Origin: Octopus sinensis
Lineage: Eukaryota
Assembly: GCF_006345805.1 (NCBI RefSeq)
Contig: NC_042999.1
Coordinates: forward strand, 11,222,001 to 11,286,000
DNA: 64,000 nucleotides
Direction: 5' to 3'
Position 1 is the first letter of the stretch. Each line of letters opens with the position of its first letter. A model generated the notes under the pieces. The model made no database searches and was not told where the DNA came from. It saw nothing but the letters and a program-made list of their open reading frames with translations. Shown here one piece after another: positions 1 to 64,000 of this stretch. Position numbers and translations under genes: made by a program.

Positions 1-559
1 TAATTGGAAAGCCTCAGCTGTCATTGTCTGTAACTAAAAAATCTGTCTGCCAATGGTGTGTCATCATTGCCATTTTTAACATCCACTTCTCCATACTTGC
101 ATGGATTGAAGGGAATTTGGGGAAGCAGATTTTCAGTGACTGGATGCCCTTCCTGTCACCAACCCCCTCACCCGTTTTGAGGCAAGATGATATTTCACAC
201 CATAGCCAGACTTGTTTTCATAGAAGATTGGAAACAAATGACATTTCTTGTGTGACTGATGCTTATTTACACCTGTTTACTGATGCCAAGCCATGGAGAA
301 AGGAACACACGTGGCTTCTTTTCATTTCTGTCTACCAAATCCATTCACAAGGCTTTGGTCAGCCTGGGGCTAGAGTAGGGGTCAAGGTGCCACACAATGG
401 ACTGAACTTAGCTCTACTGTCATCTCAACACAGGCATGGCTGTATGGTAAGAAATTTCCTTCCCAGCCAATTGGTTACGGGTTCAGTCCCATTGTGTGGT
501 ACTTTGGCAGGTCTTCAGCCAAAACCTCGTGAATGGGTGCAAACTGAAAGAATTCCTAC

Positions 560-604
<45 letters not shown>

Positions 605-2206
605 GAGACTCTCTCCTTACCTTGGCAGTGCGTGATAATTGTAAACAAGCATTACCATCATGCTAGCAGTGTTCTTAGTTTCCACTCTTCTATGTATATA
701 TACCTGGTGATGAAGTATTACCTTACCTGGAAACTGGCAAAGGTTGGCAACTGGAAGAGTGCCCAGCTGTAGAGAATTTGCTTCAATAAATTCCCTCGGA
801 AAAGTGGAGGATGATGATGATAGCTATAAACAAAAATAAATTTTGAATTGGTAGAAACCGAGACAGGTGCCTTGCTGTAGAGGAGATACACAGTTGTCCC
901 AGTCCACTTTGTAAAGTGGTTGGCATTTGGAAGGGCATCCGGCTGTAGAAACCATGCCAAAGCCGACACTGGAGCTTGGCACAGACCCCAGGCTTACCAG
1001 CTCCTGTTAAACCGTCCAACCCATACCAGCAAGCCAGATGGACATTAAATGAATTGATAATATTCTGGTGATTTATTTGTATTTAGTGTGAAAAACAATT
1101 GGTTTTAATCTCAAATTATTTTTTGTAAATGTTTTTGTTTTTATCTCTTCTCCACCCAAATGTTAAATATTTATTTATTCTCGTTCCTCTTCCATTCCAT
1201 TTCTATTGAACAACTGCAAATGATTCAGGCATTTCCTTTTTTTGCCTTTTATTCCAAACATCCGTCGGAATGTTTTCATTTTGTACTCATTTTGGTTTTC
1301 TTGTATTTTTTCAAATATTTTCTTATTTAAAAAAACTATTTTGTTACTGACAGAAACAACTGCTGGCAAGTTCTTTTTAAGAAAAAAAAGCAATTCCCAT
1401 GAGTGTTGAAAGCTTAGGGGGTTCTTAGCTTGCCCACCACCACCAACCTTGGCACCACCTTCTTTTAAGAACAACAATTGACAAAAAAAAGAAAGAAATC
1501 AAAGAACCCCTCAAAAACAGTTGGAATGCTGCTAACAGGAGTTTTCCTCAATATGTGGCACAATGAACAAAAATTTTTGCTATAAAATTGGTGATGAATC
1601 TGTCATTTTAAGTATGAAAATTTGATTGTCACTCAGTTGTAGGAGGTGGTTGTTGTTGCTGTTGTTGTTTGTTTTTTGTTTGTTTTTGCTCTATCTCCTC
1701 CTCCTCCTCCACCCCCCTCCTTTCTGCTGCTCCTTCCTTATTTCATTTATATTTAGCTATTTCTTTCCCTATCCACAGTGTCTGTCTGTCTGTCTCTCCT
1801 GCCTAAGCCTGACTCATTTCATCCCAAACAACATTTATTAATAAACTTGGAAGATTTCTGACTAAGTCACTGCAGGAGTTTCTTCTTCTTCTTCTTTCTT
1901 TCTTTCTATTCTAATTTTGAAGCAAAAACAATAAGTGGGGGTGGGGGTTGCTATGGTAACAAACTTCTAAAATTTATCCCACCTGATTTTTTATATTATA
2001 TTTATGTCTATAAATCGAACTTTGATTTTATGTCAACTGACCAAAATTACTGTTTTGGGTTTTTTTTTATGCTAAAAATTTTTTACAATTGTTTTCCCCC
2101 TTCCCCATCTCACCCTTTATTCTACCCCTCTCCCTCTTCTCTCCCCTCTCATCTGTGAAATTATTTATCCTTTATTACTAATCAAAATAAATATCAAATG
2201 GAAATT

Positions 2207-2531
2207 GTAGTTGTGATACCTGTGCCGGTGGCACGTAAAAAGCACCATCCAAACGTAGCTGATGCCAGCGCCGCCTTGACTGGCTTCTGTGCCGGTGGCA
2301 TGTAAAAAGCACCAACCGATCGTGGCCGCTGCTAGCCTCCCCTGGCACCTGTGCCGGTGGCACGTAAAAAGCACCCACTACACTCACGGAGTGGTTGGCG
2401 TTAGGAAGAGCATCCAGCTGTAGAAACACTGCCGGATCAGACTGGAGCCTGGTGCAGCCTTCTGGCTTCCCAGACCCTGGTCGAACCATCCAACCCATGC
2501 TAGCATGGAAAACAGACGTTAAATGATGATG
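2207..2531 (+). mobile_element. Representative copy of the dominant (GAT)n-tailed repeat (>25 copies or fragments in the window, both strands)
   Basis: Variable number of ~60 bp tgccggtggcacgtaaaaagcacc modules + gagtggttggcgttaggaagggcatccagctgtagaaac + aacccatgctagcatggaaa..gacgttaaa(gat)n. Other copies at e.g. 6741-6984, 15053-15323, 34871-35278, 37857-38142, 41743-42060, 59885-60183, 62296-62560. Confidence 0.85.
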
Positions 2532-3582
2532 AGGATTTAATGTGGTTGGGTTTTTTTTAGCGAAAGAAACCTATTGTTCACATGATAATGCTGAGGTGTT
2601 ATTTTCAGGGTCCATTTTCTTCATCTCTTCGTAACAACATGTCCTATGTCTTGGGGTAATCTTTAACCCTTTTGTCGCTATATTTTCTATTGCCATTGTT
2701 TCAATTAATTTTGAAAATAATGAAGATTTCAATAAAATAGTTTTGTCCCTTATGAAGCTGGTATTTGGAACATTAACCAAGATGAAATTTTGGTGGAGGA
2801 TCTTAGCTTGGATCCCTTTAATCCCTTTGTTACCATACAGCTGTTGACATCCACTGCCTTTGTTTCAAATTTGAAAATAACAAAGAACTTAGTGAAATAA
2901 CTTTGTCATTATTAAGTTGGTGCTTAGAACATAAATTAACTTGATTAATTAATGGGAAGTTTTAATTTAGGTCACTTCACAACAGGGAGATTATATCATA
3001 GATGGTCTCAGAAGAGTTCATATCAAAAGGGTTAATAGAAGCAGTTTGGGGTGGGCGAGTTGGTGATGAAAGGGTTAATCAGATGGGTTTGAATCTTTAC
3101 TTGAAGACAAGTCTTTTTTTTTTTACATCAAATTCTGATGGGTTTTAATTTAAATACAAACACTTTAAAACATGAAGTTTATATCCTAGAACAAGGGTTG
3201 TCTCAGGAGGTCTGGTATCAAAAGAGTTAATTCATCCTTGCTAGTAATGTTTCTTCTTTTTTTTAATGCTAAAACAACCATTCTCTCCCAATTTAATGTT
3301 GAAATTATTGGGAATTAGAAAAGTTTTAATCTTTAATATTGTATTTCGGTTGTCAAACATTGCAATCAGTCATTGTTTATTTTTGCTAAGATATTTTTGG
3401 GTTTTCTTTTTAAAAGCTAAAATAATTCTTGTGTTTTTCTGTCACCATTGTCTCTGGTTATTGGACAACTGGTGTTGTAGCCTAAAACATGGGTTTGGAG
3501 TATGGAATATATTGCGCTAGTGTGTGAGAGTAAGATGGAGACAATGACATTGGCATAGAGAGAGAAATAATTAACACTAACG

Positions 3583-3801
3583 AACCGTTTAGCATTCAGA
3601 TTATCCTGTCCAATGTGATGCTTATTTATTTGTAGTTTTTTTAAGAATTAATCCTGCATTATCTCATAGCTTTTAGGTTTCAATGATGTGATTATTTATT
3701 TTTAGAATGACATTGTAGGGTAGGAGTGAGAGGCTGAATATGACCAATTCCAACATAAAACCAGCAGAATGTTTGGGCTGGTTAAATGCTAAAAGGGTTA
3801 A
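3583..3801. mobile_element. piggyBac-like MITE family (..cccttt / aaagggTTAA); related copies at 2818-3035, 7860-8075, 11543-11757
   Basis: Shared body tttagcattcagatta...gaatgacattgt and aagggttaa-type termini. Confidence 0.5.
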
Positions 3802-4553
3802 AGGAGTGAGAGAGAGAGAGAGAGAAAGAAAGATGGAGAGATGTGTGGATGCAAGGTCAGTAAGGAAACTCTTATTCCTTTCATTACCTTATTATTCTTT
3901 CATTGATACTATTTATAAATGGTGTTGGCAGGGAGGTGGAACGAAGATTATCAATTTCACTTTATCACCAAATTTGTTTACTACTTCTGTGTGTGTGTGT
4001 GTGTGTGTGCCTCCGCACATGCATGCTCAAATGTTCATGGGCATGGCACTCCTATATGGTGACAAACACAATAGATAAAAAAAGGTAAACATATGTTTAC
4101 ATTCCACCATGGAACCCAAACATTAAATTATGATGATGATGGTGGTGGAGGTGGTGATGCCCAATAATTGTATAAAAACTAGAGAAGAGACAGTATTTCT
4201 GTGAGCCAGAGTTTAGAGGGTATTTACAAATGTCTTCATGCCAATCACTGTGGGGCCTATGCTGTCGACAGGCTGAGCTTGCAGCACTGTCCCAGGGTTT
4301 GCTGTGAATTTTGCGTCTCTACTTTACATTGCACTAAATATTTTGTCTATAATTTCATCAGAAGTCAACACTGTGTTGATTAATTCCTCAACCTAAATCA
4401 AATGCATTATTTGTCCTCCAACCTTTTGTCTGTAGCATAATTACATTGGGGAACAGGATTGAAAGTTGTTGTCCACAGAGTAAAGCCGTTACGTTTAATT
4501 AAAGACGAGAAATTCAGAGATTACAGGTATTGATGTGGTGGTGTGGTAAGAAA

Positions 4554-4775
4554 GGCGGCAAGCTGGCAGAAATGTTAGCAAGCCGGGCGAAATGCTTAGC
4601 AGTATTTCATCTGCTGCTATGTTCTGAGTTCAAATTCCACCGAGGTCGACTTTGCCTTTCATCTTTTCGGAGTTGATTAAATAAGTACCAGTTACGCACT
4701 GGGGTTGATATAATCGACTTAATCTGTTTGTTTGTCCTCTCTGTGTTTAGCCCCTTGTGGGCAGTAAAGGAATAG
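4554..4775 (+). mobile_element. Second tRNA-derived SINE family (head ggcggcgagctggcagaa..., central gactttgcctttcatcctttcggggtcgat)
   Basis: A-box-like tggcagaa and B-box-like gagttcaaattcc. Copies at 10825-10970 (16 bp TSD), 12655-13606 (four), 25660-25862, 55490-55660, 56640-56990, 61650-61863. Confidence 0.8.
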
Positions 4776-5299
4776 GTGTGGTAAGGAAATTTACTTCCCA
4801 ACCACAAGGCTTCCGGTTCACTCCAGCTGCTTGACACCTTAGGCAAATGTCTTCTGCTATAGCCTTGGGCCAATCAAAATCTTGTGAGTGGATTTGGGAG
4901 ATGGAAACTGAAGAAAGCTCATCGTGTGTGTGTGTGTTTCCTTGTTTTGCCATTGTGTGATAGTCGTAAATGAGTGTCACTGTCATAGAAGCAGTGTCGT
5001 TCATTTCCAATATTCTGTGAGAAACATGTCTGGCCATAGGAAAACATTAGCTTGCTTGAAAACAAGTTAGGATTGGTGAGGGGAAGAGCATCCAGCCACA
5101 GCAAATCTGCCTCAATAAGCTCCTTCCGACCCTTGCAAGCGTAGAAAAGCAAATGTTAAAACGATGATGATGAAACTCAAAGACAAAAAAACGTCCGTCT
5201 ATGATCTGGACATCTTTAGTAATCTTTCAAAAAGGCAATGTGGTAAAACAACAACTAGACATAATAAGGGCACAGGTCTATCATTGGTGCTGACATGGG

Positions 5300-5730
5300 G
5301 TGGGGGTTGCTTCCAGTAAACACACTCCAATTAAGGAATCCTCTCCGTGTTCTTAGTAAATAACAAGGAATGGTAGACTCAGAGCAGCAAAGCTTCCACC
5401 ATTCCATATTTTCTCAATCATCTCTGCTTTTTCCTGTAGAGAATTCACTCATCTCCATCATTTGTTAGGATCAGGTGCCTTCATATTTTTTTCTGTCCTC
5501 TGGCCCCATGGTGATGAATTTCAAGTTTGAAAAGCCATATACAAAGTACACAGCCTTGCAGCACAGTCAGCAGTAAATGAGTGCATTGTGGGTAGTGAGT
5601 GGGCCACGTTATTGGGGTCCCAGCAGAATCTTTCAACTGTTTGCCAACCCTTGTTACCACAAACCAATAAGCGTAGCATTGGTTCACATTGGGGTGGACT
5701 GTGTTATCTGAGCAATTCCAACTGCGTTTT
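5300..5730 (-). mobile_element. Heavily decayed RTE-like LINE C-terminal fossil
   Basis: Fragmentary ARGQKK motif in ORF 5481..5687, resembling the G.R..GGQKKRYKD motif. Weak. Confidence 0.35.
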
Positions 5731-5736
5731 GTGGGT

Positions 5737-6101
5737 TGCTACCTCAACGGCTTCTTTATAGGATCCAGTGGCTAAAGACATCATCAGGAGGAACCGTGTC
5801 CAGTTTCGGCCCCTACTCCTCTACCATTTTCGACGTGCCCTCCCCTCCCTTTGGAGATGTATTCAGTTCTGGTGTTGAGTGCATTTCTTCTTTCCCCTTC
5901 TGTTGCCTGGTCTCTTCGATGCAGCATCAATGAGTGTCAGTCCTGCCGAATTCCCCTTTAAATACTCACTGATAGGCTCTAGCAGCCAGCACCAACTAGT
6001 TATCACGTGACCCTGTCTAAACTTCAACAGACCAATGGAGGGGAAGGGCATGTAATCTTAGCCCAAGCCCTCCCTAAACCTGTGTTCCAAATAAGGCTAC
6101 A
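5737..6101 (-). mobile_element. Solo LTR (365 bp) with 5 bp TSD TGGGT
   Basis: TG...CA termini, TGGGT at 5732-5736 and 6102-6106. On minus: ATTGG box, TATTTAAA, and AATACA downstream. Confidence 0.75.
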
Positions 6102-8107
6102 TGGGTGTAGATTGTGTAGGAAGAATTAAACCCATTCTTAGTGAATATCGACAGAAGAAAAAAAAGGTTTTTATTGACCATCCTTTGTTCATAATTTGTC
6201 CCTTTCTAATTGCAAATACTGGTGTTTAGTTTTTTTTTTTTTTTTTTTTTTTTAGGATTTTATTTTTAAAAATAATTTTTCTTTATTTTTTCATATATAT
6301 ACATGTCACTTTGTTGCTTCTGCTAAATATAGTAATTACTTTACAGATTGTGGTTCACCTATCGCACCCTCAGTACTTTGCAGATTTTTTTTTGATAATA
6401 TATGTAAATTTATATCGGGAATTCCTCAGTATATTGTGGGTTTCTGCAACCAATAGGTGTTTATATTTTTTGAGATTTTAATTATTTATGTGGTAAAATA
6501 TGCATTTTCATGCCTGAAAATTAATAAATTAATAAATAAAAATACAGTACAGCACTGTATAACACATTAATTCAATTATATTAAAAGAAAACACATATAG
6601 TGTAACGTAGATGAGTAAACAAAGAATCGCACGTAGTGTGGGGAAAATGAAATTATGAAGAATGTGGGGAGAGTTTAGAAAAAGCTTAAATATTAGATAA
6701 AAGAATAATAAAATAATCTTCTGCAAATTATAAAAATAATGGCTGGCTTCTGTGCCGGTGGCACGTTAAAAGCACCAACTGATCGTGGCCAATGCCAGAC
6801 CCCCCTGGTACCTGTGCAGGTGGGACGTAAAAAGCACCCACTACACTCTCAGAGTGGTTGGCATTAGGAAAGGCATCCAGCTGTAGAAACTGGAGCCTGG
6901 TGCAGCCATATGGTTCGCCAGCTCTCAGTCAAAATCGTCCAACCCATGCTAGCATGGAAAGCGGATGTTAAACGATGATGATGATGTACAGTACTGTTTC
7001 TACTTTGCGGATTTTCACCCATCACGGGTGAGGGTGGGGAGGGACATGACACCCGTGATGATGATGATGATAGTCAAAAGGATTATTGTATTGATAAAGA
7101 AATGTGTGCCTGTGTAAAGTTTTGGATTTTGGATTTCTCTTTCATTGTTAATGAAAAGTGACATATTTACTATGAAACTATTATTGTCGTTATTTCCTCA
7201 TTAGATTGAATTAATTAAAATATAATAAATTAAAGGGCTTCATTGTTATATTTCTCTAATAGTCAGTGTTCATAATATAATTATATACTTACTTTATCAC
7301 CATACACAGAGAAAGTGAAAGTTTTCTTTGGCAGGCAATTATTTGAAAATAAAGAAACATTTAATTTTTCAATTTTTGAGTTTGTTTAATTCTTTTCTAA
7401 ATATTTTTCCCTCTCCTCTTGCAGTAGAGAAAGAATTGGTCCATATTTTCTCTGGCAAGTTTATAATTATCATTCATCATTCATCACCCCCCATCCCCCG
7501 TCCCATGCTAACAGAGATTAAATGGAATTCATTGAAGCAGATTCTCTACAACCAGGTGCCCTTCCTGTTGCTAACCCTCACCTGTTTCCAAGTAAGGTAA
7601 CAGTTCCACATGGCTGAACATGTTTTTCATGGAAGACTGGAAGTGAACCTCATTTGCATGGTGGGGATTCTCATTGGCAATCATCAAGACAAGGGTAGGG
7701 GACACAGAGAAGGTTTCTTTCAGTTTCTGTCTATCAAATTCCGCCGCGAGTCTTTGGTCAGCTGGCGGGGTGGGGGGTGGGGCTATAATAGAAGATGCTT
7801 CGTTAAGGTGCCACACAGTGAAAGTGTGGGAAGCAATTCTAACTGCACTGCTGTGCCTGCATTTAGCATTGAGATTATCCTGTCAAATGTAATCCTTATT
7901 TATTCACATTTTTAAAAATTAATCCTGGATTATCTCATAACTTTGAGACTTCAGTGTTGTGATTATTTATTTAAAATGACATTGCAAGGGAGGTGTGAGA
8001 GGCTGGATCTGGCCAGTGTGAACTTGAAACAAGTAGAATTTTTGAGCCTGATATGGGCCTGTTTAAATATTAAAGGATCAAAAGCTGAAAGGCAAAAAAA
8101 AATCCCA

Positions 8108-8497
8108 GGCGCAAGAGTGGCTGTGTGGTAAGTAGCTTATTTACCAACCACATGGTTCCGGGTTCAGTCCCACTGCGTGGCACCTTGGGCAAGTGTCTTC
8201 TACTATAGCCTCGGGCCGACCAAAGCCTTGTGAGTGGATTTGGTAGACGGAAACTGAAAGAAGCCCGTCGTATATATGTATATATATATATATGTGCGTG
8301 TGTGTGTTTGTGTGTCTGTATTTGTCCCCCTAGCATTGCTTGACAACCGATGCTGGTGTGTTTATGTCCCCGTTACTTAGCGGTTCGGTAAAAGAGACCG
8401 ATAAAATAAGTACTGGGCTTACAAAAGAATAAGTCCCGGGGTCGAGTTGCTCGATTAAAGGCGGTGCTCCAGCATGGCCGCAGTCAAATGACTGAAA
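8108..8497 (+). mobile_element. Near full-length tRNA-derived CORE-type SINE (OR-like) with internal (TA/TG)n
   Basis: A-box-like gtggctgtgtggt, B-box-like ggttcagtccc, CORE-like caccttgggcaagtgtc, and tail ...catggccgcagtcaaatgactgaa. Partial copies at 14565, 15325, 28630-28970 (-), 48545, 50290. The family name is from memory and unverified. Confidence 0.75.
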
Positions 8498-9244
8498 GGC
8501 AAAAAAAAACAAAAAAAAACTCCCATCCAAACAAGCGCCTCAGTTTTCTAATAGTAAACAAAAGCAGAAAAACAATTCTTTTTCATGTTTCATGGAACTC
8601 AATATATTTATTTACTCTGAGAATCAAAAACAATTCAAGCTCTCCATTTCTTTTCCTGAACAGCTGCAGCTCAGCTAGAAGTGGACCACGAAATAGACTT
8701 TGAGTTGTGTCATCATCATCATCATCATTTAGCGTCTGTTTTCCATGCTAGCATGGGTTGGACGGTTTAACTGGGGTCTGTGATGCCGGAAGGCTTCATC
8801 AGGCCCAGTCAGATTTGGCAGTGTTTCTACGGCTGGATGCCCTTCCTAATGCCAACTACTCTGTGAGTGTAGTGGGTGCTTTTTACTACACTCACGGAGT
8901 GGTTGGCGTTAGGAAGGGCATCCAGCAACAATATTAGGAACATGCCCAGCAATATAGTTTCTGTTACCCACTGAGCTGTTCTGGATAAGTTCAGGAGTGG
9001 AGCACTGATCAGTCAGCTGACTCAAAGTGCTATAGTACCTGGTTGTAGGGTGGATAGTCCTATTAAACCATTGGTCAGACAGCCCAATAGGAGCAAAGAT
9101 TGTGGTTGTTGTTCAGGGGTTGGGTTAGAAGTGAAAAAGCTATCAAGGATATCTGGGAAGAGAGAAGGAGAGAATCAGAGGTACGTAGAAGGTATGCAGG
9201 CTTTAGAAAGAAGGTGGCTTCTCATAGATTTGTTATTATTATTA

Positions 9245-9682
9245 TTATTGAGTGAGAGAGCAGTGCATGCCATCAAAGTGACACTGGAGTACAATTATAC
9301 GAAGCCCAGTATACCCATCATGACTACCCATCTGATAAGGGTACACCAGGCACATGCATCACAACCATATGTGCTCGACATGGTGATCTCATATCAAGAT
9401 AAACAGCACATGACCTTGCAGGTGGGGCCCAGTTAGAATTTTCTTCTAGTCGAGTAACCTATCCCGCTCAAAAGATCCCTGAATAAGGGTCGCTTAAGGA
9501 TGTTGAACGAAACACTTATGTTTCCAGAGGCAAATTATTCAAACCCCAAAGAATCCCTCTCGACACACAGCTATGATGCTCCCCCACTACTTCTGCTCGT
9601 GATCAGAGATGCACGTATTGTCAGCCACTAAGGGACATGCTCAACTGGTTAAGGTCAAACAACTGACAAGCAAATCTGTGGT
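9245..9682 (-). repeat. ~430 bp interspersed repeat with (AAT)n tail; second copy in opposite orientation at 54523-54945
   Basis: End-to-end similarity between the two copies (accacagatttgcttgtcagttgtttgacc ... gtgtcactt..atgg..tgc..ctctc). Confidence 0.75.
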
Positions 9683-11191
9683 GGTGGAAGTCAGACTAGA
9701 TGTGGAAAAACTCCTGTACCGCTGGATCTGTCCTACCCCTGCCTGCAACTAGAGGCTAATGAGATTGGAAGCAGGTGTCAACTTCCATCCTGTACATCTT
9801 GTCTTAAATTGTACCACTTTGGGTTTTTTGTTTCTTTTTTTTTACTAACGAGTTGTAAATCTTTTTAAAAAAGTTCTCATTACTACCATTTAATGTCTGT
9901 CTCGCTTGCTGGCGTGGGTTGGATGGCTTGACAGGACCCAACAAGACAGTCTTGAGTGCTAATGTCTGCTTTGGCATGGTGTCTTCAGTTGGAAGCCCTT
10001 TCTAATATCAACCCCTCTACAGAGGGTACTGGGTGCCTTTTTTTTTTCATGACACCACCACCAGTGAGGTGGCCAAGTAACTTGCAAAGGAATCCTCCCT
10101 CAACTGAATGATGTTTTAGTGGGAGAGAGGGCTTTATGCTAAAGGGGTAAGCAGCTGAGGTGTAAGAGGGGAACAAGCACAGGGGCCCTGCTATGGGTGG
10201 GAGTAGCTGGAAAGAAAATAAGGATTTTCTTCTCAAAGATGGGAGTGGGGCGTAGGTAGATGACTTCATATGTGAGAGATGGAGGTAGAGGTTAATGTCA
10301 TGAATAACAGGTGTGATTAATGCTGAATGAATGATGGGGGAGAAGGCAAGAGGAAAAACTGAAGGGGGGGGGTGATAAGTGACAGTACACTTAATTTAAT
10401 CTGTAGTTGTCCATCTATATTTTGATGTAGATTATGTAAATAAGTCAGCTAATTATACCCAGGTACACTTTTTACTTCAGTTTTAATTACTTGTGTATAT
10501 CATAATCCTTTCCCTCCGTTTCATGCTTAATTAGGCAGTAATTAGGCTTAGCTATGAAAAAAAAAATACCTGTTACTTAATAACCAAAGTTTAGAATTTG
10601 TAAAACATAAAAGAAACTATTCTGTCAGAAAATAAAAACAAAATGAAAACAAACTCATTTTGGAATTTAAGTAAAAAAAAATTTAAGTAAATCACTGCAT
10701 TTATAATTGTTCTCTCGATTGATTAGTTGTACATCAATCAAACTGACTGATTGTAAATGTTTAATCAGACTAATCACACAAATATTAATGATGGAACATT
10801 TTCTAGTCAATATGGAACATTCTGGCAAAGGTCGACTTTGCCTTTCATCCTTTCGGGGTCGATAAATTAAGTACCAATTATGCACTGGGGTCGATGTAAT
10901 CGACTTAATCCCTTTGTCTGTCCTTGTTTGTCCCTTCTGTGTTTAGCCCCTTGTGGGTAATAAAGAAATAAATATGGAACATTCTGTAAGAATAGAGAGC
11001 AGCATGTTAATGGAATGTATATTTTCCTTTCTTAATTTGGATATCATTGATTCAGTCTTGGGAATTAGGCTTTTGTTGCCATTGATATCTCTTGTCCAAT
11101 GAGTTTTTGCAATAAAACTTCTTTGCACTAGAGAGATGTATGTGTGTACACACGCACACGTGCACATACACACACACACACATGCATGCAC

Positions 11192-11225
<34 letters not shown>

Positions 11226-13309
11226 GCTGTATCCTACCAACACTGAATATCTTTAGTGTTATTTATTTCACTACTGTGAGCTCTGTTTTTGACATATTTA
11301 GCCATTTCTAACATCCTATGAATTGGTGCATCTTGATTCTGAAGAATCTTCATAACAAAATTATGTTCCCCTCCACACGCACACACACATGCACACACAC
11401 TCCCATTTTTAGAACCATCATTTAATGCCCACTTTTCCATGCTTGTGTGGGTCAGGCAGAATTTGATGAGGTAGATTTTGTACAGCTGGATGCCCTCTCT
11501 GTCACCAACCATCACCTGTTTCCAAGTAAGGTGATCTTTCCCTTTAGCATTCAGATTACTCTCTCAAATATTCATTCACGTTATTTTGTATTAATCATGC
11601 ATTGTCTTGTGGCTTTCAGATTTCTATGATGTGATTGTTTATGATTTGAATGACATTGTTGGGTAGGTGTAAGAGGCCAGATCTAGTCAGTGTGAACATA
11701 AAACAGGGAGAACAACATTTCGAGTCGGATTTGGCCAGTTTGAATGTTAATGGGTTAGACATGTTTCCATAGAAGACTGGAAATGAACATGGCTTGTATG
11801 ACGGTGATTCTCGTTGACAACCAACACGTCAAGTCTAGGATGTATGTGGCACGTAAAGAACACCATTTGAGCATGACCAATGCCAGTGCTGCCCGACTAG
11901 CATGAAAAAAGCACTATTCAAGCATGGTCAATGCCAGTGGCACATAAAAAGCACTCACTACACTCTCGGAGTGGTTGGCATTAGGAAGGGCATCCATCTG
12001 TAGAAACTCTGCCCGGTCAGATTGGAGCCTGGTGCAGCCTTCTGGCTCACCAGTCCCCAGTCAAACCGTCCAACTCATGCCAGCATGGAAAACAGATGAC
12101 AGTGATGATGATGATGATGGTGTGTGTGTGTGTGTGCGTGAATATGTATGATGAACTTCTTTTCGTTTCTGTTTACTAAATCTACAGTCAAGGCTTTGGT
12201 TGGTCAGCTCAGAGCTGTAGTAGAAGATGCTTGTCCAAAGTGTCAAACACTAGAACTGACCCTGAAACCTTGTGGTTGGGAAGCAAACTGCTTGACCACA
12301 CAGCCATGCTTTAAGCTATAAATGAACTTAGAAAAGAATTTACTGCATAAAGCCATGAGCCCCCTATATTTATATCACTGCCCCCCTCAGCTCTTTTCTG
12401 TATTATTTTCATGTGCCGTTGTAAAGCTTCATATGTGGTGACTGATCCAGTTGTCATGGCATCATAATTTCGTAGAGTTGTCAGGATGTAAATCAGGAGG
12501 TGAGATGATTCACTCTGCTTTGACTTGTCTCTTAGTAATTCTTAACTGACCAATAGATTCCATACCAATTTCACTGTTGAGTGGTGGTGGTCGTGGTGGA
12601 CTATTCATCTGTTGAACTATTTTCTCCAAGAACAGGCAAAGATTCAAAAGTAAGTTTTTCTAATTTTGGCACAAGGCCAGCAGTTTTGAAGAGAGGGGCA
12701 AATTGCATACATTAACCCTAGTATTTGACTGGTATTTTTATCGACCTTTCAAGGATGAAAGGCAAAGTTAACCTCAGCAGGATTTGAACTCAGAATAAGC
12801 CAGAAGACTGCCACTAGTATTCCATGTGATATACGAACAATTCTGTCTGCTCACCACCTTGAGAATGGTGATGCTAATCCTTTCTACTATAGGCACAAGT
12901 GGAGGGGGGGACTAGTCAATTACATTGACCCACAGTACTTGGCTGGTACTTATTTCATTGACCCCCCCCCCCCTCCCCCCAAAAGGATGAAAGGCAAAGT
13001 CAACCTTGGTGGAATTTGAACTCAGAACGTAGAGATGGACGAAATACCGTTAAGTATTTCATCCAGCTGATAATAATAATAATAAATTATTGTTATTATT
13101 TCAAATTTTTGCCACAAGGGCAGCTTGGGGGATGGTGAAGACGAGTCGATTTCATTGACCCCAGTGTTCAGCTGGTACTTAATTTATCGACCCCAAAAGG
13201 ACGAAAGACAAAGTCAGCCTTGGCAGAATTTGAACTCTGAATGCAGCGACAGGCAAAATACGGCTCAGCATTTTGTCCAGTGTGCTAACGATTCTGCCAG
13301 CTTGCCGCT

Positions 13310-13310
<1 letters not shown>

Positions 13311-13389
<79 letters not shown>
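13311..13389. repeat. (AAT)n microsatellite, ~26 units
   Basis: Directly visible. Source of the poly-Leu ORF 13179..13397. Confidence 0.98.
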
Positions 13390-13391
<2 letters not shown>

Positions 13392-14740
13392 TTTCAAATT
13401 TTAGCACAAGGCCAGCAATTTTGGAGGAGGAGTTAGGCTAGTTACATTGACCCTCAGGATTCAACTGGTACTTTACTTTATTGACCCTGAAAGGATGAAA
13501 GACAAAGTCAACCTCAGCTGAATTTGAACTCAGAACATAGAGCTAAAGCAAAAACGTTGCTAAGCATTCTGTCCAACATGCTAATGATCCTGCCGGCTCG
13601 TTACCATAATAATAATAATAATAATTTATGAATAATAATAATAATTTATGAAGACTGATGTAACTTTTAATGAAGGTAAATGCACAATAATACTATCAAT
13701 AATAGTAATTAATAATAATGATAATGATGATGATGATGATGCTAGCATGTAGAAATAAATGTACACCACCACCAGTCCTACTTAGAACTCCCCATCATGC
13801 ACACACACACACACACACACACCCTAGTTTCTATAAATGACTCCAGTTTCATTCTCTCATTTTCTAAGTAGCAGCTAAATGATAACATCTGTTCATTTTC
13901 CAGGTTATTGCTGGGTTGGTTTGCTTTAGAAAATAACTCAATTTAACACACATCTCTTGTTGTGCACCCTAGATTTTCTAACACGGTCTCTCTATTAGGT
14001 TCGTTATTTTCATACAATCTTTTTCTCTGAATAATAATAATAATAATAATAACAATAATGACGACTCTGAAAACATTTTTTAAATTTCCATTGATTTGTT
14101 ACATCCATGAATAAAAGCACTGACTGCTGTTAGTTCTTTCTCGTTTGGGATATTTTGGGGTGAAATGTTTAAAGTTAAAACAACTCTGCAAACTGGTTAT
14201 TTTTGTTTTAATTTATGCAAGGAACCTCGGCCATAAATGTGTCCTACTCCTTTTCTTATGTGTCTAAGTCCCTTGGCCACAGGAGATCGATTAGGACAAT
14301 CGTCATACTGATGATGGGGCATTGAAGCAGAAACGTGTGTCCATGGCTGTGACTCTCCTCCTCTCATCTGCAGACAATAAAACCCGTCCTTTGGAGAATC
14401 CTTGAATCGTGACATTATCTCCCTTCCTCACATGCAGTCAATCTTAATTACTAATTATGATACATTCTCTAGAGGCAGAGGTAATTTTAATAAATTAATC
14501 ATTTATCTTGTATGGTATTTGATATACCTGTCTGATTTTCTAATTCCTAAAAATTAAAATATGGATGGCATGGCTGTGTGGTAAGTAGCTTGCTTATCAA
14601 CCACATAGTTCCAGGTTTAGTCCCACTGCATGGCACTTTGAGCAAGTGTCTTCTACTATAGTATAGCCTTGTGCTGACCAAAGCCTTGTGAGTAGATTTG
14701 GCAGAAACTGAAAGAAGCCCATCGTTTATATATATATATA

Positions 14741-14923
14741 TGTAATATGTGACAATTATTCGGTAGCCATGATAAAACTCTGAGTTTCGGATGCCGAGGT
14801 GGAAATTCTTGCCGCCATCTCTTCAGTTATCCAGCCATCGGAACAACGCTATGAAAAATTTCTACCTCGGCATCCGAAACTTGGAGTTTTATCATGACTA
14901 ATGAATAATTGTCACATATTACA
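14741..14923. repeat. Imperfect palindrome with 67 bp arms
   Basis: Arms 14741-14807 and 14857-14923, about 6 mismatches by eye. Confidence 0.85.
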
Positions 14924-15005
14924 TTTACAGATAAGTTCCTCTATTTACATAATATTGAGGTCTCTTTCATTCTTTTGTTATCTCACCGTTTTTATCAATA
15001 TGTGC

Positions 15006-15054
<49 letters not shown>

Positions 15055-16729
15055 CGCCGCCTTGGCTGGCTTCAGTGCCGGTGGCACGTTAAAAGCACCA
15101 ACCGATCATGGCCGATGCCAGACCCCCCCATGGCACCTGTGTAGGTGGCACGTAAAAAGCACCCACTACACTCGCGGAGTGGTTGGCGTTAGGAAGGGCA
15201 TCCAGCCGTAGAAACATTGCCAGATCAGACTGGAGCCTGGTGCAGCCTCCTGGCTTCCCAGACCCCGGTCGAACCATCCAACCCATGCTAGCGCGGAAAA
15301 CAGACGTTAAACGATGATGATGATATATGTGTGTCTGTGTGTTTGTCACCCCAACATCGCTTGACAACCAATGATGGTGTGTTTACATCCCTATAACTTA
15401 GTGGTTCAGCAAAAGGGACTGATAGAATAAGTACTAGGCTTACAAAGAATAAGTCCTGGGGTTGATTTGTTAGGCCAAAGGTGGTGCTCCAGCATGGCTG
15501 CAGTCAAATGAGTGAAACAAAGAAATGAATAGGTGCATATTCTGCAGTCCTGCACACTGCCTCAGCTTTGCACCAGCTGGCACCTCCTGCACACTGCCTC
15601 AGCTTTGCATTACCTACATCCATACAGATTCTGTACGTTGCATACCTGATTTCCAGCTTCTACATCCACTGAATTTCTTTTGCACTTTGTTTGCATGTTT
15701 TCTTGTTGCATTTTCATTGCTTTTTCGTACATTTTCTATTTTCCCCCTGGGCTCATATTTGCATGTTTTCCAATGCTGTGATGTCCTACCCAACACCCCT
15801 TTTTGCACAATTGGTCTGTGATGCACAGCTTTTAGCTCAGGGTTTTTTGCATCAGACCCTGCAAACGGTGTTATCCTTTATGGTGCTGCTGCATATATTT
15901 GCACTTTCCATTTCTGGCTCCTGCATTTTTGATTGCAACTTTTGCTGGTGCATCCATACATGCCTGCTTTCCAGGATTTGTACCTTTGGCTGCCAGAGAT
16001 CACTCTCTCTGCTCAACTGTTGGGACATATTTTTCTTCTTAACGATGACAGAAAGTAGATTTTTACACCCCCACCCCCAACCTTTCCTCCACCTTTTGTT
16101 CCATTGCTCTGCTCTGCTACAAATTTTAAAAGGTTACCAACTGTGGTCTCAGAGGAGGAGGATGTAGCATGGCAAAAATAGCTGTATTTTGTCCCTTTGC
16201 TGGAAAACGCCATCTGGTGGCATGGCAGCTGACCCCTACATATTCCAGTGTTTTGGGCGCTCCTCTTCCCCTCTCTCTCAACATCTAGGACACCAAGGAG
16301 CCTGAATCTCTCTTCTGCTTAAGGCCACAGACCACATGCGGTCACCGTTGTTCTATCAATGCCTGCCTAGCCGACTTCTTATTGCCATTGCTATAATGGT
16401 GCCTGTTCAATAGATTTCAGACCAGCGTCATTCTCCCGCCTCATGGCAACTTGTTCAGCAAGTAACTCTATTGCCACAGCCTACAAGGGAATTAACTGTC
16501 GTGTTACCAACTTCACTGACACCTGCTATGAATTTGTTAGTCATTCCAAGCCATCAACTGAATACATTTTCTGACTTAAACCTCTCACTTGACACTACAC
16601 GTGTTTCTGTTACTTTCACAATTTTGTTTCGTGACTAATTAGCTTTTACTTGCCATCCAAAAGGATCCAAGACATGTGGATATATGGTTTCTTACATCAT
16701 TGATTCTGAGTAAATTTTATTTATTTTGG

Positions 16730-17394
16730 TAAACAGTCATCATCTACTTCCACACACTTGATAGGTTAATTGTCTAATTATGGCTTCGTCAGTAATCGAT
16801 TTTGCTGCGATGTTGTTGTCATTGACTCCTACCTGTCTTGCTCGTTGAAACAATTCTGCGAGTGATGATATTTTGTCATTTATGTCATCGGTAGTGTCCT
16901 GAATATTGTTGGGAAATCCAGCTTGTTTGAAGCCATTTGCCATTGCATTTTTAGGGACAGATGACCAGGCACATTGCAATAAATGCAGAGCATTGTAATC
17001 CTCTCAGAATCATATAAATATCATGTTTTCACACTCCTTTGTGTTTTCAAATACACAGGAACAGTAAATGCAAAATAAATAGGTTTGCTAACTTCTGTTT
17101 GTGATTCTCAAAAATACACCCTTATTACTCAATGGTTTGTATATAACAGAGAATTACTGAATTTATAATAGCAAAGAAATCTGATGTGACAAGAAGAGTA
17201 ACTATAAAGTATTATTATTATTAGATTGATGGGACACTAATTTATTTTGAGTTAAGCGACTGTTCAACTTAACTGACTTTGAGTTAAGCATAGCTTTTAT
17301 CATGTAAAACAGTGTCCTGGGGTGAGGGCCAGAAAAAAATTTGACCCAACTGAATGTGCAACTTACCTTACTTCAACACAAAGAGATTTTACTG
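16730..17394 (-). mobile_element. pogo/Tigger-like transposon fossil
   Basis: Minus-strand terminus TA|CAGTAAAATCTC at 17394. ALHLLQCAWSSVPKNAMANGFKQAGF resembles the AW..V....I.NCF.KAGF end of DDE_1 transposases. The other terminus was not found. Confidence 0.55.
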
Positions 17395-17396
17395 TA

Positions 17397-20412
<3,016 letters not shown>

Positions 20413-20444
20413 ATTCAATATATAATCATTTATGATTATAGTAT

Positions 20445-20551
20445 TCTACGCTGAAGAGAAAAGAAGTTTCGGTAAGATAGAATTATTTAATATTTAATAT
20501 TTAATTCTTATGCTTTCCTAAAAACTTGATTTCGAAACGTACGTCCGTAGA
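20445..20551 (+). ncRNA. Type I hammerhead ribozyme (minimal helix III, Penelope-like-element type), core intact
   Basis: Helix I TCTACG (20445-50) / CGTAGA (20546-51). CTGAAGA (20451-57). Long helix II closed by G20458-C20533. GAAA (20534-37). Helix III A-C[GTAC]G-T with a palindromic loop. Cleavage triplet GTC (20543-45). Folded by eye only. Confidence 0.85.
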
Positions 20552-20737
20552 TAACTTAAAAAATGTATGATAGATTGCAGTCAATTCATTCTCTCTTACC
20601 TGTTTGTGTCAGCCTTCCAATTGCTGTTTTTACTGAGATCTCCCTTTTTAGTAGAAGAAATAGCTATAACCCTTTGACTGCTATTTCTAAATTCGGTATG
20701 TGGTAAGGCAATTCGTTGCTAAACCCTTATCGCTTAG

Positions 20738-20790
<53 letters not shown>

Positions 20791-20808
20791 GTGTGGTGTG
20801 TGTATATA

Positions 20809-20857
<49 letters not shown>

Positions 20858-20862
20858 GTATA

Positions 20863-20913
<51 letters not shown>

Positions 20914-21038
20914 ATATATGTGTGTGTGTGTGTATATATGTGTGTGTGTATATATGTGTGTGTTTGTATATATATGTGTGTGTGTGTGTGTGTATATATA
21001 TGTGTGTGTGTGTGTGTATATATATGTGTGTGTGTGTG

Positions 21039-21113
<75 letters not shown>
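20738..21113. repeat. Compound (TA)n/(TG)n microsatellite
   Basis: Directly visible. Similar blocks at 17397-17685, 18868-19158 and 20337-20412; degenerate block at 59560-59800. Confidence 0.98.
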
Positions 21114-22482
21114 AAATATAGGTCTGGTGATACATGCAGGAAAATATAGAACTCAAAACCTGAATGTATGTATATAAATGTGTGTATTTATGCATACAGA
21201 GAGAGAGAGAGAGAGGAAGAGCGATGTATGTATGTTTTGTCGTCCCCTACTTTTCTATTCCATATGTAATTCTATATGGAACTAAAAAGAAAAAAACACA
21301 AATAAGGGTTACAAAATTAGAAACATATAACGCATATAAATGTGTGCATGTGTACATAACTCTCTCTCTCTCTCTCTCCTCCTCTTCATCCTCCTCCCCA
21401 GCTTCATTTCCTATTTTCACTATAATCATCACATATTAACCCATACAGGTTTCCACTCTTGACATCTTAAATTCTCTGCTAAATTATACGAAGCAGATGA
21501 AATTCCCCATTCCCCACCGCCCACCTACATTTTTATTTATTTTTATTAAAGATTATTATTTTTTTTTTTTTCCTTTTTGCTTTGAGGCGTTTTTTTTCCC
21601 TAATTCCAAAATAGTCAAATTAATAACCACCACCACCACTAAATGATGGGTAGGTGGTACTTTTGATGCGAGAACCGTTTCTGGAAAGGAAGCATAATTG
21701 GTGATTCCATTGTATTGTTATTAACTGGGTTGTTGTAAGTTGTTGATCAGTGGAGAACTTTACAAACGAAACGAAAATCCTGACATTGCCAGAATAAAAT
21801 GGAATAAAATCAAAAATCTTAGTGTATATAAAAGCCCAATTTCCCCTTTTTTTAACAAAGAAAACCTGCTTTTATAAATTTCAACAGAAACAAATCGACA
21901 ATCTCCAGTTTTTATATCTGGATTGAAATGTAGAATTAGTTTTGTTAACTTTCAGTTTTTAAATTTGTTCTCTGGAAGTTAAAAAGGCATTTTTTATTTA
22001 TTTTTTTGGTTTCTAAATTTTAAAATTATAAGCTTGTACCTGTTATTGCTCTTGGTTTGCAGTATTTTCTTAAAGTATAAATTATATTTCTCTCTGTTTA
22101 TAAAGTTTTTATTTTTTTTTTATTTTAAACTTTTCACTCTAGTTATATATTTATTCCAGTTAGGAAAGAAAGTAACACTTTCCCATAATGTTTTTATTTT
22201 ATTATTTGAGGCACAGTTTCGCAGCAGAAATCTAATTTTAATCCAATGCATTTTAGAGGCGAAACCAGGCTTTATGAAATCTCTCTCTTTCAATTTCTAA
22301 AATTCATATCTGACCTCTCATTCGTAAACCTTAATCTGTTGTAGCTCAAATTCATAATTGAGATGGAAATCAACATCAATATCTGTTCAATAAAACATAT
22401 TGAAAACAATCAATAAGCTCACAACAGTTCATCCGTAGACGGACAATTTGTTGGCCGAAAGACAACTTAGAGACAGGACAAC

Positions 22483-22597
22483 TGTGTGGTGTGGTGCAGA
22501 GTCCTGTTGCCAGACATAGGGTGTTCTAGCAGTCACCCTCTTGACCCAAGGCAGCACATCCCCCTCCAGGTACTTGAGGTAGGCTTCCGTGTTGAGT
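22483..22597 (-). mobile_element. Tc1/mariner (maT-like) transposase fragment LNTEAYLKYLEGDVLPWVKRVTARTPYVWQQDSAPHHT
   Basis: Manual minus-strand translation gives the QQDSAP.H motif containing the second catalytic Asp. The subfamily call is tentative. Confidence 0.7.
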
Positions 22598-22797
22598 GCT
22601 CATGGCCATGTGGGAATTGTTGTCTGCACACAATGTTATCATGGCCTTTAACGTGCACAAGCAGAGCCCTTGCTTTCCACTAATCCTCTTATGTTTACAA
22701 ACAAGTTAATACTTATCCATGGCTGCACAGGTTTTGCACAGAAAATGGGAAACAAAGAAACATTGATTTTGTGTGTGTGTGGGGGGGTGATGACGAA

Positions 22798-24294
22798 GGA
22801 GTGAAATTTAGGATTTCTTGGGGTTTTTTAAAAATCAATTTTGATAAAACTTTTCCCAGCTGGTTTCCACTCTATGGCAAATACCATTGTTAAGCTTTCA
22901 TTATTCTGAGTATTGTCCTTTCTTCTTTATTTTAGATTCTTCAGTTTTTGGGTGAACCACGCTAATAGCTTTTGAATGAAAATAGCCCATCTAGACATTT
23001 TTTTCCAGAAAATTGAAGGGTAACGATACATATTAAGCATACATTGAGTCTATATTTAAAAGAAAATCATAATGTTATTATTGCATTTATTGACATAATG
23101 AATTATTTAGCCACATGAGGGCCATTTCGATGGATAACTTCAAAAACCCTATTAGTCATGGAATCTGTCAATTTCTTAACAGTAGCAGGTTGGATTGCCT
23201 CTGCTGCAGTTTTGATGGTCGCCCATAAGACATCTTTCGGCATAAATTCGCATCCTTCATCCTAAACATCTTGTTTTATGATGGACCAAAGATTTTCAAT
23301 AGGGTTGAGATCTGAAGATGCTAACAGCCACGCCATCAACCTCTCACCTTGTATGCCGTAAGACTCTAGGAATGTTTGGGTGGTCCTGGCAGAGTGGGAG
23401 GGAGTGTTGTCATGCATGAATACAAGATTCCTTAGAAGTGACAGTGGTATGTCATCAAGCCAGAGATCCAAGACCTCCTTCAGAAGATTGCAGCAGGCTG
23501 CTGCAGTCACTTTAACCTTTTCAGGCACCCTGACTAGGCCAACAAGTCTGTCCCCAATAATACCAGTCCACAACATGATCCCTCCACCCTGTTGTTGACA
23601 TCATAAACGTTGGTGACGCTCATCTCCAAAAGAGACCTAACCCTTTTCCCAACTGTCACTTTCATCAATGGTTTTGCCCTGGTTTCATCAGTGAACAGAT
23701 CACAACTCCTATCTGACGTCATGTACTTGTGGGCCCATCAAAGCCTCAAACTCCTGCAAGGAGGTAATTTCAGGGGTTCTCACAAGGAAGCCATGGTCCT
23801 GAGGATGCGATTACAGGTGGTTTTCAGTACATGAGGAAGTCTGGAGGCAGAGAAAACAGCTTTGCTTGTTTGTCCAGGTTTCCCACATAACTTGCGGCCA
23901 ATATTCTTTAAATCCCTAGCTCTCAGTCTTGGAGATCTCACAATCAGATAGTTTCTTCCTTGTCGCTCATGTGGCTAAATAATTGATTATGTCAATAAAT
24001 GTTATAATATTATTATGGTTTTCTATTAAATATAGACTCAATGAATGCTTAATATGTATCGTTACCCTTCAGTTTCTGGGGAAAAAAAAGCCTGGATGGG
24101 CTATTTTTATTCAAAAGTTATTAGCATGGTTCACCCAGAAACTGAAGAATCTGAAATAAAAAATAAAAAAAAGGAAGGACATTACACAGAATAATGAAAC
24201 CATAACAGTGGTGGTGCCATGGGGTGTAAAGCAGCTGGGAAAAGTTTTATTAAAATCAATTCCCAGAAAACTGAGAAATCCTAAATTTCACTCC
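22798..24294 (-). mobile_element. Decayed Tc1-like DNA transposon with DD37E spacing (TRT-like) and ~320 bp TIRs
   Basis: Inverted repeats at 22798-23119 and 23966-24294. Frameshifted transposase 23970->23103 with LFTDETRA...QQQGGGIMLW...FMHDNTPSH...DLNPIENLWSIIKQ. 37 residues between the second D and the E. Confidence 0.9.
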
Positions 24295-26062
24295 GAAGCT
24301 CTTAGCATGGTTCTGGGTGTAAATAGATATAGTGGAGCCTGGTGCTGCAGCTGCCTGGCTCACCAGTTCCACTCAAACCGTCCAACCCATGCCAGCATGG
24401 AAAACAGATGCTAAAGGATGATGATATATAATTCTAGATTGGTGAAATAACAGAATCACTTACTAGTTTTCCAGTGTAGCTCAACCGGTTATTGTTTCTA
24501 CTTAAAGCTGTCCTCTTATAGCAATGAAGTAAATTTCATTTCTATTGCAATTGTTCTGTCCACTTAAGCTTTCATAATAACATTTTTTGAATGGAATGAA
24601 AATCATTTCTACATTTGTATCATCTAAGTTTTCTCCTTTCCAAGCCCATCCTCTGAAAACTTTCTGAAAAAGAGATTCAGCTCTTGAGAAAGCCCTGGCT
24701 TGTGTTCCTGGTTTGCTTTTAAGTGGCCAGACCTCAAAACAAGATTCATCTAATTGTTTACAAAATGAGTCACAACTTTAAAAGATTAAGCAGAAAAAGA
24801 GAAAAATCAGCCTAATTAGGTTAACGGTACAATTATAATGTGTCTGTATTTAGTGAATACAAAGTTGAATTCCTCCGAAAGGAAGCTAAGAGTTTAGAGA
24901 TAAAATTTAATCCTGTAACTTTTAAATATTAAAAGTTATGATTCTCTTTTCCTTGAAACCAAGTAACATGCACATCATCATCATCATCATACGTCTGTTT
25001 TCCATGCTGGTATGGGTTGGACAATTTGACAGGAGCCTGCAACTTCATAATTGAAAACAGAATCTTGATAAAATATTTTCATGCAACATTGTTAACATTG
25101 CTAATAGAGTTTATTTTGTCTCTTAAATTATTCAGAAGCATCAAGTGGTTCGCGTAACTTAGTTGAGGTCTTTCTAGATTCTTCTTAAAGATTTATTAGG
25201 CCAATGGATCTACTTCAAAAATAAGGCAAGATTCTTTTGATTTGTGAGTGATTGGACAAATGAAAGCCAGAAGCACTGAACACGTGTTGTAGGAGCGACA
25301 GATTATTGAAAACAGTTTGATTCAGCCTCATGCTACTTAGTTTGCTCGGCTCTTCACAGAAACCTGGCCAGTTGGGCCCAGGCACCGGAGCCTGTCCAGC
25401 GAAGTTTCTCTAGGAAGATGACTAAATTGCACAGGGCTGAATTACATTGTCCTAAATAATACTAGTCATCATCATCATCATCATCGTTTAATGTCCCTTT
25501 TCCATGCTGGGTTGGATGGTTCGACTGGGGTCTGGGAAACCAGGAGGCTGCACCAATGTTTCTACAGCTGGATGCCTTTCCTAACGCCAACCACTCCGAG
25601 AGTGTAGTGGGTGCTTTTTATGTGCCACCGGCGCAGATAATAATAAAAATTCTTTCTATTATAGGCACAAGGCCTGAAATTTGAGTGAGGTGGATAGGCA
25701 ATTACATTGACCCCAGTGTATAACTGGTACTCATTTAATCAACCCCAAAAGGATGAAAGGCAAAGTCGGCCCCAGCAGAATTTGAACTCAGAGTGTGAAG
25801 ATGGACGAAATACTGCTAAGCATTCCGTCCGCCGTGTTAACGATTCTGCCAGCTTGCCACCATCTTGATGATGATGATGATGATGATGATGATCCTTTTA
25901 ACATTTGTTTCCCATGTTGGTATGGGTTGGATAGTTTGACAGCAAACTCCATTACCAACTTTGATGTGCTTTCTATGGCTTGATGCCTTCCCTAATATGC
26001 CAACCACCTCAGTGTTTACTAGATGCTTTTGGGAAGCAAACTTCTTAACCAGAAACCCATTC

Positions 26063-26093
<31 letters not shown>

Positions 26094-26371
26094 CACTCAT
26101 GCAAGCATGGCCATGTGGTTCACTTCCCTACCACATGAGTTCAGATTCACTCCTACTGTGCAGTGCTTTGGGTCTTCTATTAAAGCTCCTGGCCAACAAA
26201 GCCTTGTGAGGAGTGAGTTTCTTAGATAGAATTTAATAGAAGCCCATCATGTATATATATATGTGGGGGGGAGGGAGAGAGAGAAATCCATCCTTCTAAA
26301 TTTCTGTGTGTTTGTTTACACTTGTCCTTTCTGAACATGACCCTCTACAGGTGGGGTTTTTTTTTTTTTCT

Positions 26372-27236
26372 CAGTCCTGTCCGGAAATTTTGAGACTTTT
26401 TTCAAGAAGCACTTACAACTGTCCTACATAATAATTGTAATTTTAGTATGTCATCGGTATACATCCAGTAAGCTGACCTACCAACATTTTTCATTTCCAG
26501 ATTAAAGGAGACAGCTGTAACAGCATTTTGAACACACCCTACTCCACACTGCTTCTCGCAGCTGACTTGTTAGTAAAATACAGTTGGGACATTGAAGACA
26601 ATTTAGAGGTTTGCGACCCTGGGGCCAGAACGCTACAGAAACTGATGAGATACTGCAGACTGCTTAGGGATTAACTCTCTATAAGGGAAGCATAGATTTT
26701 GTTGCTGACAGCAGAGACTAAGCAGGTCCCGCAGGAAGCCACGATGATCCCCTCTTTCAATGGCAAGGACATCAGCTCTACTGGGTTCACTCTAAGCAGA
26801 CAGGCAACAAAAGGGACTTTGTGGAGGTTTTGAAGGAATTCAGGAAAAGGTTTTCATTGCAAAAGACCTGATGACAATGCTCCCGTCCACAGCTCCATCC
26901 TGGTAGCCGACTATTTGACTGAGGTGGGCATCAGAACTGCCCTTCATTTTCCCTACAGTCCAGACCTTACTTCTTCTGATTGTTCCCCAAGCTGAAGAAG
27001 ATGGAGGCAGTGGCCAGGGTCCTGAACACCTCCACTGTGGAGTACTTCACAAAGTGGCCCCCCACAGAAGATGGAAGCAGTGGCCAGGGTCCTGGACACC
27101 TCCACTTTGGAGGACTTCACAAAGTGGCCACCACAGAGCACTAGAGCAAGTCAGACGATCATCCTAGTTTGTATTTCTTTGGAATTGTTATGGTCTCTTC
27201 TGAAAAAGTCTCAAAACATCTGGAATGCACCTTGTG
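26372..27236 (+). mobile_element. Internally deleted mariner (DD34D) element
   Basis: Imperfect TIRs (ccggaaattttgagacttttttcaagaag / cttctgaaaaagtctcaaaacatctgg). DNAPVHSSILVADYLTEVGIRTALHFPYSPDLTSSD at 26873-26980 (34-residue spacing). Internal ~70 bp direct duplication at 26996-27135. Confidence 0.8.
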
Positions 27237-27879
27237 AAAACCATCCAACAAGCTTCCATACAGTTTCCATCACCCAATTTCACTGACAAGGCTTGGATGA
27301 ACCCAGGACTATGTTAAAGCACACTTTACCAAGATGCCATGTAGTAGAATTGAACCCAGGACCTTGTGGTTGTAAAAGCCAGCTTCTTAACCACCCAGCC
27401 ACACTGTGTCCATTTATGATCACAATCAGCCAATAAATCAGTTGCTGTTATTTAACCCTAGGTCAATATCTGATTGAATAGACTTACAATCAAAACTGTT
27501 CCAGCCATGACCAACCTGTCTTTCTCACAGGCATTGCACAGCTAGGATTATTACATCATTTAAATCGGTATCTCTCTTTTTTCAAGTTTTGGGGGAGATT
27601 TGGTGGTTATTTTTAGCAGAATCAGTGACTTCCCTCCCACATGAATTGGCTATAAATAGCCGGAAGATTTTATTAACTTTCTAAAATTTTGAATTAATTA
27701 TTCTATTTAGTCTGTCAGTTCGGTTGGTTATTTGAAGTCTTTTAATAATAATGTGAGGGTGTAAGAACTTCTATGCTTTTGTTCAGTCAATACAAAATGG
27801 TTTCATGTTACCATTTTTAGACAGAAATACTGAGACGGAACTATTTATTTATCACAAGACTTGTCTTTTTGTCATTTCC

Positions 27880-28440
27880 ATTTTATTTCCTAATGGAATT
27901 GTAAATGGCAATGTTGGAACCGTTGTTTGCTCAGTGGGTAACATCGGAATCCATCTATGGAATTGTTAACTGGAATTTGTTGGTTTTATTTGGGAAGTTA
28001 GATAAACTTTGATATGTTTTGGCCCCAAATTGGTCCCAGGCTATTTAATAGACATGGCCTTAACAAGTGTTCCTTGAAGTGATTTGTCCAGATATTGTTT
28101 AATGGAGATAGGGGTCTTTTTCTTTTCTAATTTGTTTTTGGGATAATGTTAAATAGAGCAGGGCCTGTTGAGGAAAAGAAATCATGTTGCAGTATATATT
28201 TGTGTTGTGGGGCTGAATTATGGAGGGGACGTATAGCATGGAGTTCCCAGCCTTAGATGTATTCTGAAATTGAAGTTAAAGTTGTCTGGAGCAACGATGG
28301 TGGTATTTTCTGCAAACGATGGAGCACTCCATGTGGTGTTGGAGAGAATAAAATTCCAATGAAAATGCAAAAATAATTCTCCAAGTTTGTTAATGGGTCC
28401 AGTTTAATTTTCTAGTGTGTTAAGGGACCAGAGTTTCAAA
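27880..28440 (-). mobile_element. CR1/L2-group LINE 3' ORF fossil
   Basis: Frameshifted minus-strand pieces FRIHLRLG and SSTGPALFNIIPK..RKEKDPISIKQYLDK resemble LINE RT C-terminal GP.LFN.LP...R.......FK..LD.FL motifs. Confidence 0.45.
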
Positions 28441-30703
28441 TAATGAATTCAGGGTAGTTTTAGTCTGGTACCTTTTTTTTTTTTCGTTTTTGGATTTGGT
28501 TTGCAAGATTCTTTATGTGAGTTCGTGTGTTGAAGCATATTTTGTTGTGTCTGGGGAGTCATTCTCTTTTGGTGCCTTATAATTTAACACACACACCGGT
28601 AAAATTTCCACTCATTTACTTATGCTTTTTTTTCTATTCTTTTACTCATTTCAGTCATTTGACTGTGGCCATGCTGGAGCACTGCCTTTAGTCATGCAAA
28701 TCAACCCCAGGACTTATTCTCTGTAAGCCTAGTACTTATTCTATCAGTCTCTTTTGCCGAACCGCTAAGTTACAATGACATAAACACACCAGCATCGGTT
28801 GTCAAGCAATGCTGGAAGGGACAAACATACAATGGGTTTCTTTCAGTTTCTGTCTACTAAATCCACTCACAAGGCTTTGGTTGGCCCGGGGCTATAGTAG
28901 AAGACACATGCCCAAGGTGCCATGCAGTGGGACTGAACCCGGAACCATGTGGTTACCACACAGCTGCTCTTGAAAAAGTTGTAAGACGCAACGAAAATTT
29001 TAGAAAAATAAATAAGTAAATGAGTGGAAACTTTGCCGGTGAGTGTGTTAAATAATAAGGCACCAAAAGAGAAAGACTCTCCCCAGACACAACAGAACTT
29101 TTTTCTTATTTTGTTAAATCCTCACAACCACCAAAGATATTAACCCTCCCTCCCCAGTAACTCTCCTCGATTTACTTTTACCATTGGTGCCTCTATGGAC
29201 TCCCTTCTACATTCTTTGGATTCCAAATGTTTTACTCTTAAATATTGAATATTATTATCCCAAGTGGAAAGAGAAAATGTTTAATATGATTCTTTATTTT
29301 AGAATACTTATAGAATGTCTTACAAAAGATTGAACCTGAAGAAATTCAAAATAAAGTGCTGCAGAAGGAATGTTTAGTTAATAATGGCAACGAGAATGGT
29401 GAGATCTTTAAATCAAATGGTCAGTAGGATTTGAGGAAAGTGATAAGCTGTCTGCGTTGGTAAGATTTATAATTCAGGAAAATATATTTATAAATAGTGA
29501 CTAATAGTAATAAGTTTTCATAATAATATTAAGAAGAAATATAAAACACTTAAAACAAAATTCTCTATTAGCAGAACCCTTCATCACTGTGTCATCAAAA
29601 GCTCTCTCTCTCTCTCTCTCCAGGAAACATTGCTTGGTCTGTTGAGTGTATTTGCCAACTAAATTTCTGAGTGGAGAAGAAATAGTTGGAGATAGAAGTA
29701 GTAAGGGAGAGAACTCTTCTCTCGACTGTTGGCCTTCTGAAATCGTAACATTTGATATCTGTTAAAACTGTTTAAATCATTAGGAATTAAAAAAAAAACA
29801 GACATTTCATTTCTAAATCGTTATTTTCTTTCTCTTTTTTTTTTCAACTTTTGGTCTAATAGAAGTGAATATTTAGAATTTATTTTTACATGCTTTTTTT
29901 CTTCTTTTGGCTATTATCAAGAAATAATTTATTGAAAATAAATCCCTTCTCAAACTATTTTTCTTATTTTTTTCTTTCTCTTTGACTAATCTCTTTTCTC
30001 ATCAAGATAATTATCAGTGTTCTTGACAAAGAATAAATTGTTGAATCCAGAGTTATTTTGAGAATTCAATGAAATTTCAAAGGAACTAAATTTGGTGTCA
30101 CTGAAAGAATGTTTGTTTTAGCTTAACAGTATTTTTGTTTTGTGTGTATTTGGTAATTACAATTCCATGTTTGTCAACTGGATTTTGAAGGAATATTCAT
30201 CCTTAGAGTCACCATCTTTCTCCCAAAAGTTCACTGTTTTTGTTTCAATTCATTTTCAAAATAATGAAGAATTTAGTAAAATCTCTTTTGTCATGTGGAA
30301 CATAAAATTAATCTAGAAATTGATGGAAGGTTTTAAGGTTGTTGTTTTTTTAAGACAGGCAGTTTGTAGCATAGAACCTGGGTGCTTTCAGGCAGGTTGG
30401 TATGAAAATGGGTCAAGACCAAAAAAAAAAAATGAATAAAAGACATTTAATGAAACATAAATTTACTGTTGGCTCCCTTTTTCTTTTTGTTGCTATGAGA
30501 AGTTCTTTTCATTTGTAACAGTTTCTAAAATGACTGCCATGGGCAGAGATTTTGTTTTGTGCTTCAGAAGTTTGCTTCCCAATCACACGATTGCAGTTTC
30601 AGTCCCACTCTGTGGCACCTAGGGCCAAGTGTGCCGCTTCTGTTATGGCACCAAACTAACAAAAGCCTTGGGAGTTGATTTAGATTAACAGAAACGGAAA
30701 GAA

Positions 30704-31110
30704 GGGACAAGGTGGTGAAGCCCGACCTTCGAACGTTGGGCCTCACAGAGGCAATGACAAGCGACTGAGACCTTTGGAGATGTGTTGTGCTTTGAGAAGA
30801 CCCAGCAAGCCAAGTAAGATTGTAGCTATGGCCAATGCCAGTGCCACCGGACTTGCACCCGTGCCAGTGGTAAGTAAAAAGGAATCATTTGAGCATGGCC
30901 AATGCCAGTGGCATGTGAAAAGCACCTGTGCCACCTGACTGGCTCCCATGCTGGTGGCACATGAAAAGCACCCACTACACCCTCAGAGTGGTTGGCATTA
31001 GGAAGGGCATCCAGTTGTAGAAACCTTGTCAGATCAGATTGGAGCCTGGTGCAGCCTCCTGGCTTGTCAGTCCTCAGTCATGGGGAGTGGACGTTAAACG
31101 ACGATGATGT
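30704..31110 (+). mobile_element. RTE LINE 3' end continuing into the abundant (GAT)n-tailed repeat
   Basis: ggacaaggtggtgaagcccgaccttcgaacgttgggcctcac matches 38750-38790. It runs on through ggcacatgaaaagcacc modules, aggaagggcatccag and ggacgttaaacgacgatgatg. Confidence 0.75.
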
Positions 31111-32774
31111 GTGTTTGTCTCTCCTTGTCTTGACATTGCGTGATTTGAAGCAGCATCATTCTGCAAGCAAAATGTCTTTCTATGGGAAAATATTACATTA
31201 CGTGGAAACAAGTGAAGATTGGTAACAGGAAGGAACGTCCCCCGAAACCTGCCTCAATAAACTCTGCCGACCCATGCAAGCACAGAAAAGTGGATGTTAA
31301 ATTGATGATGATATCTGGTTAATTGAGTGGTCTTATCAGTGAGCACCTAAATAATTGGCTTATTATAAAAACCGGTTTCACTGTTTCTTATCTTTTTTGT
31401 ACATTTTATATTAAGGATTATAAGTAATCTAAATAAGCTTGATGCTGGTTGTACTAAGCATATAAACCCAACAGATTAAACAAAATTAATACAAGAAGAA
31501 AAAAGTCCCCTTGGTTGGGATCAGCTGATTTTGGTTCAATATTTGCAGGAAAAGTTTGAGCAGGGTTTTTTTTTTTTTTTCTGTTGCCTGCATTCCATAT
31601 TTCTCTGGGGATAAGGAACTTGATAGTCTAACTTGTTAAAATACAACCAGGCATTCTTTAAAGAGAATTGACAAAAAGTTTTGATTTTGAATCTGTGGAG
31701 TTAATGAAAGGAATTAGTGTGTGATTACATTTAACGATTTCTTGAAATGCAACAGAAAGAAGCTACAACAGTGATATTGGTCAATTTGTGATCATCACCC
31801 TTTAATGTGCCGGTTCCAGGCTGGCCTGGATTGGATGCTTTGATAGGACTTTCTGGGCTCCAGCGCCCTTCCTATGGCACGGATGTCTTTCCTAACATCA
31901 GCCCCTTCACAGCATGTTCTGCATGTTTTCATCGTGGTCCCAGCACAAGTGAGTTTATCATGCAACTCGCAAGACTACAAATTTCAAAAGGGGACTGAAG
32001 TATGAAAGAAGGGGCCAAAGCAGAATAGGTTTCTTGTGGAGGGTCCACAGGGCTACTAACATTTTTGAAGAGAGGATCCGAGTGATTGAGTGGAGCTGGG
32101 AAGAGATGTAAATAATGATGGGGTGTCAAGGTAGAAATAAGATGGGGTGTCAGGGTAGAAGAACCAGGAGGAGGGGGTTAGCTGGAAGATATTGTTAAAA
32201 CGAGAAAGCAAAAATGTATTTTTCTCATCCTCCCTCTTCTATAAATAAATATCTGTACACGTCTACCTTGGTACAACGGACTAAAAGCAGGAAACATTGG
32301 TCCAACGAAGCCAATTGTCTGTAGGCACCAACACTAAGGTTCGGGACACTATTTACAAAGGACGGACAGGTGTCCTCACCTTGTTTGTTGTCATCACAGT
32401 GTTTCAGCTGATTTACTCTCCAGCCTTCATCAGGTGTTCTGCTGAAATTTCCAAACCCTAACCTTTATTTGACTAACGGGGTACTCTCTTCTCATTCTTA
32501 AAAGAAATGCTTAAGATAAGACAGAGAACGGCATTAGGGAGTACTGGAGCCTGGCGCAGCCTTCCATCATGCCAGCCCTGGTCAGACCATCCAACCCATG
32601 CCAGCATGGTCAATGGATGTTAAATGATGATGATGCAGCACATATGCTAGGACAGGGCACAATGACCCCCTAAGCAGGCCGAGTGCAGATATGAATGCAA
32701 TATGGGAACCAGTACTGAAAGAAGATGAAATGCTAGGTTTATAAGCCCTAAACTTCACTCTATAATTGCCTAAG

Positions 32775-32940
32775 GGCACATAGTGTAGTGGATAAGAGCG
32801 CAGGCTACTAACCCTCAGATTCTAAGTTCAATCCCAGGCAGTGACTTGGGAAATAATATCAACAGAAAAAAAAAACAGAATACGTTAGGAATGAGAACAG
32901 AGTACCCCATTTGTCAAATAAAGGGTAGGGTTTGAAATCT
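32775..32940 (+). mobile_element. Third tRNA-like head (tagtgtagtgg ... agttcaatccc), part of a head-to-head inverted element
   Basis: Same arm present in reverse at 32340-32501 and 49745-50005. Shared spacer taggtttataagccc at ~32733 and ~50017. Confidence 0.55.
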
Positions 32941-33800
32941 GTGTACAGTGGGAGGGGGTAAGGATGCCACTGAAACCTCATTAAATTCATTTAATATGCT
33001 TTTAAATAGAAACATTTTGATCGAGTTAACAAGTTATAGAAAAATAAATTGCAGATTTTTGGGTTTTTTTTTTTTAAACAGAAGTTTTTGTTCTTTTTCC
33101 TGTGTTTCCGTTAATAGTTTGTCACAACAACTCTTTCTCTTTTCTTTTTTTTTTTTGTATTCTTTATATTTTTCTGCACAAGTTCTGATTTCACAATTTC
33201 ACTAAATGACAATCATTCTGAGATTGCGTTCTGCCCTAACTTGTGTTTGTGACATGACCATCGCCATTTTAATGACCACTTTTCCATGCTTGCATGGGTC
33301 GGGCAATATTTTCCATGGCTGAATGATGCCCTTCCTGTCACCAAACCCCTCTTGTTTGCATGCAAAACAATGTTTCTCTGTCGAACTAACCACCTCACAA
33401 AAACAACTATTAACATTATGATGATCTGTATACATGTGTGTGTGTGTGTGTGTGCCTATATATCTATCTATCTATCTATCTATACCGGCAATATATGGCT
33501 AATATAGGTTAAATGAGACATACCTATCTGCATGGCCGAAACAGCTGTCAGTTATAATGTATATGTATTTTTATATCTTGTTATATTTATTTAGTTATAT
33601 CTCATTATATTGATTGTAATTATTGTACTGTATTAATGTCTAATCTTAATGCTCTTGTGTAGTGTTTTAATAAAGTATATGATTCGGTATTATCTGATAG
33701 TTGATGAATGATTTAGATATATTTCTCCATTTTCTCATTTTGTATATATATATATATCTATATATTTTTTTTTTCCTTTTGTTCTTTTCTAGTAAACACA

Positions 33801-33921
33801 ATGAGTTTGGGGAATGATAAACAAATGGAAACCACCAAAGAGGAATGGATGGAGAAGTTGAACAATTTACACATCACCAGAGCTGATATGAACAGATTGA
33901 TTATGAATTATTTGGTCACAG
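33801..33921 (+). CDS. GID8: GID8/TWA1 coding exon 1 ([41 protein letters not shown]), start of LisH motif
   Basis: ATG at 33801, preceded by acceptor ttttctag (33785-33792), so a non-coding exon lies upstream. Donor cacag|gtgaaa. 121 nt, phase 1. Translation matches the recalled human GID8 N-terminus ([31 protein letters not shown]). Confidence 0.97.
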
Positions 33922-36900
33922 GTGAAATTATTTACCTTTAATTAATTTTGTTTTTCTTTCTTTCAACGTAGCAGGTGTAAAAACAAGGCTGTCGTTGCTT
34001 TTAAAGCTATATTCATACACACACACAGTCATGCTGTTATTTTTGACTTGTTTCAGTCATTGAATTGTAGCCATGCTGGAGCACTACCTGGAAGAATTCG
34101 CTCAAACAAATTGACCCCGGTACATTTTATTTAAAGTAGAAAACCATTTGTCAAGCAGTGGTGGGACACACACACACACACACGTCCAATGGGCTTCTTT
34201 TAGTTTCTATTTACCAAATTCACTGACAAGACTTTGGTTGCTCTGGGGTTACAGCCTGAGGTGCCACACAGTGGGACTGAACCTGAAACCATGTTGTTGG
34301 GAAGCTAATTTCTTACCCACCCACCCAGCCACACAACCTGTAATGATGTCTGGTGCACACTGGATGAGCCCCTACACCCCCCTCTATGTTCTACTGGGTT
34401 AAGTGGGAGAGGAAGAAAAGGGGCTCTCTGTGACTACCATAGGCATCTAAAATGATTAGCCAATGTCCTTTTAGCTCCCTTATTCTCATTTGCTAGTAAC
34501 AACTAAGCTGTGAAGAGATGTCAGGTGGGGGCTCAGGTAGGCTGGACAAATTCCACGACAGATCTAATGTATTGTTTGTACTAAACTTTAGTTTTGTTTG
34601 GAGCTGAGATACCTGAGGAACGACTGGAAGGGAGATTGGTGCCTCAGGTGGATGTTGGAGACATTCGTTACTCTGAGATTAATTATAGATTATTAACCTG
34701 ATCAAATTGTTTAAAAATTGATAATTTAATTTTCTTTCGTTCATATCTAAAATCTTTATTTAAGTGTAGTTAGAGGTAAATTCCTTCCATCACAAAACAT
34801 TCATAGAATACAAGAACACAGTTTCCCTCCCTCAGTTCAGACAGTCACATCCTCCTTCTCCTCCTCCTCCTCCTCATCATCATCATTTACTTTTCCGCCC
34901 CGACTGGCCTCCGTGCCGGTGGCACGTAAAAAGCACCATCCGTTCGTTGCCAGCCTCGCCTGGCCCCCGTGCCGGTGGCACATAAAAAGCACCATCCGAT
35001 CGTGGCCGTTGCCAGCCTCGCCTGGCCCCCGTGCCGGTGCAACATAAAAAGCACCATCCGTCTGTGGCCATTTGCCAGCTCCGTCTGGCACCTGTGCTGG
35101 TGGCACGTAAAGAGCACCCACTACACTCGCGGAGTGGTTGGTGTTAGGAAGGACATCCAGCCGTAGAAACACTGCCAGATCAGACTGGGCCTGATGCAGC
35201 CTTCTGGTTTCACAGACCCCAGTTGAACCGTCCAACCCATGCTAGCATGGAAAACGGACGCTAAATGATGATGATGATTGCTTCGGTCAAACAGTTCCTT
35301 CCTGTTTCCCAAGACCAGAGTATTTTTACATGGAACATTGGAAAGAACAACACTGCTTCTACGATGGTGTGATGCTTCTTTACAACCGTTATATAACGGT
35401 ACTGGTGCCACACACATACACACACACAATGGGCTTCTTTTAGTTTCTGCCTACTGAACCCACTCACAAGGTTTTGGTCCTTCCTGGCCAACAGTTGAGG
35501 ACACATTTGGCCAAAGTGCCATGCAGCAGCTATAATCTCCTGCGAACACTCAACATTGTTTTGTTGACCCAGTCGAGACAGACTTCACAACTCCCCACCC
35601 CCAAGAACTTACAATCCTATTATCACCCCACCAATGCTTCACAACATTGTAAGTCCTGAATTCTGGCCATTGCATCTGGAGTGGAGAGCTTACAATTTTT
35701 TCTCCAAGCTGGCCAATGTCTTTCTAGAACAAATTCGACTTTATATTGCTTGGTTGTTTGTGTGAGAAATGGTGGAAGTCCTATAAATTTGTTGGATGTG
35801 TTTGCCCCTAAGTATTTCGTGTCCTCATCGTGCGCTTGGTGCTTTTTATGTGGCACCATTTTAAAATGTTTGTCTTTCTGAATCATACGAGAGAACTGAA
35901 CAAAAATGCCCAAAAAACCTATTTATTTTCAAACACCTCTCCAACCATGACCTGTACGTTATACATTCTGAGAAAGGAAATGCTTTTCTGCCCTCATCAC
36001 TTAGGACCTCATTTAAAATCATTCCCACAGTTTAGATTGTCATCATTTAACCCTTTCCATATCATCTTGAGGCTGACCTTGCTTTGGTTCTACGACTCAA
36101 AGTTCCTGCTTGAAAGTGATCGTAATTTAAACTTTCCATTAAAATTTCATGTCAATTCTAATCACCAGCTTTAATTATGACAAACTTATTATACAAAATT
36201 CCTTATTATGAGGAAAGTGTGTTTCAGTAGAAATATTCTAGCAACAAGATTGAAGCTACAATTTGTAATTCTGTCTTCTTCAAAGCAAAGCTGAATGCTA
36301 AGCTGTGGGTTACACAAGAAGAGACCACAAAAGCCAACAGCTGTAGTGTTGCAGCTGTAGTGTTGCTTTGCTTGTCTTTGTTCTGGTCCTTCATAAACTA
36401 CAGGAAGAGACTGAGCCCTTGAGATAATCCTACATAAGCTACACTGTCACACTGTAATCCATCAGTTAAACCTAAGCAATGTTATTGTGTAATGTGGTCA
36501 TCAATAAGGGGGAGATGTCCCCTGTATCTGAAACGTTGCGTTTGTAGATGACCCCTACTGTTTAACACGAATACCTACGTGTCATCATATGCTGCTCCAG
36601 CGGAGTTGTCCCCGGTTACACCTTTTTCTTGCCAGAATATCAAGTGAGAAGCTTTACCCACCTCATTCATCATCATCATCATCATTGCTCTAATGTCTGC
36701 ATTTGTTTTTGATGTTTGTGTGAATTCCTTGAAGTAGATTTGCTACAGTCCGATGCCCTTCCTCTTATCAACCCTCACCTGTTCCCTTGAACACCACAAC
36801 TGCATTTTGTCAAGACAAGGGGACACTACACAAGCACATGGTGGGCTTCTTTCAGTTTCCATCTCCCAAATCCACACAAGGCTTTGATTGGTCCTCAGTG

Positions 36901-38523
36901 TGGCCAAAGACCCTTGCTCAAGGTGCCACACAGTGGGACTGAGCTCCAAGCCACATGGGTGTGAGGGGGGGGGAGTGACCATCTCAGTCAGGCAGCCATG
37001 TTGTGCCTCAATTCAAATAGGAAAGAACTGTTGTGAAAGTTTATTCTCAAATCTCTAAAATATCTGTAAATGTTTCAAAACAGATGTTTAGTTCCATCCA
37101 TTTCTCTCTCTCTCGTGTTTAGCTTCAGCTTTGGTTCAGCAGGAGTTTGTACATTAAAACATGAAACCATGGTGTTTGGGATAAATAATTACTAAACCTA
37201 AATAACAGCTCCTGGGGTGTGTGTGTGTGTGTGTGTTGGGGGATTAGGAATCTAGGGGAAGGATTACAGTTTTAGGTAATTCCCTAAACCGATGTCATCT
37301 AAAGACTTTTGCCAGAGCCTAACACTAGAGTGTGGTGGGTGGGGTTTCTGTGTCACTGTATTCTACTAAAGTTAGGGTTTCTGTCTGTGTGATGTGTGTG
37401 TGTGTGGGGGGGGATTGTACTTGTTATACTTGAAATTAAACTGCCATTACTGAATAGTTCCCCCCCACACTCCATTGAAAGGAGGGGGAGTCACCAGCTG
37501 CAACAGATTAGATGTTAAAAATTTTAAAAAAAACCCAAAAATCAAATTTTCTGTAATGTCCACATAAAAATATCTTTCCCTGAACTGTTTGGGTCTTGGG
37601 TCTTCTATGAATGTGACTAAAGTGTTTGCCATCAGTGACCGATGGCTGGTGTATATTTTTGCCAGCACGGGTAATATGGCATCACGCAATAATTAGGATT
37701 TAATTTCATCAACTTTCTTTGTGTTTAATGATGAAATGGAGACTAGTTTCCAAAAGAAACCTTTATGAAAATAAAACCCAATTCCTCATTTCTATAACTC
37801 CCTCCTCCCCCAGCCACTCTCATTTATACCCTTTCCTTATTTCAACATTTTAGTTTTAGGCCGTTGCCAGTGCTGCCTCGACTGGTCTCCATGCTGGTGG
37901 CATGTAAAAAGCACCAACCGATTGTAGGCCGTTGCCAGCCTCCCCTGGCACCTGTGCCGGTGGCACGTAAAAAGCATCCACTACACTCATGGAGTGGTTG
38001 GCGTTAGGAAGGGCATCCAGCTGTAGAAACTCTGCCAGATCAGACTGGAGCCTGGTGAAGCCTCTTGGCTTCCCAGACCCAAGTCAAACCGTCCAACCCA
38101 TACCAGCAGGGAAAGCAGACATTAAATGACGACGATGATGATGTAAATTAATCTGATTGCCCAATGATGGATATTTCTGATCATGAAAGTTCAATAAACC
38201 AATAATATTGGATTATATGGGTTTATTGGGGTGATCTTTGTTTTACTGCATGTTTAGCTGGGGATTTTCTATTCTGGTTTCAGTTTTACTTTAGGCTCAG
38301 ATTGTCCCAAGTTTGCATTAAAACATTGGAGCCTTTTGCATTTTGGCACCAGATTCATTCCTCCTGAAACATGCTGCCTTTGTGTCAATTAATTCTGAAG
38401 ATAATGAAGAATTTAGTTTAAAAAAATAAAAGGAAAGAAACTATTCACTTAATTAATCTGGTTTTTAGAACATGAATAAATGTGGAATTTTGATCAAAGA
38501 TTTTGATTTCGAACATTTTAAAA

Positions 38524-39184
38524 ACAGTATGCTCCAATGGATGTGTAATGTCTGTGTGCATACTCAACAGAGTATAAGTACCTTGAGAGAAAAGTTGGAC
38601 CTAAGAAGCATCAGCTGTGGTGTGCAAGAGAGACGACTGTGCTGGTATGGTCATGTGTTGCGTATGGATGAGGACAGCTGTGTAAAAGTGCCACACCCTA
38701 GCGGTTGAGGGAACCTGTGGAAGAGGTAGACCCCGGAAAACCTGGGACGAGGTGGTGAAGCACGACCTTTGAACATTAGGCCTCACTGAGGCAACGACTA
38801 GTGACAGACCTTTGGAAATATGCTGTGTTTGAGAAGACCCGGCAAGCTAAGTGAGACCATAATCTCGTGGCCTATGCCAGGGGTGTAACCAGCCCACTTA
38901 TACATACCTTTTCTTCATTGGATACTAAACTCTGCTTGCGAAGACCTGTTGAGGTAAGTGAAATCAAAATCAAATTCGATGACTGGCATCCGTGCTAGTG
39001 GAGCGGTAAGAGTACCATCCAAACGTGATCATTGCCAGAGCAGCTAACTGGCTTCCATGCCAGTGGCACGTAAAAACCATCTATTGAGCGTGATCGTTAC
39101 CAGCGTCGCCTCACTGGCACCTGTGCTGGTGGCACATGAAAAAGCATTCGAGCAAGGTCATTGCCAGTGCCGCTGGACTGGCTC
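38524..39184 (+). mobile_element. 5'-truncated RTE-clade LINE (ORF C-terminus + 3' UTR) in GID8 intron 1
   Basis: MLQWMCNV...LREKLDLRSISCGVQERRLCWYGHVLRMDEDSCVK and, after a frameshift, RGRPRKTWDEVVKHDL*, typical of RTE ORF ends. Cut off at 39185 by the inverted duplication. Confidence 0.8.
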
Positions 39185-40924
39185 CTCTGAATTAATCCAA
39201 GTCAGTGTTTACATAATCATTGGCGAAAGCATTAAATGTGTTAATTAGCAATTAGTATTAATAAACACCAGGAGTTTGAGTTGTTTTATCAAAATATATT
39301 TCAGTTGCTTTAATCGAACTGAAAATGTGATTCCGATGAAGGGACAATGTCCAGTTGTAAAGATACTCATGGAATTGGTTTATGTTGGAAAATAATGATC
39401 CTGAGAACAGTATAAGGACAGAAATTAGTGGAGGGCCTGGCTGGATTAAAATAACTCACCACAGAGTTTCAATATAGAATGAAATTTCGTGCTCTGGTAC
39501 TTGGACAATTTGCCTCAATAACGAGAAGAGATGGATGGAAGAAAAAGCACGACACAGCCACACAGTCGAGGGGGTGGGTTATCTGGTGACCCCACTAGTG
39601 TCAGTGTTACGTAAAAAGCACCCGTTACACTCAAGTGTTAGGAAGGGCTTCTAGCCAAAGAAATCCAGCCAAAGCAGAAATTGGAGCTCAATTGGGGTCT
39701 TCTGGCTCATCAGAACTTGTTGAACTGTCTTACAAAGATGGGGGTTCAATGAAGAGGGTCAGTCTGAATTAAAAGTATTACATATCTCTGTCCAACCCAT
39801 GCCAGCATGGAAAACGGACCTTAAACAATGATGATGATGATGATTTCAAACAATTGTGAATTCTTCTCAAAGCCTTCTTTGCTGCCATTTCTAAAGAAAC
39901 ATACTGCAATAATCTCTCCTCTAAAACAATAAGAATTCCTTCAGCCAAAACTAAGTTGTCTCCCTTCGCTCTACAATTAAGAACATTTTCCACTCCCAGA
40001 AAACCTTCATTTAACTTCCTAAATTCTTTCCAAATCATTTTTAACCCCCCCCCTCCCTATCCCTAAATAATATCTGCCAGCATGGAGGGCGGATGTTAAA
40101 CGATGATAATGGTGCTGCTGAAATGCAACTTTAAACAGTTTAGGAAACCTTCAACCATCTGACAAGTTTTTCCCGACCCACTTTTTCTCTAAAAAATAAA
40201 GTTTTAAACAGGCAAAGCAAGCCCCCCCCCCTCTAGTCAGAAAGCAGCTTACATTAGAAGGGAACAATGATTATAATTGAAAAATAACCAAAATTCATTT
40301 TTTCCTCAGAATCCAACCAGACAAAAAATGTTTTTCTTTAATTGCAAAAATAACTTGTTGAACTGTCTTACAAAGATGGGGGTTCAATGAAGAGGGTCAG
40401 TCTGAATTAAAAGTATTACATATCTCTGTCCAACCCATGCCAGCATGGAAAACGGACCTTAAACGATGATGATGATGATGATTTCAAACAATTGTGAATT
40501 CTTCTCAAAGCCTTCTTTGCTGCCATTTCTAGAGAAACATACTGCAATAATCTCTCCTCTAAAACCTTGCAAGTGGATTTGTAAATGGAAATTGAATGAA
40601 GCCCTATTTTGTGTGTCTACCACTGTCTAGACATCGTGTGATGCCTGTAAACAAATATCAACATAATAAAAGTGATTTGGTTTGCTTTCAGTTTTCCATG
40701 CAAACCCAGGCGAGGGTTGGCAACAGGAAGGGCACCTGGCCAGAGAAGAATCTCTCTTAACAATCCCTCTCTGAGCTAAAATGGAAGTGATGATGATGTT
40801 TGTTCTCTGAATTGATTGTTCCTTGTTCTGAAGGAAAGTTTTCATTGTTTACAGTTTTCAGAAATCTGTTTTGCATTTGCCTGGGTTTTTTTTTTTGACA
40901 TATTTTTATATTTGTTTTATTCAG

Positions 40925-41121
40925 AGGGTTTTAAAGAAGCTGCCGAAAAATTCCGAGTGGAATCCGGGATTCAGCCTTCAGTGGATTTGGATCAGCTGGA
41001 TGAGAGGATTAAGATTCGAGATGCTATACAGAATGGTCGTATCCAAGAAGCCATTTCACTTGTTAATAGTCTCCATCCAGAGTTGTTAGACAATGATCGT
41101 TATCTCTATTTTCACCTGCAG
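40925..41121 (+). CDS. GID8: GID8 coding exon 2 ([66 protein letters not shown]), LisH/CTLH
   Basis: Acceptor ttttattcag|, donor ctgcag|gtaaca. 197 nt, restores frame with exon 1 (121+197=318). Lies inside ORF 40816..41160. Confidence 0.97.
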
Positions 41122-43762
41122 GTAACACCTACAACATACGCTTTCGTTATCTCAATTTAAGGGGCTGGGGTTTATTGATTTTTATTGGTAATTCACCCAC
41201 CCACCCACCCCATTTAATTTCACATGTAACACATTTTGGATATCATTTCAGTTAAGTTTCTTTCTGTATTGCATTTTACCCCCTCCTGGGACCTGGCTGT
41301 CATAGGACCAAATTTTATAGCAATATTTTACACACCCTCTTCGGACCCGATCATCACAGGATCTTCTGTCACAGTGTGTTTGATAATAAACCTGCCTTTA
41401 CAGCCAGGTTTATAACCCCCACACACACACACACAAAATGTCAGTGCCAAGTGGATAATCTTTTTTAATCCCACATTTCTTGTAACTGAGACTTCCATTT
41501 CTTTGCTTCACTTCATAGATTGAGACGAAGTTTACATATTTACGGCTGGTTTTCTTGCACAATGTCCTTGTCGTGTCTGCTGCTGCTGCCTTCCCCTATC
41601 CTCCACCCCCACCCAACCACTAGGCTCACCTCCCTTCTCCTGCACACACCCACACCCTATTCTTACCATCATCCCTCCCCTCCACCACACACACATCTAC
41701 CATTGATCATTTCATCCTTTAGCATTTAAACCAGCCATATTCATCATCATCATCATTTAACGTCCGTTCTCCATGCTGGCATGGGTTGGACGGTTTGACC
41801 AGGGTCTAGGAAGCCAGGATGCTGCACCAGGCTCCAGTCTGATCTGGCAGTGTTTCTACAGCTGGATGCCCTTCCTAACGCCAACCACTCCATGAGTGTA
41901 GTGGGTGCTTTTTACGTGCCAGGAGAGGCTGGCAACGGCCACGATTGGTTGGTGCTTTTTACATGCCACCAGCACGGAAGCGAGCCCAGGTGGCGCTAGC
42001 ATCGGCCACGTACGGATGGTGCTTTTTTAGGTGCCAGGGTAGGCTGGCAATGGCCATGATTAGAACCAAATATTCTATTTTGTGTTCAAGCCAGCCAGAT
42101 CCCACCTCTCACACCTACCCTACAATGTCATTCTAAGAATAAAACAATTACAAGATAATGCAGGATCATTTCAAAACATTGCATTTGGTAGCGGAATCTG
42201 AACGCCAGAGTTCAATCCCTCTTTCATTCTCCTTGAAGCCAATCCTTCTTCACCCAAACATTCATCCCTCCATCGCTCACCTGTCTTCTAAATGATTCTG
42301 TTGCTGTAAATCATGAAAGCACAACCTCTTACTATAGACTCTATCGCCATCCCTGCACTGCATCCATCCATTCCCTGCCCCCCCCCCCGTCCCTTCCAAC
42401 CTTGCCCACCTTTCCTGATTCTTCTGCCTCCACACACTTTTTTCTGCTCCACTTCTTGAGTATGTCACCTTCATGGTATGATGCCCTACTCGCTCCTCTC
42501 TTTCTGGGCCACTCCAGCCACCCGTGTAAGTTGCTAAGTCTCTCCTCCATCGCCTGCTCCACCCCTCACACAAGCCAACCACACTCTTTACTTCCACAAA
42601 CGACAATCCAACCTCACTAGTGCTGCTGCTGCTGCAACAGGAAAATGCTTTCAGTGTTTGGCTGTGAGGGGGGCAATGACAGTGGAAATGTCTGATGGGC
42701 GTTCCAGTGTGGAACCCTTGTTTTATTCAGAATGGGAGGACTGTCCATAGACATGCAACCAGGTGAATACCCCCCTCTCAGTCACCATGTCTTCACTGTA
42801 TCGCTTCTCTGCTCATTGACACACTAAGCCTTCAACATGGAGCAACTGTCAGGATAGAAGCCCACAAAATTGTCCACCATCTTTTCAATAACATCCTCAT
42901 AAATTTTTTTTTTTTAAATCTGCAGCATCCATGATTTTCAGAAACATTTTCCACATAAATTGTCGAAGTATGGAATAAACTTTATCAGCCATTAGCTGTC
43001 AGGACACTGCATCCTTCAAAAATCCCATGCTTCCCAAAATTCACCAACATTATTCCTGACATGCCCATCCACCCTTTCATCTTTAGGACTCTTTTCATGT
43101 CCACTTTTATCTGTTTTTATGTTTTATTCTGTCTACAGTAAACGTACTTCTAGTTTTCATTTCCATTTCCTTTCTTAAATGTTGGCTTTCTGTCATCTCT
43201 TTAACCTTTTCTGATCAGTTGTAACACACCTGAGCACTAAAGATGCACTAAAGATTATTATAAGTTATTCACTGGTTGGGTTTGGGTTGGCAAGGTAGGA
43301 GTGTCAGTGTGGAGAACAATCAACAAGTAAATATAAAACATCCAGTCCACTCTGCTGAGTGGTTGGCATTTGGAAGGGCACCCAGCTGTAAAAACCTTGC
43401 TGAAACTGACCTCACCTGTGCTTGTGCCAAGTAAAAAGCACCAAGTCCACTCTGCTGAGTGGTTGGCATTTGGAAGGGCACCCGGCTGTAAAAATCCTGC
43501 CAAAACAGTCAGAAAAGTCTGCTGCAGGCTTCTGCGTGGGTGGTTCTTGTCAAACCCACCCACCCATGGCAGGTGGACATTAAACAATGATTACAACCAA
43601 AAGTATTGTTAGAAATGTCTTGACTGGATGTGTTCAGGAGGATTTGTGTCTGCTGAGGACAGAAGGATTTTCCATTCTAGAAAAATCTGAACCCAACCCA
43701 ACTTCTCCATGTTTTTTTCTTATGTTTTTTTTCTCTTCCTTTTCTTGTTTTGTTTGTTGTAG

Positions 43763-43960
43763 CAACAACACCTCATTGAACTGATCCGTGACAAAGACGT
43801 GGAAGCGGTCCTAGAATATGCCCAAAACCATCTGGCAGAACGTGGAGAAGAGAATCCAGAAATCTTATCAGAATTAGAAAGGACTTTAGCTCTTCTGGCA
43901 TTTGAAGACCCAGAGAATTCTCCATTCGGAGAGTTACTCCATCCGTCTCAAAGACAAAAG
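43763..43960 (+). CDS. GID8: GID8 coding exon 3 ([66 protein letters not shown]), CTLH/CRA
   Basis: Acceptor tttgttgtag|, donor caaaag|gttcgt. 198 nt, phase 0/0. Matches the recalled GID8 motifs QQHLIELIR and ERTLALLAF. Confidence 0.97.
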
Positions 43961-45523
43961 GTTCGTTATTGAAAATTAAAAATACTTTATTTTTGCAATT
44001 AAAGAAAAACATTTTTTGTCTGGTTGGATTCTGAGGAAAAAATGAATTTTGGTTATTTTTCAATTATAATCATTGTTCCCTTCTAATGTAAGCTGCTTTC
44101 TGACTAGAGGGGGGGGGGCTTGCTTTGCCTGTTTAAAACTTTATTTTTTAGAGAAAAAGTGGGTCGGGAAAAACTTGTCAGATGGTTGAAGGTTTCCTAA
44201 ACTGTTTAAAGTTGCATTTCAGCAGCACCATTATCATCGTTTAACATCCGCCCTCCATGCTGGCAGATATTATTTAGGGATAGGGAGGGGGGGGGGGGGT
44301 TAAAAATGATTTGGAAAGAATTTAGGAAGTTAAATGAAGGTTTTCTGGAGTGGAAAATGTTCTTAATTGTAGAGCGAAGGGAGACAACTTAGTTTTGGCT
44401 GAAGGAATTCTTATTGTTTTAGAGGAGAGATTATTGCAGTATGTTTCTTTAGAAATGGCAGCAAAGAAGGCTTTGAGAAGAATTCACAATTGTTTGAAAT
44501 CATCATCATCATCATTGTTTAAGGTCCGTTTTCCATGCTGGCATGGGTTGGACAGAGATATGTAATACTTTTAATTCAGACTGACCCTCTTCATTGAACC
44601 CCCATCTTTGTAAGACAGTTCAACAAGTTCTGATGAGCCAGAAGACCCCAATTGAGCTCCAATTTCTGCTTTGGCTGGATTTCTTTGGCTAGAAGCCCTT
44701 CCTAACACTTGAGTGTAACGGGTGCTTTTTACGTAACACTGACACTAGTGGGGTCACCAGATAACCCACCCCCTCGACTGTGTGGCTGTGTCGTGCTTTT
44801 TCTTTCCATCCATCTCTTCTCGTTATTGAGGCAAATTGTCCAAGTACCAGAGCACGAAATTTCATTCTATATTGAAACTCTGTGGTGAGTTATTTTAATC
44901 CAGCCAGGCCCTCCACTAATTTCTGTCCTTATACTGTTCTCAGGATCATTATTTTCCAACATAAACCAATTCCATGAGTATCTTTACAACTGGACATTGT
45001 CCCTTCATGGGAATCACATTTTCAGTTCGATTAAAGCAACTGAAATATATTTTGATAAAACAACTCAAACTCCTGGTGTTTATTAATACTAATTGCTAAT
45101 TAACACATTTAATGCTTTCGCCAATGATTATGTAAACACTGACTTGGATTAATTCAGAGAAAAATTGCACACAAAAAAAATTGGGAGCTGTTTTACTTTA
45201 CCTCCTCCTATAAATATTTCTTCCCCCATCACTTCTACTCACCCTATACCTTAAGGTTCCACTATTTTAACTCTTTCCAGCTTCCTTTCAGTCTCTCTTC
45301 TGTAAAAGGAGTTGCTGTGAGCCTCTTTCCTTTCTACTCTTGCCCACCTCAGTTGAAGGAGTTCTTAGTTTTGCAAGCTGTATGGTAACTTCACTCGTGC
45401 TGCCGGCATGAAACGGTACCCAGAACATGCTCTGGGGTAGTTTGGTGTTAAGGCATCCTGCTGCAGAAGTCAGACCAAAGCAAACGTTGACACACAAATC
45501 GACCCATCAAGCCGTGTCAAATA

Positions 45524-45965
45524 TACAAGGGTGAGTCAAAAAGTAATGCCATTTTGTTTAGGACAGGTAGAATTACTAACACAGGAACATGTATTGTACA
45601 TCAAAATGAAGCTGGTCCTCAGTGGATCACATCCCTACTTCTCAACATAGTCACTGTTTCTCTCAATAGCAATGTTCCACCTTCGAATGAGAGCATGTAT
45701 CCCTACCCTGTAAAATTCTGTTGACTGTTCTTTGAGCCACTTCTTCACTGCAAAGTCAAAGAGACAGCAGCACCTTCTTTTGAAGGCCCGTAACAGGTGA
45801 TGAAACATGGGTTCATCATTATGAACCGGAATCAAAGAGGCAGTCAATGGAGTGGCACCACCACCGTGTTCAAGATGCAAAAGTCAGCTGGAAATATCAT
45901 GGCAACTGTCTTTTGGGATGCTCAAGGTATCATTCTGGTCGATTTCTTGCCAAAAGGGAAAACAA
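45524..45965. mobile_element. Rearranged mariner fossil: 3' end + TIR on minus, fused to a first-Asp catalytic segment on plus
   Basis: TIR tacaagggtgagtcaaaaagtaatgcc at 45524. Minus-strand VKKWLKEQSTEFYRVGIHALIRRWNIAIERNSDYVEK*. Plus-strand VTGDETWVHHYEPESKRQSMEW from 45790, then SAGNIMATVFWDAQGIILVDFLPKG. Confidence 0.85.
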
Positions 45966-46900
45966 TAAACTCATAATAAGCTTCACTTTGATGTATGATA
46001 CATGTTGCTGTGTCTCAAACAAAATGGCATTTCTTTTTGACTCCCCTCCTATCGTCTTACCCGTACCAACATGGGAAATGGATGTTAAATAATGATGCAG
46101 TGATCTTTAATTATGTTGCCATTAATTTAAACTTATATATCACTAATAACTTAATGCCTGTATAACATGGGTCAGATAGGGGCCAAGGATGTGCATTGGG
46201 GTTCAGTGTCCGCTCTGGCTGGATGCCCTTCCTAATGTCAACTACTTTACAGAAAGTATTGGATATGCTTTTTCCCGGCACCGGTTCTTGTGAAGTTAGC
46301 AAATAATCAGAAAGACAAAACCTGTTGACAGGGTGCAGTGGGTGGCTTTGTGCCAAGTGTTGAGGGGCCAAAGTAGGAAAGAGGAGCAGGAACAGGTGTC
46401 TTGTTGTAGAGGAGACGTATGTGTACCCCAGCAGGGAAGGGAGAAAAGGGACAGAAAGAAAGATGGATGGGAAGAGGCACAATCAAGAGATGCAGTGAAG
46501 AGTGGACATGGCTGGAGGCTTGGACAGTTTAGGGGAATATAAAGGAAAATAGTTGTGGGTCAGGGATATGCCACGCCCCATTCTCTGAGAGGATCTTTGT
46601 CTTGCCAGTCCATTGTGTAATGTGTTTGGCATTAGGAAGGACGTCTAACCATAAAAACAAATGTGGGACCTTGGTGCAGTCCTTTGGCAGTTCCTATCAA
46701 ACTGTCCAACCCATGCCAGCATGGACAAACGTTAAATGATGATGACGATGACAATAAATTACATTGAAAAGACCCGTTTTTTGGGAAAGTTTAAATTCTT
46801 TCACACAAAACTCTGCTAAAGCAGACCATGTTGTTGTACAGATTGTAATAATTGTATGGGGTTGTTTACCTTTTGCTAAGACTCGTTTGTTTAATTGCAG

Positions 46901-47065
46901 GTTGCCAGTGAGCTTAACGCTGCCATTTTGGATGTTGATTCCACCCCTAAACTTGCAAATCTTCTCAAGTTATTGTTATGGGCCCAAGAGGAATTAGACA
47001 AGAAGAAAGTGAAATATCCGAAACTGGTTGATTTGGCCAAAGGAGAGATTGACTTCCCAAAATAA
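46901..47065 (+). CDS. GID8: GID8 last coding exon ([54 protein letters not shown]), CRA domain
   Basis: Acceptor ttaattgcag|, TAA at 47063-47065. Total CDS 681 nt = 226 aa. AATAAA at 47144 and 47387 are candidate poly(A) signals. Confidence 0.96.
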
Positions 47066-48069
47066 TTGATTTCTTGGGGGTTTCTTTTTTTTTGTTTGGT
47101 CTATCCAGGAAAAAAAAGAAAGAAAGAAAGAAACGACTATCTGAATAAACTGATATTTAGAAGAACTAATTTTGGGGGCATCGAGTGAGACCCAATCAGT
47201 TGGAAGTTGGCGGGCTTTACCATTTGTTTCCAAACCAGATTTGGTAAATATTTATGGTTTATTGTATATTGACATTTCTTTAAATATTTGTTGCTATGAC
47301 AACAGCAAATTTCAGTTGTTTTCTAATAAGGACTTCTGGAAACTTTAACTGCACACTTCATGTGACTCTCTTTTCACCCATCAAACAATAAAAAAAGTTT
47401 TTTTTTTGTTATTTAACTTATTTTAAACCAAAATCTTCGTTTGTTTATTGCTTCTAAACTACTCTCTCCAAATTTGGTTTTATTCTCAGACACAAGACCT
47501 GTTAACCTTTTGCTTAGAATATTGGTGAATTCCTTCCATGTTAGCGTCTTTTCGACAGCCCAACGTTTCTCTTTTCCTTCCCCGTCACCAAAACATTCTT
47601 CTTCTTCCACAGTGCCAGAACCGATTTCTTTCTATCCAGAACCAAAGCAGTCATTTCCCCTTGAACACATCTTCGTCTGCTTTTCATATTCCAACCATTT
47701 TTGTTTTGCCAACTCATTCCTCACTAAATGTTTGTCTACCTTTCATCTGGTCCATTTTTGCCTTTGACCAATTTAACAAATCACCAGTGACAAACTGACC
47801 CCTAATATTCCATCTCCCCACAAACCCTGCCATCATTGATACAATTCAATTCTAAACTTCTAGCTTTTTATTTTTAACAGAAAAGCAAAAAATATTCCAG
47901 TAAACTCACAAACAAAACACAAGGTAAAAGCTTTCTGCTCTAGGCACAAAGGCTGAAATTTGGGGGAGGCATTAACCCTGTTCAACTGCTCCTTTATTTT
48001 ATTGAATCCCCCCAAAGGATGAAAAGCAACATGCTCCTTTGATGGCATTTGAACTCAGAAATCCAGAAG

Positions 48070-48243
48070 AAATTAAAAATATCCTTTACACCCCTCCTGC
48101 ACAAATTTTTCCAAGTTTTGACACTTTAGAGACATCAATCAAATCTTCTGAATCTGGACCAAGACTCATAAGATCTGATGTCTCTAAAGTGTCAAAACTT
48201 GGAAAAATTTGTGCAGGAGGGGTGTAAAGGATATTTTTAATTT
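48070..48243. mobile_element. Perfect 68 bp inverted repeat (MITE-like, TTAA-flanked)
   Basis: Arms 48070-48137 and 48176-48243 are exact reverse complements, with a 38 nt loop. Confidence 0.85.
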
Positions 48244-49507
48244 TTTTTTTTTTAAATAATTCTTTCTTGAATTTCCCCCTTTCTCTTATTAATTGATATA
48301 CACTGGGCAGAGACATTTGCAGTTTCAGGTCTTCTTTTATTTCTTTCAGCCAATTAACCAAGGCCATGCTGGGGCAGTGCTTTCAAGGGTTTAGTCGAAG
48401 AAATTGACCCCAGGACTTTTTTCTTTAAAGTTTGATAATTACCCTATTAGCCTCTTGCTGAAGAACTGTTACGTTACAGGGATGTGAACAAACCAACACC
48501 AATTGTCAAGCTATACCAGGGACAAACTGATATTGTTGCAAGTCTGTGTTTGTCCCCCTAGCATTGCTTGACAACCGATGCTGGTGTGTTTACGTCCCCG
48601 TCACTTAGCGGTTCGGCAAAAGAGACCGATAGAATAAATACTGGGCTTACAAAGAATAAGCCCTTTGCTCGGCTAAAGGTGGTGCTCCAGCATGGCCGCA
48701 GTCAAATGACTGAAACAAGTAAAAGAGAGATTAAATTGGTGTGTTTAGGACATAAAAATTTCACTTTATGTTCATTTTAAAACAAGATGGCGTCAGACAG
48801 GCTGCCTAAAAAAAAAAAGTTGAATTTCTTGTTTAAATGGTATTAAAAGGATTTTCAAGTGTATCTACAAAATCTTAAATATCTTTCACAAATATGATGG
48901 GGGCAGCATCTCTGAATAACCTAGAATTAATGTTGCAGATTTAGAATTTGAATAGAATTGTGGTGATGCTGACAGTTCAATTATTCTGTGTTGTCGATGT
49001 TGAACTGAACCGGAACGCTGGGCCAATTGTCTGTCTCGAAAGAAATGTGAAATACCAAACAAGCAGTTTTAAAAACAATTTTATTGTTAAATAAAAATGT
49101 CAAACATTGATTTCTGTAAATTTTCTTCCTTTAGATGTAATGGATAAGAAATAACATTGCTCTCATAAGACAGCTGTTGTTGTTTGCTTCATATTGGACA
49201 GACCCTGGTTTCAGATATCCACAACAGGGTTAAGGCAGGGTTCTAAATTTAGTCGTTTATTTTTTCCTTTTAAATCAATGTTTATAAACCATTATGACTG
49301 AAACAAACCAACAACAAATCTTTGTTTTACAGCCAAAATATTTCAACAACAAAAGGGGTGGAAAAAAAAAATAAAAAGGGTATTAAAAGTTATAAAATTG
49401 GTTGAGTTATTGTTAATAAATTTAATATTTCAACTGGAATGTCGAAAAGGAATTTTCAAGGAGTTGCTCCTCATAAAAATTGAGGTATTCTACAAAACGT
49501 AATACTT

Positions 49508-49603
49508 TTAGCCCTGCAAAACTGCATTAAAACATTGGTTCTCAGAACCTTCGGACAAACACATCACATGATTCAATGGATGTTTGGAATCTTTCAGATA
49601 ATT
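49508..49603 (-). CDS. Gelsolin-like terminal exon (NYLKDSKHPLNHVMCLSEGSENQCFNAVLQG*)
   Basis: Acceptor tatattttccag|, TAA at 49508-49510. The stop right after G3 indicates a three-domain (severin/fragmin-size) protein. The 8 exons sum to 825 nt in one frame. Confidence 0.93.
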   Translation of the reverse strand, partial: NYLKDSKHPLNHVMCLSEGSENQCFNAVLQG

Positions 49604-50593
49604 CTGGAAAATATAAAAATAGAAGTATGTATAGTTTTGGTTACAAGGGATCCTATAAAGAATCAAGGCATATCAAACCGAAGCACCCCACTAATTGGTT
49701 AGGCAGAATCATTACCATTTTATATTTTTGAAATGAAGGAATTATGGACAGGACAGGTGCCCTCACCTTGTTTGTTGTTACATTTTGGCTGGTGTACTCT
49801 CCAGCCTTCAATCAGGTGTCCTGCTGGAATTTTGAACCCAACCCTTTCACTAATTGGGGTACACTGTTCTCATTCCTAAGGTATTCTTTTTTTTTGCTGA
49901 TGTTATTTTTTTCTGTTGATATTATTTCCCAAATCCCTGCCTGGGTATCCAAGGGTTAGTTGCCCACACTCTTATCCACTACATTATGTACCTGTAGGCA
50001 ATTATAGATAAAATATCTTAGGTTTATAAGCCCCAAAGTTGCCTACAGGCATATAGGTTACAAACCCTTGCATTGTGAGTTCAATCCCTGGCAGGGACTT
50101 GAGAAATATACACGCTCACCTACAAAGGCAAGTAGAGGTAGCTCTTAGACAAACAGAGCAGCATTGGCCATACTCAAATGGTGCCTTTTGAATGCTGGTG
50201 TCAAGTGGCACACACACACACGTTTCTTTCCATCTCACAAGGCTGGTCAGCCCAGAAGCAGAAGACACTCAAAGTGAAAGTGGTTTGCACTGCCTGGCTG
50301 TGTGGTTAAGAGCCTTGCTTTGCAGCCACATAGTTTCAGGTTCATTCCCACAGTATGCCACCTTCAGCAAGCATCTTTTGTTTTAGCCCCAGGCTGACCA
50401 ACACCATGTGAGTGACTTTGGTTGGTAGATGATGTGTGAAAGCCTATCACGTGTGTGTGTTTCCCTTCTTCCAACACCTTGACAACCTATGCTGGTTTGT
50501 TTATGTCCCTTAACTTAGTGTGGGAAAAGAGACTGATAGAATAACAGACTTCAAGAAACATATAGACCGGGGTCAGTTTGTCCAGCTAAAACC

Positions 50594-51009
50594 TGTAACA
50601 GGATCTGGAATCGGTATCACTGAAGGGGTGTCGATCCGATCCCGTCACATACAATTTAGTTAGATATAACAGACGAAGTCAGGTTATCGGTGAAAGACAG
50701 CAGTTTGTTTATTAATCGCGATGGTGTACGTATATCTGATGGGAAAACGACAGCCGAATCTGTTGTACAGCTTCTTGTTCGTTGGTTGAAGTGGTTTGAT
50801 GTCGTCCGCGGCTAAGTCGGTGTGGTTATCAGAGACTACCAATGCACGTCTGTTCACGATGGCTGAACGGCCAGAGAGAATGAATCGAGTTTAGTGTTCC
50901 TTAGGGGTCAGTTTCCCGCTCATGTGCATGGGGAAGACTTCCGGTGGCCACCCGGAAGTAGTCCCATTCTGCGCATGCGTGCTGAACCTTACACAGTAGC
51001 ATCACTACA
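50594..51009 (-). mobile_element. Young CpG-rich solo LTR (416 bp) with 4 bp TSD AACC, inserted in a SINE tail inside a gelsolin-like intron
   Basis: TGTA...TACA termini, AACC at 50590-93 and 51010-13. Removing it restores the SINE tail ctaaaacccttc. AATAAA on minus at 50709-50714. Confidence 0.8.
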
Positions 51010-51100
51010 AACCCTTCCAAATGGTAACCCCCCCCCCAAACAAAAAAACAAAAACAAAATGCTATGTAAATATTTAAGTGAAAGATGAAAGAGGACTTAC

Positions 51101-51196
51101 GTGAGCATAGGAGAAACCCTTGGCTTTCTCGTTCTTCGATGCATTTTTGCCAATCCAGACAAAACATTCTTTCTTTGTATCAATCAAAAATACATC
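51101..51196 (-). CDS. Gelsolin-like exon (DVFLIDTKKECFVWIGKNASKNEKAKGFSYAH), domain G3
   Basis: Acceptor tttttgtgcag|, donor |gtaagt. 96 nt. DVF.ID....FVWIG motif. Confidence 0.95.
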
Positions 51197-52619
51197 CTGC
51201 ACAAAAAGACAAACAGACAGATATAGAAATCAGTGAGACAAGTCAGGGTGGACGGTTTCCCTACTGTAGAGACACACAGTAGAAACTTGCAGTTCGAGCT
51301 GAGACTTGTGCAAATCTTTGTCTTCAAGTACAAACGGGAATCCACAATACGAGAACAGAAATCGTCCCAGCTTTAAGGTTTATTTCATTTAATAAAACCA
51401 GTTTACATATTTCTTTTGCATTCTTCTCATCATTTCACATCTGCCTTCCATGCTGGCATGGCTGAGACAGTTGAAGAAGAACTGGCCAGGCTTCTGTAAT
51501 TGCCTTGGCAGGATCTTTACAGCTGGATGCCCTTCCTGACACCAACCACTCAGCAGAGTGGGCTGAGTGCTTTTTATGTGGCACAGGCAGAAAAAAATAA
51601 AAAAACAAACTTTCAAGAGGAGAGGAAGTGATAGTGAGGTAGAGAGACTTTGCTGTAGAGGAAGTACAAGGTTACCTGGCTAGAGAGAGAGAGAGAGAGA
51701 GATCAGGAACGAGGAGAGAAACAGGTGTTCTGCTGCAAAGGAGATGCATGGTTCCCCAACCTGAGGGAAGAGCAGGAGGAGAGAGAGAGAGAGAGAGAGA
51801 GAGTGTGTGTGTGGATGAGACAGCAGGATAGAAATGGTGGCAAAATGATGGGCATATTCACAAGGGGTGGGGATCAGAATATAAATAGGATGAGTGAAGG
51901 CAGAGAGAGATATAGATGGTAGCAAGTGCCAGGGCAGAACCTTGAGGAGGTTCGAATGATATAAGTGGCAGGATATTGCGAAATTACATATTTGGGGCAT
52001 TGGTGAGGCCCTTCCTCAGACTCGCATCAAAGCAAGAGGGTAGATACGTATAGAAATAGGAGGGGGAGGACCCAACTGACTTTAGTGTGTGTGGGTTTAT
52101 ATATTACATCAAATGTGTTTTCACCTGCAAAGTCAGTCATTAATCTTGTGACGGTCCTCAACATCTTGACATTTTTAGACTTTTGGCAATATTCTGTGCT
52201 TGAGAAGATCTGTCAAGCCAAGTGAGGTCGTAATTGTGGCCAATGCCAGTGTTTCATATCTGACACCCATGCTGGTGGCATGAAAAAGGCAGCTTTGGGG
52301 TGGTTTCGGAGGGGCATCCAGCTGTAGAAACCTTGCCAGATCAGATTGGAACCTGGTGCAGCTCTTCAGTTTACCAGTTTTTAGTCCAACCGTCCAAGCC
52401 ATGGAAAGCAGCTGGTTATGATGATGATGATGATGATATATTTGCAAGACCCAATAAAATGAAGGTGTTTTAACGACAAGGACACCAAGGTAGAGTCAAG
52501 GACAGTATACCCATGGATCAAGTGTGTGGACAGATACTCTTGTACCTCCTTGAGTCTATGCAAATTTGTCCTCCCAGTTATGCATACATCCACAAGTATG
52601 GACCAAATACATTCAATAT

Positions 52620-53275
52620 ATCCCATATATACTCGAGTATCTGTGAATCTCAGGTGAAAGTCAACCCCCTATTTTTTGCCGAAAAATTGAGAATTTTCCA
52701 TAGACCCTGTATAAAAGTCGACCCTATTATTTCATGAATAGGATAACATTTGTGGGTGAAAATACCGGATTATCCTGTACGTAGAAATAACGCTGATACA
52801 AAATTGTGTGGCTGCCTTACTTTTGGCTGCTCTTTTGGTGGAATGCTTATGGTAAAACACCATTTAATAGCAAACACTAAACGTCTGCTGGTGATGGGTG
52901 CTGCATCACTTTTACTAAAATTTATGCACAGGATATGCTGCAAGCTTGCATGCATCTTGCAGCACAATAAATACGTGTCATTCACAAACAGGGGCTATTA
53001 GCCAACAGCACGGAATTCGTAGCGAGGCAATGACTTCCAGAAGCCTAAAAACGTTTGGTTAATTGCTAGATCAGTGGTTTTTAAACTTTTTTTTTTGTTG
53101 TGAAATCCTTCGACATTAATTTTAAAAACATGGAACCCCTGGGGTTTTGCAGAACACCATTTGGGAATCCCTGCTCCACATTAACAACTCTACACCATAT
53201 TATGGACGTTGCACATGACATCCTGCAACTGTTTTTTTTGAAACGCACCGAGTAAGTTGCACCATATTACGGTAA
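52620..53275. mobile_element. Probable Tc1/pogo-type non-autonomous DNA transposon remnant
   Basis: tatatactcgagtat and ataaaagtcgacc near the left end, tattacggta at the right end. These resemble TACCGTA-type termini. No coding remnant recognised. Confidence 0.35.
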
Positions 53276-53722
53276 GTGGTGGCCAGGCAGGTAGGTTACT
53301 AATGGTAAGGTAACATAATTCTGAGGTATAAATTGATTTCACTCAGCTCGTCTCTTAAGTTTGATGGATACAAATAAAAGAGAAAATGTAAATATTTATA
53401 AGAGCTGCCTTGTTTATCCGTTTTGTTATTTATCAGGACGTTTTGATGCATCGAATTGGCAATATTGCTGTCATTGGTTGGATTCCCTACTGCTGATATG
53501 GCACTTTGGATTCTAGATTCAATTTCAGCCCCTCAAAAGGGGCTGTCCATGTAATAGTCGACCATAAATGTGGTCCAAAAAATTTAACTTACACACAGAG
53601 AAGAGTTTAGTCTGGCATACAGTGCACAGCGCCCCCTTTAGGATGAAGATCGAACAGAGGGAAGGTTCCAGCTGGGCTGTAGGATAAATAATAAGAGAAA
53701 GAGAGGTGAGATGTTCACTTAC

Positions 53723-53807
53723 TGCACTGGACAAATTCGATCTGCTTAGTTTGCCTTCACTCTCCTCCACTAATTCCATCTTCAAATGGCCTTCAGCATC
53801 GGAAATC
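53723..53807 (-). CDS. Gelsolin-like exon (R-ISDAEGHLKMELVEESEGKLSRSNLSSA), domain G3
   Basis: Acceptor ttctttctgcag|, donor |gtaagt. 85 nt. Overlaps ORF 53525..53785. Confidence 0.93.
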
Positions 53808-55640
53808 CTGCAGAAAGAAAATTGGAAATCACTTAAATAGATTTTCTACAAATTCCCACAGACGCCTTCAACCGAGAAAATATCCCTAAAAACGTCAAGT
53901 TGTGAAGGTTTCTTTGACTTTTTTTAATTTCAGGTGACCGTTGACTGTTTAAGGGACACAATCAGAAAATATTAGTTTTAAATTGAAGAACGCTGGATTA
54001 GGTCAGATGAAGTTCAGTGAAACCGATTTTCTGGGACTGAATTCTGTTGTCGTTAGCAACGTTCAGCTCTTTTCTCCATGGCCAGACACAAAAGACTGAA
54101 AACAAACGACACTGCTTGTGTGAGAGAAATGCTTGAAGGAAGAAGTGGTCGTGAGGGAGAGAGAGGCAGAAGAGGAGTTGGTGGGGAGGGTTGTGAAAGT
54201 GCAGAAAAAAGGGGAAAGTGAAGAGCAGAACAATATTAAATGTTTGCAATTTTCGACAAGGAATTATGAGGGGAGGGGGGGGTCAGGTTGATTATTTTGT
54301 GGATCAATATTTCACTGAAGATGGAAGCCAAATTGAATTTGGTGGAAGTCAGACTGGAAGGAATGCTTTGAAGCATTTTGTCTCCTATTTTGATCTTACT
54401 GGTTGGCCACCTTAATGATAATGGCCCAGCTGCAGCACCAAGCAGTGGCTTCTCAACTGATTGGATGTGTTGTTTTGTCTTGGTATAAAAGATGGGTTTT
54501 ACAGCAAATATTCTGCTCAATACCACAGATTTGCTTGTCAGTTGTTTGACCTTAAACCAGTTGAGCATGTCCCTTGGTGGCTGACGATATGTGCATCTCT
54601 GATGACGAGCAGAAATAGTGGGGGAGCATCATAGCCATGTGTTGAGGGGGATTCTTGGAGGTCTAGATAATTCACCTCTGGAATCCTGGGTGTTTCATTC
54701 ATCATCCTTAGACAAACCTTATTCTGGGACCTTTTGAGCGAGTGGGCTACTCGACCTGAAGGAAATTCTAACCAGGCCCCACCTACAAGGTCATGTGTTG
54801 TTTATCTTGATATGTGATCACCATGTTGTACACATATGGTTGTGATGCATGTGCCTAGTGTACCCTTATCAGATGGGTATATTGGGCTTCATACATTTGT
54901 ACCCTAGTGTCACTTTAATGGTGTGTGCTGCTCTCTCCTTTTTACAATAAGTAAAAGGCCTGAACTTATGGGGGTTGGGTGTTGGTGTTTGTTAATTACA
55001 TCAGTGCCTGAACTTGACTGGTCCTCATAGAATGCCATGCAACGCAGACAAACACAGTTTGGACATACAAAGATACACTTATTGCATTATCATTTCCATG
55101 TCAAAATAAATATTTTCTGAGGAAAATTATGATTCATTTGAAAGTTCTGGATGTGAAGTTTCTTTTTGTATAGTTTTAATTAAAATCTAAAAGTCACAAA
55201 TCACGTCAGCCTCCCTCAAACACCCTCTTATTTCCTTTGCATTTACATCAAACCATCCAACCCATGAAAGCATTTTCCTTTTACCAGTCATTTTGGATAC
55301 AATGGTAACAAATCCGCATCCCACTGATGCTTGAAAGCAACTGAGTAAGAGGAGACAGGGGCCCGGGTGTGAGGTGGGGACGGGTGTGAGGGGAGGGGGG
55401 GCTGCCATAGTTACGGGACATGCAGTGGCCCAATGTCCGAAAATCTATTATTTTTGTGGTCATAAGTGCAGCTGGTTGTAAGTCAAGGAGAAGGTGTAGT
55501 CAATTACATCAACCCTAGTGTATCACTGGTACTTAATTTATCAATCATGAAAGGATGAATTTCAAAGTTGACCTCTACGAAATTTGAACTCAGAACTTAG
55601 CAATGAAGAAATACTGCTAAGCATTTCATCCAGCGTGCTA

Positions 55641-56306
55641 ACGACTCTGCCAGCTCCCATTTTAATTGGTTAATGATTCTGCCAGCTCACATTTTAATTG
55701 GTTAATGATTCTGCCAGATCACATGTTAATTGGTTAATGATTCTGCCAGCTCACATGTTAATTGGTTAATGATTCTGCCAGCTCACATGTTAAATGGTTA
55801 ATGATCCTGCCAGATCACATGTTAATTGGTTAATGATTCTGCCAGCTCACATTTTAATTGGTTAATGATTCTGCCAGATCACATTTTAATTGGTTAATGA
55901 TTCTGCCAGTTCACATGTTAATTGGTTAATAATTCTGCCAGATCACATGTTAATTGGTTAATGATTCTGCCAGCTCACATTTTAATTGGTTAATGATTCT
56001 GCCAGATCACATTTTAATTGGTTAATGATTCTGCCAGCTCACATGTTAAATGGTTAATGATTCTGCCAGCTCACATGTTAATTGGTTAATGATTCTGCCA
56101 GCTCACATGTTAATTGGTTAATGATTCTGCCAGCTCACATGTTAATTGGTTAATGATTCTGCCAGCTCACATGTTAATTGGTTAATGATTCTGCCAGCTC
56201 ACATTTTAATTGGTTAATGATTCTGCCAGCTCACATTTTAATTGGTTAATGATTCTGCCAGCTCACATTTTAATTGGTTAATGATTCTGCCAGCTCCCAT
56301 TTTAAT
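55641..56306. repeat. 32 bp minisatellite, ~21 units (ttaattggttaatgattctgccag[c/a]tcacat[g/t])
   Basis: Period measured at 55664/55696. Two recurring variant positions. Confidence 0.97.
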
Positions 56307-56418
56307 ATAACTGAATCTTTGCATTGTGGGAAAAGTTGAAGTTTTATCATCAGAAATATCAGTGACTTAAAAATGAAAATTAATTAAAGTCAAAGTTACC
56401 TGAACAGGTGCAGCTTAC

Positions 56419-56537
56419 CTAAACAATCTGTTGATATCATCATCATCCTCGTCGTCATCTTCATCGTCATCATCATCATCATCACCATCCGCCTGTTTCT
56501 TTTCAATGCATTGGTTTATTAATTTTTGGAATGAATT
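56419..56537 (-). CDS. Gelsolin-like exon with poly-Asp linker (NSFQKLINQCIEKKQADGDDDDDDDEDDDEDDDDINRLF-R)
   Basis: Acceptor gtcttttgaag|, donor |gtaagc. 119 nt, phase 0/2. Joins the next exon to give the LFRISDA motif that starts G3. Confidence 0.9.
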
Positions 56538-56986
56538 CTTCAAAAGACAAATGAAAATACATCGTCAACAACAACAGCAACAACAATCCTTCCTGCTGAA
56601 GGTGCAAGGCCAGCAACTTTGGGGTTGGAGTTAAGTTTATTGCATTGACTCCAGTACATGACCGGTACTTATTCTATTCAGCCCGAAAAAAATTTAAAGT
56701 GAAGTCAGAAGAAATGTTGCTAAGCATTTTTCCCAACCTGCTAACAATTCTGCCAACTCAATCCCTTAATAATAATGGTTTCAAATTTTGGCACAGGGCC
56801 AGAAATTTGCAGGGAGGGTACTAGTCGATTGCATCAATCCCCTCGTGTTCGATTGATCCTTAATTTATTGACCCCCTGAAAGGATAAAAGTCTACCTCAG
56901 TAGATTTTGTACCCAGGATACGCAGATAGATGAAATGCCGATAAGCATTCTGTCCAGGATGCTTAACATTCTGCCAGTTCGCTGCC

Positions 56987-57018
<32 letters not shown>

Positions 57019-57199
57019 CCACAACCAATGCCCAAGGTAAACCACAGCACATACCTAAGGCACACGAAGCTGCATTTGGTAGTGCAGTGAGAGCACATCA
57101 TAAAACTAATAATAAAACAAACTCCCAAACACCCTAAAAGCCATTAACCATTTACAATACAATCTGTACCTTTGTGTGTGTGTGCATATATATATGTAT

Positions 57200-57251
<52 letters not shown>

Positions 57252-57351
57252 TTTCAGCAAAATTTAGATTCAGATGAATATGGTACTTAAGTTAAAGGCA
57301 CCAGAATTTGGTATGGCATTATCCATATAATTCAAAATGGGGTGATTATAA

Positions 57352-57695
57352 TCAAAATAAGCAACAAGGATGTCCAAGGTAGAGTAGTACAATTGTTTCA
57401 TGCTACTTCATTTTATTAAACAATGTAAGTATTACATCAGTTTTAAAATGTCGAGCAATCTTCAGCCATATATAGAATTTTTTAATTAAATGCACATTTA
57501 TGAACATTTTTAATGTTGGCAAATGAAATAAATATAAAAATGCACATTGTCCATTTAATTAAAAAAAATTCTATATGTGGCTGAAGGTTGCTCTGCATTT
57601 TAAAACTGATGTAATACTTACATTGTTTAATAAAATGAAGTAGCATGAAACGATTGTACTACACTACCTTTGGATATCCTTGTTGCTTATTTTGA
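57352..57695. repeat. Palindrome with ~140 bp arms, each carrying a hammerhead-like motif
   Basis: Arms 57352-57492 and 57552-57695, ~59 nt spacer. Confidence 0.85.
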
Positions 57696-57824
57696 GTATA
57701 TATAAATATATACACACACAATCTTGTATACACTGACATCAAAAATTTTAACATTTTGGCAAGTTCTTATTTCTATAAGACAGCAATCACATAAGTGTGT
57801 TAATTGGATTAATGAGATTCTTAC

Positions 57825-57908
57825 CCCATCATCCATATCCTGGTTAATAACTTCAGATGTTGTCTTTCCACCTCGGTCATTTTTTAATTCTTGGCAAAAG
57901 CAATTGGC
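57825..57908 (-). CDS. Gelsolin-like exon (ANCFCQELKNDRGGKTTSEVINQDMDDG), domain G2
   Basis: Acceptor ctttcttttcag|, donor |gtaaga. 84 nt, phase 0/0. Lies inside ORF 57687..58028. Confidence 0.92.
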
Positions 57909-58063
57909 CTGAAAAGAAAGCAAATATCTAAATTTATATTTCTGCAAAATATTTCCATGTAATATTGAACAAAATACGGTTTTACTCACTTTCAAAATAT
58001 TTACAAAAATTACTGAATCAGATTTCAATTTTTCTGTGGAGCTAAATGAACTGAATTTAAAAT

Positions 58064-58398
58064 CTATGTCGTTTAAAGAAAAGGATCAGTTAAAGTACAA
58101 ACGGGACCTTACACTGTCATTTAAAGAAAAGGGTCAGCTAAAGTACAAACAGGACCTTACTCTATGTCGTTTAAAGAAAAGGGTCAGCTAAAGTACAAAC
58201 GGGACCTTACACTGTCATTTAAAGAAAAGGGTCAGCTAAAGTACAAACAGGACCTTACTCTATGTCGTTTAAAGAAAAGGGTCAGTTAAAGTACAAACAG
58301 GACCTTATTCTATGTCGTTTAAAGAAAAGGGTCAGCTAAAGTACAAACAGGACCTTACACTTTGTCGTTTGAAGAAAAGGGTCAGTTAAAGTAAAAAC
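58064..58398. repeat. 48/50 bp minisatellite, ~7 units, abutting a gelsolin-like 5' splice site
   Basis: tgtc anchors at 58067, 58115, 58165, 58213, 58263, 58313, 58363 (periods 48,50,48,50,50,50). Confidence 0.95.
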
Positions 58399-58409
58399 CA
58401 GTTTCTTAC

Positions 58410-58517
58410 CCTGTGTCGTTGAAAGAGGTTGCTTTCATCACCATACCACTGGATAATCTTGACCCCCATATCCAACAAGAAGATATCTTCTTGGCTCAAC
58501 AATTTACGGAAAGCAAC
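58410..58517 (-). CDS. Gelsolin-like exon (VAFRKLLSQEDIFLLDMGVKIIQWYGDESNLFQRHR), domain G2
   Basis: Acceptor ttttctttccag|, donor |gtaaga. 108 nt. DIFLLD.G..I.QW.G gelsolin repeat motif. Confidence 0.93.
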
Positions 58518-60260
58518 CTGGAAAGAAAAAGAGACACATCATCGTCATTTAACATTCTCCTTCCATGCTGTCATGGGTTGGACGGTTCAACAGGAGGGTG
58601 GCCAGGCAGGTGCCTGCACCAGGCTTCTTTGTCTGTTTTGGCAGGGGTCTTATGGCTGGATGCCCTTCTCAACACCAACCACTCTGCAGAACTTATATAG
58701 AAATTTAAAAATCAAATTGATATTATATGAAAATGGAAATTAGGAATAAATTCTTAAAGAAACAAGACATATTAATTCTGGAAGGCTTTTAAATGTGAGA
58801 GAGATTGGTTACCTTCCCTGGAACAAGTGTGTTGTGTCTACAGAAAGCAAGTTAAAGAGAGAAATCCTTTTCTGAAACTAAAATCAGCGAAAAGCCATTT
58901 TCATTTTTAAGTTTGTCCCAAGATGTTACGAATGGCCCCACATCGCTTTCCCTCTTCTCAAACATGCAATTAACGTATACAAGCGAAGACAACCACTCCA
59001 ACCCCCAGTGTGGTTGGCAGGGGGCACTGCAGAGTAACTTGTTCTGTTGACAGAAATGTGTCTATGGAGAGAAATTTCCAGCCATCCCAAAACCCCGTGG
59101 ATGACTTTTGAGAAAGTTTCAACCTGCCTCAGACATATTGGAATTAGGAACAAGTTTTGCTGTGTCTTGGCAGAGTCATTCCACCAAAAATATTATCACA
59201 TGTATTGGTTCAATTCCACTTCTTTATTTATTAGTCAATTGGTTAAATATCTAACCAACTAATTGACCGTTTGTTTAATTTGTTGGTTAAACAATCAATC
59301 GTTGTTGTTTTTTTAAATTTTTGTTTGTCAAAGTTCTTTTCTTCCATTCGCAATCTTTGCAGTGACCATCTCACCCCACTTCGCTACGGAGGCCATGTGT
59401 GCCTGCATGAGACCGTGTGTGTGTGTGTGTGCATGGGTATTGCTGACCTCTTTCAGGGTTCAGTGTTTGCCTTTTGTCCACTGTAGATTTATAGGTTTAT
59501 GGTGTGGGGGGGTTTTCCTGCGGGGGGGGGGCGATCCGAAGATATGGAGGTGTGTCTGCAATTATCTACATGCATATGTATGTGTTATTGTGTGCATTCC
59601 TGCATCTATCTGTGTATGTACAGGTGCGTTCTTATGCAGGTGTGCATGTGCGTGTGTTTGCATGCATGTTTGTGTGTGCACATGTATGCGTGGTGTGTAT
59701 GTACGTGTGCTTGTACATGTATGTGCATGGGTGTATGTGTAGTTGTGTTTTCCTGTGTCTTTTTATGTGTGTGTGTGTGTGTGTTCTTGTGCTTATGTAT
59801 GCCTGTATGTCTAAGTCTGTCCATTCTACCTGTTTATCTAATTACCTGCCTCCCCCATTGACCTACCTAATTAACTAATAACAATCCGACTCGTGGCCGA
59901 TGCCAGCACCGCCTCGACTGGCTTCCGTGCCGGTGGCACATAAAATACACCAATCTGACCGTGGCCGTTGCCAGCCCCGCCTGGCACCTGTGCAGGTGGC
60001 ACGTAAAAAGCACCCACTACACTCACGGAGTGGTTGGCGTTAGGAAGGGCATCCAGCTGTAGAAACATTGCCAGATTAGACTGGAGCCTGGTGCAGCCTT
60101 CTGGCTTCCCAGAACCCCGGTCGAACCGTCCAACCCATGCTAGCATGGAGAACGGACGTTAAACGACGATGATGATGATGATGAAAGGAGTAGAATTGAA
60201 CCAGTGCATGTGATATTGGCATAGTGACTCTCCCAACACAACAAAACATTATAAATATAT

Positions 60261-60294
<34 letters not shown>

Positions 60295-60347
60295 CACACA
60301 CACACACACTCGTACATGTTTTCTTTCTATGTGTACATGTTATCAAT

Positions 60348-60383
<36 letters not shown>

Positions 60384-61058
60384 ACAGTGGAGTGCAAAAG
60401 GAGGTATGTTATAAGACTTAATTAATTAGAGTCATTAGCACATTTAATTAGTTAGCCTCATTTCTGATATTTTCAGTGTCATTAATCATAATAATACATT
60501 TGTCATAACAATGATCAGAACTTTTATTGTAAGGGGTTTTCTTCTCTTCATAACTGTAGACCCACCTTTTGCATTGCCCTCTATTTAAATATTTAGTTAT
60601 AATCCTTGCCTCTTAATTGTCAATCTAGCATCCACCCAGAATCTTCAAAAATCACTAATCTCATCAAGTCTTACCACTTCATTCATCACTCATTCATCAT
60701 CACTCATTCTCATCACTCAGAGCAGCTTTTTCCCTTCAAATACCACACACCAACATATCTTATGTATTTTTTATATTTTTCAACAATGATCTTTTCCACA
60801 TATGTAAATGCTTTCCTTCATTTTTGAAACTCTGAAGAAACTATAAAATGATGCACATGCATCAGCTCTGGGTGCACTGCAGCTTGTTGCAGAAACAGCT
60901 GTAAGCTAATGAAGGTCATTGCATAATCTCCTATTCCTTTGTCGTTTCTTTAATTTCAGATTCTCAACGATATTTAGATTGAGCTTTAACGCCAAACTTT
61001 TACCTTCACCATCGATGCCCAACTGCAAATATTAAAAGATTTATGTTAGCGTATTTAC

Positions 61059-61167
61059 CTCTTTCACTGAGACTTTCTTACCACTTTCAGTGTAAAACAA
61101 GAGACGTGGTTTGTATTCATCCGGCTTCACAGGATTAAATCCGCTGGCTACGCCACCTCTCAACACC
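61059..61167 (-). CDS. Gelsolin-like exon (VLRGGVASGFNPVKPDEYKPRLLFYTESGKKVSVKE), G1-G2 linker
   Basis: Acceptor atttctttag|, donor |gtaaat. 109 nt, phase compatible with the previous exon. GGVASGF and Y.PRLL motifs. Confidence 0.95.
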
Positions 61168-61528
61168 CTAAAGAAATAATTTTTTTTAAAAAGTTTTAAT
61201 TAAGCTTTAACAAAAAATGAGAGAAATAAAAAAATTTTTTTAAATCTTAATCTCAAGAGGGAAGGCCTTGCCTAGGATCTCTTATAGCGACTTAAAGACT
61301 GGTGAGGCCTACAAGACCAGTCCAGCCATCTGTGAATGTGGAGACCATACTGGAGCGTCCCTTTGTCTGCTTTCTACTAACCCTAAGCCCTACAGACCTG
61401 CTGGAGTTAAATAGAAATGTGAAGAACTGTATAAAGAAACTTATGCTTCAAAGAATGAAAAGGAACACTAAGTTTATCTAATTATTTTAATTGAATTTTT
61501 GTCAATTAACATCATTAATATGAGACAT

Positions 61529-61616
61529 TGTTAAAACCTCAAAGTATACTTGTTAAAACCTCAAAGTATACTTGTTAAAACCTCAAAGTATACTTGTTAA
61601 AACCTCAAAGTATACT
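61529..61616. repeat. 22 bp tandem repeat x4 (ttgttaaaacctcaaagtatac)
   Basis: Directly visible. Confidence 0.95.
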
Positions 61617-63032
61617 GTCTCCATTTTAAAAGATGCTAGAATATTCTTTTCTACTCTACAAGGCCCCAAATTTTTGGGGAGTAGGGGGGGGGGCGGGCAG
61701 TCGATTACATTGACCTCAGTATGCAACTGATACTTAATTTATCGACCCCAAAAAGATGAAAGGCAAAGTCGATCTTGGCAGAATTTGAACTCAGAATGTA
61801 AAAACATGAAACACTGCTAAACATTTTGCCCGGCGTGCTAACATTTCTGCCAGCTCACCGCCTTAAGATGACAGAAGCAAAAGAGTTGTATGCAAATCTA
61901 GAAAATTCTTTGCTACAAGTTTATTTATATTAAATGATTTTAATTGAACTCTTGTTAACTAACATCTAATTCTTAAGATGTCATCAGAAGTGAAATCTAG
62001 GAATTACAAAAAGAATATTTAGCCCTATATTTATTATGAAAAGCTGAAGAGCATAGATTGAACAGGATTCATATTTTAATTGTACTCAACTTTGAATTCA
62101 TTTAGATAAACTCCGTCCAATGTAGAATTATATAATTGTGATACACAATAGATTTAAATCAAATTAATTGATGATTTGGGGAAATACATTTTAAAATAAA
62201 TTTGAATTTAATTTGCCAAAATATTTTCTTTGCTTTGAGACCGAGGAACAGGTCACGGTCCCAAAGCGACAAAAATAAATTTGAATTAATTAAAGTTCAT
62301 CATCATTGTTTAACATTTGTTTTCCATGGTAGCATGGGTTGGACAGTTCGACTGGGGTGTGGGAAGCCAGGAGGCTGCACCAGGCTCCAGTTTGATCTGG
62401 CAATGTTTCTACAGCTGGATGCCCTTCCTAACGCCAACCACTCCGTGAGTGTAGTGGGTGCTTTTTAAGTGCCACCAGCACAGGGGCCAGGTGAGGCTGG
62501 CAATGGCCACGTTCGGATGGTGCTTTTTTTTTATGTGCCACCAGCACAGAAGCCAGCCAAGGTGACACTAATTATGTAATTATTCAACTGATGGTATCTT
62601 AATGAAACAGCTGTTCAACAGAAAATATACACTATTTGAAATTGTATATTTCTGCTTGTTCTGTTCAATATTGTTGCTTTTAAAGATCATTTTAGCTGAT
62701 TATGTAAATATATGCAAATCACTCCCTGCCGAATTACTGCAATGTAATTACATGTTCGAATCTAATGACTTCTAATTTTTAAGCTCTTAGTTACCATGGA
62801 TTTATTCTTTGATCCTTACACATTAATTCTCTAAATTTTTTATTTACCAACACTTTGAAGTTTCATTTATTCTTCTTGAAAATAACCTCATAAATTCACT
62901 CTCAGACACGGTTTTAACATCACAAGAAAAGGTCATCAAGAAAAGTTTGCCATTTTCCCCTCATTTAATCTTTTACATAGTCTTTTTTTCCTTTCTAAAT
63001 AGTAAAGAAAATAGTTCTATTTTTATACTCAC

Positions 63033-63160
63033 TCAATTTTAGAGAAATAACTCCTGAAAAGATCTGATTCATGTTTATCACACTCTCTATGTTGTACAGG
63101 TATGTCATCCAGGTATGTATCTAATTCAACGGTTTTGTAGGCTGCAGTGGCATATTCATC
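63033..63160 (-). CDS. Gelsolin/severin-like protein, exon in domain G1 ([43 protein letters not shown]); first exon visible in the window
   Basis: Minus-strand acceptor ttttgctgttcag|, donor |gtgagt. 128 nt. Contains the gelsolin G1 signature [18 protein letters not shown]...ES.LF.SYF. No upstream exon found in 63161-64000. Confidence 0.95.
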
Positions 63161-64000
63161 CTGAACAGCAAAAGAATATACATTATTGTCATAGCATCTC
63201 CCTTTCCTATGCTTGCATTGGTCAGGGAGATCTTTCTACGGCCAGATGTCCTCCTTCCCATCACTAATCCTCACCTGTATCCAAGCAAGGTGAGATTCCA
63301 CATGAATTACACCACTTATACAACAACAACAATCACATACAACAACAACAGAAGCTTTCTTTCCAGTTTCCGTCTGCCAAATGCACTCACAAGGTTTTGG
63401 TTAGCATCGGCCAAAGTGTCCTCTGATTAACCAGACAGCCAAGCGTTTGTGTTTGTAACCATATGATTTGAGGTTCAGTTACCCTGCAGAGCACCTTCAG
63501 TGAGGGTTTTCTATTATAGCCTGGGGTTAAACAAAGTCTTAAGACTTGTATCAAACATTGATAGTAACTGAAAACTAGTACATAAAAGATTAAACATGTT
63601 GCCTAGATTAGTAAGAGCAGTTTTGAATTTCCTCTGGAACCCAATAACGGATTTTAGAAAGAGAAGCAGTTCACTGGGTCCTGAAATCTTCTAGACACAC
63701 ACAAAGTATCTCTGACTGGGTTTTGTTACTTTTTAAAGACTATCTTGGAATCGCTTAATACCTTCCTTTCAGAAGTTAAACTGAAAGAGAAATATAATCC
63801 AATCACTGAAATGTTTCATTTCGACTATAAACAACTGAAATGAATAAAAGCAACAGCTAAAAATCCTTTCACAAAAACACATTAAGATTTTATAGGTTCC
63901 TCTATGTGATCACTTAACTTGCAAGAAATAGCAGTCAAATTTCCAACTACACTCAACCTTCATCATCATCATCGTTTGACATCTGTTCTCCATGCTAGCA

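Follow-up and report, generated by a model that had tools for sequence, protein, structure and literature searches.

An Inverted Duplication Bracketing GID8 Exons 2 and 3 in Octopus sinensis, with an Older Core and a Probable Recent Recopying

The introns that flank coding exons 2 and 3 of GID8 in Octopus sinensis carry a near-perfect inverted duplication of 1.17 kb. The arrangement as a whole is probably best explained as a real, locus-specific inverted duplication with an old core, composed of segments A and B, that was recopied recently in O. sinensis and whose effects on RNA are by-products. On comparison with the orthologous sequence of Octopus vulgaris, the core inverted repeat of ~740 nt is older than the split between the two species, and the 1.17-kb near-perfect form appears to be specific to O. 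sinensis, representing a recent recopying and extension of the older repeat.

GID8 Gene Model and Architecture of the Inverted Repeat

The coding exons of GID8 in the window, the whole 64-kb stretch of O. sinensis DNA that was analyzed and that matches assembly GCA_006345805.1 at 100% identity, are the following:

33801–33921, + strand: coding exon 1, the first coding exon, with the ATG at 33801
40925–41121, + strand: coding exon 2, 197 nt in length
43763–43960, + strand: coding exon 3, 198 nt in length
46901–47065, + strand: coding exon 4, the last coding exon, stop codon included

All of the coding exons have AG/GT splice sites, and the joined coding sequence is translated into a 226-residue LisH+CTLH protein that is identical to O. 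sinensis XP_029634221.1. The coordinates and gene model of the original prediction are upheld, but its "exon 1" is the first coding exon rather than the first exon of the gene: the annotated start of GID8 is near position 3849 of the window, ~30 kb upstream of the first coding exon, and 5′ exons therefore precede it. Both arms of the inverted repeat are inside the annotated gene, on the same strand. The arms and their segments are arranged as follows:

39185–40353, + strand: left arm, in the intron that separates coding exon 1 from coding exon 2, reverse-complementary to the right arm
39185–39713, 39714–39927, and 39928–40353, + strand: segments A, B, and C of the left arm, respectively
40352–40565, + strand: B′, a 214-nt direct repeat of B (39714–39927)
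43987–45159, − strand: right arm, the opening 1.17 kb of the intron downstream of coding exon 3, reading C-B-A on the + strand

Repeat finding, blastn, and global alignment agree on the near-perfect inverted duplication around exons 2 and 3 that had been predicted. By repeat finding and blastn, the left arm (1169 nt) matches the reverse complement of the right arm (1173 nt) at 99.4% identity, with one mismatch and three gap openings. This figure is uncertain, since homopolymer indels, which are typical of consensus error, account for three of the four differences; that most of the differences are of this kind had been noticed at the outset. In the global alignment, the sole substitution is G/C at 39335/45009, and the indels are 1-nt differences in an A-run at 39539 and in a C-run at 39995, together with a run at 40045 that reads C9 in one arm and C13 in the other. 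The right arm begins 26 nt past the exon 3 donor, as proposed, and 571 nt separate the end of the left arm from the exon 2 acceptor (~570 nt in the original prediction), a distance that is reduced to 359 nt when the additional 214 nt of B′ are included. B′ differs from B by two mismatches and is also the reverse complement of 44416–44629. The C/B′ junction, which in O. sinensis is known from one PacBio-based assembly, is located at 40353/40354 and reads GCAAAAATAA/CTTGTTGAAC, with "AA" as the only bases common with the source context.

A chance origin of the inverted pair is excluded; the runner-up among the inverted pairs of the 64-kb window is 359 nt long at 87% identity. The GID8 pair is the longest and most identical in the 64 + 116 kb that were scanned, and the remaining inverted pairs in this sequence are 250–410 nt long at 77–97% identity. 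Between the arms is a spacer of 3.6 kb of conserved, collinear sequence that holds the two exons. A weaker, competing inverted pair brackets exon 2 alone:

37888–38141, + strand: SINE copy, inverted with respect to 41741–41978, 254 nt at 86% identity

Repeat Content of the Arms

The only multicopy part of the arms is a SINE, with a core of ~60 nt and a degenerate body of ~250 nt:

44503–44756, − strand: old SINE fragment in the right arm, with a mirror copy at ~39587–39840 in the left arm

The SINE core (44500–44560) has ~55 other copies in ~210 kb of octopod sequence, a sample that amounts to ~0.01% of the 2.7-Gb genome, and essentially none are seen for the rest of the arm. The description of the repeat as a locus-specific duplication containing unique sequence, rather than two dispersed repeats, is thus borne out in that the arms are single copy in these ~210 kb outside the SINE core.

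These data bear on a different origin, in which a transposable element would have inserted twice independently, once in each orientation, to give the two arms, like inverted Alu pairs. The arms do hold a SINE fragment, the genome is full of SINE pairs, and the left arm adjoins another SINE-like repeat (39007–39184). However, such an origin is hardly credible: ~900 of the 1170 nt have no other copy in the ~210 kb of octopod sequence, as compared with ~55 for the SINE core, and the many-copy family expected of an inverted transposable element pair is not observed in this sample of the 2.7-Gb genome. Moreover, unique sequence common to both arms is found on either side of the SINE, the right arm is continuous into the 26 nt beside exon 3, and the other inverted pairs do not approach the length of this one. 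When the joined flanks of the left arm are compared with further copies of the SINE-like repeat ending at 39184, the alignments cross the junction by only 2–11 nt, too short a stretch to argue for an insertion of the left arm into this repeat. A LINE and an origin by 3′-transduction were also considered and dropped, since neither the longest arm ORF nor the LINE-like ORF at 38472–38708 has a match in Pfam, and the flanks outside the arms also differ. No known RNA genes are found between 33 and 48 kb of the window by Rfam (33000–48000), tRNA, and tandem-repeat scans. A hairpin-RNA (endo-siRNA) locus, for which small RNAs of ~21 nt would be expected from both arms, was also considered, and here too the region matches no Rfam family.

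Comparison with O. vulgaris

The presence of the repeat in another species had been put forward as a check of its reality, and an inverted pair is indeed found in the O. vulgaris assembly GCA_951406725.2. Its arms, at L002 98618–99354 and 103149–103876, are ~737 nt long and 96.0% identical, and they bracket exon 2 (99723–99919) and exon 3 (102486–102683) of O. vulgaris GID8. The O. sinensis right arm is collinear with L002 102710–103879. A five-way alignment shows that the outer boundary of the arms and the boundary between B and unique sequence are identical in the two species. The left arm of O. vulgaris lacks segment C and that of O. sinensis is thereby 426 nt longer, and the distance to the exon 3 donor is 26 nt in O. 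sinensis as compared with 465 nt in O. vulgaris. As would be expected of an inverted segmental duplication that evolves in concert, paralogous arms thus occupy orthologous positions in sister species.

The O. vulgaris assembly was built from ONT, 10x, and Omni-C data from another individual, and that of O. sinensis was built from PacBio and Hi-C data (PMC10700109). Since this independent ONT assembly contains a diverged pair at the same outer boundary, the core repeat is not an artefact and predates the split, which is dated to ~2.5 Mya (PMC10700109). The original prediction had named a fold-back artefact as a real alternative. Similar to products of missed SMRTbell adapters or fold-back, the O. 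sinensis repeat is a near-perfect inverted duplicate with mostly homopolymer differences in a PacBio-based assembly. In contrast to such products, its arms are 3.6 kb apart with two exons in between, and a diverged copy, with 12 substitutions and 4 indels between the arms, exists in the ONT assembly of another species. For the core repeat, this alternative was therefore rejected; the part that is specific to O. sinensis rests on one assembly.

Further species contribute little to polarity. The GID8 protein cluster includes, by name, O. sinensis, O. vulgaris, and Argonauta hians, and no member bearing the name of O. bimaculoides or of a further Octopus species was found in it. Nothing in the GID8 gene of Argonauta corresponds to the arms, and its compact introns, which share only the SINE core with them, are mute on polarity.

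Probable Recent Recopying and Extension in O. sinensis

Within segments A and B, the O. sinensis arms differ by 1 mismatch, and the O. vulgaris arms differ by 12 mismatches and 4 indels. Between species, the two right arms differ by 11 mismatches, and the O. sinensis left arm differs by 16 mismatches from the left arm of O. vulgaris, to which it is orthologous by position, as compared with 10 from the O. vulgaris right arm. The arms are thus more alike within the species than between species in O. sinensis (1 versus 11–16 mismatches) but not in O. vulgaris (12 versus 11–16). Because its A-B sequence is nearer to the O. vulgaris right arm (10) than to the left (16), the present O. sinensis left arm appears to derive from the right arm.

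These observations are consistent with the following scenario. An inverted copy of ~740 nt (A-B) of the intron that follows exon 3 was already present before exon 2 in the common ancestor. In O. sinensis, the right arm would then have acted as donor, with 1169 nt (A-B-C) copied into the left arm in the course of one recent repair: a strand from the left arm would likely have invaded the right arm, synthesis would have continued beyond the homologous region, and end joining would have followed. Such a repair would amount to gene conversion with overshoot or to a template switch. B′ would be the surviving inner end of the ancestral left arm, joined through 2 nt of microhomology. B′ and the O. 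vulgaris left arm share the same boundary with the unique intron sequence, CTAAAAC/CTTGCAAG, and at alignment column 743, B′ keeps the ancestral G where both O. sinensis arms have A. We infer that the event would be roughly 10^5 years old or less, because the arms differ by 1 substitution in 1.17 kb, as compared with ~1.7% between the species.

Additional sites point to exchange between the arms. Two bases specific to O. sinensis are common to B′ and the right arm of this species (columns 593 and 604). At column 179, the site of the sole substitution between the O. sinensis arms (G/C), the O. vulgaris arms differ as well, with the two bases swapped. This match in both site and bases argues for two distinct genomic copies, and the coincidence would be unlikely as a consensus error (about 12/727 × 1/3). 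Together, columns 593, 604, and 179 may be read as signs of repeated arm-to-arm exchange, with only two to three sites suggesting earlier conversion.

The polarity of the difference between O. sinensis and O. vulgaris is judged from two species with no outgroup, and the long form A-B-C-B′ could instead be ancestral, with O. vulgaris having deleted the 638 nt between B and B′ and O. sinensis having kept homogenizing its arms. Deletion between direct repeats of 99% identity is common and simple and would yield exactly the O. vulgaris sequence, and the exchange between arms that this history calls for is evidenced independently. It is nevertheless a rather doubtful reading, since it costs more events (a complex original duplication, a deletion, and a full-length conversion of recent date from which B′ was spared), whereas recopying from the right arm accounts by one event for the extension as well as for the near-identity of the arms.

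An artefact confined to O. sinensis was also considered, in which the core of ~740 nt is real but the extension C (426 nt), B′ (214 nt), and the near-identity of the arms stem from PacBio assembly or consensus. Only one assembly shows the extended form, the differences between the arms are mainly of the homopolymer type, and the O. sinensis assembly is more fragmented than that of O. vulgaris, with 13,516 scaffolds (PMC10700109). In addition, ORF and protein look-ups found no independent contig: exact look-ups of the 226-residue protein and the exon 3 ORF gave no match, and neither did exact look-ups of ORFs across the C/B′ and right-arm inner junctions, in which TTG is read literally and gene calls starting with M are missed, nor a homology search with a 96-residue antisense ORF spanning exon 3 and segment C. 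On the other hand, overlap and consensus errors require homology, and the C/B′ join has 2 nt; chimeras from missed adapters are abutting palindromes, whereas the insertion seen here rejoins its own locus in register; and the sole arm substitution is the one that matches the O. vulgaris arm difference. We consider this artefact unlikely and favor the recent recopying of an older repeat.

Predicted RNA Duplex and Its Possible Consequences

With both arms in one pre-mRNA, a duplex of 0.7 kb in O. vulgaris and 1.17 kb in O. sinensis would loop out exons 2 and 3. The predicted duplex comprises 1166 intermolecular base pairs (−2180 kcal/mol) in O. sinensis and 713 base pairs (−1313 kcal/mol) in O. 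vulgaris; in O. sinensis, these pairs form a continuous helix, in line with the duplex of >1 kb that had been postulated. As visualized in the gene model, a canonical acceptor is located upstream of exon 2 and a canonical donor downstream of exon 3, and the introns directly flanking the two exons carry reverse-complementary sequence in both O. sinensis and O. vulgaris, as in circRNA loci with complementary flanking introns. Exons 2 and 3 sum to the predicted 395 nt (197 + 198), and both proposed junctions are found in the sequence, CAAAGACAAAAG/AGGGTTTTAAAG for the circle and GGTCACAG/GTTGCCAG for the skipped product. The joining of exon 1 to exon 4 is frameshifted, as anticipated, with a stop after three codons in the joined sequence, and the 395-nt circle has no AUG ORF longer than 29 residues.

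The predicted fold is a long, near-perfect intramolecular duplex in one transcript, as is expected of a substrate for ADAR hyperediting, and hyperediting of the intronic arms would be the most likely consequence. A-to-I editing in octopus is mostly found in introns or 3′UTRs (PMC9699675). The noncoding exon 2–3 circle or the skipped, frameshifted RNA would account for at most a minor fraction of transcripts. Moreover, removal of the upstream intron co-transcriptionally, before the right arm is made ~3.6–6 kb later, could prevent the duplex. We regard the inverted repeat as a structural variant that is tolerated and whose effects on RNA would be by-products, and not as a dedicated regulatory switch.

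A functional RNA switch would take the same duplex as the driver of back-splicing of exons 2 and 3, of an NMD-targeted frameshifted skip, or of both, with ADAR modulating the outcome and tuning GID8 as the CTLH scaffold. The geometry is suggestive: the O. sinensis arms bracket exactly two canonical exons, 26 nt from the donor and 359–571 nt from the acceptor; the bracketing is common to O. vulgaris; the predicted duplex is very stable; and skipping exons 2 and 3 shifts the frame. Complementary flanking introns are known to promote circularization, which ADAR antagonizes (Ivanov 2015 and Rybak-Wolf 2015, cited in PMC9699675). However, the substitution divergence of the right arm between the species, 1.2–3.6% per 250 nt, is no lower than that of the flanking intron, and the marked differences in arm length and in distance to the donor (26 versus 465 nt) over 2.5 My resemble drift and repair. 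In addition, the arms have no counterpart in Argonauta GID8, RefSeq contains no skipped isoform (X1 and X2 differ at the 5′ end only), and circRNAs are scarce and low in octopus: the only octopus circRNA survey that our search found, of total RNA-seq from several O. vulgaris tissues, yielded just 296 high-confidence circRNAs at low levels (PMC9699675). Our literature search found no report of a regulated GID8 circRNA. A switch is thus quite improbable, and this part of the original prediction finds no support. Highly improbable as well is the further proposal that the repeat was kept and repeatedly rehomogenized because it is functional, making GID8 output ADAR-dependent in Octopus: the unedited duplex would channel pre-mRNA into the circle or the frameshifted skip, and hyperediting would melt the duplex and bring back linear mRNA. 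If this were true, the level of the CTLH E3-ligase scaffold would follow how strongly the cell edits its RNA, and the O. sinensis extension, which brings the repeat within 26 nt of the donor, would amount to a strengthening of the switch in this species.

Comparison with Known Systems

Exon circularization by reverse-complementary flanking introns, both inverted Alu elements and nonrepetitive sequences, has reportedly been described at a number of loci. Similar to these loci, the complementary sequences of GID8 flank internal exons with canonical sites, and a circle and a skipped linear RNA would be the expected products. The GID8 arms are 0.7–1.17 kb long and 96–99.4% identical, as compared with the 30–300 nt usual in such loci, and, unlike inverted Alu pairs, they are a locus-specific duplication whose circle is predicted only. 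The mouse Sry gene, located between long inverted repeats, is said to give a circular transcript. As in Sry, the sequence that is circularized, or in GID8 predicted to be circularized, is enclosed by long inverted repeats in the genome that are specific to the locus and nearly identical. The main differences are that the Sry arms are tens of kilobases long and surround a single-exon gene, whereas those of GID8 are intronic and surround two internal exons of a housekeeping-type gene, the circle again being a prediction.

The GID8 inverted repeat does not reveal a new mechanism. Similar to ADAR hyperediting substrates, the predicted intronic duplex exceeds 700 bp, here in an animal with very high ADAR activity. 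If this duplex forms in vivo, the locus would be a natural cephalopod test case of a very long, nonrepetitive intronic dsRNA in a setting of extreme ADAR activity and scarce circRNAs. The two species would serve as a comparison pair, with arms of 0.74 kb at 96% identity located 465 nt from the donor in O. vulgaris and of 1.17 kb at ~99.5% located 26 nt from it in O. sinensis.

At the level of DNA, the locus would neatly illustrate how inverted repeats in introns can be repaired from one another, by gene conversion or template switching, in the germ line of a mollusc. Arm-to-arm gene conversion is reported to occur in the palindromes of the human Y chromosome. Similar to these palindromes, the O. 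sinensis arms show 1 difference within the species as compared with 11–16 between species, and alleles are common to both arms. The Y palindromes are 9 kb to 1.45 Mb in size, whereas the GID8 arms are ~1 kb, and O. vulgaris lacks recent homogenization. Unlike conversion in the Y palindromes, the O. sinensis event would have overshot the homology and ended by microhomology joining.

GID8 and the Inverted Repeat in Its Introns

The GID8 coding exons, all of which have AG/GT borders, join into a CDS for a 226-aa product with LisH and CTLH domains that matches O. sinensis GID8 isoform X2 (XP_029634221.1) exactly. What the original prediction called exon 1 is a coding exon but not the gene start; it is the first coding exon, since the annotated gene starts ∼30 kb further upstream. 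Coding exons 2 and 3, whose combined length of 395 nt was given correctly, are bracketed by the inverted duplication that had been described: one arm is the reverse complement of the other at 99.4% identity (repeat finder and blastn). No other inverted pair in the window is comparable, the runner-up being 359 nt long and 87% identical.

GID8 coding exons and repeat segments in the window
33801−33921, first coding exon
39185−40353, left arm (1169 nt)
39185−39713, segment A
39714−39927, segment B
39928−40353, segment C
40352−40565, segment B′
40925−41121, coding exon 2 (197 nt)
43763−43960, coding exon 3 (198 nt)
43987−45159, right arm (1173 nt), A-B-C on the minus strand
46901−47065, coding exon 4

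Segment B′, immediately past the left arm, is a direct-orientation copy of B with two mismatches (repeat finder, blastn, and alignment), giving the order A-B-C-B′ on the left side. In a global alignment, the arms differ at four places: a G/C substitution (39335/45009), two 1-nt indels within short runs (39539 and 39995), and the length of a C run (C9 versus C13, 40045). The right arm starts 26 nt from the exon 3 donor and the left arm ends 571 nt from the exon 2 acceptor, both as first reported, and the end of B′ is 359 nt from that acceptor. A join of exon 1 to exon 4 is indeed out of frame, with a stop after three codons, and the longest AUG ORF in a 395-nt exon 2−3 circle is ≤29 aa.

Comparison with O. 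vulgaris

The window and the O. sinensis isoform X1 locus (GCA_006345805.1, CM016861.1) match at 100% identity. The O. vulgaris counterpart (GCA_951406725.2) is collinear with the window, with intron substitution divergence of ∼1.7%, and the two species are thought to have split ∼2.5 Mya (PMC10700109). A search of this second species recovers a diverged inverted pair, 98618−99354 and 103149−103876 of the fetched locus, 96.0% identical and bracketing its own exons 2 (99723−99919) and 3 (102486−102683). In a five-way alignment of both species' arms and B′, the outer boundary (…|CT[C/G]TGAATTAAT…) is common to both species, and CTAAA[A/G]C|CTTGCAAG, where the O. vulgaris left arm stops on its inner side, also bounds B′ in O. 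sinensis. These shared boundaries indicate that the core A-B duplication is real and older than the split. The fold-back artifact raised as an alternative fails for this core: the pair and its outer boundary recur in an independent assembly, built from ONT, 10x, and Omni-C data on a Mediterranean individual, as opposed to PacBio and Hi-C for O. sinensis (PMC10700109). The two-species comparison is new here and removes the artifact explanation, now highly improbable, for the core repeat.

Probable Recent Extension in O. sinensis

Window 39928−40351 is absent from O. vulgaris, where the left arm consists of A-B followed by unique intron.

Distances between arms over segments A-B
O. sinensis left versus O. 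sinensis right: 1 mismatch, 1 gap
O. vulgaris left versus O. vulgaris right: 12 mismatches, 4 gaps
O. sinensis right versus O. vulgaris right: 11 mismatches, 2 gaps
O. sinensis left versus O. vulgaris left: 16 mismatches, 3 gaps
O. sinensis left versus O. vulgaris right: 10 mismatches, 3 gaps

By these mismatch counts, what now forms the O. sinensis left arm is right-arm sequence. At alignment column 743, B′ keeps the ancestral G and both O. sinensis arms have A; B′ appears to be the leftover of the older left arm. Under the alternative polarity, less likely but plausible, the long form would be ancestral and a 638-nt deletion between B and B′ would have occurred in O. vulgaris. The simplest history is instead a single recent repair event, in which a break in the left arm would have led to invasion of the inverted right arm, synthesis through B and then 426 nt beyond the end of homology, and microhomology-mediated rejoining where the old B begins; at the join of C and B′, 'AA' alone is common to both contexts. 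The 1.17-kb form would thus be an O. sinensis-specific product of conversion plus extension, with an age of roughly 10^5 years or less, because there is one substitution per 1.17 kb compared with ∼1.7% between species.

Two sinensis-specific bases (columns 593 and 604) are common to B′ and the O. sinensis right arm, and at column 179, the sole O. sinensis arm substitution, the O. vulgaris arms carry the same pair of bases the other way round. Together, these columns point to repeated exchange between arms and to two genuinely distinct copies. The extension has a single, fairly fragmented assembly as its sole basis, and homopolymer indels make up most arm differences, as an assembly artifact could produce. 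Overlap or consensus errors, however, require homology, of which the C-B′ join offers only 2 nt; chimeras from missed adapters yield palindromes whose arms abut rather than a copy returning in register to the same locus; and the column 179 coincidence argues for two real copies. An artifactual extension is therefore unlikely, though less remote than for the core. ORFs across the junctions had no match in exact look-ups and one homology search.

Predicted Consequences for the Pre-mRNA

Both arms lie within one pre-mRNA, and co-folding predicts a continuous duplex of 1166 bp (−2180 kcal/mol) in O. sinensis and 713 bp (−1313 kcal/mol) in O. vulgaris, dwarfing a competing SINE pair around exon 2 (254 nt, 86%). 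Long intronic duplexes of this type serve as ADAR substrates and can favor back-splicing or exon skipping, and ADAR in turn antagonizes circularization. The intronic arms are thus likely to be hyperedited, with a small amount of exon 2−3 circle or skipped RNA possibly arising as a by-product. A by-product is preferred to the proposed circRNA/ADAR switch because octopus circRNAs are few and low, the right arm shows no more interspecies conservation than the intron around it, and the distance from duplex to exon 3 donor differs (26 nt in O. sinensis versus 465 nt in O. vulgaris). In the single octopus survey found, editing is for the most part intronic or in 3′UTRs, circRNA levels are low overall, and only 296 high-confidence circRNAs were obtained by total RNA-seq across the O. 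vulgaris tissues surveyed (PMC9699675). The original interpretation is borne out in part: the structure is real and locus-specific and its description was accurate, but the proposed regulatory function, a tuned switch, is unsupported. The locus joins two known kinds of arrangement: exons bracketed by complementary introns, and inverted segmental duplications whose arms convert each other.

Repeats in and around the Arms

Comparison of the right arm with the window and the O. vulgaris and Argonauta hians loci (∼210 kb in total) identifies only a SINE core (∼44500−44560, ∼55 matches) as multicopy; the remainder has no further copies there, which upholds a locus-specific duplication and rejects a transposon pair. 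The degenerate SINE body in the arm reaches ∼250 nt (families D2−D5, repeat finder), and scans of 33−48 kb of the window for Rfam families, tRNAs, and tandem repeats gave no match. A SINE-like repeat with ∼70-nt modules (…GTTGCCAG…GGCACGTAAAAAGCA…) adjoins the left arm at 39007−39184, and its other copies run on beyond the point where the arm starts. In the A. hians GID8 gene, which spans 10 kb, the locus comparison finds no counterpart of the arms. That gene carries an inverted pair of its own (351 nt, 95.7%; 13556−13906 and 16459−16809 of the fetched locus) bracketing exon 2 alone, probably a SINE pair because it overlaps matches to the arms' SINE core.

The O. vulgaris GID8 model (10001−105799 of its locus; 327 aa, 96 kb) has a 101-aa N-terminal extension relative to O. 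sinensis GID8 (226/231 aa, 43 kb) and may be an overextended annotation. A 1.5-kb direct tandem duplication at 17432−20403 (17432−18931 versus 18869−20403, 96%) lies upstream, in a GID8 intron or the 5′ region. In the exon 2−3 intron, a SINE copy carries a 100-nt tandem duplication at 43329−43506 (43329−43406 versus 43429−43506, 87%), where a 100-column alignment gap suggests one copy fewer in O. vulgaris. A mariner-type transposase remnant (45797−45976; Pfam PF01359, E = 2.6e-11) lies in the intron after exon 3, ∼640 nt past the right arm's outer end. Downstream of GID8, a tandem array of 32-nt units, ∼95% identical between copies (55639−56306), lies inside the span of a neighboring minus-strand gelsolin-domain gene starting near 49508.
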